This document shows, piece by piece, positions 1-32,000 of a stretch of 32,000 nucleotides of DNA. The stretch lies in assembly GCA_030606485.1 (NCBI GenBank), contig JAUWGH010000005.1, forward strand, positions 300,001-332,000. Reading direction: 5' to 3'. Position numbers and translations under genes: made by a program. This DNA comes from Promethearchaeota archaeon. GTDB taxonomy: Archaea; Asgardarchaeota; Lokiarchaeia; Sigyniarchaeales; SOKP01. Position 1 is the first letter of the stretch. Every line of letters begins with the position of its first letter. Below the pieces are notes generated by a model. It was not told the origin of the DNA and made no database searches. It worked only from the letters and a program-made list of their open reading frames with translations.

Positions 1-2
1 TT

Positions 3-488
3 GATGTATTAGACGTTGGGTTAGGAATGGTTATCCCTAGTTCAGCTAATACATTTCATAAAGTAAGTTTTAGAATATTAACATTTAGGCCTTCAATCTC
101 GGAGGTTGTGCGAGGTGCATGCGTTGAGATTGTGGATTTTGGTGCATTTATTCGGCTTGGTCCTTTAGATGCGCTTGTGCATGTAAGTCAGATATGTGAT
201 GATTATATTGTGTATGAAGAAAGTGCGTATAGATTTTTAGGGAAAGAGACCGGAAAGATCTTAGAGGTAAATGATATAGTGCGCGCACGTATAATAGCCG
301 TCTCTTTAGGTGGTGGTCGCACAGCAAAATTGGGATTAACAATGAGACAACCATTTTTAGGTAAAGACGATTGGATTGAGCGAGATCTTGCAGAATATTA
401 TAAAGATGCGGAGGAGACGGAGGCTCCCGAAGAAGAGGCGGAGAAAATGGAGAAGAAACCAGCATCCAAAAAGAAAAAAAAGAAATAA
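3..488 (+). CDS. rpoE1: DNA-directed RNA polymerase subunit E' (Rpo7), 5'-partial
   Basis: S1-domain motifs GAFIRLGPLDALVHVSQI and VRARIIAVSL...LTMRQPFLGK. The frame stays open to the window edge (DVLDVGLGM), so the true start lies upstream. It precedes spt4 as in the conserved archaeal operon. Confidence 0.96.
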   Translation, partial: DVLDVGLGMVIPSSANTFHKVSFRILTFRPSISEVVRGACVEIVDFGAFIRLGPLDALVHVSQICDDYIVYEESAYRFLGKETGKILEVNDIVRARIIAVSLGGGRTAKLGLTMRQPFLGKDDWIERDLAEYYKDAEETEAPEEEAEKMEKKPASKKKKKK

Positions 489-538
489 ATTGATAAATTT
501 ATATTAACTATATTAAAAATTGAGTTGATTGCTAAAAA

Positions 539-736
539 ATGGTATCTGATGAGAAGGCGTGTAAAAACTGCCATTTAATTACCAGAAAAGATAAATCAAT
601 GTGTCCAAAATGTAAAACTCACACACTTAGCGATGATTTTTCGGGTGAAGTAATTATTTTAGATCCTCCTAATTCAAAAATTGCTCGTTACATGAATATC
701 AACATAAAGGGAAAGTACGCTCTTCGCGTAAGATAG
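539..736 (+). CDS. spt4: Transcription elongation factor Spt4 (RpoE'')
   Basis: KACKNC...CPKC zinc finger, FSGEVIILDP and GKYALRVR C-terminus; follows rpoE1. Confidence 0.95.
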   Translation: MVSDEKACKNCHLITRKDKSMCPKCKTHTLSDDFSGEVIILDPPNSKIARYMNINIKGKYALRVR

Positions 737-859
737 GTATAGTATCCCTCCTGCACTCAATTCCACTTTTTGGCAAACTTCTGAAGACTTTACAGATTTG
801 GTTTTTCATGCCTTATTTTTCTTAAAGATTTATTTTTAATTAAAGTCATATTTATAATA

Positions 860-1450
860 ATGAAAGATCTTCGGCTCCCTCTAAATCAACGTAGAAGATT
901 CACACAACCCTTAGGTAAATTAATATCGGGAAGACGGGAGGATACAATTGCAGAGGTTGTTTCATTTTTTAAGCAAGAGAGGGAGTTAAATGAAGGATTG
1001 GATTATAAGATTTATTGTGTAGGGGATATTGTCACTCAAGATTTTTTGGAAAATGCATATTTGAGGGAAATGATAAAGATTTGTATTATTGATGAAAAGA
1101 CTAAAAGACAAAGAATTGATACCCCTTTCAAGGAATTTTTTGAGCAGATAATTGAATTAAAAAATCCCACGGGAACAATTTCTAAGGATATGTGGTCAAA
1201 ATTAAAGGAGTTAATCGAAAATAATCGAAGAGTATTAGTAAAAATTGTTGATGGAGAAGAGGATTTATTAGTAATCCCATTAATTTCCGGATTTTCACTT
1301 TCTGAAAGTATTAAATCCTATGTTTTTTATGGACAACCTCCTGTTACAGATTCCGAAAAACCTATTCCTGAAGGTCTGGTTATGCTTGAGGTGACTAAAC
1401 AAATTCAGAGAATAGTAACTGAGCTTACCAAGCTAATGGAAAAATATTAA
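860..1450 (+). CDS. GTP-dependent dephospho-CoA kinase (DUF359 family)
   Basis: Motifs VGDIVT, IIDEKTKR, NPTGTIS, VDGEEDLL and YGQP; canonical position between spt4 and rps24e. Confidence 0.9.
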   Translation: MKDLRLPLNQRRRFTQPLGKLISGRREDTIAEVVSFFKQERELNEGLDYKIYCVGDIVTQDFLENAYLREMIKICIIDEKTKRQRIDTPFKEFFEQIIELKNPTGTISKDMWSKLKELIENNRRVLVKIVDGEEDLLVIPLISGFSLSESIKSYVFYGQPPVTDSEKPIPEGLVMLEVTKQIQRIVTELTKLMEKY

Positions 1451-1707
1451 GAGAGGAGTGATTCTTCCCGAATTAAAGACTCTAATTCTTGTTTCTTCCA
1501 TCTGTATATACGAAATACATATTTTATGGTTATTTCAATTCCAATTAAATAAGGAATCACTATACCCAGGATAAATAGAAGCATCCATCCTCCAGTTAAT
1601 ATATTTTTAATATTCAAGAAAAAGATAAAAAGTAATATAAAGATGATGATTTCACAAATAATAAAAATTATCAACTTCTTTAGATTTTTTTTATAAATAT
1701 ATTTCAT
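1447..1707 (-). CDS. Small hypothetical membrane protein with about 2 TM helices
   Basis: 86-aa ORF with two hydrophobic stretches and a charged C-terminus. It fills the gap between DPCK and rps24e, and its stop overlaps the DPCK stop (TTAA, 1447-1450). Confidence 0.55.
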   Translation of the reverse strand: MKYIYKKNLKKLIIFIICEIIIFILLFIFFLNIKNILTGGWMLLFILGIVIPYLIGIEITIKYVFRIYRWKKQELESLIREESLLS

Positions 1708-1783
1708 AGACCAAAAATGTTTTATTTTATTCTTTATTTTAACTAATATTAATAGAGTAGATAAAAAGATTTAGATTTTAGAT

Positions 1784-2158
1784 ATGGTTCTCGGTATTGA
1801 AATAATTGAAGAAAAGAAAAATGAGCTTGTCAATCGACTTGAATTAAAATTCAAATTAGATAATAAAGGAAAAGGAACTCCAAACCGTATAGATTTCAAA
1901 AAGGAGATCGCGGCTCAAAAAACAGTAGATGAAAATTTAACGATTATTAGGAATATAAAAACTCATTTTGGGACGTCTTCAATATCTGGGCTTGCTCATA
2001 TTTATGAGGATATAGAGACTTTAAAATTTTTTGAGCCATTTCATATTAGAGTTAGAAATATTGAAAAGGAGAAGAGAGAAGCTGTTTATTTTGCCAAAAA
2101 AAAAGGTGAGCCATACAAAAATTTATTTGATTCAACATCAGTAAAGAAAAAAAAGTAA
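1784..2158 (+). CDS. rps24e: 30S ribosomal protein S24e
   Basis: KKNELVNRLEL, GTPNR, IKTHFG...SGLAHIY pattern; upstream of rps27ae. Confidence 0.92.
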   Translation: MVLGIEIIEEKKNELVNRLELKFKLDNKGKGTPNRIDFKKEIAAQKTVDENLTIIRNIKTHFGTSSISGLAHIYEDIETLKFFEPFHIRVRNIEKEKREAVYFAKKKGEPYKNLFDSTSVKKKK

Positions 2159-2188
2159 ATTATATATTTGAAAAGATCGTGAGAAATT

Positions 2189-2407
2189 ATGTCAAAATTT
2201 TATGAAGTCGATGGTTCGGAATTACGCCACACACATCGTACTTGTCCAAAATGTGGTCCTGGCTTTTTCCTTGCCAATCATTACGATCGATTCCACTGCG
2301 GAAAGTGCGGATATACCATATTTAAAAGAAAGGGAAAAAAAGGTATGGCAGTTCTTCCAGCTAGAGGAGGGAGACGCGCTCCACGACAAAGAAAGAAAGC
2401 AGCATAA
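2189..2407 (+). CDS. rps27ae: 30S ribosomal protein S27ae (eS31), no ubiquitin fusion
   Basis: CPKCGPGFFLANHYDRFHCGKCGYT C4 zinc finger with a basic tail. Confidence 0.96.
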   Translation: MSKFYEVDGSELRHTHRTCPKCGPGFFLANHYDRFHCGKCGYTIFKRKGKKGMAVLPARGGRRAPRQRKKAA

Positions 2408-2446
2408 ATTTTTTTGATTTTGTTTTTACTTCTTTTGTGATTTTTT
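2408..2446 (+). terminator. Possible oligo(T) terminator between the r-protein genes and kae1
   Basis: Several T runs directly after the rps27ae stop (ATTTTTTTGATTTTGTTTTTACTTCTTTTGTGATTTTTT). Archaeal intrinsic terminators are U-rich. Confidence 0.35.
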
Positions 2447-3461
2447 GGTGAAATTAAAAAGGAAAATTTGTTTAGGCATTGAATGTACAGCCCATACATT
2501 CGGTGTTAGTATTTTAGACTTTGATGGGAATGTGCTTAGTATTGTAAATGATACGTATATTCCAGAAACCGGTGGCTTGCATCCTCGAGAGGTCAGAGAA
2601 CATCATCTTGAATGTTTTGATAAAACTATTATAATGGCAATTACACAAGCAAATCTTTCAATAAAGGATATTAATTTAATTGCTTTTAGTCAAGGACCCG
2701 GTCTTGGTCCTGTTTTGAGAGTAGGTGCTCTTATCGTTCGATTTCTGAGTCAAAAGTTAAAAATCCCTCTAGTTGGGGTTAATCATTGTATTGGGCATAT
2801 AGAAATCGGAAGACTCAAATGTGGGGTAAAAGATCCATTAACCTTATACGTATCTGGGGGGAATACTATTATTAGTGCATTCGAATCAGAGAGATATCAA
2901 ATATTTGGGGAAACATTAGATATTGCTGTAGGTAATTTTATTGATTCATTTGCTCGAGATGCAGGATTACAACATCCAGGTGGTCCCAAGATTGAGAAAC
3001 TTGCCCAGAAGTCTAAGAAATATATTCCATTGCCATATGTTGTAAAAGGTATGGATTTATCTTTTACAGGATTATATACAGCTGCAAAAAACCTATTTAA
3101 ATCAAAAGATTACAATAGGAAATATAATTTAAGTGATATTGCTTACTCCTTGCAGGAAACTGCCTTTGCAATGCTCACGGAGGTAACTGAGAGAGCATTA
3201 GCGCATACTAATAAAACGGAGGTTTTATTGACAGGAGGGGTCGCGGCAAATAAGAGATTACAAGAAATGATTGCATATATAAGTAATGAGCACAATGCTA
3301 AATATAAAGTTGTACCCCTGAAATATGCGGGAGATAATGGTGCTATGATTGGTTGGACAGGTATATTAAAATATAAAGAGGTTGGAGCAGATGATATTGA
3401 AGATACTATGATCAATCCTAAATGGAGAATGGATAATGTAGAAATACCTTGGAGGAGTTAA
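2445..3461 (+). CDS. kae1: KEOPS N6-threonylcarbamoyltransferase Kae1/TsaD
   Basis: LGIECTAHT, FSQGPGLGP, HCIGHIE metal motif, YVSGGNT, GGVAANKRL and DNGAMI. Start is TTG at 2445 or GTG at 2448. Confidence 0.97.
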   Translation: MVKLKRKICLGIECTAHTFGVSILDFDGNVLSIVNDTYIPETGGLHPREVREHHLECFDKTIIMAITQANLSIKDINLIAFSQGPGLGPVLRVGALIVRFLSQKLKIPLVGVNHCIGHIEIGRLKCGVKDPLTLYVSGGNTIISAFESERYQIFGETLDIAVGNFIDSFARDAGLQHPGGPKIEKLAQKSKKYIPLPYVVKGMDLSFTGLYTAAKNLFKSKDYNRKYNLSDIAYSLQETAFAMLTEVTERALAHTNKTEVLLTGGVAANKRLQEMIAYISNEHNAKYKVVPLKYAGDNGAMIGWTGILKYKEVGADDIEDTMINPKWRMDNVEIPWRS

Positions 3462-3463
3462 AT

Positions 3464-4135
3464 ATGAATTATAATCCAGTAATCGATCTTGGTCGAATTA
3501 TATATAAAGGTGCGGAAGCGACCCTTTATAAAGGTAAGTGGTTTGATAAGGAGATTTTGGTGAAACATCGTATCCCTAAAAAGTATCGGATAGAAGAATT
3601 AGATAAAAAATTAAGGCGAACTCGAACAATTATAGAGGGAAAAATGCTTATTTCTATAAAGAAATGTAATGTTCCGGTCCCCCAAGTATTTGAAGTGGAT
3701 CTTAATAATAATTGGATTATTATGAAGTATATTAAAGGTCAAAAACTTAAAGATCTTATAGGAAAAATCGATAAATCTAAGAGAAAATGGTATTTTGAGC
3801 AAATTGGGAAATATATTGCATTTATGCATAAAAATGATTTTATCCATGGAGATCTTACAACATCTAATATCATTATTACAAAAAATAAAAAAATTTTCTT
3901 TGTTGATTTTGGACTTTCGACGAAATCTACAAAAACCGAAGACAAAAGCGTGGACCTACATTTAATTAAAAGGGTTTTATTAAGCACACACGGGCAATAC
4001 TTCGAAGAATGTTTTGAAAGTTTAATAAATGGCTATAAATTAGAATATGGAAGTCAATCAGATGAAATTATTGATCGAATAGAAACCATTGAAGCTAGGG
4101 GAAGGTATATTGAAAAAAATAAACGAAAAAACTAA
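3464..4135 (+). CDS. bud32: KEOPS kinase/ATPase Bud32
   Basis: KGAEATL, KHRIPKKYR, HGDLTTSN, VDFGLS and EDKSVDLHL. The ATG at 3464 is preceded by GGAGG (3451-3455) and is preferred over TTG 3449. Confidence 0.95.
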   Translation: MNYNPVIDLGRIIYKGAEATLYKGKWFDKEILVKHRIPKKYRIEELDKKLRRTRTIIEGKMLISIKKCNVPVPQVFEVDLNNNWIIMKYIKGQKLKDLIGKIDKSKRKWYFEQIGKYIAFMHKNDFIHGDLTTSNIIITKNKKIFFVDFGLSTKSTKTEDKSVDLHLIKRVLLSTHGQYFEECFESLINGYKLEYGSQSDEIIDRIETIEARGRYIEKNKRKN

Positions 4136-4442
4136 ACTTAAAGGAAATAAATGGATTACTCATTTTTGGCACACAAAATTTTTAAAATCATGAAATAATT
4201 ATGTTTAAAGCGAAAATCTATTATTTCCTTTCTAAATTGAGAATAGATTTAAATATAAGTTTGTTTTATATATCATTATTAATCCAACATAAATTTAATA
4301 CAAGGATTAATACAAATATAATATATTTAAGGGTCTATTGCATTTAATCGAGGATTTAGTTTAATATCTAATTATATAAATTAATATTTCTAAATATAAA
4401 TGATTAATTGAATAAATATAAAATACTTAGGAAACTTAAAAA

Positions 4443-4640
4443 ATGGATAGTAAAAAAGAAAAAAAAAGACACATGCGCAATATAACTATTAATATACCTG
4501 ATATTTATGATAAAAATCTTTTAAAGCTTCAAAAACTTGGAATGATACCAAGTAGATCAGAAGGCGTAAGGCTTGCTATTAGAAATTTTCTTCAAAACGA
4601 ATACAAAAACCTTAAGATACTAGGCTACTACGAAGAATAA
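4443..4640 (+). CDS. Ribbon-helix-helix (CopG/MetJ/Arc-like) DNA-binding protein
   Basis: NITINIP beta strand followed by helix A and the SRSEGVRLAIRNFL helix-B motif. Confidence 0.8.
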   Translation: MDSKKEKKRHMRNITINIPDIYDKNLLKLQKLGMIPSRSEGVRLAIRNFLQNEYKNLKILGYYEE

Positions 4641-4665
4641 AATTTTTTTCTCTTTATTAAAATGA

Positions 4666-4687
4666 ATGTCTTATTAGAAAAAGACAT
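4666..4687. promoter_or_regulatory. Inverted repeat ATGTCTT-N8-AAGACAT upstream of the DUF1464 operon
   Basis: Perfect 7-bp arms (4666-4672, 4681-4687) just before TATA-like TTTATATTTATAAA (4693-4706). Could be an operator or a hairpin; function is inferred. Confidence 0.3.
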
Positions 4688-4748
4688 AATACTTTATATT
4701 TATAAAAATTATAATTATCTAGTTTAAATTCTTTTATGATCTAGAATC

Positions 4749-5819
4749 TTGAAAGTAATTGGAATAGACCCTGGGAGTAAAAGCTGGGATTTTTTTGGTT
4801 TAGATAATAATTCAATTTTTTTAGATACTTCAATATTAACTAAAAATTTAATGGAAGACCCAGATAAATTTTTTGAAGTAATAGATGGAGTAAAACCTTT
4901 CGATTTAATGGTCGCTCCAAGTGGATTTGGCCTACCATTAAAAAAGGTTCAAGATTTAACAGAAATGGATATGTTTCAGATCTTATTAAAGTTTAAACGA
5001 GATAAAGAAAAAAAAATAGTAGGATTAGGAGAGATTTTAAGAAGAATCAAGGTTGAAAATTATCCAAGTGTAATTGTCCCAAGCGTTAAACATTTACCAA
5101 CAGTGCCAACATATAAAAAAGTCAATAAAATAGATCTGGGAACGGCTGATAAAGTCTGCACGGCTGTTGTTGGTATTCGGGATCAAATTGAGAGTTATAA
5201 TATCACAGCAGAAAAAACAAATTTTATTCTTATTGAAATCGGATTTGGTTTTACAGCTGTTTTAGCTATTGAAAATGGACAAATTATTGATGGCATTGGT
5301 GGTTCAAATATCATGGGAATACATGCTTGTGGAAGTGTTGATGGAGAATTAGCTTATCTAATTGGGGAAATCAAAAAAAAGCATTATTATCAAGGCGGTG
5401 TAGCTTCAATTGCTGGCTATGCGAATTTAAGTCTTCAAGAAGTTGTTCAGTTAGCTAAAAAGGATGCTCAATCCAAATTAGCGATAAACGCATTTATGGA
5501 TAGTATTAAAAAAGCAACCTTTGCAATAACTTCTGCATTTTCTGATAAGAATAAGATTAAAGATATCTTATTAGCGGGAAGAGGGATTGATTTAGAGGTT
5601 ATTAAAGATGATCTTAAAAATACTTTGCACAAGATTGCAAATGTAAGAGAAATGAAAACCTATAGTCAGATTGCTAAGCGTTCAGCTCAAGGTGCAGCAT
5701 TTATTGCGGATGGCCTTCTTGGCGGAAAATTTAAACCAATAATTGACAATTTAAAATTAAAAGATTCATCAGGCTCTGTTTTGGATCATATCTATATACC
5801 ATATGAAAGAAAGGCATAA
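4749..5819 (+). CDS. DUF1464 family ASKHA (actin-like ATPase/kinase fold) protein
   Basis: N-terminal GIDPGSKSWD phosphate-1-like motif, APSGFGLP, NKIDLGTADK, EIGFGFT and C-terminal SAQGAAFIADGLLGG. TTG start. Confidence 0.75.
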   Translation: MKVIGIDPGSKSWDFFGLDNNSIFLDTSILTKNLMEDPDKFFEVIDGVKPFDLMVAPSGFGLPLKKVQDLTEMDMFQILLKFKRDKEKKIVGLGEILRRIKVENYPSVIVPSVKHLPTVPTYKKVNKIDLGTADKVCTAVVGIRDQIESYNITAEKTNFILIEIGFGFTAVLAIENGQIIDGIGGSNIMGIHACGSVDGELAYLIGEIKKKHYYQGGVASIAGYANLSLQEVVQLAKKDAQSKLAINAFMDSIKKATFAITSAFSDKNKIKDILLAGRGIDLEVIKDDLKNTLHKIANVREMKTYSQIAKRSAQGAAFIADGLLGGKFKPIIDNLKLKDSSGSVLDHIYIPYERKA

Positions 5820-5824
5820 AAGCC

Positions 5825-6391
5825 ATGGATAAGGAGAAAAGAAGTAAAATTATATGGGGAATAACAGGTTCTGGCTATTTAATTAAAGAATCAATTGATT
5901 TAATGAAGGAACTACAAAAAAAATATTCAATCGATTTTACGGTAATACTCTCGACTCAAGGAGTAGTGGTTGCAAAGTGGTATCGCCAATGGTTATATTT
6001 AAAAGAAACCATTCAAAAAGTTCAAGTTGAGAAAACTCCAAATAATCCATTTCTTGCGGGACCTCTACAGACCGGTGAATATAAAATGTTAATTGTGTGC
6101 CCTTTAAGTGCTAATTCAGCAGCAAAGATTGCTTATGGTATAGCTGACACGCTTATAACGAATTGCGTTGCACAAACAATTAAAGGTGGTGTTCCAGTTT
6201 ATTTAAATCCTTCTGACCAAGAAGATAAACCAATTGAGACTTATAGACCAAGTGGAGAAAAACTTATATTAAAGATTCGAGAAGTCGAGTTAGAAAACAT
6301 TGAAAGATTAAAAAAGATGGATGGAATTACACTTTTTTCTGATTTGAATGAAATAAAAAGAATAATTCTTGCACAAATAGAAAGTGATTAA
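5825..6391 (+). CDS. afpA: Archaeoflavoprotein AfpA family (HFCD-like FMN flavoprotein; candidate dihydromethanopterin reductase)
   Basis: WGITGSG, PFLAGPLQTGEY, PLSANSAAKIAYGIADTLITN and PSDQ. No CxxC ferredoxin insert. Confidence 0.8.
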   Translation: MDKEKRSKIIWGITGSGYLIKESIDLMKELQKKYSIDFTVILSTQGVVVAKWYRQWLYLKETIQKVQVEKTPNNPFLAGPLQTGEYKMLIVCPLSANSAAKIAYGIADTLITNCVAQTIKGGVPVYLNPSDQEDKPIETYRPSGEKLILKIREVELENIERLKKMDGITLFSDLNEIKRIILAQIESD

Positions 6392-7964
6392 TATAAACAT
6401 TTTAATAATTACTGGAATACAAAGTCTTCAAACTGCACAAAGAATTGCAAATGAAACAAAGAATCATTTTATAGATGTTCTTAAAGCTCCTATCTCCGTA
6501 TCTGCATTTTTAACCGAAGATTTAACAAACCAACTTCTTTTAGAAGAAAAATTAAATCAATATGATATTGTTCTTTTACCAGGTTTTATTCAATGGGATG
6601 CAAGTAATTTAGAAAAAAAATTTTCAATTCCTATTCGTAAAGGTCCGAGATTTTTATCAGATTTACACTCAATCTTAAAAAAAGTAGAAGATTTAAATCT
6701 ATCTAATACAATTCCTGCTTGTGATTTGTTAAAATTTTCAGGTGAAGATCAATATGAAGAAATAGTAAAAAATAGAATAGAATTTGCTCGAAAATCGATC
6801 TCTACTCATACTTTTATCATTAATGATAAATTTCCTGATAAAATTATCGGAAGAGACTTACCTCCTTTAATTATTGCCGAGATTATAAATGCACCACAAA
6901 AGAATTTTAAGCAATTAGATAGAAAAATAGAGCATTATATTTCTTCAGGAGCTGATGTGATTGATCTCGGGTGCACATCGAATAAACCGAATCCTTCAAG
7001 ACTTCAAGAAATTATTGAGTACATTAAAAGCAAATACAATATTCTATTAAGTGCAGATACTCTAAATTCAGAAGAAATTAACGCTGCTATTGATGTAGAT
7101 ATCGACTTAATATTGAGTTTAGATTATGGAAATTATGAGAATCACTTAGATGCACCTAAAAAGCTGCCTTTTGTAATTCTTCCAACTGATACAACAAAGG
7201 CAATAATGCCAAAGATACCAGAAGTTAGAATTGAACGTTTATTTGCTTTAACAGAAATTTTAAAGAAGAAAGGATTTCAAAAACTCATTTTGGATCCTCT
7301 TTTAGAAACACCAATTAATCCGGGATTTATAAACTCTATTAGTGCATATTCGTTATATAATAAGAAAGTTAAAGAAGAGAAATATAAAGAATTAGAATTT
7401 CCCTTATTTTTTGGAATTTCTAATGTTGTTGAGTTAATGGATATAGATTCTATAGGAATTAACGGGCTTTTAGCATGTATTGCCGCAGAGCTTGATATTG
7501 GTGTAATTTTTACGGTTGAACATAGTGCAAAATTATTTAACGGAGTTAATGAATTGAAGAAGGGAATTAAATTAGCATATTTATCTAAATATAAAAAAAT
7601 GCCTCCTATTAATCAAGGAATACAAATTTTTAGTGCAAAAAGTAAAAATAAAGTTGAGTTGCCACAAATAAATAGAAATCAAGCAGTAATATTAAAAGAT
7701 TCAGATGATTACTATCAACCTGATTCGAATGGTTATTTTAAAATTTATACAAACCAATATACAAATGAAATATACGTGCTTCATATTTCAAATGGTCATA
7801 ATCTTTTAAATACAATAGTTGGCAAGAATGCTGAAGATATAAGTAAAAAAATCATAAAGTTAAATCTCACTGCTGATAAATTTCATATTAATTATTTAGG
7901 GCGAGAGTTGAAGAAAGCAGAAATTTGCTTAAAATCAGGTAAATATTATATCCAAGATGAGTAA
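6384..7964 (+). CDS. Archaeal dihydropteroate synthase-related protein (pterin-binding barrel plus C-terminal DUF4346-like domain)
   Basis: IPIRKGP, IIAEI, GADVIDLG, LSADT, ILDPLL, LFFGISNVVELMDIDSIGIN and C-terminal PDSNGYFKI...HINYLGRELKKAEICL. Overlaps afpA by 8 nt. Confidence 0.85.
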   Translation: MININILIITGIQSLQTAQRIANETKNHFIDVLKAPISVSAFLTEDLTNQLLLEEKLNQYDIVLLPGFIQWDASNLEKKFSIPIRKGPRFLSDLHSILKKVEDLNLSNTIPACDLLKFSGEDQYEEIVKNRIEFARKSISTHTFIINDKFPDKIIGRDLPPLIIAEIINAPQKNFKQLDRKIEHYISSGADVIDLGCTSNKPNPSRLQEIIEYIKSKYNILLSADTLNSEEINAAIDVDIDLILSLDYGNYENHLDAPKKLPFVILPTDTTKAIMPKIPEVRIERLFALTEILKKKGFQKLILDPLLETPINPGFINSISAYSLYNKKVKEEKYKELEFPLFFGISNVVELMDIDSIGINGLLACIAAELDIGVIFTVEHSAKLFNGVNELKKGIKLAYLSKYKKMPPINQGIQIFSAKSKNKVELPQINRNQAVILKDSDDYYQPDSNGYFKIYTNQYTNEIYVLHISNGHNLLNTIVGKNAEDISKKIIKLNLTADKFHINYLGRELKKAEICLKSGKYYIQDE

Positions 7965-8146
7965 TTCGTTATTTTTTTTATATGGGAAAAACTCTTCATA
8001 CTCCAATTTTCTTTTGCTTAGTTAAATTAAGGAATATTAAAATTAAACAAAGTGTTTTATTGCTGATACCTAAATCTAATTTTATATTTAAATTTTCTCA
8101 GAAAAATCTGATAAATTATACATTCAAGACAATTAATCGAAAGAAA

Positions 8147-9271
8147 TCAATAATATTTTATTATATTATAAACAGTATCTCTTTGAGCTGGACGTTTTCC
8201 AGCGGATTTAATTATATTGATGATTTCCTCAGGTTTTAAATATTCACCATAATGGGCTCCTGCGCTTCTAGAAATATTTTCTTCCAATAACGTTCCAGAA
8301 AAATCATTTACACCATAATTTAATGAAATTTGAGCAAATCTTGGCCCCAGTTTAACCCAAGAACATTGAATATTATCAATATTATTATTTAAAAATATTC
8401 TTGCAACACAAAACAACTTTAAATCGTCCATACCATAAGTTGGTTTTAACGGATATTGCCTAATTTTTGAAAGCATTGGATTTTCTTTAACATATGGCAA
8501 AAGAACAAATTCTGTTATTCCACTAGTCTCTTTTTGAATGTTTCTTATTATTTCTAAATGTATCATTCTATCTTCTAAGCTTTCTATATGACCATACATT
8601 ATTGTAGATGTTGTTGGAATTTCTAATTTATGTGCGGTAGAAATAATTTCAATCCATTGCTCTGTGGTTATTTTTTTAGGGCATATAATTTTTCTTATTT
8701 CATCATTTAATATTTCTGCTGCAGTCCCTGGTATTGAGTCCAAACCAGCTTTTTTTAATTCTTTCAGCGTATCTTCGAGAGTTAAACCATTTAATTGTGT
8801 CATATAAAAAATTTCTTGTGGTGAAAAAGCATGTGCATGAATCTCAGGGGCGGTACTTTTTACCACTTTTAAAATATCTAAATAAAATTGAAAGTCAACT
8901 TTTGGATTTAACCCTCCTTGAATGCATACTTCTGTACAATTTTTATCTTTTGCTTCAAGAATTTTTTCTTTAATTTCTTCAAGTGATAATAGATAAGCTT
9001 CTTTATGATTTTTTGATACATTAAATGAACAGAATTTACAGCTACTAGTACATATATTTGTGAAATTAATGTTCCGGTTAATTACGAAAGTTACAATATT
9101 TTCTTTTTTCAGAGAACATAGATAATTTGCAACTAATTGTAGCGCTAAAAAATCATTTCCGGAACATTTTAATAACTCTAGTCCTTCAATCTTGGTTATT
9201 TCCTTGGAATTTAATGCTTTATCGAGAATCCTTTCAATTTTTGAATTAGATAATTGGTTTAACTCTACCAT
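8147..9271 (-). CDS. cofH: FO synthase subunit CofH (radical SAM)
   Basis: NRNINFTNICTSSCKFCSF (CxxxCxxC), EVCIQGG, SIPGTAAEIL, NIQCSWVKLG and EENISRSAG; adjacent to cofG. Confidence 0.9.
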   Translation of the reverse strand: MVELNQLSNSKIERILDKALNSKEITKIEGLELLKCSGNDFLALQLVANYLCSLKKENIVTFVINRNINFTNICTSSCKFCSFNVSKNHKEAYLLSLEEIKEKILEAKDKNCTEVCIQGGLNPKVDFQFYLDILKVVKSTAPEIHAHAFSPQEIFYMTQLNGLTLEDTLKELKKAGLDSIPGTAAEILNDEIRKIICPKKITTEQWIEIISTAHKLEIPTTSTIMYGHIESLEDRMIHLEIIRNIQKETSGITEFVLLPYVKENPMLSKIRQYPLKPTYGMDDLKLFCVARIFLNNNIDNIQCSWVKLGPRFAQISLNYGVNDFSGTLLEENISRSAGAHYGEYLKPEEIINIIKSAGKRPAQRDTVYNIIKYY

Positions 9272-9285
9272 GATTGAATTGATAA

Positions 9286-10392
9286 TTATGAGATATTATT
9301 ACAATAAAACTCCATCACATTATTAATTTGTGAGGACATGAAATTTTTTTTTCTAATAAATTTATCATAGATTGGTAGTCTCTCTTTCAACTCGAACCCT
9401 TCAGCTTTACAAATCTTTTTTAAATGTTCAATTTCTGGCCATGTTTTATAAGGATTTATTTCGTCTCTTGTAAATGGAGAAATACCTCCAAAATCATCTA
9501 TTCCAACTTTTAAAAATTGTTTTTCATAACCAGTAATTAAGTTTGGTGGAATCTGAATTTTTATCGAATTCTCTACTATGATTTTGGCAATTCCAGCTGT
9601 CTTGATAATATTTCCTATTGCAATTGGTGTTTTAGGATTATATCTTATATTCGGTTTTGAGATAAAATTTTGTATTATTATTTCTTGGATGTGTTCATAT
9701 TCATCATTCAATTCCTTTATAAGAAATAAATCCTTTATCCGATCAATCATACTTTCCCCTATACCTAAAAGTAAACCAGTTGTAAAAGGTATTCTTAATT
9801 TCCCGGCATTTTTAATAAATTCAATCCTTTTATCTGGTCTTTTACCGGGACTTTCTTCATGAACATTACCTTTTTTAAATAACCTAGGTTGGGAACTTTC
9901 AAGCATAAGGCCCATACTCGCGTTATAATCTTTTATTTGTTCTAATTTATCATAACTAAGATATCCTACATTCGTGTGGGGTAAAAATTCTTTAGATAAT
10001 AATAATTTGCAAATATATAACAGATAATCGAAAAATTGTTTAAATCCTCTGGATTTTAATCTTTTTTTAACTATTTGGAATTGATCTGGATGTTCTCCAG
10101 ACATTATTAAAGCTTCCTTACAATTAAGTTGATGTGCTTTGGCCATTAACTTTTTAATTTTTTTTAAATCAAACAGTGTAATAATTTCATTTTGAGTTTT
10201 CATTCTATGATTGAAGTAGCAATAAGAGCAATTATTTATGCAATAATTTGATAATGGGATGGTGAAATTTTTTGAAAATGTTATAATATCTCTTTCATCA
10301 TGTGGCAACTCATTTTTAATTTCTCTTACTTTTTTTCTTATTTCTCTTAGAGATAATTTTGCTAATCCATTTATTGCCTCTATAAAATTCAC
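9286..10392 (-). CDS. cofG: FO synthase subunit CofG (radical SAM)
   Basis: TFSKNFTIPLSNYCINNCSYC, KEALIMSGE, PHTNVG, SMGLMLES, SPGK, IPFTTGLLLGIGE, IQIPPNL, DDFGGISP and ERLPIY. Confidence 0.92.
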   Translation of the reverse strand: MNFIEAINGLAKLSLREIRKKVREIKNELPHDERDIITFSKNFTIPLSNYCINNCSYCYFNHRMKTQNEIITLFDLKKIKKLMAKAHQLNCKEALIMSGEHPDQFQIVKKRLKSRGFKQFFDYLLYICKLLLSKEFLPHTNVGYLSYDKLEQIKDYNASMGLMLESSQPRLFKKGNVHEESPGKRPDKRIEFIKNAGKLRIPFTTGLLLGIGESMIDRIKDLFLIKELNDEYEHIQEIIIQNFISKPNIRYNPKTPIAIGNIIKTAGIAKIIVENSIKIQIPPNLITGYEKQFLKVGIDDFGGISPFTRDEINPYKTWPEIEHLKKICKAEGFELKERLPIYDKFIRKKNFMSSQINNVMEFYCNNIS

Positions 10393-10394
10393 AC

Positions 10395-11054
10395 CTACGC
10401 TTTTAAATAATGAAGTACTACATAATTATCTCTTTTCAAAACGTTTTGCAGGTTGAATTTAAAACCTTCAACTATTCGCTTTACTCCTAGACCATCAACG
10501 AGTGAAACAGCGTTTTTCCCTCCAACTATTATAGGAGCAATGAAAATTCTAATCTCGTCAACTAAACAATTTTTTATCATACTCCAATTGAGAGATCCTC
10601 CTCCTTCGAGTAAAATTTTTTTAATCCCATGCTTGTATAATTCTTCCATTAATTTTTTTAAATTAACCTGTTTTCCAGAACCTGTGTTGATAAATCTAAT
10701 ATTTCTCAGTTTAGCCTTTTCCATTTTTGGTTTTAGAGCATGATCTGTTATTGCGATTATTGTGGGATAAGTCTCTAGTTTATAACTTAATACTTTTGAA
10801 GTTAAAGGAATAGAAAAGGAACTATCAACAATAACCCGAATTAATTTTGTTGGTTCGTAAAATTTTATGTGTAATTTTGGATCATCTTTTAAGATCGTAT
10901 TTTTTCCAACCATTATTGCATCATATTCGGTCCTAAGTTTATGAACTAGTTTCCAATCCTCTCCATCAGAAAATTCAGTATCACCAGTATATGTGGCAAT
11001 TTTTCCATCAATACTCATAGCACAACTCAATAAAACATATGGTTTATTTTTCAA
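10395..11054 (-). CDS. arfC: 2,5-diamino-6-(ribosylamino)-4(3H)-pyrimidinone 5'-phosphate reductase (stand-alone RibD C-terminal domain)
   Basis: KPYVLLSCAMSIDGKIAT, LRTEYDAIMVGKNTILKDDPKL, LLEGGGSLN, VDEIRIFIAPIIVGG. At 219 aa it has no N-terminal deaminase domain. Confidence 0.9.
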   Translation of the reverse strand: MKNKPYVLLSCAMSIDGKIATYTGDTEFSDGEDWKLVHKLRTEYDAIMVGKNTILKDDPKLHIKFYEPTKLIRVIVDSSFSIPLTSKVLSYKLETYPTIIAITDHALKPKMEKAKLRNIRFINTGSGKQVNLKKLMEELYKHGIKKILLEGGGSLNWSMIKNCLVDEIRIFIAPIIVGGKNAVSLVDGLGVKRIVEGFKFNLQNVLKRDNYVVLHYLKA

Positions 11055-12192
11055 AAACTACTCTCCCTTTAATATATACTTTCTTAATATTAAAACTAGT
11101 CGTTCTATGAACAGTTAAATCTAATAAATTTTTATGGTTTATTGTAAAGAAGTTTGAATCCTTAAGATTTATTAAAAAAAAATCAGCAAATTTTCCTACT
11201 GAAATTGATCCTATCTCTTTATCTAATCTAAAATTTTTTGCAGCGTTAATAGTTACCATTTTTAGTAAATCTCTCGATTTTAAGACGTAATTAGGATTCC
11301 TTATTTTTGAAACCTTATATAAATATCTCATTTCTTCAAATAAGTCTGGTCTAATTGCCATTATATTATCAGTACCAATAGAAATTTCTAATTTCATATC
11401 TAACATTTCTTTTAATGGAGGTATTCCCATCCCAAAATAACCATTACTTTGAGGGCAAATAACAATTTTTTTATTATGTTTTTTTATTTTTAATAAGTCT
11501 TGTTTATTAAAATGTGTCCCATGAATGAATACATCAATAAAATCTTCAGATAAAATGTTTTCGAGTATAATATTCTCCCTTTTAACCTCAGATATATGAG
11601 TTGCAATAATTTTATTAGTATGTGGTTTTTTATTTAAAATATTTTTAATGGTATCTCCATCAATTTTTGAACTTGATGGAAAACCAATACCATCTGCGAT
11701 GTTATAAATATCAAATACATCATCATTTTCATGCTGTCGACCTAATATCTTGAATTTAATTGGGGAATCTTTTAATGCCTTTTTTAATAATTTAATGCCT
11801 TTAATTCCAAATTCTCGAAAATCGATAAAAAATGTTATTCCATTAGATAACATTTCATTAACTGCTTCTCTAATACCTTTAATTATAAAATTTTCATCAG
11901 TATCTCTTAATAATTTGTATTTTAGACTATTAGGACCACTTACAACATCTTTAATTGGTTTATTTAAACCAAATTCTTTCCCAATACTGTCTGCAATATG
12001 AATATGACTGTTTATAAAGCCAGGAAGTAAAATTGTCTTACCTTTTCCTAAAGGATTTTTATTATTGATTTTCTCTGATTCATTAATTCCTTTAATTATG
12101 CCATTTTTTGATATTTCGATAATAACATTCTTTTTTAAATCTAAATCTTCACCAACTAAACAAAAATCAGAAAATATCTTTTTACTTACCAT
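11044..12192 (-). CDS. Amidohydrolase-superfamily metal-dependent deaminase-like protein
   Basis: LLPGFINSHIHIAD (HxH), ATHISE (HxxE), IHGTH, IGTDN and GSISVGKFADF. Its stop overlaps the arfC start by 11 nt. Confidence 0.85.
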   Translation of the reverse strand: MVSKKIFSDFCLVGEDLDLKKNVIIEISKNGIIKGINESEKINNKNPLGKGKTILLPGFINSHIHIADSIGKEFGLNKPIKDVVSGPNSLKYKLLRDTDENFIIKGIREAVNEMLSNGITFFIDFREFGIKGIKLLKKALKDSPIKFKILGRQHENDDVFDIYNIADGIGFPSSSKIDGDTIKNILNKKPHTNKIIATHISEVKRENIILENILSEDFIDVFIHGTHFNKQDLLKIKKHNKKIVICPQSNGYFGMGIPPLKEMLDMKLEISIGTDNIMAIRPDLFEEMRYLYKVSKIRNPNYVLKSRDLLKMVTINAAKNFRLDKEIGSISVGKFADFFLINLKDSNFFTINHKNLLDLTVHRTTSFNIKKVYIKGRVVFEK

Positions 12193-12251
12193 ATTTAATG
12201 TTATTAAATTATTTTTAATTATAAATATTTAAAAGGAAAATAAAAAATTAA

Positions 12252-13226
12252 GTGATAATTATTTCTAATGAATTTCGAAAAGATTTACAAGATTCCTATT
12301 CTCCTTTAGACGTAGCTATTGATAAAGTTGGTATAATTGGACTCAGAAAAAAAATAGATATAGTAAAAGGCAATTACAAATACTCATTCTACCCAAAGAT
12401 ATCAGCTTTAATTAGTCTCCCGGCAAAACAGAGAGGTATTCATATGAGTAGAACTTCTGAAACAATTGAAGAAGTAATTAATGAAGTTATTTTTAAGCCC
12501 ACTCCAACTATAGAAGTAGTCGCTGATCGGATTATAAAAAAATTATTAAAAAAGCATAAATACACTTTAAAAGTTCATGTGGAGCTTGAGGGCGATATTG
12601 TTATTCAAGTAAGAGAGACTGAGAAAAATAATGTCCAAAAATCTTATTATATAAAAACTGTAGCTAATGGAATAAAACAAGATAATGGAGAAGTTAGGTA
12701 TAAATATTTCATTGGAGTTAGCGCGGTTGGTCTTAATGTATGTCCCTGTAGTATGGAGATGAGTAGAGAATTTGTAGAAGATTTTATTAAAGCAAGAAGA
12801 GATATTAAGATTTCAGAAATTGATTTAAAAAAGTTACTGAACATTCTTCCTGTTTCATCACACAATCAAAGAGCGAAAGGAACAATTACGGTTGAGATTG
12901 ATGATGTAGATATAAACTCTATAGATATAATTGATTTGATAAATATAATTGAAAACTCTATGAGTGGTAAGATAAGTTCTGTCTTAAAACGACCTGAAGA
13001 AGCGGAATTGGTTCGAGTCGCTCATCTTAAACCTTTGTTTGCAGAAGATGCCGTAAGAGAAATGGCTAAAAATTTTATTAAAAAAGATTTTATAAATTTA
13101 AAGGATAAGTTTAGTGTAAAATTTGAAATTACTAGTTTTGAAAGCATTCACTCCTATGATGTTTTTGCTGAACTGAATACAACAATAGGAGAATTAAAAA
13201 AAATCATTAAAGATATAAAAAATTAG
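12252..13226 (+). CDS. mptA: GTP cyclohydrolase MptA (FolE2/GCYH-IB family)
   Basis: RGIHMSR, VCPC, SHNQRA, SVLKRPEE...FAEDAVR and ESIHSYD. GTG start. Confidence 0.9.
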   Translation: MIIISNEFRKDLQDSYSPLDVAIDKVGIIGLRKKIDIVKGNYKYSFYPKISALISLPAKQRGIHMSRTSETIEEVINEVIFKPTPTIEVVADRIIKKLLKKHKYTLKVHVELEGDIVIQVRETEKNNVQKSYYIKTVANGIKQDNGEVRYKYFIGVSAVGLNVCPCSMEMSREFVEDFIKARRDIKISEIDLKKLLNILPVSSHNQRAKGTITVEIDDVDINSIDIIDLINIIENSMSGKISSVLKRPEEAELVRVAHLKPLFAEDAVREMAKNFIKKDFINLKDKFSVKFEITSFESIHSYDVFAELNTTIGELKKIIKDIKN

Positions 13227-13259
13227 GGTCATTATTAAAAAATTAAAAAAAATTAATGT

Positions 13260-14210
13260 TTATTTAAATTCATAAAAATATCTACCATGCTTCTCTTTAA
13301 ATGCTTCTGCTACTTCATCAATTTCGGGTTGGATGAATTCATACCCATCTTTTAACGCTTCATATGTAACAGGAATGTTTCCTAATACTTCACCATCTAC
13401 TTGACAAATGAAGGGTTCATCTTCAGGATTTAACATCTCTATTCTAACTTTCTTACTCTCAAACTCATATATATCAGGGCGCGGAATGTGCGAGGCTGAA
13501 TACATCCTTTTGAAATTTCTTAATAGAACTAGTTTACTAAGATTACAAACATTGATATAGAATAGACCATCATTAACCCGAGCCTTTGCACACATATACA
13601 TCCCTCCTCCATAGGATGGACCGTTTCCAACTGCAATAAGGGTAGATTCACCTTCATATTTATCATTATCCATTATAACTTTGATTTCTCTGTTTTTCCA
13701 ACGAATAAGTGTCTTTAACACAGCAATTACATAATTCTTTTTTTTACTTTCATTAGCTCGCCTTGCAGCTTCAGCATCAAATCCCTGACTTCCGATTCCT
13801 ATAAAGTAACGTTTAACTCCCTCATCAGTAATTGCCAAACCGATATCGGATTTTCCAGTATGGCCTTCAGCAATTATTTCACATGCTCTTTTTATATCTG
13901 GTGGGATTCCTATTGCTCCAGGAATATCATTTCCACTTCCCATAGGAATAAATCCGCATAAAGATCCTGTATTAGAAGTAATGACACCGTTGAAGACTTC
14001 ATTACATGTTCCATCACCGCCTGCACCTATAACGCGGTAGCCATCTTTTGCCAATTGTGTAGCCAATTCTATCGCGTGTCCAGCATATTCAGATTCAAAT
14101 AATTTATATGAAACACCTAAATCATCGAGATATCGGCAAGCTTGATCAATATCTGCTTTTGATTTTCCACCCGCGCTAATTGGATTGTAAATTATTCCGT
14201 GGTCTGTCAT
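13260..14210 (-). CDS. Diacylglycerol kinase family (DgkB/YegS-like) lipid kinase
   Basis: IIYNPISAGG, GAGGDGTCNEVFNG, IPMGSGND, GFDA, GNGPSYGGG and VDGE. ATG at 14210 is preferred over the longer ORF start at 14234. Confidence 0.88.
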   Translation of the reverse strand: MTDHGIIYNPISAGGKSKADIDQACRYLDDLGVSYKLFESEYAGHAIELATQLAKDGYRVIGAGGDGTCNEVFNGVITSNTGSLCGFIPMGSGNDIPGAIGIPPDIKRACEIIAEGHTGKSDIGLAITDEGVKRYFIGIGSQGFDAEAARRANESKKKNYVIAVLKTLIRWKNREIKVIMDNDKYEGESTLIAVGNGPSYGGGMYMCAKARVNDGLFYINVCNLSKLVLLRNFKRMYSASHIPRPDIYEFESKKVRIEMLNPEDEPFICQVDGEVLGNIPVTYEALKDGYEFIQPEIDEVAEAFKEKHGRYFYEFK

Positions 14211-14322
14211 TTTTATCACTTTTTTATTTATCAATAATAAAAAAAAAATCTTAACAAATCATTTATTTATTAAATATGAGATTAAGCTATATAATAGTTT
14301 TATTCAAGTGGTGTAAGTTAAT

Positions 14323-15372
14323 ATGACATCTATTGCTATTGAAGGGGATTTCATTGAAACTAAAAAAAAGGGTTTGATCTTTGATGTTAAAGGGTTGCTT
14401 CATCCTAAAGATAAAATTATTTGCTTTTTGAGATATTATCCCGATTCAAATGGAGATAGAATAAGAAATGATACAAGATATTCAAAAATTTATGATTTAG
14501 AACAGAGATATGAATTTTTGAGAAAAAATTATCCTGATTTCATTTTTTATTCTAATCAAACAGATATGGAATTACAAGGAGTAAACATTAAAGAAATTAA
14601 ACAGATTTACAAACCTAAAAATTGCTATAAGAACTTAAAAAAAGCTGATAATTTATCGCAGAATCAACAAAAAGCTCTCAATTTTTGTGATATACTCATA
14701 AATAATACACAAATAACTAATGATAACATTGGCATCACTGGTTCCATTATGGTTGGGCTAGATGGGGAGAATTCCGATATAGATGTGGTTATATATGAAA
14801 CTGATATCAGTAAAAGGATACAAGAAGAATTGAAAAAAATTTATTTAAATGAAAAGATTCCAGTTCGAAAATATAACTTAGAAGAATTCAAAAAGCATTA
14901 CGAATTTAGAGCGGGCAGTTCTGGCATTTCTTTTGAAAATTTTATGAGAAGCGAAAAGCATAAATTACACCAAGGTAAATTTCAAGAAACTGATTTCTTT
15001 ATTAGATACATTAAGAGTCCTCAAGATTGGCCGGGAAAATTTTCTGATTACCTTTATAAAAATTATGGCAGAATAAAACTCAAAGCTGAAATTTTGGATT
15101 CTTCTGATTCAATTTTTACACCTTGTTCCTATAAAATTAAGCCTTTAAGATTATTAGAATTGGTACCCTTTTCGAATGAAATTGAATTAAGCCAAATTCA
15201 TGAAATATGTTCATTTAGAGGTCGCTTTTGTGAGCAAGCTATAGATCAAGAGAAGGTATATATAGAGGGAAAACTCGAGAAAGTATTATCTAAGAAGAAA
15301 AATGAATATTTTCGAATCATTTTAGGTGAATATAAGGAAGATAAAATGATGTATTGCAATAACACAAATTAA
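14323..15372 (+). CDS. Predicted archaeal nucleotidyltransferase (pol-beta superfamily, COG1665-like)
   Basis: GITGSIMVGLDGENSDIDVVIY (GS-x10-DxD) signature, N-terminal IFDVKGLLHP...FLRY and C-terminal SFRGRFCEQ. Confidence 0.75.
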   Translation: MTSIAIEGDFIETKKKGLIFDVKGLLHPKDKIICFLRYYPDSNGDRIRNDTRYSKIYDLEQRYEFLRKNYPDFIFYSNQTDMELQGVNIKEIKQIYKPKNCYKNLKKADNLSQNQQKALNFCDILINNTQITNDNIGITGSIMVGLDGENSDIDVVIYETDISKRIQEELKKIYLNEKIPVRKYNLEEFKKHYEFRAGSSGISFENFMRSEKHKLHQGKFQETDFFIRYIKSPQDWPGKFSDYLYKNYGRIKLKAEILDSSDSIFTPCSYKIKPLRLLELVPFSNEIELSQIHEICSFRGRFCEQAIDQEKVYIEGKLEKVLSKKKNEYFRIILGEYKEDKMMYCNNTN

Positions 15373-15481
15373 CTTTTTTTAATTCTTATTAAAATTTATA
15401 TTTACTATTGTTAATATATAATAGAAAGAAAAAGACATTTTGTAAGTATTGAAAATTATACAATTATAAATTTATGGTCCA

Positions 15482-16552
15482 TTGAAGTATAGTATGGCAC
15501 TAAATTACTCGCCAGAATTTTATTGGTATCTCATAGGTGCAATATTTTGCTTAATAGCCACTATCATAATTGTATGGAATATCTTTTCAAAAAAAAATAA
15601 GACCCACTTTTACTATTTTTTTTCAATATTAAGTATTTCCATTTTCTACTTTTTTACAAGTTTCTCATTCCTGTTTTTAAGTATAGATTTATATCGAGCG
15701 AGTTGTTTCGCAGCTACAATTAGTACAATCTTTTTATTTTTATTTATCGACTTTACATCTCGTGAATCAGTAAGTCCTATTAATATAGCATTAATAAGTC
15801 TTTTAAGTGGGATGGTATTTATCTTAGTTTGGCAAGAGAATTCCATTATATTCTATGACGGATTCGGATATCCATCTATTAAAACATCGGGAATATTTAC
15901 GGTTGTTGGAAATTTAGTTTTATTGTTAAATGTGTTGTTCTATCTTTATTGGGCTTTAAGAATTTCAATAAAAGCACCCAAAAAGTTAAGAAAATCATCA
16001 TTAATCTTTTTATGTGGTACGCTACTTTTATTAAGTGGTTTTTTTATTTGGAGTGCTAAATATCTATTAATGGCTCCAATTGGTATATTTTTTACTGGGA
16101 CAGGTATGTTGGTTTCAATAATTTCATGGGTAAAAGAACCAAAAATCCTTTATATATTACCATTTAAAGCCTATAGATTAATCGTTCTTCACGGGAAATC
16201 GGGTGTTCCATTGTTTAATTACAATTGGGTGGAATATAAAGTGGATGAAGCTATTTACTCAGGCCTTCTACATGCACTAAATAATGCAATACAAATCCTA
16301 AAAAGGGGCTCAATAAAACATATTTTATTAACAGAAGGAGTTTTAATTATTAAAAAATCGGAAAATGTTTTAGTTGGATTAATTGCTGATAAAACATCAA
16401 AATTTTTGACTAATTGTATCAATAATTTCACAGATTCATTTGAAAAAAAATATAATTCAGTTTTAAGTGATTGGAACCATCAAACTGATCAATTTACTTC
16501 AGCAAAGGAATTAATTGAAAGACATTTTGCAAATGTTCCATCTCACTTATAG
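15482..16552 (+). CDS. Seven-TM membrane protein with a C-terminal longin-like cytoplasmic domain
   Basis: Seven hydrophobic segments in about aa 12-220, then a soluble domain (YRLIVLHGKSGVPLF...SGLLHAL...SIKHILL...LIIKK...LVGLIA...FTDSFEKKY) with longin-like topology. Start is TTG 15482 or ATG 15494. Confidence 0.65.
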   Translation: MKYSMALNYSPEFYWYLIGAIFCLIATIIIVWNIFSKKNKTHFYYFFSILSISIFYFFTSFSFLFLSIDLYRASCFAATISTIFLFLFIDFTSRESVSPINIALISLLSGMVFILVWQENSIIFYDGFGYPSIKTSGIFTVVGNLVLLLNVLFYLYWALRISIKAPKKLRKSSLIFLCGTLLLLSGFFIWSAKYLLMAPIGIFFTGTGMLVSIISWVKEPKILYILPFKAYRLIVLHGKSGVPLFNYNWVEYKVDEAIYSGLLHALNNAIQILKRGSIKHILLTEGVLIIKKSENVLVGLIADKTSKFLTNCINNFTDSFEKKYNSVLSDWNHQTDQFTSAKELIERHFANVPSHL

Positions 16553-16689
16553 TGTTGATTACCTTCGTAAAAATTCAATTCGAATACATCTTCATTCTTT
16601 TATGAAAAGATTTTAGAATTTTGTAGAATATTAACTAAAAAGGTTCATTATAATTTTTAATAATATTCTTACAAAAAGGTGTTTAAAAA

Positions 16690-17535
16690 ATGAATTTTGA
16701 GACTATTAAATTTGAATTACAAGAGGATGGAATTGGTATTTTAACACTAAATAGACCAGATAATCTAAATGCTATAAATTTTCAAATGGTGGAAGATTTA
16801 CACAAGTTATATGACCATCTTATGATAAATCTTGATTGTCGTGTTGTTATATTAAAAGCAGCAGGTAGGGTATTTTGTGCAGGTTCGGATTTAAAAGATG
16901 GAAACATTTTAAGGTCTAAAAGAAAACCAGAACAATATAAGAGATTTTATTATTTAGACGTCCCTGAAGTGATCAAGGGAAAGATGTATTACCAATGGCG
17001 CATAACTCAAATAGTTGTTAAAATGAGAAAAATAACTCAACCAATCATCGCAATAATTCATGGACCAGCATCAGGCGGTGGATTTGCATTTACTATGGCA
17101 TGTGATATTCGAATTGCAAGTGAAGGCGCAAGATTTAATAACGCTGCTATCAAATTGGGACTCTCTGGTGGGGATGTTGCGACTAGTTATTTCCTTCCAC
17201 GACTTATTGGAATGTCAAGAGCCGCAGAAATATTGTATACAGGAAGAACAATAGATGCCAAAGAAGCTGAAAAAATTGGCTATATTCTTAAGTTAGTAGA
17301 GGAGGGTAAATTATTAGATGCTGCACTTGAATTAGCAAAAGACCTATTAAGAAAAAGTCCATTAGGATTACGAATGACAAAACAAGTACTCAATTTAACT
17401 CTTGATTCGCCTAGTTTGGAAACAATGCTCCAATTAGAGAATAGCAGTCAAATTGTATGTTTCTCTTCAAAAGACCTTAATGAAGGTGCTACCGCTTTTC
17501 TCGAAAAACGAGAGCCAAAATATCCATTGCGCTAA
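16690..17535 (+). CDS. Enoyl-CoA hydratase/isomerase (crotonase) family protein
   Basis: LTLNRPDNLNA, FCAGSDL, GPASGGG, ACDIRIA and EGATAFLEKREP. AGGTG SD-like site upstream. Confidence 0.92.
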   Translation: MNFETIKFELQEDGIGILTLNRPDNLNAINFQMVEDLHKLYDHLMINLDCRVVILKAAGRVFCAGSDLKDGNILRSKRKPEQYKRFYYLDVPEVIKGKMYYQWRITQIVVKMRKITQPIIAIIHGPASGGGFAFTMACDIRIASEGARFNNAAIKLGLSGGDVATSYFLPRLIGMSRAAEILYTGRTIDAKEAEKIGYILKLVEEGKLLDAALELAKDLLRKSPLGLRMTKQVLNLTLDSPSLETMLQLENSSQIVCFSSKDLNEGATAFLEKREPKYPLR

Positions 17536-17744
17536 AAAGAATTAAATCATCTAATTTTCCATCCTTTTTTTTCAATAGGAAGTATATCTAAAAAATTTAA
17601 AATTGATTTTAATTATAGAATATTAATTAAATCTTCTAAAATTAATAGTGAAAAATAAATATACTATTAAAATGATTAAATTATTTATACTTTCTTTTTT
17701 TAAAGGTAGTAATTAGAAATAGTAAGTAATAGTGGAAAAAAAAA

Positions 17745-18944
17745 TTAAATATAATCAACTTCAAAAGGTGTTTTAGGTAGGACTTCTGCACCTTTACTTG
17801 TAACAAGGGTAGGAGATTCTAATCGCAATCCTCCAATCTTTGGATTATTAAATACAATAGCGGCTATTTCAACCATTCCTTCTTCAAATACCATGTGACC
17901 CCATTCTTTACCAAAAGTTACAATCGGCCAACTTTCATTTCCGATACATCCTATACCATGCCCCATCGCGAAGAATAGATCTTTTTCATGTCCTGAAGCT
18001 TTAGCTACTTTATTCACTTCTTCATAGCATTCACCAAATGTTTTCCCTGGGACCCAATTATCTATAAGTGCATAGCATAGTTGTTCGTACAAATCGTTGA
18101 AAGCTTTTAATTCTGGAGGACATTTCCCAAGAACATAATTATGGCTTAAATCCCCAAGATAACAACCGTACTCTGAATGGAGGTCGACTAATAAAGATTC
18201 ACCTTCCATAACTAGCTTATTAGTAGCTGGAGTGCATCCACCCCAAATATAACTCGCTCGGTATCCTGAGCCAATCTCTTCACCTCCAGTGAAGGTCCAT
18301 TCAAAATTACTCCCCGCTTTTCTCATTGCAAGAGTTCCAATTCCAGCAATCTCATTTTCTGTAAAAACTTTCTCCGAAGGACGTTCAATTAATGCTTTCT
18401 TAACGGCCTCTTGCCCCACATCTGTGATCTCACTTGCTTTCCGCAACATTGCGATCTCTTCGGGTTCCTTAATAAACTGGATTCGCTCAGTTTTATCATT
18501 AAAATCCACAAATTCACATCCTGGAAATGCTTTCTTTAGGAGTTGTGCCTCTCCGTACTGAAGCATTCCCCCACTAATACAAATATCTTGACCAAGCTCA
18601 ACACCAATTCTGGGGGGCCTACCTTTTGGGTTATATACTCCTGCCTTTTTAGCAGCAGTTTTAATTTTCTTTTCTAAGTAGAAACCCTTCATGGGTCCAA
18701 TTCCCTCTACTTTCAACTGACCTTCAGCTTTACATCGCTCTACATCCAGGAGTACTGTAAAGAGAATTGGCTCCCCAGCTCCCTCTTTAGGTAGAAATAT
18801 CGCACTACGCCATGGGACGAATGCTCCAGTAAGATATGTTATGGACTTTACACGTGTGAGCACGCAAAAATCGAGATTAAGCTCATTCATAGCATTTAGA
18901 TACTTCTTTATGTGTCCCTTCCAATTAATTTTGATTTCACTCAT
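17745..18944 (-). CDS. M24 (pita-bread) family protein, Xaa-Pro peptidase/creatinase-like, with a non-canonical metal site
   Basis: Creatinase-N-like domain, IKEPEEIAMLRKA, VDLHSEYGCYLGDLSHNY, GHGIG and GGLRLES. Confidence 0.85.
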   Translation of the reverse strand: MSEIKINWKGHIKKYLNAMNELNLDFCVLTRVKSITYLTGAFVPWRSAIFLPKEGAGEPILFTVLLDVERCKAEGQLKVEGIGPMKGFYLEKKIKTAAKKAGVYNPKGRPPRIGVELGQDICISGGMLQYGEAQLLKKAFPGCEFVDFNDKTERIQFIKEPEEIAMLRKASEITDVGQEAVKKALIERPSEKVFTENEIAGIGTLAMRKAGSNFEWTFTGGEEIGSGYRASYIWGGCTPATNKLVMEGESLLVDLHSEYGCYLGDLSHNYVLGKCPPELKAFNDLYEQLCYALIDNWVPGKTFGECYEEVNKVAKASGHEKDLFFAMGHGIGCIGNESWPIVTFGKEWGHMVFEEGMVEIAAIVFNNPKIGGLRLESPTLVTSKGAEVLPKTPFEVDYI

Positions 18945-19063
18945 TTTAAAACAACTCTATAAATATTAGTTTAACTCTTATTAATATAAAGTTTTATACA
19001 AATTTTTTACCCTTCTAGATTGATACAGTTAAATAATAAAGGATTTTTAAGATTAGTTTAAAA

Positions 19064-19981
19064 ATGAAACTGAAACTTGCCACTAGGGTTTTAAATGAAG
19101 AATATTTCATTAACACCTTTCTAGAATATTACGTGAGTCTAGGAGTAGATGAGATTCATATTTTTGATTGTAGTTCTTATGATAATACCTTAAATATTAT
19201 TAGCGCTTGGCAAAGTAAGCATAAAGGTATAATTCTCGCTCTTTCTGATAAGCGGTTTAGACACACAAGTTATATTAATGCATCAAATTTCTGTAATTAT
19301 ATATTAGAATACGCAATCAATAATCAAATACAATCGGACGAAGATAGTTGGTGGATTTTTGCCGATATTGATGAATTTATTCGGGCTCCTAACGATAAGA
19401 ATCTAAAAAAGTTCTTAAAAGAGTGTCATAACGATTTAATTAGAACAGTCTTTATTGATTGGCAACCTCCGCCTGAACTGATAAATCAAAATTTAGAATT
19501 AAATTATATATTAAGAAATGTTCGACTAGGAAGATATAAAGGTTATATCCAAAAACTTTATGGGGATCCATTTTATAAAGATTATATCATCAATTTCACT
19601 CCTCACAATATAAAAACCTATGAAAAAATAAAAACAATCGCTGGATTTCATAGATTTATTTTAAAAAATCAAATTTTTTTACCTCCAAATGAATTCCTTA
19701 TTGTAGATCACCTTCGAACGGTTCCATTTCATATTTCTAAAAAAAGAATTAATAAACGTTTAAAACTACTCCAAGATGAGCAAGATGATTGGCTTTTAGA
19801 ACATTTTCTTCAATTAAAAAACCGATTTGAAGATTATGAACGTTTTTATAAGAATAGTAAATTGTATGCTTTTGAAGATCTCAAAGAAATCTTGAAAAAA
19901 ATCCAAGAATATGATAATCAAGAGAGTTATTTCAATAATGTGATTGTAAAAGAAAATATTCTAAAAACAAAGTTGATATAA
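19064..19981 (+). CDS. GT-A fold glycosyltransferase (family 2-like)
   Basis: RVLNEEYFINTFLEYY..LGVDEIHIFDCSSYDNT and the WWIFADIDEF DxD motif. Confidence 0.75.
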   Translation: MKLKLATRVLNEEYFINTFLEYYVSLGVDEIHIFDCSSYDNTLNIISAWQSKHKGIILALSDKRFRHTSYINASNFCNYILEYAINNQIQSDEDSWWIFADIDEFIRAPNDKNLKKFLKECHNDLIRTVFIDWQPPPELINQNLELNYILRNVRLGRYKGYIQKLYGDPFYKDYIINFTPHNIKTYEKIKTIAGFHRFILKNQIFLPPNEFLIVDHLRTVPFHISKKRINKRLKLLQDEQDDWLLEHFLQLKNRFEDYERFYKNSKLYAFEDLKEILKKIQEYDNQESYFNNVIVKENILKTKLI

Positions 19982-20085
19982 ATTCTCTTATTTAATTTAA
20001 ACATAAATTTTATAAAAATAAAATCAAAAAATCTAAGCAATAAAAGAAATTTTATTTTATTTATTCAGATAAATTTCAAAATTAT

Positions 20086-22308
20086 GTGAGTTTAATGGAG
20101 TTTATTGAATTTAATGGTGAAAGAATTGAAGTAAAGGATGGAAAATTGGATCTATCTGCTAAAGGTATTAAAAATATTTTGGATATTGAGCCATTATATA
20201 CACTAACAAGATTAAAGGTGCTTGACCTTAGATTTAATCGAATTTCGGATATTTCCGGATTAGAGATGTTTACGAATTTAGAACAGTTGTATTTAAGCGG
20301 AAATGAAATCTCTGAGATTAAAGGTCTTAAAACGCTTCTTAATTTAAAAATACTGAATTTATCCTCGAATAAGATTTCCCAAATTAGTGGTTTAGATACT
20401 CTTCTTAATTTAGAAAATCTAAATTTAAATAGAAATCAAATTTCCGAGATTAAGGGGCTTAAATCACCTAAAAAATTAGAACATCTCTCTCTTAGTAATA
20501 ATCAAATTTCTAAAATTGTTGGATTTGAAACATTAATTCAATTAAAAACTTTAAATCTTGCTTCTAATCAAATTACTGAGATTGAAGGACTTGAGAGATT
20601 CATTAAATTAGAAGAATTGGATCTTAATTCTAATAAAATTTCAGAAATTAAAGGGCTTGAAACATTAATTAATCTCAAAAAATTATATCTATGGGGTAAT
20701 CAAATTTCCGAGGTTAAAAGGATTGAGAGTCTCACTAATTTAGAAGATATAGATCTAAGTTCCAATAAAATTACTGAGATAATAGGTATATATGCTATTA
20801 AAAATTTGAAAAAATTAACTCTACACGATAATCAAATTTCTAAATTTAAGGGCCTTAACTGGCTTTTAAATTTAGAAGAACTTGATCTTAGCTCCAATGA
20901 AATTTCTGAAATAAAAGGGTTAATATCACTTAAAAATATGAAAAAATTAATTCTTTATAACAATCAAATCGCCGAGATTAAAGGATTCGAGGAACTAATT
21001 AATTTGAAAGAATTGGATCTAAGTTCAAATCAAATTACCGAAATTAAAGGGATTGAATCACTCCTGAATTTGCAAATATTAAATTTAAATAATAATAAAA
21101 TTAAGGATATTAAGGGATTGGAACTACTTACGAATTTGTGGAGGCTTGAATTTAAATCAAATCAAATCTCAGAAATTAAGTGTTTAAGCACCCTTATTAA
21201 TCTAGAGGTATTAGATCTAGATTTCAATCAAATTAAAGAAATTAAAAAGCTCGAGTCTTGTAATAGAATAAGATATTTTAGTATTTTAGGAAATGAAATT
21301 TCCGAAATTAAGGGGTTTGAAGTCCTCACCAACTTAGATTATCTAAATTTAAGAGAAAATCAAATTTTTGAGATTTCTGGGCTCGAATCCCTCTCAAAAT
21401 TAAAAAAACTATACCTTGGTGATAATCAAATTTCTGAAATAAAAGGACTTGAATCTCTTACGGAATTATGGATATTAGATCTTAAATATAATCAAATTTC
21501 AGAGATTAAAGGTCTAGAAACACTCAAGAAATTAGAGAATCTCAATCTTAGAAATAATAGAATTATTGATATCAGAGGGTTTGAAAATCTTGAAAATTTA
21601 AGAGAATTGACATTATCTAATAATAATATATCTCTAAATACATTAGAATCTTTAGGGGGATTAGATAATATGGGATATGCTAATAACCCCCAAAAATTTG
21701 TGGAACTTTGTCAATTAAAATTAAGACGAAAAAAGATAAGGGAGTTAGTGGAAGTAAAAAAAGAGGTTATTATTTACAAAGGAGAGGAAATTGAAGTAAA
21801 TGAAAAGAAATTAGATTTATCTAATAGAGGTATCCATGATATAACGGAGATTAAAGGACTTGAAAAACTTACAAAATTAATATTTTTGCGTCTAGATGGA
21901 AATGAAATTTCGGAGATTAAAGGACTTGAGACTTTTACTAATTTAAAGTATTTAAGACTGGATAAGAATAAAATTTCCGAAATAAAAGGGTTAGAAAATC
22001 TCATCAATTTGAACTGGCTCTTTTTAGATAATAACCAGATTTCAGAGATTAAAGGTCTAGAAACACTCATAAATTTACAAAAATTAGAACTTAGTTATAA
22101 TCAAATTGCGGAAATTAAAGAATTAGACCCTCTTATAAATCTAGAAAATCTAAATTTGACTTCTAATCGAATTACTGAAATTAAAGGGCTAGATACACTT
22201 AAAAATCTTATCTTGCTATATCTTAAGAATAATAATATTGATGACTATCAAATTAATAAGTTTAAAAAGAAATCAGTTGAGCGAAGAAATTTCTATTTTC
22301 GGATATAA
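20086..22308 (+). CDS. Leucine-rich repeat protein with 28 SDS22-like 22-aa repeats in two modules (22 + 6)
   Basis: Consensus LxxLxxLxLxxNxIxEIKGLE. The N-cap (NGERIEVKDGKLDLS / KGEEIEVNEKKLDLS) occurs twice. Start is GTG 20086 or ATG 20095. Confidence 0.95.
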   Translation: MSLMEFIEFNGERIEVKDGKLDLSAKGIKNILDIEPLYTLTRLKVLDLRFNRISDISGLEMFTNLEQLYLSGNEISEIKGLKTLLNLKILNLSSNKISQISGLDTLLNLENLNLNRNQISEIKGLKSPKKLEHLSLSNNQISKIVGFETLIQLKTLNLASNQITEIEGLERFIKLEELDLNSNKISEIKGLETLINLKKLYLWGNQISEVKRIESLTNLEDIDLSSNKITEIIGIYAIKNLKKLTLHDNQISKFKGLNWLLNLEELDLSSNEISEIKGLISLKNMKKLILYNNQIAEIKGFEELINLKELDLSSNQITEIKGIESLLNLQILNLNNNKIKDIKGLELLTNLWRLEFKSNQISEIKCLSTLINLEVLDLDFNQIKEIKKLESCNRIRYFSILGNEISEIKGFEVLTNLDYLNLRENQIFEISGLESLSKLKKLYLGDNQISEIKGLESLTELWILDLKYNQISEIKGLETLKKLENLNLRNNRIIDIRGFENLENLRELTLSNNNISLNTLESLGGLDNMGYANNPQKFVELCQLKLRRKKIRELVEVKKEVIIYKGEEIEVNEKKLDLSNRGIHDITEIKGLEKLTKLIFLRLDGNEISEIKGLETFTNLKYLRLDKNKISEIKGLENLINLNWLFLDNNQISEIKGLETLINLQKLELSYNQIAEIKELDPLINLENLNLTSNRITEIKGLDTLKNLILLYLKNNNIDDYQINKFKKKSVERRNFYFRI

Positions 22309-22430
22309 GCTTAAAATTATTATATTTCTTTAATAAATGGTTAATTAATTATTGTAGATATCATCTAAAATAAATCTGATTGCCAATTAAATAATAAAAA
22401 TTAAAAACTTCCAACTAGTCTAATATTTAA

Positions 22431-23735
22431 ATGAAATCTTTTAACGTTGATCTGCATATCCATAGCCCTCATTCTATTTCAGTTTCGAAAAATCTGAATT
22501 TAGATACAATGGTGGAAACTTGTAAAAAAAAAGGATTAGATATTATTGGTACTGGAGATATTCTCCAACCAACTTGGTTAAAATATATGGAAAATAACCT
22601 TCTAAAAGAGAAAGATGGAATTTTTTTATATAAAAATGTTAATTTTATTTTGCAGACAGAGATAGAAGATAAGGAGAATATTCATGAGGTTGTTTTACTT
22701 CCAGATTTTGAAGCTGTCAGAGAACTTCAAAAAAAATTAAAGCCCTTTTCGAAAAATCTTATGAATGAATGGGGTGGTCGTCCTAGAGTTAATTTAAGTC
22801 CTCCTGAACTAGTTTATGAAGTTGATGCTGTCGGAGGTTTAATTGGCCCTGCTCATGCTTTCACGCCATTTAAAGCGATTTTCAGGCAAAATAAGTATTC
22901 TACCTTAAAAGAATGTTATCAAGATTCTCTAAAAAAAGTATCATTTTTAGAATTGGGATTATCTGCAGATACTTATATCGCAGATCGAATGAAATGTCTT
23001 AAAGATATAAGCTTTCTGAGCAATAGCGATGCTCATTCGGAAGGTCCAACCTCACTTGGGAGAGAATTTAATAGATTTGAAATTGAAAAGCCAAATTTCG
23101 AAGAAATTGGTCTTGCCCTAAAGCGACAAAGTGGTCGTAAAATTATTCTAAATGTTGGATTAGATCCAAGATTGGGAAAATATTACAATATGTTTTGTAA
23201 TAAGTGTAGAAGAAGGATAATTTTTAAACTTGGAAAAAGTAATTCTTTTGGTTTTTTGAGTAATTATAAAATAGATGCCAATTTTATTACATATCTCGTA
23301 AGTGATCCAATAACAGCAAGGAAAAATTATCAAAAAGAAGTCGATAAAGGAAAAGTAATTTGCCAGGCATGTAAAAGTGAATTTAAAAAAAATTATAAGA
23401 TAAAATTAGGTGTATTTGAACGAATTGAAATGATTTCAGACTATGAGCAGCCAAAACATCCATCTTATCGACCACCCTATATTGACATAATACCTTTAGT
23501 AGAGATCATAAGAAAAGTACAAAATATTAAAAGCTCAAAATCTAAAACTGTATTGAAAATTTATAATGATTTAATAAATAAGCTAGGGGTTGAGTTTTCA
23601 ATCTTAATCGATTTACCTATTAAAAAGATAAGCGAAGTCAATAATGAAATAGCGATTGTAATTGACTCTTTTAGAAAAGGGAATATTGAAGTATTAACTG
23701 GAGGAGGCGGAGTATTCGGTGAAATTAAAATCTAA
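22431..23735 (+). CDS. PHP-domain endonuclease Q family protein
   Basis: DLHIHSPHS, GTGD, PAHAFTP, ELGLSAD, SNSDAHS, LGREFN, GLDPRLGKY, two CxxC pairs and GGGGVFG C-terminus. Confidence 0.85.
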   Translation: MKSFNVDLHIHSPHSISVSKNLNLDTMVETCKKKGLDIIGTGDILQPTWLKYMENNLLKEKDGIFLYKNVNFILQTEIEDKENIHEVVLLPDFEAVRELQKKLKPFSKNLMNEWGGRPRVNLSPPELVYEVDAVGGLIGPAHAFTPFKAIFRQNKYSTLKECYQDSLKKVSFLELGLSADTYIADRMKCLKDISFLSNSDAHSEGPTSLGREFNRFEIEKPNFEEIGLALKRQSGRKIILNVGLDPRLGKYYNMFCNKCRRRIIFKLGKSNSFGFLSNYKIDANFITYLVSDPITARKNYQKEVDKGKVICQACKSEFKKNYKIKLGVFERIEMISDYEQPKHPSYRPPYIDIIPLVEIIRKVQNIKSSKSKTVLKIYNDLINKLGVEFSILIDLPIKKISEVNNEIAIVIDSFRKGNIEVLTGGGGVFGEIKI

Positions 23736-23757
23736 ACGGATAAATCTTTAAAAATGT

Positions 23758-24027
23758 CTACATTAGGAATTCTAAATTTAAGTCAATTAGAGCTCCACAA
23801 TCACAAGTAAGCCACTCAAAAATTTTTAATGACACAGTTAATAATTCTATAGAGCTTCTTTTAAAAGTATTTGTAAAGGATCTCTGATAACCACAATTTG
23901 CACATGATAAAAGAGCACGAACTGTTATTTTATCATCATCAACTTGTTCCTTTATCGGTTCCTTTGAATGCTCGTTTCTGTTTATATAAGTATTCTCCAT
24001 GTTGAAAAAACTCAACCTCATTAACAT
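23758..24027 (-). CDS. Small putative zinc-ribbon protein
   Basis: CANC...CDC cysteine pairs and an acidic N-terminus; alternative ATG at 24000. Confidence 0.55.
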   Translation of the reverse strand: MLMRLSFFNMENTYINRNEHSKEPIKEQVDDDKITVRALLSCANCGYQRSFTNTFKRSSIELLTVSLKIFEWLTCDCGALIDLNLEFLM

Positions 24028-24138
24028 TTATATAAATTTATATTTTTAAATATATCTAACACGTAAATGACATAACTTTGTCTAAAAAAGTATAAAATAT
24101 CTTAATTTTATAGGGCAAAAACAAACATTAAGTATTTT

Positions 24139-25362
24139 TTATTTGGAAATTATTTTTGAGAAGTCAGTCTTTATGAAGACTATAATGCATATTATTAGTA
24201 GAAGCGTAATATAAGAAAAAGCCCAGAAGTATCCATATATTTCATAAATCATTCCAAATAATAGCGACTCTGGTAGTGAAATTAATCCTATTGATAAATA
24301 ATAATATCCATAGCCTCTCCCTCGTTTGTCTTTACCTGTTAAATCTCCAACATATGCACGAGCAACAGGATCAACAAACCCACGATAAAGTCCATAGATT
24401 CCAAACAAAATTGCGACTAATAATATACTAAAAATACTAACTTGTATAGGAAATGCTGAGACTATGCAAACACTGACAAGTAGAGTTAATCCGATCACTA
24501 TTACTTTCTTTCTTCCTATCTTATCTGAAAGTTTTCCAGCAACTGGGGAAAAAATGACGTAAACAATGTTAAATAAGAGATAAAAGATAGGAATTAAAAA
24601 GACAAAATCAACGGGTATAAGTTCTGATCCTCGAATGATGAGAAAAGCCACATCTAAACTAGCGAATTCCATAACTCCTAAAATAATGATAAATTTAAGA
24701 AATGATTTGTCAATTTTTTCAACTTGTCTTATTTTTAATTGTTCCTTTCCTATAGGAATAGTTTGGTCTTTTAATTCCTTAATTGTTAAGACTAAAATTA
24801 TTGCAATAAATCCTGGAATAATAGATAAAAGTATAATTTGGTTATAAGAAAGTGCAATAAATAGAAAGATTGAAGTTAATAAAGAACCAATCACCGCGCC
24901 GGCTGTGTCCATTGCACGATGAATACCAAAAGCTTTTCCTTTATCTTTTTCCCCATAGAATGAAATTAATGCATCTCGAGGAGATGTTCTAAGCCCTTTA
25001 CCTATACGTTCAACAAATTTTAATCCTAATATTGGTTCCCAAGAAGTTGAAAACCCCATAAGTGGTTTTGTAAGGTTTGATAAAGAATAACCTGCAACAA
25101 TAAACGGCTTTTTTTTCCTAATTTTATCTGACCACCAACCGGAAAACCCTTTTAAAATATTTGATGTTGCTTCTGTAATTCCTTGTATTAACCCCAATAT
25201 AAGCATATTTCCACCAACGGAAAAAATAAATAATGGTAAGATAGAAGTAATCATTTCAGAGGATATATCGGTGAATAATGACACTAATCCTAAAACCAAA
25301 ATAGGTGCAGAAACACCAAATATGATTTTTTCCTTTTGATGATTATTATTTTTCTCAGTCAT
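24139..25362 (-). CDS. Major facilitator superfamily transporter
   Basis: About 12 hydrophobic segments, with motif-A-like GWWSDKIRKKK and GKLSDKIGRKK, and ERIGKGLRTSPRDALI. Confidence 0.92.
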   Translation of the reverse strand: MTEKNNNHQKEKIIFGVSAPILVLGLVSLFTDISSEMITSILPLFIFSVGGNMLILGLIQGITEATSNILKGFSGWWSDKIRKKKPFIVAGYSLSNLTKPLMGFSTSWEPILGLKFVERIGKGLRTSPRDALISFYGEKDKGKAFGIHRAMDTAGAVIGSLLTSIFLFIALSYNQIILLSIIPGFIAIILVLTIKELKDQTIPIGKEQLKIRQVEKIDKSFLKFIIILGVMEFASLDVAFLIIRGSELIPVDFVFLIPIFYLLFNIVYVIFSPVAGKLSDKIGRKKVIVIGLTLLVSVCIVSAFPIQVSIFSILLVAILFGIYGLYRGFVDPVARAYVGDLTGKDKRGRGYGYYYLSIGLISLPESLLFGMIYEIYGYFWAFSYITLLLIICIIVFIKTDFSKIISK

Positions 25363-25748
25363 AATTCATTTAATTTTATTTTAGGTAATTATTTTAAAGA
25401 ACTAGTTAATATTTAAAATTTCTCGAAGAATTATATAAAGAAGTAATGGAAAAGTAATTAATTAGTATCAATAGAAAAAAAAAGGATTAGCAGAAAACCA
25501 AAAATTAATTGACACAATAGCAATAGGTACTACTACTAATTGGATCAAATTACAAAAAATATTCTTAAAACAAAAATTTTTTATGTTAAGAGATATTTTT
25601 TCTCTCACTAAGTTAAAAAATAAGTTTTACCTTATACTTAGGACGATTGTAATCGGTTCTAATAGCATAAATATTAGAAATAAAAGAAAGAAAAAAATAT
25701 TTAATCAATAAAATATATTCAGATGAATACTTCTGGTGTTTTTTAAAA

Positions 25749-26234
25749 TTGTCGGAAAAATTAGAATTTAAAGCTCTTGTAACAGGAGGAAAAGCGAGTG
25801 GTGGTCCTCCTATTGGACCTACAGTTGGACCCACGGGAATTAATATTAAAGATGTAGTGGATATGATAAATGAAAAAACGATGGCATTTAAGGGACTCAA
25901 TGTTCCGGTCAGAATTATTTTAAATACTGCTGATAAAAGTTTTGAGGTGATTGTTGAAACTCCATCAACATCTAGCTTATTACTTAAAGAAGCCGGAGCA
26001 GAAAAAGGTTCAGGCGCTGCAGGTACAGAAAATATTGGAGATATCACTTTTGATCAAGTTATGAATGTGGTCAACATGAAAAAGGAAAAATTACTTGCTA
26101 AATCCTTAAAAGGCATGTTCAAATCAATTTTAGGAACGTGTTTATCTGTTGGATTATTAGTAGATGGCCAAAATCCAAAAGAAATCCAAAATAAGATTGA
26201 TAATGGAGAATATGATAATAAATTTAATGAGTGA
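25749..26234 (+). CDS. rpl11: 50S ribosomal protein L11 (uL11)
   Basis: GGKASGGPPIGP, VETPSTSSLLLKEAG and ILGTCLSVG. TTG start. Confidence 0.97.
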   Translation: MSEKLEFKALVTGGKASGGPPIGPTVGPTGINIKDVVDMINEKTMAFKGLNVPVRIILNTADKSFEVIVETPSTSSLLLKEAGAEKGSGAAGTENIGDITFDQVMNVVNMKKEKLLAKSLKGMFKSILGTCLSVGLLVDGQNPKEIQNKIDNGEYDNKFNE

Positions 26235-26239
26235 AGAAA

Positions 26240-26944
26240 ATGAAAGTTGACAATAACTTAATAAAATCCGCTGTAAGCCAAGTAATTGACTATTCTATAA
26301 GGAAAAAAGAAGGATTTAAAGATAAAGTGAGAAAATTTGATGAATCAATTGATTTAATAATGATTTTAAAAAATTTAAATTTAAATGATCCAAAAAATAG
26401 GATTGATGAAGAATTTATACTTCCACACAAAATATTATATGAAGATAAAGTTCCAGTATGTTTTATTGCAAGTGGAGATATTCAATTAAAAGCAAAAAAG
26501 TTAGGTTATGACGTTTTTGATGAGGAAGCACTCGAGCAACTTGATAAGACTGATAAAAAAGAAAAGAAAAAATTTGTAAAAAAATATACATTTTTCATAA
26601 CAGAGCAAAAGTTGATGAAGTTAGTTGCTAGATATTTAGCGAGATTCTTGGGACCTCTTGGAAAAATGCCTAAACCATCTCCTAAAGGGTATGGTATAAT
26701 AAGAGAACAAGATGATATAAATGATATTCTAGAAAGACATAGAAGAATTGTTAGATTAAAGATGAGAAAGCAACCTCTCATTCAATTAAAAGTTGGAAAA
26801 AAATCTATGGATAAAGATAAAATTATTGAAAACATAATGTCTGTAATTAAACACATTGCAGATCAATTACCAAATAAATGGAATGGAGTTAAATCAATTT
26901 ATATTAAAACGTCAATGGGAAAACCAGTAAAATTAGGTGGATAA
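26240..26944 (+). CDS. rpl1: 50S ribosomal protein L1 (uL1)
   Basis: RKFDESIDLI, LGPLGKMPKP, VGKKSM and SIYIKTSMGKPV. ATG 26240, or GTG 26231 overlapping the rpl11 stop. Confidence 0.96.
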   Translation: MKVDNNLIKSAVSQVIDYSIRKKEGFKDKVRKFDESIDLIMILKNLNLNDPKNRIDEEFILPHKILYEDKVPVCFIASGDIQLKAKKLGYDVFDEEALEQLDKTDKKEKKKFVKKYTFFITEQKLMKLVARYLARFLGPLGKMPKPSPKGYGIIREQDDINDILERHRRIVRLKMRKQPLIQLKVGKKSMDKDKIIENIMSVIKHIADQLPNKWNGVKSIYIKTSMGKPVKLGG

Positions 26945-26947
26945 AAA

Positions 26948-27841
26948 ATGATAGTGAAAAAAGAAATACATCAATGGAAAAAAGACGCAGTTGACGATTT
27001 AGCAGATCTTATACAAAAATATAAAGTTTTAGGATTAGTTGACTTATCAAATATGCCTGATAACTTAATTCAATTAATTCGAATGAAGCTTAGAGATAAA
27101 GCGCTAATAAAGATGTCTAAAAAATCTTTAATATTAAGGGCATTAGAAAAATCTGAAAAAAAATCAAAAAAGAAAAATCTTATTAAATTTGGAGAGAAAA
27201 TTTTGGGTCAATCTGGCCTTATCTTTACAAATGAAGATCCATTCGCATTAAAACGTTTGTTTGATGAAAATAGGCTGAGAAGATTTGCCAAAGAAGGTGA
27301 TATTGCACAAGAAGATATAATCGTATATGAAGGAGATACGGGACTACCTACTGGACAAGCTATTACAGAACTCCATTTAGTTTTAAAATTGCCAACTAAA
27401 ATTAAAAATGATACAATTTGGATTACTTCTGATAAAATAACCCATTATCAAGGTGATGTAATTCCATTAAAAGAAGCAATTGTTTTAAGAAAGTTAAATA
27501 TTAAGCCTATTGAAGTAAATATTAAATTTTATTGTGCATGGGATAATGGAGAAATCATTCCTGACTCAATATTGAATTTAGACGTTGAAGACATTAAACG
27601 TCAATTATCATTAGGCATCTTGCAAGCTTTAGATGTTGCATGTGAATTACCGTTTTTAATAGATGATGCAGTTGAATATTGTGCGAGAAAAGCAGCTTTA
27701 AATGCAAACATAGTTTATTCACAAATATTTGAAGAAAAAACATTTCAAATTGAAGAAGATAAAGTTGAAGAAGTGGAAGAAGAACCAGAATTGAAAGATG
27801 AAGACCAACCACCAGAAGGATTAGGTAGTTTATTTGGATAA
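26948..27841 (+). CDS. rpl10: Acidic ribosomal protein P0 (uL10)
   Basis: WKKDAV, Q.IR..LR, AKEGDIAQEDI...GDTGLPTG and acidic tail ending GLGSLFG. Confidence 0.95.
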   Translation: MIVKKEIHQWKKDAVDDLADLIQKYKVLGLVDLSNMPDNLIQLIRMKLRDKALIKMSKKSLILRALEKSEKKSKKKNLIKFGEKILGQSGLIFTNEDPFALKRLFDENRLRRFAKEGDIAQEDIIVYEGDTGLPTGQAITELHLVLKLPTKIKNDTIWITSDKITHYQGDVIPLKEAIVLRKLNIKPIEVNIKFYCAWDNGEIIPDSILNLDVEDIKRQLSLGILQALDVACELPFLIDDAVEYCARKAALNANIVYSQIFEEKTFQIEEDKVEEVEEEPELKDEDQPPEGLGSLFG

Positions 27842-27921
27842 TTTTATAAAATTTATTAAAAAAGAGAAATAAAAAAATAAAAAAAAATAAAATAAAAATT
27901 AAAATAAAGGAGGAAATAACT

Positions 27922-28224
27922 ATGGAGTCGATATATGCAGCCCTATTAATTTTCAAGGCAAAAGGAAATAAAGCAATAACTGAAGCGAATCTTGATAAAG
28001 TTTTAAAAGCCGCAGGTGCAGATGTAGATCCAGAACAAATTAAAAAACTAATTATAGGACTAAAATCAACAGATTTGGATGCGATAATCAAGAACGCAAG
28101 TACGATGCCAGTAGGAGTCTCAACTGCACCAGTAGAAGACAAGAAAAAACCTTCGAAGAAAAAGAAAGAACCTGAGAAGGAAGAAGTTGAGGAAGAGCCC
28201 GCGGGAATTGGTAGTCTATTCTAA
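27922..28224 (+). CDS. rpl12: Ribosomal stalk protein P1/L12
   Basis: MESIYAALL, ITEANLDKVLKAAG and EEVEEEPAGIGSLF tail. GGAGG SD upstream. Confidence 0.95.
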   Translation: MESIYAALLIFKAKGNKAITEANLDKVLKAAGADVDPEQIKKLIIGLKSTDLDAIIKNASTMPVGVSTAPVEDKKKPSKKKKEPEKEEVEEEPAGIGSLF

Positions 28225-28361
28225 AAGTATTAAAAAAATATAAAGATTATTTTTTATATTATCTTTATTTTAAATCATTTTTGTCATTAAAGATTTAATT
28301 TGATTAATGAATAAGAATGATGAGATTTATTTAAAAAAATATTAATTAAAACGTCCTTTAA

Positions 28362-28904
28362 TTAAAAATCCACTTTTGCATGTTTTTTCATACTTTCTTC
28401 AAGAAGAATTTGAGCCAAAACTTCGAATGCTTTTTCTACGTTATGACCCGTCTTTGAACTTAACTCAACAAATGATCTCATGTTATATCTCTTTGCAGCA
28501 TTTATACCCTCCTCTCTTTTCACAGCTCGATATTCAGTCAAATCAGCTTTTGCACCAACCAACATTAAAGGGACATCTCCTGCATTTTCTCGTACAATAT
28601 AACTCCAGTCCGGTAAATGCGATAGACTAGCAGAATGTGTTATGTCGTACAGAATAAATGCTCCACTAGCTCCTTTAACGTACTGCGGGAGTAGAAATCT
28701 GAACCTTTCTTCACCCCCAAAATCCCAAAGTTGAAGTTTTATCCGTTCACCGTTAAAAAAAACTTTTTTAGAAAAGAAATCCACTCCAATGGTGAGCCTT
28801 AGGTCCTCTACAAAAAAACCTGAGATATATCTTAATGTTAGTGAAGTTTTTCCGACCGATGCATCCCCAAGCATAAGGACTTTAAATGTATAGTCTGATT
28901 CCAT
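28362..28904 (-). CDS. Rab-like small GTPase (Ras superfamily, eukaryotic signature protein)
   Basis: G1 GDASVGKTS, G2 TIGVDF, G3 WDFGGE, G4 GAKAD, G5 SSK; RFRFLLPQYVKGASG. No C-terminal Cys. Confidence 0.93.
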   Translation of the reverse strand: MESDYTFKVLMLGDASVGKTSLTLRYISGFFVEDLRLTIGVDFFSKKVFFNGERIKLQLWDFGGEERFRFLLPQYVKGASGAFILYDITHSASLSHLPDWSYIVRENAGDVPLMLVGAKADLTEYRAVKREEGINAAKRYNMRSFVELSSKTGHNVEKAFEVLAQILLEESMKKHAKVDF

Positions 28905-29094
28905 TAATTTTTCCGTATTTCTTTTTTAATATGGCAATTACAATTAATATTATTTTGATAATATATTCTTTATACATTATTTATATTACATATCGAGTTA
29001 ATAAATTTTTTTTATTATTTGAATAATGATACTGATGTTCTGCATTTCTGACAAATTTCAATTCCCTTTTGCTTTCAAATGTTCTTATTTATTC

Positions 29095-29259
29095 TTACTT
29101 GAGTTTAATTAAAATAAAAAAACCCATTTCCAATAATTCATCTTTGAAAGAACACTTATCTAAAAATTTTGCGATTAAAGCCGGTATAACAATGAAAAAT
29201 ATTTCAAATAATGTTAAAAAAATCAAAATAATTGGTTCTTGCCCTAAATTTAGCGACAT
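29095..29259 (-). CDS. Small 54-aa membrane protein or truncated gene remnant (not in the supplied ORF track)
   Basis: ATG 29259 to TAA 29095 reads MSLNLGQEPIILIFLTLFEIFFIVIPALIAKFLDKCSFKDELLEMGFFILIKLK. It is the in-frame antisense of the + ORF 29069..29293. Confidence 0.45.
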   Translation of the reverse strand: MSLNLGQEPIILIFLTLFEIFFIVIPALIAKFLDKCSFKDELLEMGFFILIKLK

Positions 29260-29397
29260 TGGAATACACCAGAATCTCGTTTTTACGAAGTAATTAAGAA
29301 TTTAATAATTTTTTTTTAATTTAAAATTTTTTAAATTAACGTAAATCAACGCTCTCTATTCTTTTAAATTATAAATAGTTTTATGTTAAAATAATCA

Positions 29398-30663
29398 ATG
29401 ATAGAACAAGGTATGATTAAAAAGAATCATTCAAAAGGCTACTCCAAACAAGAAAGATCAATTGGCACAACCAAAGAACGTTGCTTAACTGTTGATTTAA
29501 CCAAAATTGCTAAAGAATTTTCAAGTATTGAGAAGACTAAGCAATCTTTTGCGCAACTTATTCGAAATCAACTACCAAATCTTGATTTTTCTGAATACAT
29601 AACATTTTACAGTTATCGTATAAAAGAGATGTCCTTGGTAAAACCAGTGAAACCTACAAGTATTAAAGGGTTAAGGATTGCAGCAGTTGATGGAAGTCTT
29701 GTTACAAAAAAATTCCAAGGGATTGATTTAATCTTCTTGAAATCTATCGTGGTAAAATATTTCTTTACAAGCCAACATTCTGCAGAAATAAAATATTATC
29801 CTGATGTTAGTGGCTATAATAATTATTCTATTCAAACTAATTATTTTAATATTAATGAAAATGGCATTGATCTAACTGGGTCTTTAGAGCAAACTTTCAT
29901 GGAAATAAATCAATTAAATTCTATGCTAAAAAATAATGAGGAATATATTGATTTAATAATTTTGGATGGTTCAATCCTTGTTACTCCTATCAATTTATTA
30001 TTTTCGAAAAATTATGAAATTTCTAAAAGATATGACCGAGTTCTTAGAGAATATAGAAACCTCTATAAAAAATGTCAAGAGAGGGGTATCACATTAGTCG
30101 GCTCAATTAAAGATACTCGAACGGCAGCTTTAACTAATACACTTACTCAAACTATCCAAATGTTAATTTCTGAAAAAAAAATACTTCAAGAGTTCCTTAA
30201 AATTAATTATCGTGAAATAATTAAATATTTTTCAGATTATGATCTCTTTTCGAGAGTATTAAATGTAGGAGAAAGAAGTTGTGTTTTTAGATGTAATACT
30301 GATATTGATAAGATAAGACATACTAATATTAAGAAGAATATCCCAAATTACTTTCCTGTAGATTTTTTTGCATTTTACTTAAAAAATGTCCCTTATGATA
30401 ACCCATTAAGAATAGAATTTTTCATGGATGAGAGCCATGATATTAAAGATATTTCGAAAAAAGCAGATTTAATTGCATCCATAATATACCCGCTTTCAAA
30501 TCTTAATAAAAATTATGGATTGCCGGTTTGTCAGATTGAAGCCCACCAAAGGTCTGTCTTTAAATCTGATGAGATAAATTTAATCTTTAATTCATTAAAA
30601 ACACTCTTACACAAATATGGTATCTCTTTTTTTGAAAAAAGAAGAAACCGACGACCGTTTTAA
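29398..30663 (+). CDS. nurA: DNA double-strand break repair nuclease NurA
   Basis: IAAVDGS and LIILDGS acidic motifs, VGSIKDT, and C-terminal YGLP..QIEAHQRS. Confidence 0.85.
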   Translation: MIEQGMIKKNHSKGYSKQERSIGTTKERCLTVDLTKIAKEFSSIEKTKQSFAQLIRNQLPNLDFSEYITFYSYRIKEMSLVKPVKPTSIKGLRIAAVDGSLVTKKFQGIDLIFLKSIVVKYFFTSQHSAEIKYYPDVSGYNNYSIQTNYFNINENGIDLTGSLEQTFMEINQLNSMLKNNEEYIDLIILDGSILVTPINLLFSKNYEISKRYDRVLREYRNLYKKCQERGITLVGSIKDTRTAALTNTLTQTIQMLISEKKILQEFLKINYREIIKYFSDYDLFSRVLNVGERSCVFRCNTDIDKIRHTNIKKNIPNYFPVDFFAFYLKNVPYDNPLRIEFFMDESHDIKDISKKADLIASIIYPLSNLNKNYGLPVCQIEAHQRSVFKSDEINLIFNSLKTLLHKYGISFFEKRRNRRPF

Positions 30664-30665
30664 AA

Positions 30666-31343
30666 TTAAACCCTTGTAATACAATGTAAGATAATATCCT
30701 CAAAAAAAAAATGAGTTTTTATTAAAATTTTTAGCTCAAACCCCAATTCTTCTATTTTCGCATAGAGTAAATCAAGAGCTGAATTAGTAGAAAATAAGAA
30801 ATAGATAAAAGATTTTTCTATAGGAGATAAAAATTCTATTGATTGAATTAAAAAATTTTCAAATATTTCAATTCCTTTTTTCCCGCCGTCCCAGCTATAA
30901 AAATTTCTTTTTTCATTTTTTTTTTTAAAAATTGACTCGGAAGGTAAATAAGGTGGGTTGAAAAAAATAATTTTAAATTTATGTTTCAATGAAATTGGAA
31001 AATTTTTAAAAAGATTAGAGTGAATAAAGACAATTTCATTCTCTAAGCTATTTTTTTTGGCATTTTTTTTCGAAAGTTTAATTGCATCTAGGAGGATATC
31101 AGAGGCGTAAATCTTAATATTCAAACCTAAATTGGATTTAAAATATTTTGCAAAAAAAATAGCAATTATTCCTGTACCCGTGCCCATATCGAGAATATAT
31201 GAAATTTTATTTAATTTTATTCCATCAATATTATCTTTGTTAATGAATTGCTTGAAATATTTCAAAAATAAGTAAGTATCATCTAAAGGTTTATATACAT
31301 TTTTATTAAAATCTAAGTTTAATTCCTTAGATATGTCATCCAA
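30666..31343 (-). CDS. hemK: HemK2/Mtq2-like SAM-dependent methyltransferase (putative release factor Gln methyltransferase)
   Basis: VYKPLDDTYL, LDMGTGTG, ASDI, SNLF, FNPPY and WDGGKKG; conserved neighbour of rsmA. Confidence 0.88.
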   Translation of the reverse strand: MDDISKELNLDFNKNVYKPLDDTYLFLKYFKQFINKDNIDGIKLNKISYILDMGTGTGIIAIFFAKYFKSNLGLNIKIYASDILLDAIKLSKKNAKKNSLENEIVFIHSNLFKNFPISLKHKFKIIFFNPPYLPSESIFKKKNEKRNFYSWDGGKKGIEIFENFLIQSIEFLSPIEKSFIYFLFSTNSALDLLYAKIEELGFELKILIKTHFFFEDIILHCITRV

Positions 31344-31368
31344 AGAAATTGTATTGGAATTATCCTTT

Positions 31369-31998
31369 CTAATCCTTATCCCACAACTTTTTTAACTTAA
31401 TTAATTTTGCAATTTTTATGAGGTCATCTTTTGAAAATGCTCTCACTTTTTTCTCTTTCTGATTACCTTCTAATAGATTATATATTTCATTTCTTCCAAC
31501 CTTAAAAATCCTCAGATATAAATATAAAGCTTTAGAAATGTTTTTATTCTTATAAGGAAAAATCCCTCTTAATAAATCTAAATATAATTTTCTATTATTC
31601 TTATCTTTTAAAAAAATATCAATATTTTGATGAGGTATAAGCTTAATCATAGATAATTTGATTTTTGGAACTGGATAAAAACAATGTGGTGGAACTTCTT
31701 TAATTATTGTAGGTTTTACAAACGTATTCACGGATACACTCAAACGGCTATAATTTTTATCATTTGGTTTGGCGACTATTCTCTTAGCTAAACTTTCTTC
31801 AATAATTATATATACTTCAGGAATTTCTTCCATTAAAAAAAATTTTGAAATAATTGGACCTGTCATCGTATATGGAATATTTGAAACTACCTTGTTATGG
31901 GGGGGAATTTCAATCTTTAAGAAATTTCCATAAATTAGATCCAAATTCTCAATGTTTGAAGTATATTCCTTTAAAAAGTTATAGAGTTTGATGTCATA
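31369..31998 (-). CDS. rsmA: 16S rRNA (adenine-N6,N6)-dimethyltransferase KsgA/Dim1, 5'-partial
   Basis: VVSNIPYTMTGP, A.RIVAKP...YSRLSV and FYPVPK. The frame is open to the window edge (YDIKLYNFLKEY). Confidence 0.93.
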   Translation of the reverse strand, partial: YDIKLYNFLKEYTSNIENLDLIYGNFLKIEIPPHNKVVSNIPYTMTGPIISKFFLMEEIPEVYIIIEESLAKRIVAKPNDKNYSRLSVSVNTFVKPTIIKEVPPHCFYPVPKIKLSMIKLIPHQNIDIFLKDKNNRKLYLDLLRGIFPYKNKNISKALYLYLRIFKVGRNEIYNLLEGNQKEKKVRAFSKDDLIKIAKLIKLKKLWDKD

Positions 31999-32000
31999 TT

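Follow-up and report, generated by a model that had tools for sequence, protein, structure and literature searches.

The window, by which we mean the whole 32,000-nt stretch of Asgard DNA analysed here, contains a three-gene operon that is headed by a DUF1464 gene and continues with afpA and then a DHPS-like gene of the TIGR00284 family (Table 1). The three genes are co-oriented on the forward strand, as the preliminary description had it, with a gap of 5 nt (5820-5824) after the first and an overlap of 8 nt between the second and the third. The DUF1464 reading frame matches Pfam PF07318 at 302.1 bits (cut-off 23.5) over its full length (profile positions 1-325 of 327) and is the single PF07318 copy in this genome. 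Residues 4-10 of its translation read IGIDPGS, which is the motif noticed earlier. The product of afpA scores 193.6 bits against TIGR02699, barely over the cut-off of 192.45, and AfpA/DmrB relatives are dihydromethanopterin reductases (PMC6193120). The third reading frame matches TIGR00284 at 273 bits (cut-off 256.65) as well as Pfam PF20123, PF00809 and PF14251, and its product is laid out as an N-terminal DUF6513, a pterin-binding TIM barrel and a C-terminal DUF4346; the central domain of its predicted structure (pLDDT 88.6) matches DHPS and methyltetrahydrofolate methyltransferases (MeTr). Farther along the island, before mptA, lie cofH, cofG, arfC and an amidohydrolase gene on the opposite strand.

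Table 1. Features of the window and of the compared loci (positions in the window or, after a locus number, in that locus)
Feature	Position	Strand	Description
Ribbon-helix-helix gene	4443-4640	+	65 aa, upstream of DUF1464
DUF1464 gene	4749-5819	+	356 aa, TTG start; ASKHA-fold, butyrate-kinase-like predicted ATP-dependent enzyme
afpA	5825-6391	+	Archaeoflavoprotein of the FMN-binding flavoprotein family that includes DmrB and DmrX; TIGR02699 and Pfam Flavoprotein
DHPS-like TIGR00284 gene	6384-7964	+	GTG start; DUF6513, Pterin_bind and PterinBD-DUF4346
85-aa reading frame	7982-8239	+	Probably not a gene
mptA	12252-13226	+	First enzyme of the pterin branch, a GTP cyclohydrolase; TIGR00294 at 235 bits (cut-off 220); same cofactor island
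DUF1464/DHPS-like junction, Asgard	L005:11076-11095		One of 41 such loci
DUF1464/DHPS-like junction, Asgard	L004:6967-6986		One of the same 41 loci
DUF1464/DHPS-like junction, Asgard	L013:11073-11092		One of the same 41 loci
Multicopy locus	L099:6568-12807		Three DUF1464 paralogues and two MptG-like genes
GTP cyclohydrolase fusion	L073:6531-8003		Bacterial H4MPT cluster
GTP cyclohydrolase fusion	L076:7116-8570		Bacterial H4MPT cluster
ftsZ and DHPS-like gene	L108:6923-9634		Same strand, DUF1464 absent
ftsZ and DHPS-like gene	L109:8053-10838		Same strand, DUF1464 absent
ftsZ and DHPS-like gene	L110:7007-9794		Same strand, DUF1464 absent
ftsZ and DHPS-like gene	L111:6895-9760		Same strand, DUF1464 absent
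ftsZ and DHPS-like gene	L112:8084-10946		Same strand, DUF1464 absent
Caldisericota locus			DUF447, GHMP (MptG-like), HPPK-MptA fusion, AfpA, DHPS-like, DUF1464
Delta-proteobacterial locus			HPPK-MptA, DHPS-like, DUF1464, Ftr
Desulfobacteraceae locus			ATP-grasp, DUF1464, ..., Hydantoinase_A
Methylarchaceae locus			NTP-transferase, MptE-like, DUF1464
Metagenomic contig 1			Fhc/Ftr/Mch, ATP-grasp, CitG, MptA, DUF1464, FolB, HPPK; DHPS-like and AfpA on the other strand
Metagenomic contig 2			MfnF, MfnE, MfnB, ..., DUF1464, DmrX, DHPS-like, CitG, MptG, MptA, ..., Ftr
Complete 2.8-Mb Sulfolobales-like genome			DHPS-like, MptD, MptE, MptA / orf125, DUF447, MptG / DUF1464

Two small reading frames flank the operon. 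The ribbon-helix-helix gene upstream was considered as a further member and rejected, being conserved only in the closest relatives (L001, L003); its product resembles the haloarchaeal cell-division regulator CdrS weakly, at 19.8 bits and far under the cut-off. The 85-aa frame downstream matches no family, runs into the 3' end of cofH, which is encoded on the opposite strand, and gave one weak match (29 bits) in a single Asgard locus (L036).

The DUF1464 family and its predicted fold

DUF1464 proteins form 545 clusters at 50% identity among 1.8 billion proteins, and identity is about 64% across those that the source databases name Loki-, Thor- and Hermodarchaeota. In the literature we found DUF1464 (COG2441) mentioned only incidentally, and nothing on DUF4346, DUF6513 or TIGR00284. 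Residue conservation was read from an alignment of 57 diverse homologues, in which D7, G9, D129, G131, D134, K135, E163, G165 and G315 are invariant. These residues include D7 and G9 of the phosphate-1 motif GIDPGS and E163 and G165 of the phosphate-2 motif ExGxG; on the adenosine side, G315 is accompanied by G277 (in LLAGRG), which is kept in at least 90% of the homologues. Domain I adds two invariant motifs that are specific to the family, PSG[YF]G and D129-x-G-T-x-D134-K135. No cysteine is conserved across the 57 aligned sequences.

Structure prediction with AlphaFold, one of the checks listed in the preliminary description, gave high confidence (pLDDT 95.3, pTM 0.94) and the two-domain architecture that is canonical for ASKHA proteins, a superfamily of acetate and sugar kinases, Hsp70 and actin; the RNase-H-like domains of the model show the beta-beta-beta-alpha-beta-alpha-beta-alpha succession in the expected order. 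A Foldseek search of this model against the PDB returned at least 500 matches at E<=0.001, of which the best 50 are all ASKHA kinases. Butyrate kinase 2 and acetate/propionate kinases come on top (TM about 0.6, 12-18% identity) and sugar kinases next, so that the best of the matches listed are small-molecule kinases. A sequence profile search of the PDB and a language-model search of a protein atlas also lead to butyrate and acetate kinases; the PDB profile match spans only the C-terminal nucleotide-binding domain (E about 1e-6). The JGI automatic name is, similarly, 'predicted butyrate kinase'. The acetate-kinase profile PF00871 gave no match in a Pfam scan at E<=0.01, which returned DUF1464 alone, nor did any NCBIfam model match the protein, TIGR03123 of MfnF included. 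Fused forms longer than 624 aa were looked for and none was found, which is only weak evidence.

The missing PF00871 and NCBIfam matches, together with the intact nucleotide site, mark DUF1464 as a separate ASKHA family, for which ATP-dependent phosphoryl transfer is therefore the default mechanism. Judged from the alignment and the model, such a transfer is what we would expect of the protein, and DUF1464 is a distant relative of the butyrate and acetate kinases that stands outside their family. That family (PF00871) is represented here by butyrate kinase 2 from Thermotoga maritima and by acetate/propionate kinases (PDB 1saz, 1x9j, 1g99). These enzymes are likewise two-domain ASKHA proteins of similar size, provide the best structural and the sole significant PDB sequence matches, and share the nucleotide-binding motifs. 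Unlike them, DUF1464 carries the PSG[YF]G and D-x-G-T-x-D-K motifs and occurs in the context of cofactor synthesis instead of fermentation. The carboxylate site of the acetate kinase of M. thermophila is formed by the catalytic residues Arg, Arg and His; the N-terminal domain of DUF1464 gave no sequence alignment with these kinases. A second point of comparison is MfnF (MJ0840, TIGR03123), the hydantoinase-A-like enzyme of methanofuran synthesis, which is also an ASKHA protein recruited to C1 cofactor synthesis and found in the same islands; MfnF belongs to a different family, and the two co-occur.

Pathway content and gene neighbourhood

The host genome (3.75 Mb, about 28% G+C, completeness estimate 100%) encodes MptG (306 bits) adjoined by MptD, an MptE-like protein, an MptB-like protein (159 bits, under the cut-off of 172), Ftr and a canonical FolP-type DHPS. 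With MptG, MptD, the MptE-like and MptB-like proteins and Ftr present, the organism can be taken to use the H4MPT pathway. No chorismate-binding enzyme (PF00425: TrpE, PabB, isochorismate synthase) was detected in this genome, while all 14 control genomes were positive; the host therefore lacks the ADC-synthase route to pABA, an absence that fits the need for a later amination step. In Sulfolobus acidocaldarius, which has DUF1464, we found neither Ftr nor TIGR03123 and no match to Pterin_bind (PF00809), and the TIGR00284 protein, scoring over the cut-off, is the sole DHPS-type protein detected. In a Sulfolobales-like cluster, moreover, the TIGR00284 gene comes after MptA, MptE and MptD. TIGR00284 may therefore be the real DHPS-equivalent condensing enzyme in Sulfolobus-type archaea.

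Gene neighbourhoods were compared in 80 loci from species-representative genomes, comprising 56 Asgard and 24 distant loci; the titles of the latter name Promethearchaeum, Lokiarchaeum, Baldr-, Jord- and Helarchaeota, Thermoproteota, Bathyarchaeota, Nitrososphaerales, Methanoperedenaceae, Anaerolineae, Caldisericota and delta-proteobacteria. Of the 56 Asgard loci, 55 have the DHPS-like gene downstream of DUF1464, immediately so in 53 and after afpA in 2, and cofH, cofG, arfC, the amidohydrolase gene and mptA are also nearby in most of them. Among the 24 distant loci, the DHPS-like gene is adjacent or nearby in 13 and MptA in 10; over the whole set, 42 of 80 loci have MptA no more than 10 kb from DUF1464. 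Since the pairing of DUF1464 with the DHPS-like gene recurs across phyla, the operon arrangement is not a chance juxtaposition. Neighbours in distant archaea and bacteria are MptA, MptG, MptD/MptE or FolB/HPPK and DmrX/AfpA, to which DUF447, CitG-like, ATP-grasp and Ftr/Mch genes are added (Table 1). DUF1464 also occurs beside MptG without a DHPS-like gene, is followed directly by cofG and cofH in two genomes, and stands on its own in some others, for example in one of 2,178,400 bp.

One locus (L099) brings together several copies. In its run MptG, DUF1464, DUF1464 the MptG-like and DUF1464 reading frames overlap, and the second MptG-like gene lies beside it. In the phylum sample to which L099 belongs, several other genomes contain between two and four matches to DUF1464, some of them arranged in tandem. 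Such multiple copies hint at hetero-oligomers or at specialisation for different substrates. In two bacterial H4MPT clusters (L073, L076), HPPK, the bacterial-type pterin pyrophosphokinase, is fused to an MptA/FolE2-type GTP cyclohydrolase in a protein of about 485-490 aa.

The junction between the two partner genes has an unusual structure in L005 and 40 other Asgard loci. The conserved N-terminus of the DHPS-like protein is encoded there without an ATG, GTG or TTG start: the junction reads GTGATYTAR followed immediately by ATTAA, so that the upstream GTG meets an in-frame TAG or TAA two codons later, and a conserved ATT codon of the DHPS-like gene shares one base with the TAA stop codon that ends DUF1464 (AUUAA). 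As read from these sequences, the arrangement suggests that the DHPS-like gene is coupled to DUF1464 by AUU-initiated termination-reinitiation. A fusion by +1 frameshifting seems less likely because the last DUF1464 codon varies (AAT versus GAT). Automatic gene callers will truncate or miss the DHPS-like gene at such junctions.

Co-occurrence was assessed by comparing lists of matches in two samples. Among 200 genomes of the phylum that holds the 'Thermoproteota' locus, DUF1464 is present in 77, TIGR00284 in 87 and both in 76; in the sole genome with DUF1464 and without TIGR00284, DUF1464 lies about 180 nt from a contig end. A scatter over genomes lacking H4MPT, methanofuran or modified-folate pathways with no recurring linkage, which the preliminary description had named as speaking against its proposal, is not what we see: linkage recurs in unrelated lineages, and all but one of the 77 genomes contain TIGR00284. 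MptG scored over the cut-off in each of five diverse DUF1464 genomes tested. The second sample consists of 201 genomes of the phylum that holds the Methanoperedenaceae genome, and here DUF1464 is found in 46 and absent from about three quarters. A single one of the 14 named controls, S. acidocaldarius, has it; no match was detected in M. jannaschii, M. acetivorans or H. volcanii. The first two of these three are makers of methanopterin or sarcinapterin that carry TIGR00284 and MptG, even though DUF1464 was not detected in them. Its absence from these H4MPT makers means that DUF1464 is not universally required, unless unrelated enzymes replace it; where it is absent, it either represents an accessory step or its step is done by an unrelated enzyme.

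In five methanogen-type genomes of the 201-genome sample without DUF1464 (L108 to L112), ftsZ (Tubulin and FtsZ_C) lies directly upstream of the DHPS-like gene, and no kinase-like gene takes the place of DUF1464. We had not expected to see a cell-division gene paired in this conserved way with the gene of a pterin-binding protein.

Could DUF1464 stand in for an enzyme with a known place in these pathways? The preliminary description had suggested a check for mutual exclusivity with mfnF, which does not hold: the host has a separate TIGR03123 gene (305.8 bits), and MfnF-type (Hydantoinase_A) genes occur in the same clusters. Substitution for MptE/HPPK or MptD/FolB was rejected on finding these genes together with DUF1464 in the host genome and in the same operons, and substitution for the cyclic phosphodiesterase MptB was rejected in view of the MptB-like gene of the host and of MptB in 33 of the 46 DUF1464 genomes of the second sample, two lists being compared. 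Co-occurring with all of these proteins, DUF1464 replaces none of them.

Candidate function and rival explanations

We conclude that DUF1464 is probably a soluble phosphotransferase-type ASKHA enzyme devoted to making a pterin cofactor of the tetrahydromethanopterin type. The preliminary description had put it forward as a candidate ATP-dependent enzyme of H4MPT-type synthesis, and linkage, co-occurrence and the intact ASKHA motifs all speak for that candidacy. The companions that recur across lineages, MptG, the DHPS-like protein, MptA and DmrX/AfpA, build the pterin and the aryl-ribose, MptG making the aryl-ribose phosphate and DmrX/AfpA being the final reductase. The link to cofactor synthesis is strong, and we infer that the protein belongs to the H4MPT pathway. 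The methanofuran alternative offered in the same description fares less well than its H4MPT counterpart, because the immediate partners of DUF1464 make the pterin and aryl-ribose portion.

In the most likely mechanism, the enzyme would bind MgATP in its interdomain cleft and would use the gamma-phosphate to phosphorylate an intermediate of the pathway on an oxygen, thereby activating that intermediate for the next reaction. White's work of 1996 and 2011 reportedly describes two ATP-requiring H4MPT reactions that have no gene: in one, beta-RFH-P is turned into beta-RFA-P at the expense of ATP and aspartate, and in the other, hydroxyglutarate is attached to the cofactor tail. We know of no gene assigned to the amination of beta-RFH-P to beta-RFA-P. 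The identity of the substrate lies beyond the reach of gene neighbourhood, and it is as our leading but tentative proposal, of rather low probability, that we suggest that DUF1464 activates 4-(beta-D-ribofuranosyl)hydroxybenzene 5'-phosphate, which MptG produces, at its phenolic oxygen for a phenol-to-aniline amination to beta-RFA-P. ATP-dependent activation of the phenol of beta-RFH-P would allow an amine to replace the hydroxyl, and the DUF1464 product would go on to the TIGR00284 partner, the DHPS-like protein, which in most archaea would then be the true enzyme for condensing pterin and arylamine. We make this proposal because the neighbours favour it, as do the co-duplication of MptG and DUF1464 and a gene order that runs MptG, DUF1464, (reductase), DHPS-like. 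The main objection comes from M. jannaschii, in which the phenol-to-aniline chemistry has reportedly been demonstrated and which lacks DUF1464. A predicted complex of DUF1464 with the DHPS-like protein scored 0.00 in a run without controls and counts neither for nor against binding.

ASKHA reactivases and activases that act on partner enzymes exist, and DUF1464 could by analogy be a non-kinase ATPase (an assembly factor, activase or chaperone) that serves the DHPS-like protein, DmrX/AfpA or both. The stop-start overlap in the 41 Asgard loci, which points to a tight translational coupling to the DHPS-like gene, would suit such a partner, as would the dispensability of DUF1464 in methanogens that keep the DHPS-like gene. 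We nevertheless regard this role as unlikely: the closest structures among the matches listed are small-molecule kinases, the gene is also found alone and beside MptG with no DHPS-like gene, and the lack of a conserved cysteine makes an Fe-S activase of the HgdC/BcrAD type unlikely. Action in the synthesis of F420/FO (for instance as a hydroxy-acid kinase) or of methanofuran instead of H4MPT is very unlikely. The cofG-cofH pair directly after DUF1464 in two genomes, cofG, cofH and arfC in the Asgard island, and MfnF, MfnE and MfnB in the same super-clusters on some contigs would agree with it, but bacterial DUF1464 clusters consist of pterin and MptG genes without cof genes, DUF1464 co-occurs with TIGR00284 and MptG, S. 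acidocaldarius has DUF1464 and neither Ftr nor TIGR03123, and the host possesses its own MfnF.

A role in ATP-dependent C1 loading of H4MPT appears less probable still. Here DUF1464 would be a formate or small-carboxylate kinase whose acyl-phosphate goes to the pterin that the DHPS-like protein binds, in analogy to formyl-tetrahydrofolate synthetase, and would not be a biosynthetic enzyme. Such a reaction would match the carboxylate kinases that are the nearest characterised relatives among the matches listed, the pterin-binding TIM barrel of the partner, which is the fold of folate-dependent methyltransferases, and the Ftr, Mch and Fhc neighbours in bacterial loci. It fits poorly, however, with the biosynthetic nature of the most constant neighbours (MptA, MptG, MptD/MptE, HPPK/FolB), with the methanogens that have TIGR00284 and no DUF1464, and with the Ftr route already present in the host. 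Finally, an ordinary fermentative butyrate kinase, as the JGI name and the weak sequence and fold similarity to Buk2 would have it, is hardly credible given the absence of an acetate-kinase Pfam match at E<=0.01, the low identity (16-18%) and the confinement of the sequence match to the C-terminal nucleotide-binding domain. Phosphotransbutyrylase or fermentation genes appear in no annotated neighbourhood, and every informative locus has a cofactor-synthesis context.

Relation to known systems and significance

As a carrier of C1 units, H4MPT serves methanogenesis, the anaerobic oxidation of methane, the oxidation of formaldehyde by bacteria and the Wood-Ljungdahl pathway of Asgard archaea. In the H4MPT islands of methylotrophic bacteria, orf20 is presumably the DHPS-like gene, and to our knowledge DUF1464 is not part of the described proteobacterial H4MPT gene set. 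The 'archaeal-type' island orf19-orf20-afpA-orf21-orf22 of these bacteria places afpA among genes of the H4MPT pathway and its biosynthesis (PMC3615186). Compared with these islands, DUF1464 is an extra constant member of the cluster, both here and in many non-proteobacterial lineages.

As far as we know, only some of the gaps in methanopterin biosynthesis have been filled since 2011. An inventory of that year estimated that seven proteins of the pathway were unknown (PMC3087415). The genomic signal of DUF1464 is among the clearest for any orphan of the H4MPT pathway, and the protein is a well-supported candidate for an unassigned methanopterin step. The family is compact and present in the genetically tractable Sulfolobus. 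Were phenol activation true, the biological conversion of phenol to aniline during methanopterin synthesis would gain its first gene with DUF1464. Its assignment would probably also assign the DHPS-like TIGR00284 partner, and assigning the two would fill one of the pathway's gaps and make for better metabolic reconstruction of Asgard and other uncultured archaea.

Follow-up and report, generated by a model that had tools for sequence, protein, structure and literature searches.

Two archaeal cofactor modules, for FO and for methanopterin-type pterins, probably juxtaposed around a single GTP cyclohydrolase gene in one Asgard family

F420 gene sets are known for Loki-, Heimdall-, and Helarchaeota (PMC8498797), and in methanopterin synthesis DmrB was described as a dihydromethanopterin reductase (PMC6193120). 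The archaeal deaminase of the riboflavin pathway is an acknowledged gap, for which an amidohydrolase that shares gene clusters and genomes with archaeal riboflavin-pathway genes was put forward from the same clustering as reported here, namely the predicted 'PyrD' (MJ0699/HVO_2483 candidates) of Osterman, Overbeek and Rodionov in 2010 and again in 2017 (PMC5397151; also listed in PMC8305020).

The locus compared here lies in a window of 32,000 nucleotides, the whole stretch of DNA that was analysed, from a Promethearchaeota archaeon (assembly GCA_030606485.1, contig JAUWGH010000005.1, positions 300,001–332,000). The Asgard origin suspected from the sequence alone is supported by the names of the closest homologues (Promethearchaeota, Lokiarchaeota, Thor-, Hermod- or Hodarchaeota); a Ras-family GTPase and a large LRR protein are also encoded in the window. 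Eight genes follow back to back at positions 4749–13226, all recovered by ORF, Pfam, and NCBIfam searches, and the family matches agree with the gene identities given in the earlier note:

4749–5819, + strand, DUF1464 protein (PF07318, 302 bits)
5825–6391, + strand, AfpA/DmrB-like FMN flavoprotein (TIGR02699, 193.6 bits, clearing the cut-off of 192.45 by only 1–3 bits, as does ArfC)
6384–7964, + strand, DHPS-like protein (TIGR00284, 273, cut-off 256.65)
8147–9271, − strand, CofH (NF005609, 462.7, cut-off 426; TIGR03551, 453, cut-off 374)
9286–10392, − strand, CofG (NF004884, 393.6, cut-off 209; TIGR03550, 364, cut-off 213)
10395–11054, − strand, ArfC (TIGR01508, 189.3, cut-off 186.45)
11044–12192, − strand, amidohydrolase (PF01979; best NCBIfam match NF005552/PRK07213, 257 bits, under the cut-off of 294)
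12193–12251, no strand, AT-rich divergent intergenic region of 59 bp between the FO operon and mptA
12252–13226, + strand, MptA (TIGR00294, 235, cut-off 220; PF02649, 195 bits)
13260–14234, − strand, unrelated lipid-kinase gene between mptA and the nucleotidyltransferase gene
14323–15372, + strand, Pol-beta-type nucleotidyltransferase with C-terminal OB fold, unnamed family (weak PF01909 match)

Spacing inside the units is tight (5, −8, 14, 2, and −11 nt, thus overlaps or gaps of at most 14 nt) and fits three presumed transcription units: the pterin unit starting with DUF1464, the minus-strand unit of amidohydrolase, ArfC, CofG, and CofH, and the divergent mptA, for which the 59-bp region would serve as a bidirectional promoter region. 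Only one further ORF in the island reaches 80 aa (7982–8239); it matches no family, overlaps cofH at the latter's 3' end, and is unlikely to be a real gene.

The minus-strand unit (12192–8147) would constitute an operon devoted to the F420 chromophore FO, in which the amidohydrolase gene is first and cofH is last. By family match CofG and CofH are predicted to be the two radical-SAM subunits of FO synthase; like those of methanogens they score as equivalogs with radical-SAM cysteine motifs (CxxxCxxC at residue 51 of CofG and residue 74 of CofH), whereas here they share one operon with two pyrimidine-tailoring enzymes. These are ArfC, the predicted archaeal 2,5-diamino-6-ribosylamino-4(3H)-pyrimidinone 5'-phosphate reductase, which consists of the reductase domain only (PF01872 spans residues 5–213 of 219), and the amidohydrolase, whose gene overlaps that of ArfC by 11 nt. 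In the amidohydrolase H63, H65, H199-x-x-E202, H224, and D275 are invariant among 10 diverged sequences and make up the complete HxH/HxxE/H/D deaminase set, the HxxE motif being the mark of the deaminase branch of the amidohydrolase superfamily. It had been proposed that the clustering gives guilt by association for the two unknown genes of the island, and for the amidohydrolase this is borne out: it adjoins ArfC on the same strand in seven Asgard families (f1, f4, f5, f8, f15, f19, and f22) and is followed by ArfC in 57 of 80 archaeal loci (Asgard, Nitrososphaerota, Bathyarchaeia, and Thermoproteota). The pair, with or without CofG-CofH, recurs in Asgard, ammonia-oxidising archaea, and Bathyarchaeia, CofG-CofH being added in f1, f5, the Heimdall locus L071, and the Bathyarchaeia locus L080, whereas in the 23 loci without adjoining ArfC (methanogens, Hadesarchaea, and others) the amidohydrolase lies apart from ArfC, CofG, and CofH. 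ArfC is present in 45 of 46 amidohydrolase-bearing genomes and the amidohydrolase is absent from 69 of 70 ArfC-lacking genomes, counts that overstate the support since related genomes are non-independent samples.

The amidohydrolase is thus compared most closely with 'PyrD', with which it shares the best match to NF005552/PRK07213, the deaminase-type metal and acid-base residues, and the place beside ArfC (MJ0671), between ArfA and ArfC in several lineages (gene order ArfA-amidohydrolase-ArfC in f4, f8, f15, and f19); the likeness to MJ0699 is one of family, with a score below the NF005552 cut-off, and of context, not of direct alignment. In contrast to 'PyrD' it stands first in an operon dedicated to FO, and the genome yielded no riboflavin synthase, lumazine synthase, DHBP synthase, ArfA, or RibA. 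It is probably the archaeal 2,5-diamino-6-ribitylamino-pyrimidinone 5'-phosphate deaminase. We regard it as very improbable that it acts instead as a substitute for the formamide hydrolase ArfB, or as a guanine, pterin, or nucleoside deaminase travelling with ArfC. The place between ArfA and ArfC in four families would suit a deformylase too, the NF005552 score is sub-threshold, the nearest solved relatives (atrazine chlorohydrolase, guanine deaminase, and TM0936) work on triazines, guanine, and adenosine derivatives, and ArfB orthologues are not universal, H. volcanii having a candidate only (PMC8305020). However, the known formamidases of the ArfB and BrbF types fall within the creatininase family, outside the amidohydrolase superfamily (PMC9478397), genus g3 of family f1 carries its own creatininase-type ArfB in addition to the amidohydrolase, the HxxE motif is invariant, and no second deaminase candidate is linked to ArfC. 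Moreover, the gene is equally conserved beside ArfC in the RibA-using lineages f5 (amidohydrolase in 9/9 genomes, RibA in 8/9), f22, and f25; RibA needs no deformylase, and a deaminase is therefore favoured. In the proposed route, ArfC would reduce 2,5-diamino-6-ribosylamino-pyrimidinone 5'-phosphate to the ribityl form, which the amidohydrolase would deaminate at position 2 in a metal-dependent hydrolysis of the kind carried out by guanine or cytosine deaminases, yielding 5-amino-6-ribitylamino-uracil phosphate; following dephosphorylation, CofH and CofG would condense the product with tyrosine to FO, which CofD, CofE, the CofC-like protein, and the FbiB-C-terminal-like reductase, all encoded elsewhere, would extend to F420.

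The pterin unit (4749–7964) together with mptA would serve methanopterin-type pterin synthesis. The single-copy mptA encodes a predicted Fe(II) GTP cyclohydrolase (GCYH-IB family), the entry enzyme of the pterin branch, which would open GTP to dihydroneopterin cyclic phosphate; an MptB-like protein, MptD, and MptE, encoded elsewhere, would convert this to 6-hydroxymethyl-dihydropterin diphosphate, the DHPS-like protein would couple it to the arylamine from RFAP synthase, the AfpA/DmrB-like flavoprotein would reduce the dihydropterin, and DUF1464 would act as ATP-dependent phosphotransferase on a pathway intermediate. The DHPS-like protein has three domains (DUF6513, pterin-binding barrel, and DUF4346; matches to PF00809, PF14251, and PF20123), and its gene is found in 55 of 121 Asgard genomes, including every family with DUF1464, directly after MptE in f12 and ahead of MptD-MptE in f13. 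It is probably the pterin-coupling enzyme, assigned by its match to TIGR00284, in contrast to the MJ0301-type enzyme. MJ0301 is the characterised coupling enzyme of M. jannaschii; as this organism has a TIGR00284 protein in addition, the DHPS-like protein may do something else. The flavoprotein matches PDB 3wis/4mwg, annotated as 'putative dihydromethanopterin reductase (AfpA)', with E 1.8e-17 and is a candidate for this reductase; its gene lies between DUF1464 and the DHPS-like gene also in f8, f9, and f19. The methanopterin set of methanogens and methylotrophs shares MptA, MptG, MptD, MptE, and an MptB-like gene with this genome, whereas a DmrX-type iron-sulphur flavoprotein was not found in it, the best TIGR02700 match (86 bits) being the AfpA gene itself. 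DUF1464 is an extra member of the set: searches of the M. jannaschii, M. acetivorans, and H. volcanii controls did not recover it, so that it cannot be a universal methanopterin enzyme, while S. acidocaldarius has it.

In DUF1464 the motifs GIDPGS, DxGTADK, and GIGG are invariant. Its AF2 model (pLDDT 83.6) finds butyrate kinase 2 (1saz, E 2.6e-13, TM 0.62) and acetate kinases as best PDB matches, which suggests an actin-like ATPase (ASKHA) fold resembling that of acetate/butyrate kinase; the model superposes on the ASKHA carboxylate kinases 1saz and 1g99 (TM ~0.6, E 1e-12 to 1e-15), and DUF1464 keeps the ASKHA motifs for phosphate and adenosine. In contrast to these kinases, identity is 9–17% among the top ten matches, the Pfam Acetate_kinase family is not matched, and the context is cofactor synthesis, not fermentation; judged by the model, DUF1464 would be kinase-like in working while standing outside the acetate/butyrate kinase family. 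Guilt by association holds for this gene, too, as it adjoins RFAP synthase or DHPS-like genes in f8, f9, f12, f13, f18, and f19, in operons with RFAP synthase, DUF447, MptA, MptD, MptE or the DHPS-like gene. The order is RFAP-synthase-like, DUF1464, AfpA, DHPS-like, MptA in f8 and f19; the f9 run starts with DUF447, as does that of f18, which is without AfpA or MptA; f12 has ATP-grasp, DUF1464, MptG, DUF447, MptA, MptE, DHPS-like, and f13 has DHPS-like, MptD, MptE, MptA and, further on, DUF1464. Sister families thus have their methanopterin genes as one operon. Because these operons are shared with RFAP synthase, DUF447, MptD, and MptE, DUF1464 is tied to methanopterin synthesis as a candidate ATP-dependent phosphotransferase. 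The island possibly extends, if with uncertainty, to the nucleotidyltransferase beyond the lipid-kinase gene, which carries a G-S...SDIDxxxYG motif (AF2 pLDDT 92.4; OB fold Z 8.5), comes after MptA or the DHPS-like gene in the f8, f9, f18, and f19 operons, and tracks Mch in its family-level distribution.

The genes that the earlier note had sought outside the window are largely present in the genome, and with the cluster kept in relatives the refutation that the note had allowed for does not apply. MptG, MptD, MptE, and an MptB-like gene were recovered, as were CofD and CofE, with cofC appearing only as a weak CofC-like gene, and the FbiB-C-terminal-like reductase proposed for Lokiarchaeota, in agreement with the published Asgard sets (PMC8498797). 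Ftr, Mch, and Mtd are encoded, whereas a true Mer was not found in the genome, where the best match is an LLM-class oxidoreductase (149.5 bits, cut-off 348.7). Of the C1 enzymes, the searches covered these four, and the Wood-Ljungdahl-type C1 pathway proposed in the earlier note is no more than a possibility on this basis. CofG, CofH, CofD, and CofE agree with the claim of de novo FO/F420 synthesis, whose first step is not recognisable: neither GTP cyclohydrolase III (ArfA) nor II (RibA) was found in the genome, and the FO route as drawn has no entry step since no recognised enzyme supplies the substrate of ArfC.

How the two halves of the island relate is judged by the relatives. MptA adjoins amidohydrolase-ArfC-CofG-CofH in four of five same-family stretches (L018, L019, L021, and L022; L020 ended before MptA) and amidohydrolase-ArfC-CofG in 15/15 further related loci (L046–L060; CofH is next in 12, and in 3 the contig ends first), mostly divergently, with mptA running in the same direction just upstream in L058 and L059. 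Of the 16 family genomes, 11 have DUF1464 and the DHPS-like gene on the contig that carries cofG, no more than 10 kb from it, and the remaining 5 are split at contig ends. As this arrangement recurs, it exceeds chance, and the cluster is kept in relatives, the complete island being confined to one family. What had been described as a contiguous cofactor island is contiguous in its eight adjoining genes, but we consider it a good deal more probable that it consists of two independently conserved archaeal cofactor modules, juxtaposed in one family around the single GTP cyclohydrolase gene, than that it is one pathway unit. Whether selection keeps the junction is the sole point in which this differs from a neutral rearrangement, inherited in one family, with independent regulation of modules whose adjacency has no functional meaning, to which we give somewhat less than an even chance. 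The modules are far apart in all other Asgard families examined (in Freyarchaeia G038 at 0.85, 1.10, and 2.26 Mb of one chromosome), the flanking units are convergent without a common promoter, and the absence of any unrelated gene, true here, does not extend to genera g2 and g4, where cofH and the DHPS-like gene are parted by a Glu/Leu/Phe/Val-dehydrogenase-CBS gene and the cluster has no AfpA. On the other hand, every related stretch that reaches the mptA-amidohydrolase junction has it, across genera about 50% apart in protein sequence, and the intergenic region is just 59 bp.

That the island is instead one functional unit, in which an MptA-type GTP cyclohydrolase feeds both branches, appears unlikely. 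ArfC and the amidohydrolase would then take up a ring-opened formamido-/diaminopyrimidine intermediate for FO, possibly deformylated by a creatininase-family hydrolase (such a protein is encoded at G000:C8:397597-398577), and the completed MptA reaction would feed the pterin branch. Such a shared entry would explain the position of mptA at the head of the FO operon in a lineage from which ArfA and the riboflavin genes have been lost: RibB, RibH, RibC, and ArfA were not found in the genome by tblastn with same-family queries, within family f1 ArfA occurs in genus g3 only and RibA in 0/15 genomes, and yet the FO operon is intact (45–56% identity across genera); single-copy mptA holds its place beside the amidohydrolase throughout, directly upstream in the two co-directional loci, a slot filled by ArfA in f4, f8, f15, and f19. 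However, release of a riboflavin-pathway intermediate by a GCYH-IB/MptA enzyme would to our knowledge be without precedent, and MptA is clearly part of the pterin operon in other families. Genus g3 has the same mptA arrangement together with a full ribB-ribC-ribH-arfA-arfB operon, and the arrangement is therefore either older than the loss or unconnected with it. In families f17 and f23, too, neither ArfA nor RibA was recognised, yet they show no such arrangement, which suggests that an unrecognised cyclohydrolase is encoded at another place. In searches that stopped short of FolE (PF01227) and other cyclohydrolase candidates, MptA was the sole GTP cyclohydrolase I recovered.

The biological conclusions are not new, as Asgard capacity for F420 and H4MPT is published (PMC8498797) and the deaminase candidate is earlier (PMC5397151). 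What is odd is that no recognised enzyme for step one of F420-chromophore synthesis was found in a genome that keeps an intact FO operon with mptA at its head, where a module devoted to FO and a module for methanopterin-type pterins would stand side by side.

Eight tightly packed genes, with no other credible gene among them, occupy window positions 4749-13226, and the earlier note was correct as to their number, coordinates and families. That observation is confirmed, and the interpretation built on it is supported in part. The island combines a pterin module A (DUF1464, AfpA and DHPS-like genes together with mptA) and a module B (amidohydrolase-ArfC-CofG-CofH), which is an operon for FO, the chromophore of F420:

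4749-5819, + strand, DUF1464 protein; 5 nt to the AfpA-type gene
5825-6391, + strand, AfpA-type flavoprotein; spacing to the DHPS-like gene -8 nt
6384-7964, + strand, TIGR00284 DHPS-like protein
9271-8147, - strand, CofH
10392-9286, - strand, CofG; 14 nt to CofH
11054-10395, - strand, ArfC; 2 nt to CofG
12192-11044, - strand, amidohydrolase; spacing to ArfC -11 nt
12252-13226, + strand, MptA; divergent from the amidohydrolase across 59 AT-rich bases

An 85-aa ORF at 7982-8239, which matches no family and runs into cofH, was rejected as a gene. A promoter and terminator scan returned fewer sites than shuffled sequence, and its model, which covers sigma-70 only, is uninformative for an archaeon. 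The host genome comprises 3.75 Mb in 13 contigs at an estimated completeness of 100%, with the window at C5:300001-332000, and the G+C content is ~28%. Its attribution to a probable Asgard archaeon holds: the window also encodes archaeal ribosomal proteins, a Ras-family GTPase and an LRR protein of 740 aa, and homologues of the amidohydrolase (~50% identity) are found in MAGs labelled as Promethearchaeota, Lokiarchaeota, Thor-, Hermod- and Hodarchaeota and in the original Lokiarchaeum metagenome. Located 3 kb upstream of the island, at 860-1450 (+), is a gene for a DUF359 protein, which we take to belong to the family of archaeal GTP-dependent dephospho-CoA kinase and thus to be another cofactor gene.

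Curated NCBIfam cut-offs are exceeded by CofG, CofH, MptA, ArfC, AfpA and the DHPS-like protein, for ArfC and AfpA by only 1-3 bits. CofH scores 462.7 against a cut-off of 426 (NF005609) and 453.1 against 374.1 (TIGR03551), with the MqnC and MqnE models staying below their cut-offs, and CofG scores 393.6 against 209 (NF004884); the radical-SAM CxxxCxxC motif is found at residue 51 of CofG and residue 74 of CofH. ArfC, a marginal pass (TIGR01508, 189.3 vs 186.45), is a 219-aa stand-alone RibD C-terminal domain (PF01872 over residues 5-213) without the deaminase domain. MptA matches TIGR00294 (235 vs 220) and stays below the cut-off of the FolE2 model NF010200 (132 vs 215).

The arrangement is conserved within the Asgard family of the host, f1. 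MptA lies beside amidohydrolase-ArfC-CofG-CofH in four same-family stretches (L018, L019, L021, L022; a fifth, L020, ended before MptA) and beside amidohydrolase-ArfC-CofG in 15/15 further related loci, of which 12 continue into CofH and three end with the contig first. In 11/16 genomes of this family, DUF1464 and the DHPS-like gene share a contig with cofG at a distance of at most 10 kb, the others being split at contig ends. The tight eight-gene form is restricted to the host's genus g1 (own genome and G040). In the related genera g2 and g4 the cluster lacks AfpA, and cofH is separated from the DHPS-like gene by the gene for a 620-aa Glu/Leu/Phe/Val-dehydrogenase-like protein with CBS domains (L022:8719-10581, with counterparts in L019 and L020). 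The proposal of one cofactor island is thus borne out within f1 but not beyond it, where modules A and B are apart in every family. The best description is that of two conserved operons joined around mptA which form a unit in f1 only; this arrangement is specific to the lineage, and its genes have functions that are either ordinary or had been predicted before.

The amidohydrolase is the sole strong match of the NF005552 (PRK07213) type in the host genome; it scores 257 bits, which is below the cut-off of 294 but far above the next family at 107 bits. Residues H63, H65, H199-x-x-E202, H224 and D275 are invariant in ten diverged homologues (29-48% identity); judged from motif pattern and not from structural superposition, this set (HxH, HxxE, His, Asp) is that of guanine-/cytosine-deaminase-type enzymes, the group to which the nearest solved relatives belong. 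The module B genes were searched in 121 genomes of the phylum, in which the amidohydrolase was found 46, ArfC 51 and CofG 42 times. ArfC is present in 45 of the 46 genomes with the amidohydrolase, and the amidohydrolase is absent from 69/70 genomes that lack ArfC. The two are same-strand neighbours in seven families (f1, f4, f5, f8, f15, f19, f22), and CofG-CofH is appended to them only in f1 and f5; on the Freyarchaeia chromosome CP147778 (f19), cofG is 1.4 Mb away. When 185,579 species genomes were scanned with a profile, 80 amidohydrolase loci were obtained, and ArfC follows in 57 of these, among them loci from dozens of ammonia-oxidising archaea, from Bathyarchaeia and from a Thermoproteota MAG. 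Methanogens, Hadesarchaea and others make up the remaining 23, where it does not follow, in support of the claim that these genes are usually scattered in methanogens.

The gene directly upstream of the amidohydrolase is ArfA (GTP cyclohydrolase III) in f4, f8, f15 and f19, giving the order ArfA-amidohydrolase-ArfC. The alternative route by RibA (GTP cyclohydrolase II) needs no deformylase, and in f5, which uses RibA (8/9 genomes), the amidohydrolase is equally conserved (9/9). Archaea lack the RibD deaminase domain, and a candidate pyrimidine deaminase, 'PyrD' (MJ0699, HVO_2483), has been put forward on the strength of clustering and co-occurrence as one that 'remains to be tested' (PMC5397151, PMC8305020); our literature search found no later assay of this family. 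The amidohydrolase likewise clusters and co-occurs with genes of the archaeal riboflavin pathway. It is therefore very probably a member of the predicted MJ0699-type family; as M. jannaschii was not among the 80 loci obtained, orthology to MJ0699 rests on NF005552, genomic context and the literature. Its predicted deaminase identity is a rediscovery of a published proposal, for the testing of which the island offers a compact and well-conserved operon.

For the pterin genes, the context in other families is informative. DUF1464 was found in 50/121 and the DHPS-like gene in 55/121 genomes, both occurring in f1, f2, f4, f8, f9, f12, f13, f18 and f19 and the latter additionally in f7 (1/17) and f10. 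The order in f8, f9 and f19 is RFAP-synthase-like GHMP kinase, DUF1464, AfpA-like, DHPS-like, MptA and two nucleotidyltransferase paralogues, headed in f9 by a DUF447 gene. DUF447 also comes first in the f18 run, which contains neither AfpA nor MptA; the f12 run reads ATP-grasp, DUF1464, MptG, DUF447, MptA, MptE, DHPS-like, and f13 has DHPS-like, MptD, MptE and MptA with DUF1464 nearby. In six further families, then, bona fide methanopterin genes surround DUF1464. The window's DUF1464 protein matches PF07318 with 302 bits (threshold 23.5) over residues 5-348, and its AF2 model (pLDDT 83.6) shows an ASKHA fold, for which butyrate kinase 2 and acetate kinases are the nearest structures; the phosphate and adenosine motifs are invariant. 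This is a likeness in fold only (TM about 0.6 at 9-17% identity in the top ten matches), and the protein, having no Pfam match to PF00871, is not a member of the acetate/butyrate kinase family. We read DUF1464 as a putative ATP-dependent phosphotransferase of the methanopterin pathway. Among the control genomes it was found only in Sulfolobus acidocaldarius and in neither of the two methanogens, so that it is not a universal enzyme of the pathway. An HgdC-type activase was rejected, since only one cysteine is invariant and no cluster motif is found. Full-text literature searches returned nothing relevant for DUF1464 and no match for MJ0107; the gene contexts described here are added evidence that, in Asgard archaea, DUF1464 is part of methanopterin synthesis.

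The AfpA-like protein passes TIGR02699 marginally (193.6 vs 192.45) and matches the solved AfpA/DmrB protein (PDB 3wis/4mwg, E 1.8e-17 over residues 7-181), DmrB being described as a dihydromethanopterin reductase (PMC6193120). The genome has no other DmrX/DmrB homologue, and the protein differs from DmrX, a flavoprotein with a C-terminal iron-sulphur domain, as TIGR02700 reaches 98 of 251 bits and aligns over model positions 1-142 of 234. The DHPS-like protein has a three-domain architecture (DUF6513, Pterin_bind and DUF4346 all matched) and exceeds TIGR00284 (273.1 vs 256.65). Downstream of mptA, positions 14323-15372 (+) encode a Pol-beta-type nucleotidyltransferase of 349 aa that carries an OB fold at its C terminus and belongs to no named family. 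In four other families its gene, usually one of two tandem paralogues, comes after MptA or the DHPS-like gene; it occurs in 80/121 Asgard genomes, and its family-level distribution is nearly that of Mch. Against its membership in the island, a gene for a lipid kinase intervenes between it and mptA, some families that have it lack DUF1464 or the DHPS-like gene, and the OB fold suggests a nucleic-acid substrate; we treat it as an uncertain extension of the island. Of the stretches examined, only those from the two genus-g1 genomes had the intervening gene (13260-14234, -), of the YegS/diacylglycerol-kinase family, in this place.

Outside the window, CofD (314.6) and CofE (263.8) are above their cut-offs, and a CofC-like gene is weak (74 vs 105 bits). 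A row on contig C2 (G000:C2:310146-312531, locus L135) consists of cofE, a 207-aa FbiB-C-terminal-like nitroreductase below its cut-off and cofD, and is preceded by the lipoate genes LipS2, LplA and LipS1. Mch, Ftr and Mtd are present, MptG adjoins MptD, MptE is also present, and an MptB-like HD protein scores 159.7 vs 172.35. The search for C1 enzymes covered Ftr, Mch, Mtd and Mer, and no true Mer was above the cut-off in this genome; the data support methanopterin-type C1 chemistry and F420 use (Mtd) but stop short of a complete pathway of the suggested Wood-Ljungdahl type. According to published reviews, the full set of F420 genes is present in Loki-, Heimdall- and Helarchaeota, and Lokiarchaeota may use a PEP/dehydro-F420 route (PMC8498797), at which the cofE-nitroreductase-cofD row hints. 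Our data confirm that the lineage carries the FO-synthase operon, CofD, CofE, a weak CofC-like gene and methanopterin-type pterin genes, in agreement with published reconstructions.

The substrate of ArfC is a ring-opened pyrimidine made from GTP, either by ArfA and the formamide hydrolase ArfB or by RibA. Neither ArfA (PF05165) nor RibA (PF00925) has a match anywhere in the host genome, and within f1 ArfA occurs only in genus g3 (3/3) and RibA in 0/15 genomes. The g3 genomes possess a five-gene operon ribB-ribC-ribH-arfA-arfB (L140:6510-9629) that has no counterpart in the host, where RibB, RibC, RibH and ArfA are absent by tblastn with g3 queries (best E above 0.1); the riboflavin route has so been lost or gained patchily within f1. 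The only possible formamide hydrolase is a 326-aa creatininase-family protein 27% identical to g3 ArfB (G000:C8:397597-398577; L141:5597-6577, -), and the genes around it, none of them a cofactor gene, encode alcohol dehydrogenases and an enoyl-CoA hydratase. The host looks like a riboflavin auxotroph with an intact, conserved FO-precursor operon. Because ArfC and the amidohydrolase are both retained, substrate must enter upstream of them, and some GTP ring-opening enzyme must therefore exist.

MptA, which is single-copy, is the only GTP cyclohydrolase detected in the genome; it fills the slot beside the amidohydrolase that ArfA holds in other families, and in L058 and L059 it lies co-directionally and directly upstream of it. 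In those f1 genera without ArfA and RibA, MptA might also supply the ring-opened pyrimidine to ArfC and the amidohydrolase, a dual role we consider unlikely. Genus g3 has the same arrangement plus ArfA, and families f17 and f23 share the gap without the mptA arrangement. The search for the missing cyclohydrolase covered PF05165, PF00925 and g3 ArfA and leaves room for a FolE-type enzyme, a third reason for our low estimate of this role. The f17 and f23 genomes (e.g., G021, G100, G084; 73-83% complete) have non-adjacent amidohydrolase and ArfC genes without ArfA, RibA or CofG, making them the second group in which this entry step is missing. The genes next to the f17 amidohydrolase and ArfC encode a sugar nucleotidyltransferase, Sir2, UPF0047, GATase, GNAT and MgtE, and no cyclohydrolase candidate was found beside them. 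In a broader form of the proposal, F420 would be made in riboflavin-auxotrophic archaea by way of an undescribed entry enzyme.

What is new and most useful is that a genome without recognisable GTP cyclohydrolase II/III or riboflavin synthesis genes keeps the FO operon intact. The value of the island lies in clean test material for two families of predicted function and in the missing entry enzyme. Solving this gap would reveal either a new entry enzyme or a double role for an MptA-type enzyme; if the dual role is true, one cyclohydrolase would feed both the pterin and the deazaflavin branches.

Follow-up and report, generated by a model that had tools for sequence, protein, structure and literature searches.

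An amidohydrolase (hereafter AH) encoded immediately ahead of arfC, cofG and cofH in the genome of a Promethearchaeota archaeon is, with a probability of roughly 0.75, a mononuclear-metal deaminase of the amidohydrolase fold that makes the pyrimidine precursor of FO and F420, and the Asgard orthologue of MJ0699. The assignment of this family is a rediscovery and not a new idea. The MJ0699 family was put forward as the missing archaeal pyrimidine deaminase on the ground of its clustering with riboflavin/FO genes (Osterman 2010; Rodionova 2017; Pfeiffer 2021), under the candidate name PyrD in the first two of these works. In SEED it carries the role "Pyrimidine deaminase archaeal predicted", which bears out the suspicion of an earlier sequence-only reading of this locus that automated pipelines might already predict the function. 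That reading had also taken the archaeal deaminase to lack a biochemical assignment. The step is indeed listed among those of the archaeal pathway for which an enzyme is still to be proven, and the literature searched yielded neither a biochemical nor a genetic test of an MJ0699-family member. The deaminase idea itself is supported and its novelty is not. The new element concerns this genome in particular, namely the presence of F420 genes without riboflavin synthesis or a known GTP ring-opening enzyme.

The window analyzed is a stretch of 32,000 nucleotides (contig JAUWGH010000005.1, positions 300,001 to 332,000). AH (P0001, 382 amino acids) is encoded on the minus strand at 11044..12192 and is predicted to be a 2,5-diamino-6-ribitylamino-4(3H)-pyrimidinone 5'-phosphate C2-deaminase. 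It is followed on the same strand by the archaeal 2,5-diamino-6-ribosylamino-4(3H)-pyrimidinone 5'-phosphate reductase ArfC (P0002, 10395..11054, 219 amino acids) and by the two radical-SAM subunits of FO synthase, CofG (P0003, 9286..10392, 368 amino acids) and CofH (P0004, 8147..9271, 374 amino acids), the latter using 5-amino-6-ribitylaminouracil and tyrosine. The tight coupling of the four genes described earlier was found again at these coordinates: the end of AH and the TTG start of arfC overlap by 11 nt (11044-11054), and gaps of 2 nt (10393-10394) and 14 nt (9272-9285) separate arfC from cofG and cofG from cofH. In profile searches, ArfC scored above the cut-off of TIGR01508 (189.3 versus 186.45 bits) and contained RibD_C as its only domain, so its description as a bare RibD C-terminal domain was accurate. 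CofG matched NF004884 (393.6 bits, cut-off 209) and TIGR03550 (364.2 bits), CofH matched NF005609 (462.7 bits, cut-off 426) and TIGR03551 (453.1 bits), and both translations carry the CxxxCxxC motif. Upstream of AH, a 59-nt A+T-rich spacer (12193..12251) lies between divergent start codons and presumably contains the promoters of both directions. The gene beyond it on the plus strand (12252..13226, 324 amino acids) encodes an MptA-type GTP cyclohydrolase IB (TIGR00294, 235 bits, cut-off 220).

AH matches the Pfam family Amidohydro_1 (1.6e-45), and a Pfam search gave no match to PF00383 (dCMP_cyt_deam_1). Its best model is NF005552, the NCBIfam counterpart of PRK07213 "chlorohydrolase" and of the family of MJ0699 (UniProt Q58110) and HVO_2483, which it matches at 257.2 bits from profile position 9 to 378 of 382, with 106.9 bits for the runner-up model. 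This score is below the NCBI curated equivalog cut-off of 294 bits. Another Asgard representative (P0125) scores 256.2 bits, a Methanocellales-like member 323.5 bits and MJ0699 itself 589 bits, and the model appears to be tuned to euryarchaeal sequences. By BLASTP, AH shares 32% identity with MJ0699 over residues 12-364 (E 3e-51). Among the clustered relatives of AH, otherwise Asgard or unnamed proteins, a single Methanotorris entry pointed to MJ0699, which was identified by name and accession (Q58110).

The HxH, HxxE, His and Asp residues that had suggested a deaminase are H63/H65, H199/E202, H224 and D275. All are invariant in an alignment of 37 homologues and in register with the solved structure 3LNP of a cog0402 amidohydrolase-family protein. 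AH carries every family-invariant residue (H63, H65, D68, K72, K91, H199, E202, H224, C246, D275 and R363). It has two lineage-specific features, a glutamine (Q248) in the CPRxN motif in place of the arginine found in about 90% of family members, MJ0699 among them, and a deletion of nine amino acids after HxxE. The AlphaFold2 model (pLDDT 92) shows a TIM barrel with the HxH motif, the beta-5 His of HxxE, the beta-6 His and the beta-8 Asp all present. Its top fold matches are cog0402 deaminases, comprising adenosine/MTA, guanine and isocytosine deaminases. Guanine and isocytosine deaminases perform the same chemistry on a 2-amino-4-oxopyrimidine.

Gene neighborhoods were then compared across archaea, using for the archaeal locus search a query built from an alignment of 14 AH-family sequences. 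Of the roughly 48 archaeal loci compared, 42 had arfC directly downstream of AH, and the operon forms observed were ribB-ribH-arfA-AH-arfC, arfA-AH-cofG-cofH and AH-arfC-cofG-cofH. Orthologues adjoin arfC, rib or cof genes in Asgard archaea, Thaumarchaeota and Bathyarchaeia. Among 151 Asgard genomes, 65 carry both AH and ArfC, about 82 carry neither, and the two genes are adjacent in 62 of the 65, a linkage that is kept in lineages with ArfA, with RibA or with neither. The predicted co-localization with arfC, rib and cof genes therefore holds well beyond this genome. RibD was not found in any of the 151 Asgard genomes searched. A full-length RibD elsewhere in the host genome, which could have explained the pathway, was also looked for: no RibD-type deaminase domain was found, TIGR00326 matched ArfC only, and the lone gene of the cytidine deaminase (CDA) fold encodes a dCMP-deaminase/ComEB-like protein. 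The linkage to arfC and the absence of RibD support the proposal that AH may be a non-homologous stand-in for the RibD deaminase, in the same deaminase-then-reductase order.

The fold, motifs, family membership, operon structure and co-occurrence described above are observed, whereas what AH acts on, when in the pathway it does so and that it is active we infer as follows. ArfC would first reduce the ribosyl group of 2,5-diamino-6-ribosylamino-4(3H)-pyrimidinone 5'-phosphate. A metal-bound hydroxide of AH would then replace the C2 amino group by oxygen, giving 5-amino-6-ribitylaminouracil 5'-phosphate, with H63, H65, H199 and D275 as probable metal ligands and E202 and H224 as probable proton shuttles. 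After dephosphorylation, CofH and CofG would condense the product with tyrosine to FO, which the products of cofE and cofD would convert to F420.

The F420 gene set of this genome is complete, with cofE and cofD located away from the operon. Genes for RibB, RibH/RibC, ArfA, ArfB, RibA and FolE were not found in the genome, and a creatininase-family protein considered as ArfB was rejected, being an IolN in an inositol cluster. Since the riboflavin synthesis genes were not found, the operon serves FO/F420 only in this genome. Of the riboflavin/FO role proposed earlier, the FO/F420 part thus stands and the riboflavin part does not apply here. The genome also has no known enzyme for making the substrate of ArfC, which leaves the first step of the pathway as drawn unfilled. 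The only GTP cyclohydrolase found is the single-copy MptA encoded head-to-head with the operon, an arrangement that at least 14 genomes of its family (f1) have in common. ArfA and RibA are both absent in 30 of the 41 genomes of this family. We tentatively suggest, as a possibility we would not favor over its negation, that a whole clade (genera g1, g2, g4 and g5 of this family; 22 of the genomes sampled across the phylum and 30 of the 41 sampled within the family) makes F420 without riboflavin synthesis, a known GTP cyclohydrolase II/III or a deformylase. Either the reaction of MptA would branch to yield the 2,5-diaminopyrimidine, or the Q248 deaminase would have an added role. The below-cut-off NF005552 score (257 versus 294 bits), Q248 in place of arginine and the unfilled first step weigh against the deaminase reading.

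It is unlikely that in this ArfA-less and RibA-less clade AH hydrolyzes a guanine nucleotide or an MptA intermediate, in addition to or instead of its proposed substrate, and so supplies the missing first step, for example by opening the imidazole ring or by deaminating the compound ahead of that opening. The lack of ArfA, RibA, FolE and ArfB in this genome and of ArfA and RibA in 30 of the 41 family genomes, the head-to-head position with mptA and the two lineage-specific features of AH would all agree with such a role. However, most other lineages have an orthologue together with ArfA or RibA, so that a cyclohydrolase activity is not the general function of the family, and mptA adjacency also occurs in ArfA-containing genera. 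To our knowledge, the cog0402 subgroup offers no precedent for reactions of this kind, which also counts against this role.

There is little likelihood that AH is instead a formamide hydrolase replacing ArfB, which would deformylate the ArfA product ahead of ArfC. The order arfA-AH-arfC, seen in about 36 thaumarchaeal/bathyarchaeal loci and in the Asgard families f4, f8 and f18, is the order of the pathway; it would fit a deformylase too and counts against the deaminase reading. Moreover, in the thaumarchaeal genomes tested the creatininase family is represented by generic members only (36 bits against NF033501 for ArfB, cut-off 180). On the other hand, the invariant Glu of HxxE together with the beta-6 His is characteristic of deaminases within the subgroup. 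In RibA lineages, whose pathway sets no formylated intermediate free, AH still lies beside ArfC (16 of 17 in family f5, 6 of 7 in f21), which speaks against a deformylase, and it is retained in at least 22 genomes without ArfA. M. jannaschii has MJ0699 in addition to the characterized ArfB MJ0116 (Grochowski 2009).

Finally, a DadD-like 5'-deoxyadenosine/MTA/SAH deaminase clearing the radical-SAM by-product of CofG and CofH is very improbable: MTA/SAH and adenosine deaminases are among the closest solved structures, the operon is shared with two radical-SAM enzymes and AH is the sole cog0402-type deaminase of the genome, but the conserved partner is ArfC and not CofG/CofH, AH-bearing thaumarchaeal rib operons lack a radical-SAM gene, Asgard family f11 has AH and ArfC without CofH, the relevant models score far below their cut-offs (NF005557, 86.5 versus 522 bits; NF012037, 49 versus 779) against 257 bits for NF005552, and the CPxSN position is Glu in 3LNP and Arg or Gln in the AH family.

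The C2 deaminase is one step of the archaeal riboflavin/F420 precursor pathway without a proven enzyme, and the MJ0699 family has been the obvious candidate for more than 10 years. To this, the Asgard genomes add a discriminator, the AH-arfC linkage in RibA lineages, which speaks against a deformylase. They also raise a separate puzzle, as F420 seems to be made throughout a clade in which no enzyme for opening the GTP ring is recognizable.

Compared with known systems, AH is closest to the MJ0699/HVO_2483 family, with which it shares full-length homology, the best model, the invariant residues and clustering with riboflavin/FO genes. Unlike MJ0699, it is a divergent Asgard member, below the NF005552 cut-off, with Q248 and the nine-residue deletion, in a genome without riboflavin synthesis. 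It shares its fold, metal ligands and catalytic residues with the cog0402 deaminases of known structure (guanine deaminase, isocytosine deaminase Vcz, MTA/SAH deaminase TM0936 and AtzA), of which those for guanine and isocytosine act on a 2-amino group like the one that AH is proposed to remove. It differs from them in sequence (15-22% identity), in being about 50-80 residues shorter and in the residues of the substrate pocket. Like the deaminase domain of bacterial RibD and fungal RIB2, AH would deaminate a diaminopyrimidine at C2, and it is likewise encoded immediately before a homologous reductase. Unlike that domain, it is a separate polypeptide with a TIM-barrel amidohydrolase fold unrelated to the CDA fold, and it presumably acts after reduction, as in fungi (Graupner 2002).

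The window has a G+C content of about 28% and corresponds to C5:300001-332000 in a genome of 3.75 Mb (13 contigs, completeness score 100%). Asgard archaea were the source of its closest named homologues and loci in the homologue and locus searches. Four genes on the minus strand form the operon analyzed here. They encode an Amidohydro_1 protein, hereafter AH (11044-12192), whose best NCBIfam model was NF005552 "chlorohydrolase" (257 bits against a cut-off of 294), ArfC (10395-11054; TIGR01508, 189.3 bits against a cut-off of 186.45), CofG (9286-10392; NF004884, 393.6 bits) and CofH (8147-9271; NF005609, 462.7 bits). Their spacing, an 11-nt overlap followed by gaps of 2 nt and 14 nt, is the tight packing described in the sequence-only reading, which had also correctly seen the reductase as a bare RibD C-terminal domain: ArfC contains RibD_C only. 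On the plus strand, genes at 4749-7964 encode DUF1464, a PF02441 flavoprotein and a DHPS-like protein with a DUF4346 domain, all in one orientation and converging on cofH. DUF1464 and DHPS-like genes are likewise found near the operon at locus L017, and a DHPS-like gene lies at the end of locus L020. Together with the operon and mptA, the 4749-7964 genes form a pterin plus deazaflavin cofactor island. The Kae1-Bud32 pairing usual in archaea occurs at 2445-4135 (+), where a Kae1/TsaD gene and a gene for a small RIO/Bud32-like kinase overlap.

Orthologues of the RibD-type deaminase are apparently missing in Archaea (Rodionova et al. 2017). Its clustering on the chromosome and its co-occurrence with riboflavin genes had led to the proposal of a candidate, "PyrD" (Osterman, Overbeek and Rodionov 2010, as cited in Rodionova et al. 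2017); HVO_2483 and MJ0699 (Q58110) were named as candidates, and experimental confirmation was again called for, by Pfeiffer and Dyall-Smith (2021). A homology search combined with cluster look-up led from a Methanotorris AH match to Q58110, the 380-aa "Uncharacterized protein MJ0699" or "atrazine chlorohydrolase isolog". For a neighbouring cluster, from M. lauensis, the SEED name is "Pyrimidine deaminase archaeal predicted". MJ0699 scores 589 bits on NF005552 and aligns with the window AH at 32% identity (E 3e-51). Judged by these sequence matches and the SEED name, the window AH is a divergent Asgard member of the family already proposed as the archaeal pyrimidine deaminase. The deaminase proposal rediscovers a prediction that was already in print and annotated in SEED, and the window gene is a new member of the candidate family.

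Among 1.84 billion cluster representatives searched, 183 AH relatives were recovered at E <= 1e-30. When 37 full-length members were aligned, H63, H65, D68, H199, E202, H224, C246, D275 and R363 were invariant, while K72 and K91 were invariant among closer relatives (14- and 12-member alignments). The AlphaFold model was confident (pLDDT 92, pTM 0.93), and its best fold matches were cog0402 enzymes, namely adenosine/MTA deaminases, atrazine chlorohydrolase, TM0936, guanine deaminase and the isocytosine deaminase Vcz, although identity to these was just 15-22%. The deaminase residues noticed earlier (HxH, HxxE, beta-6 His and beta-8 Asp) are among the invariant positions and fall in register with the amidohydrolase-family structure 3LNP in a profile alignment. 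Because of these fold matches and motifs, AH is predicted to belong to a distinct subfamily of mononuclear-metal hydrolytic deaminases.

We examined the gene environment of AH in 80 loci from species-representative genomes, of which about 48 were archaeal with an AH score of at least 118 bits. ArfC lay directly downstream on the same strand in 42 of these ~48. The usual operon in Thaumarchaeota and Bathyarchaeia was ribB-ribH-arfA-AH-arfC, with variant orders at L023 (ribB-ribC-ribH-arfA-AH), L058 (arfA-AH-cofG-cofH) and L024 (AH-cofG-cofH). In the six Promethearchaeota loci, AH and arfC were followed by cofG, and by cofH wherever the contig reached; AH loci of Methanocellales and Thermoplasmata showed no clustering. 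Among 151 Asgard genomes, AH orthologues (>190 bits) separated cleanly from paralogues of about 450 aa (<=175 bits). AH and ArfC were both found in 65 genomes, ArfC alone in three, a partial AH alone in one and neither in the rest; the two genes were adjacent in 62 of the 65, the exceptions being the three f11 genomes, but relatedness among the sampled genomes means that fewer independent events lie behind these counts than the numbers suggest. The pattern extends over about eight Asgard families, and none of the 151 genomes yielded a full-length RibD. One ArfC match beside AH (G060:C109:44408-45040) holds one TGA and one TAG, which may reflect either a pseudogene or an error in sequencing.

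The co-localisation with arfC, rib and cof genes anticipated by the sequence-only reading is therefore widespread, and family membership, operon context and Asgard co-occurrence support its proposal of an archaeal riboflavin/FO pyrimidine deaminase. This predicted role is the one consistent with all contexts compared, and we put its probability at roughly three in four. A deformylase replacing ArfB would fit the arfA-AH-arfC gene order and the tested thaumarchaeal genomes, where the only creatininase-family proteins are generic ones that score 36 bits with the ArfB model. However, Asgard families f5 (16/17) and f21 (6/7) use RibA yet keep AH beside ArfC, which counts against a deformylase because RibA releases no formyl intermediate. 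Moreover, at least 22 genomes that have neither ArfA nor RibA still keep AH beside ArfC, and MJ0699 coexists with a characterised ArfB in M. jannaschii. A DadD-like clean-up of 5'-deoxyadenosine agrees poorly with a conserved partner that is ArfC, not radical-SAM genes, and with a DadD model score of 86.5 against a cut-off of 522.

Whole-genome searches of the window genome did not find ArfA, RibA, FolE, RibB, RibH/RibC or ArfB. The sole strong creatininase-family match was rejected as ArfB, being IolN (3-dehydro-scyllo-inosose hydrolase, 507 bits); it adjoins an IolM-like dehydrogenase at L096 (G000:C8:396241-399996), which suggests that this Asgard archaeon has a gene cluster for inositol catabolism. 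Another locus, L108 (G000:C2:310111-313863), groups cofE, an FbiB-C-terminal-like nitroreductase-fold gene and cofD, with CofE and the FbiB C-terminal-like domain encoded by separate adjacent genes. As these genes are present while RibB and RibH/RibC were not found, the organism appears capable of synthesising F420 but not riboflavin. This pattern, with no ArfA or RibA, recurs across its family (30 of 41 genomes, many with a completeness of 98-100%); genera g3, g6 and g7 of this family differ in having a ribC-ribH-arfA cluster.

The GTP ring-opening step in this clade is the part of the finding most worth attention. Other FO-only Asgard families, f5 and f21 (without RibH), have kept RibA, showing that an enzyme for ring opening is normally required. 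In the window genome, whole-genome searches found MptA, in single copy, as the only GTP cyclohydrolase. Its gene (12252-13226, +) stands head-to-head with the AH gene across a 59-nt A+T-rich spacer, an order shared by 14 or more of the family's genomes, ArfA-bearing genera included. Three f11 genomes (G010, G021 and G056) contain AH, an unlinked ArfC and RibH; ArfA, RibA and CofH were not found in them, at just 81-83% completeness, and f11 may be a second lineage without a recognised ring-opening enzyme. RibA is present in Asgard families f7 (24/32) and f13 (3/3), where ArfC, an AH orthologue, RibD and RibH were not found; GTP cyclohydrolase II stands there without the remainder of the pathway.

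MptA could possibly also supply the diaminopyrimidine in the window genome's clade; alternatively, a different enzyme may do so, or the deaminase itself may have taken on a further role. All AH proteins of this Asgard family share a deletion of about nine residues after HxxE (about residues 205-215 of the window protein). Residue 248 is Gln in the window AH (CPQSN) and in its closest kin (64-72% identity), whereas MJ0699 and about 90% of the AH family have Arg248 (CPRxN), and 3LNP has Glu at the matching position.
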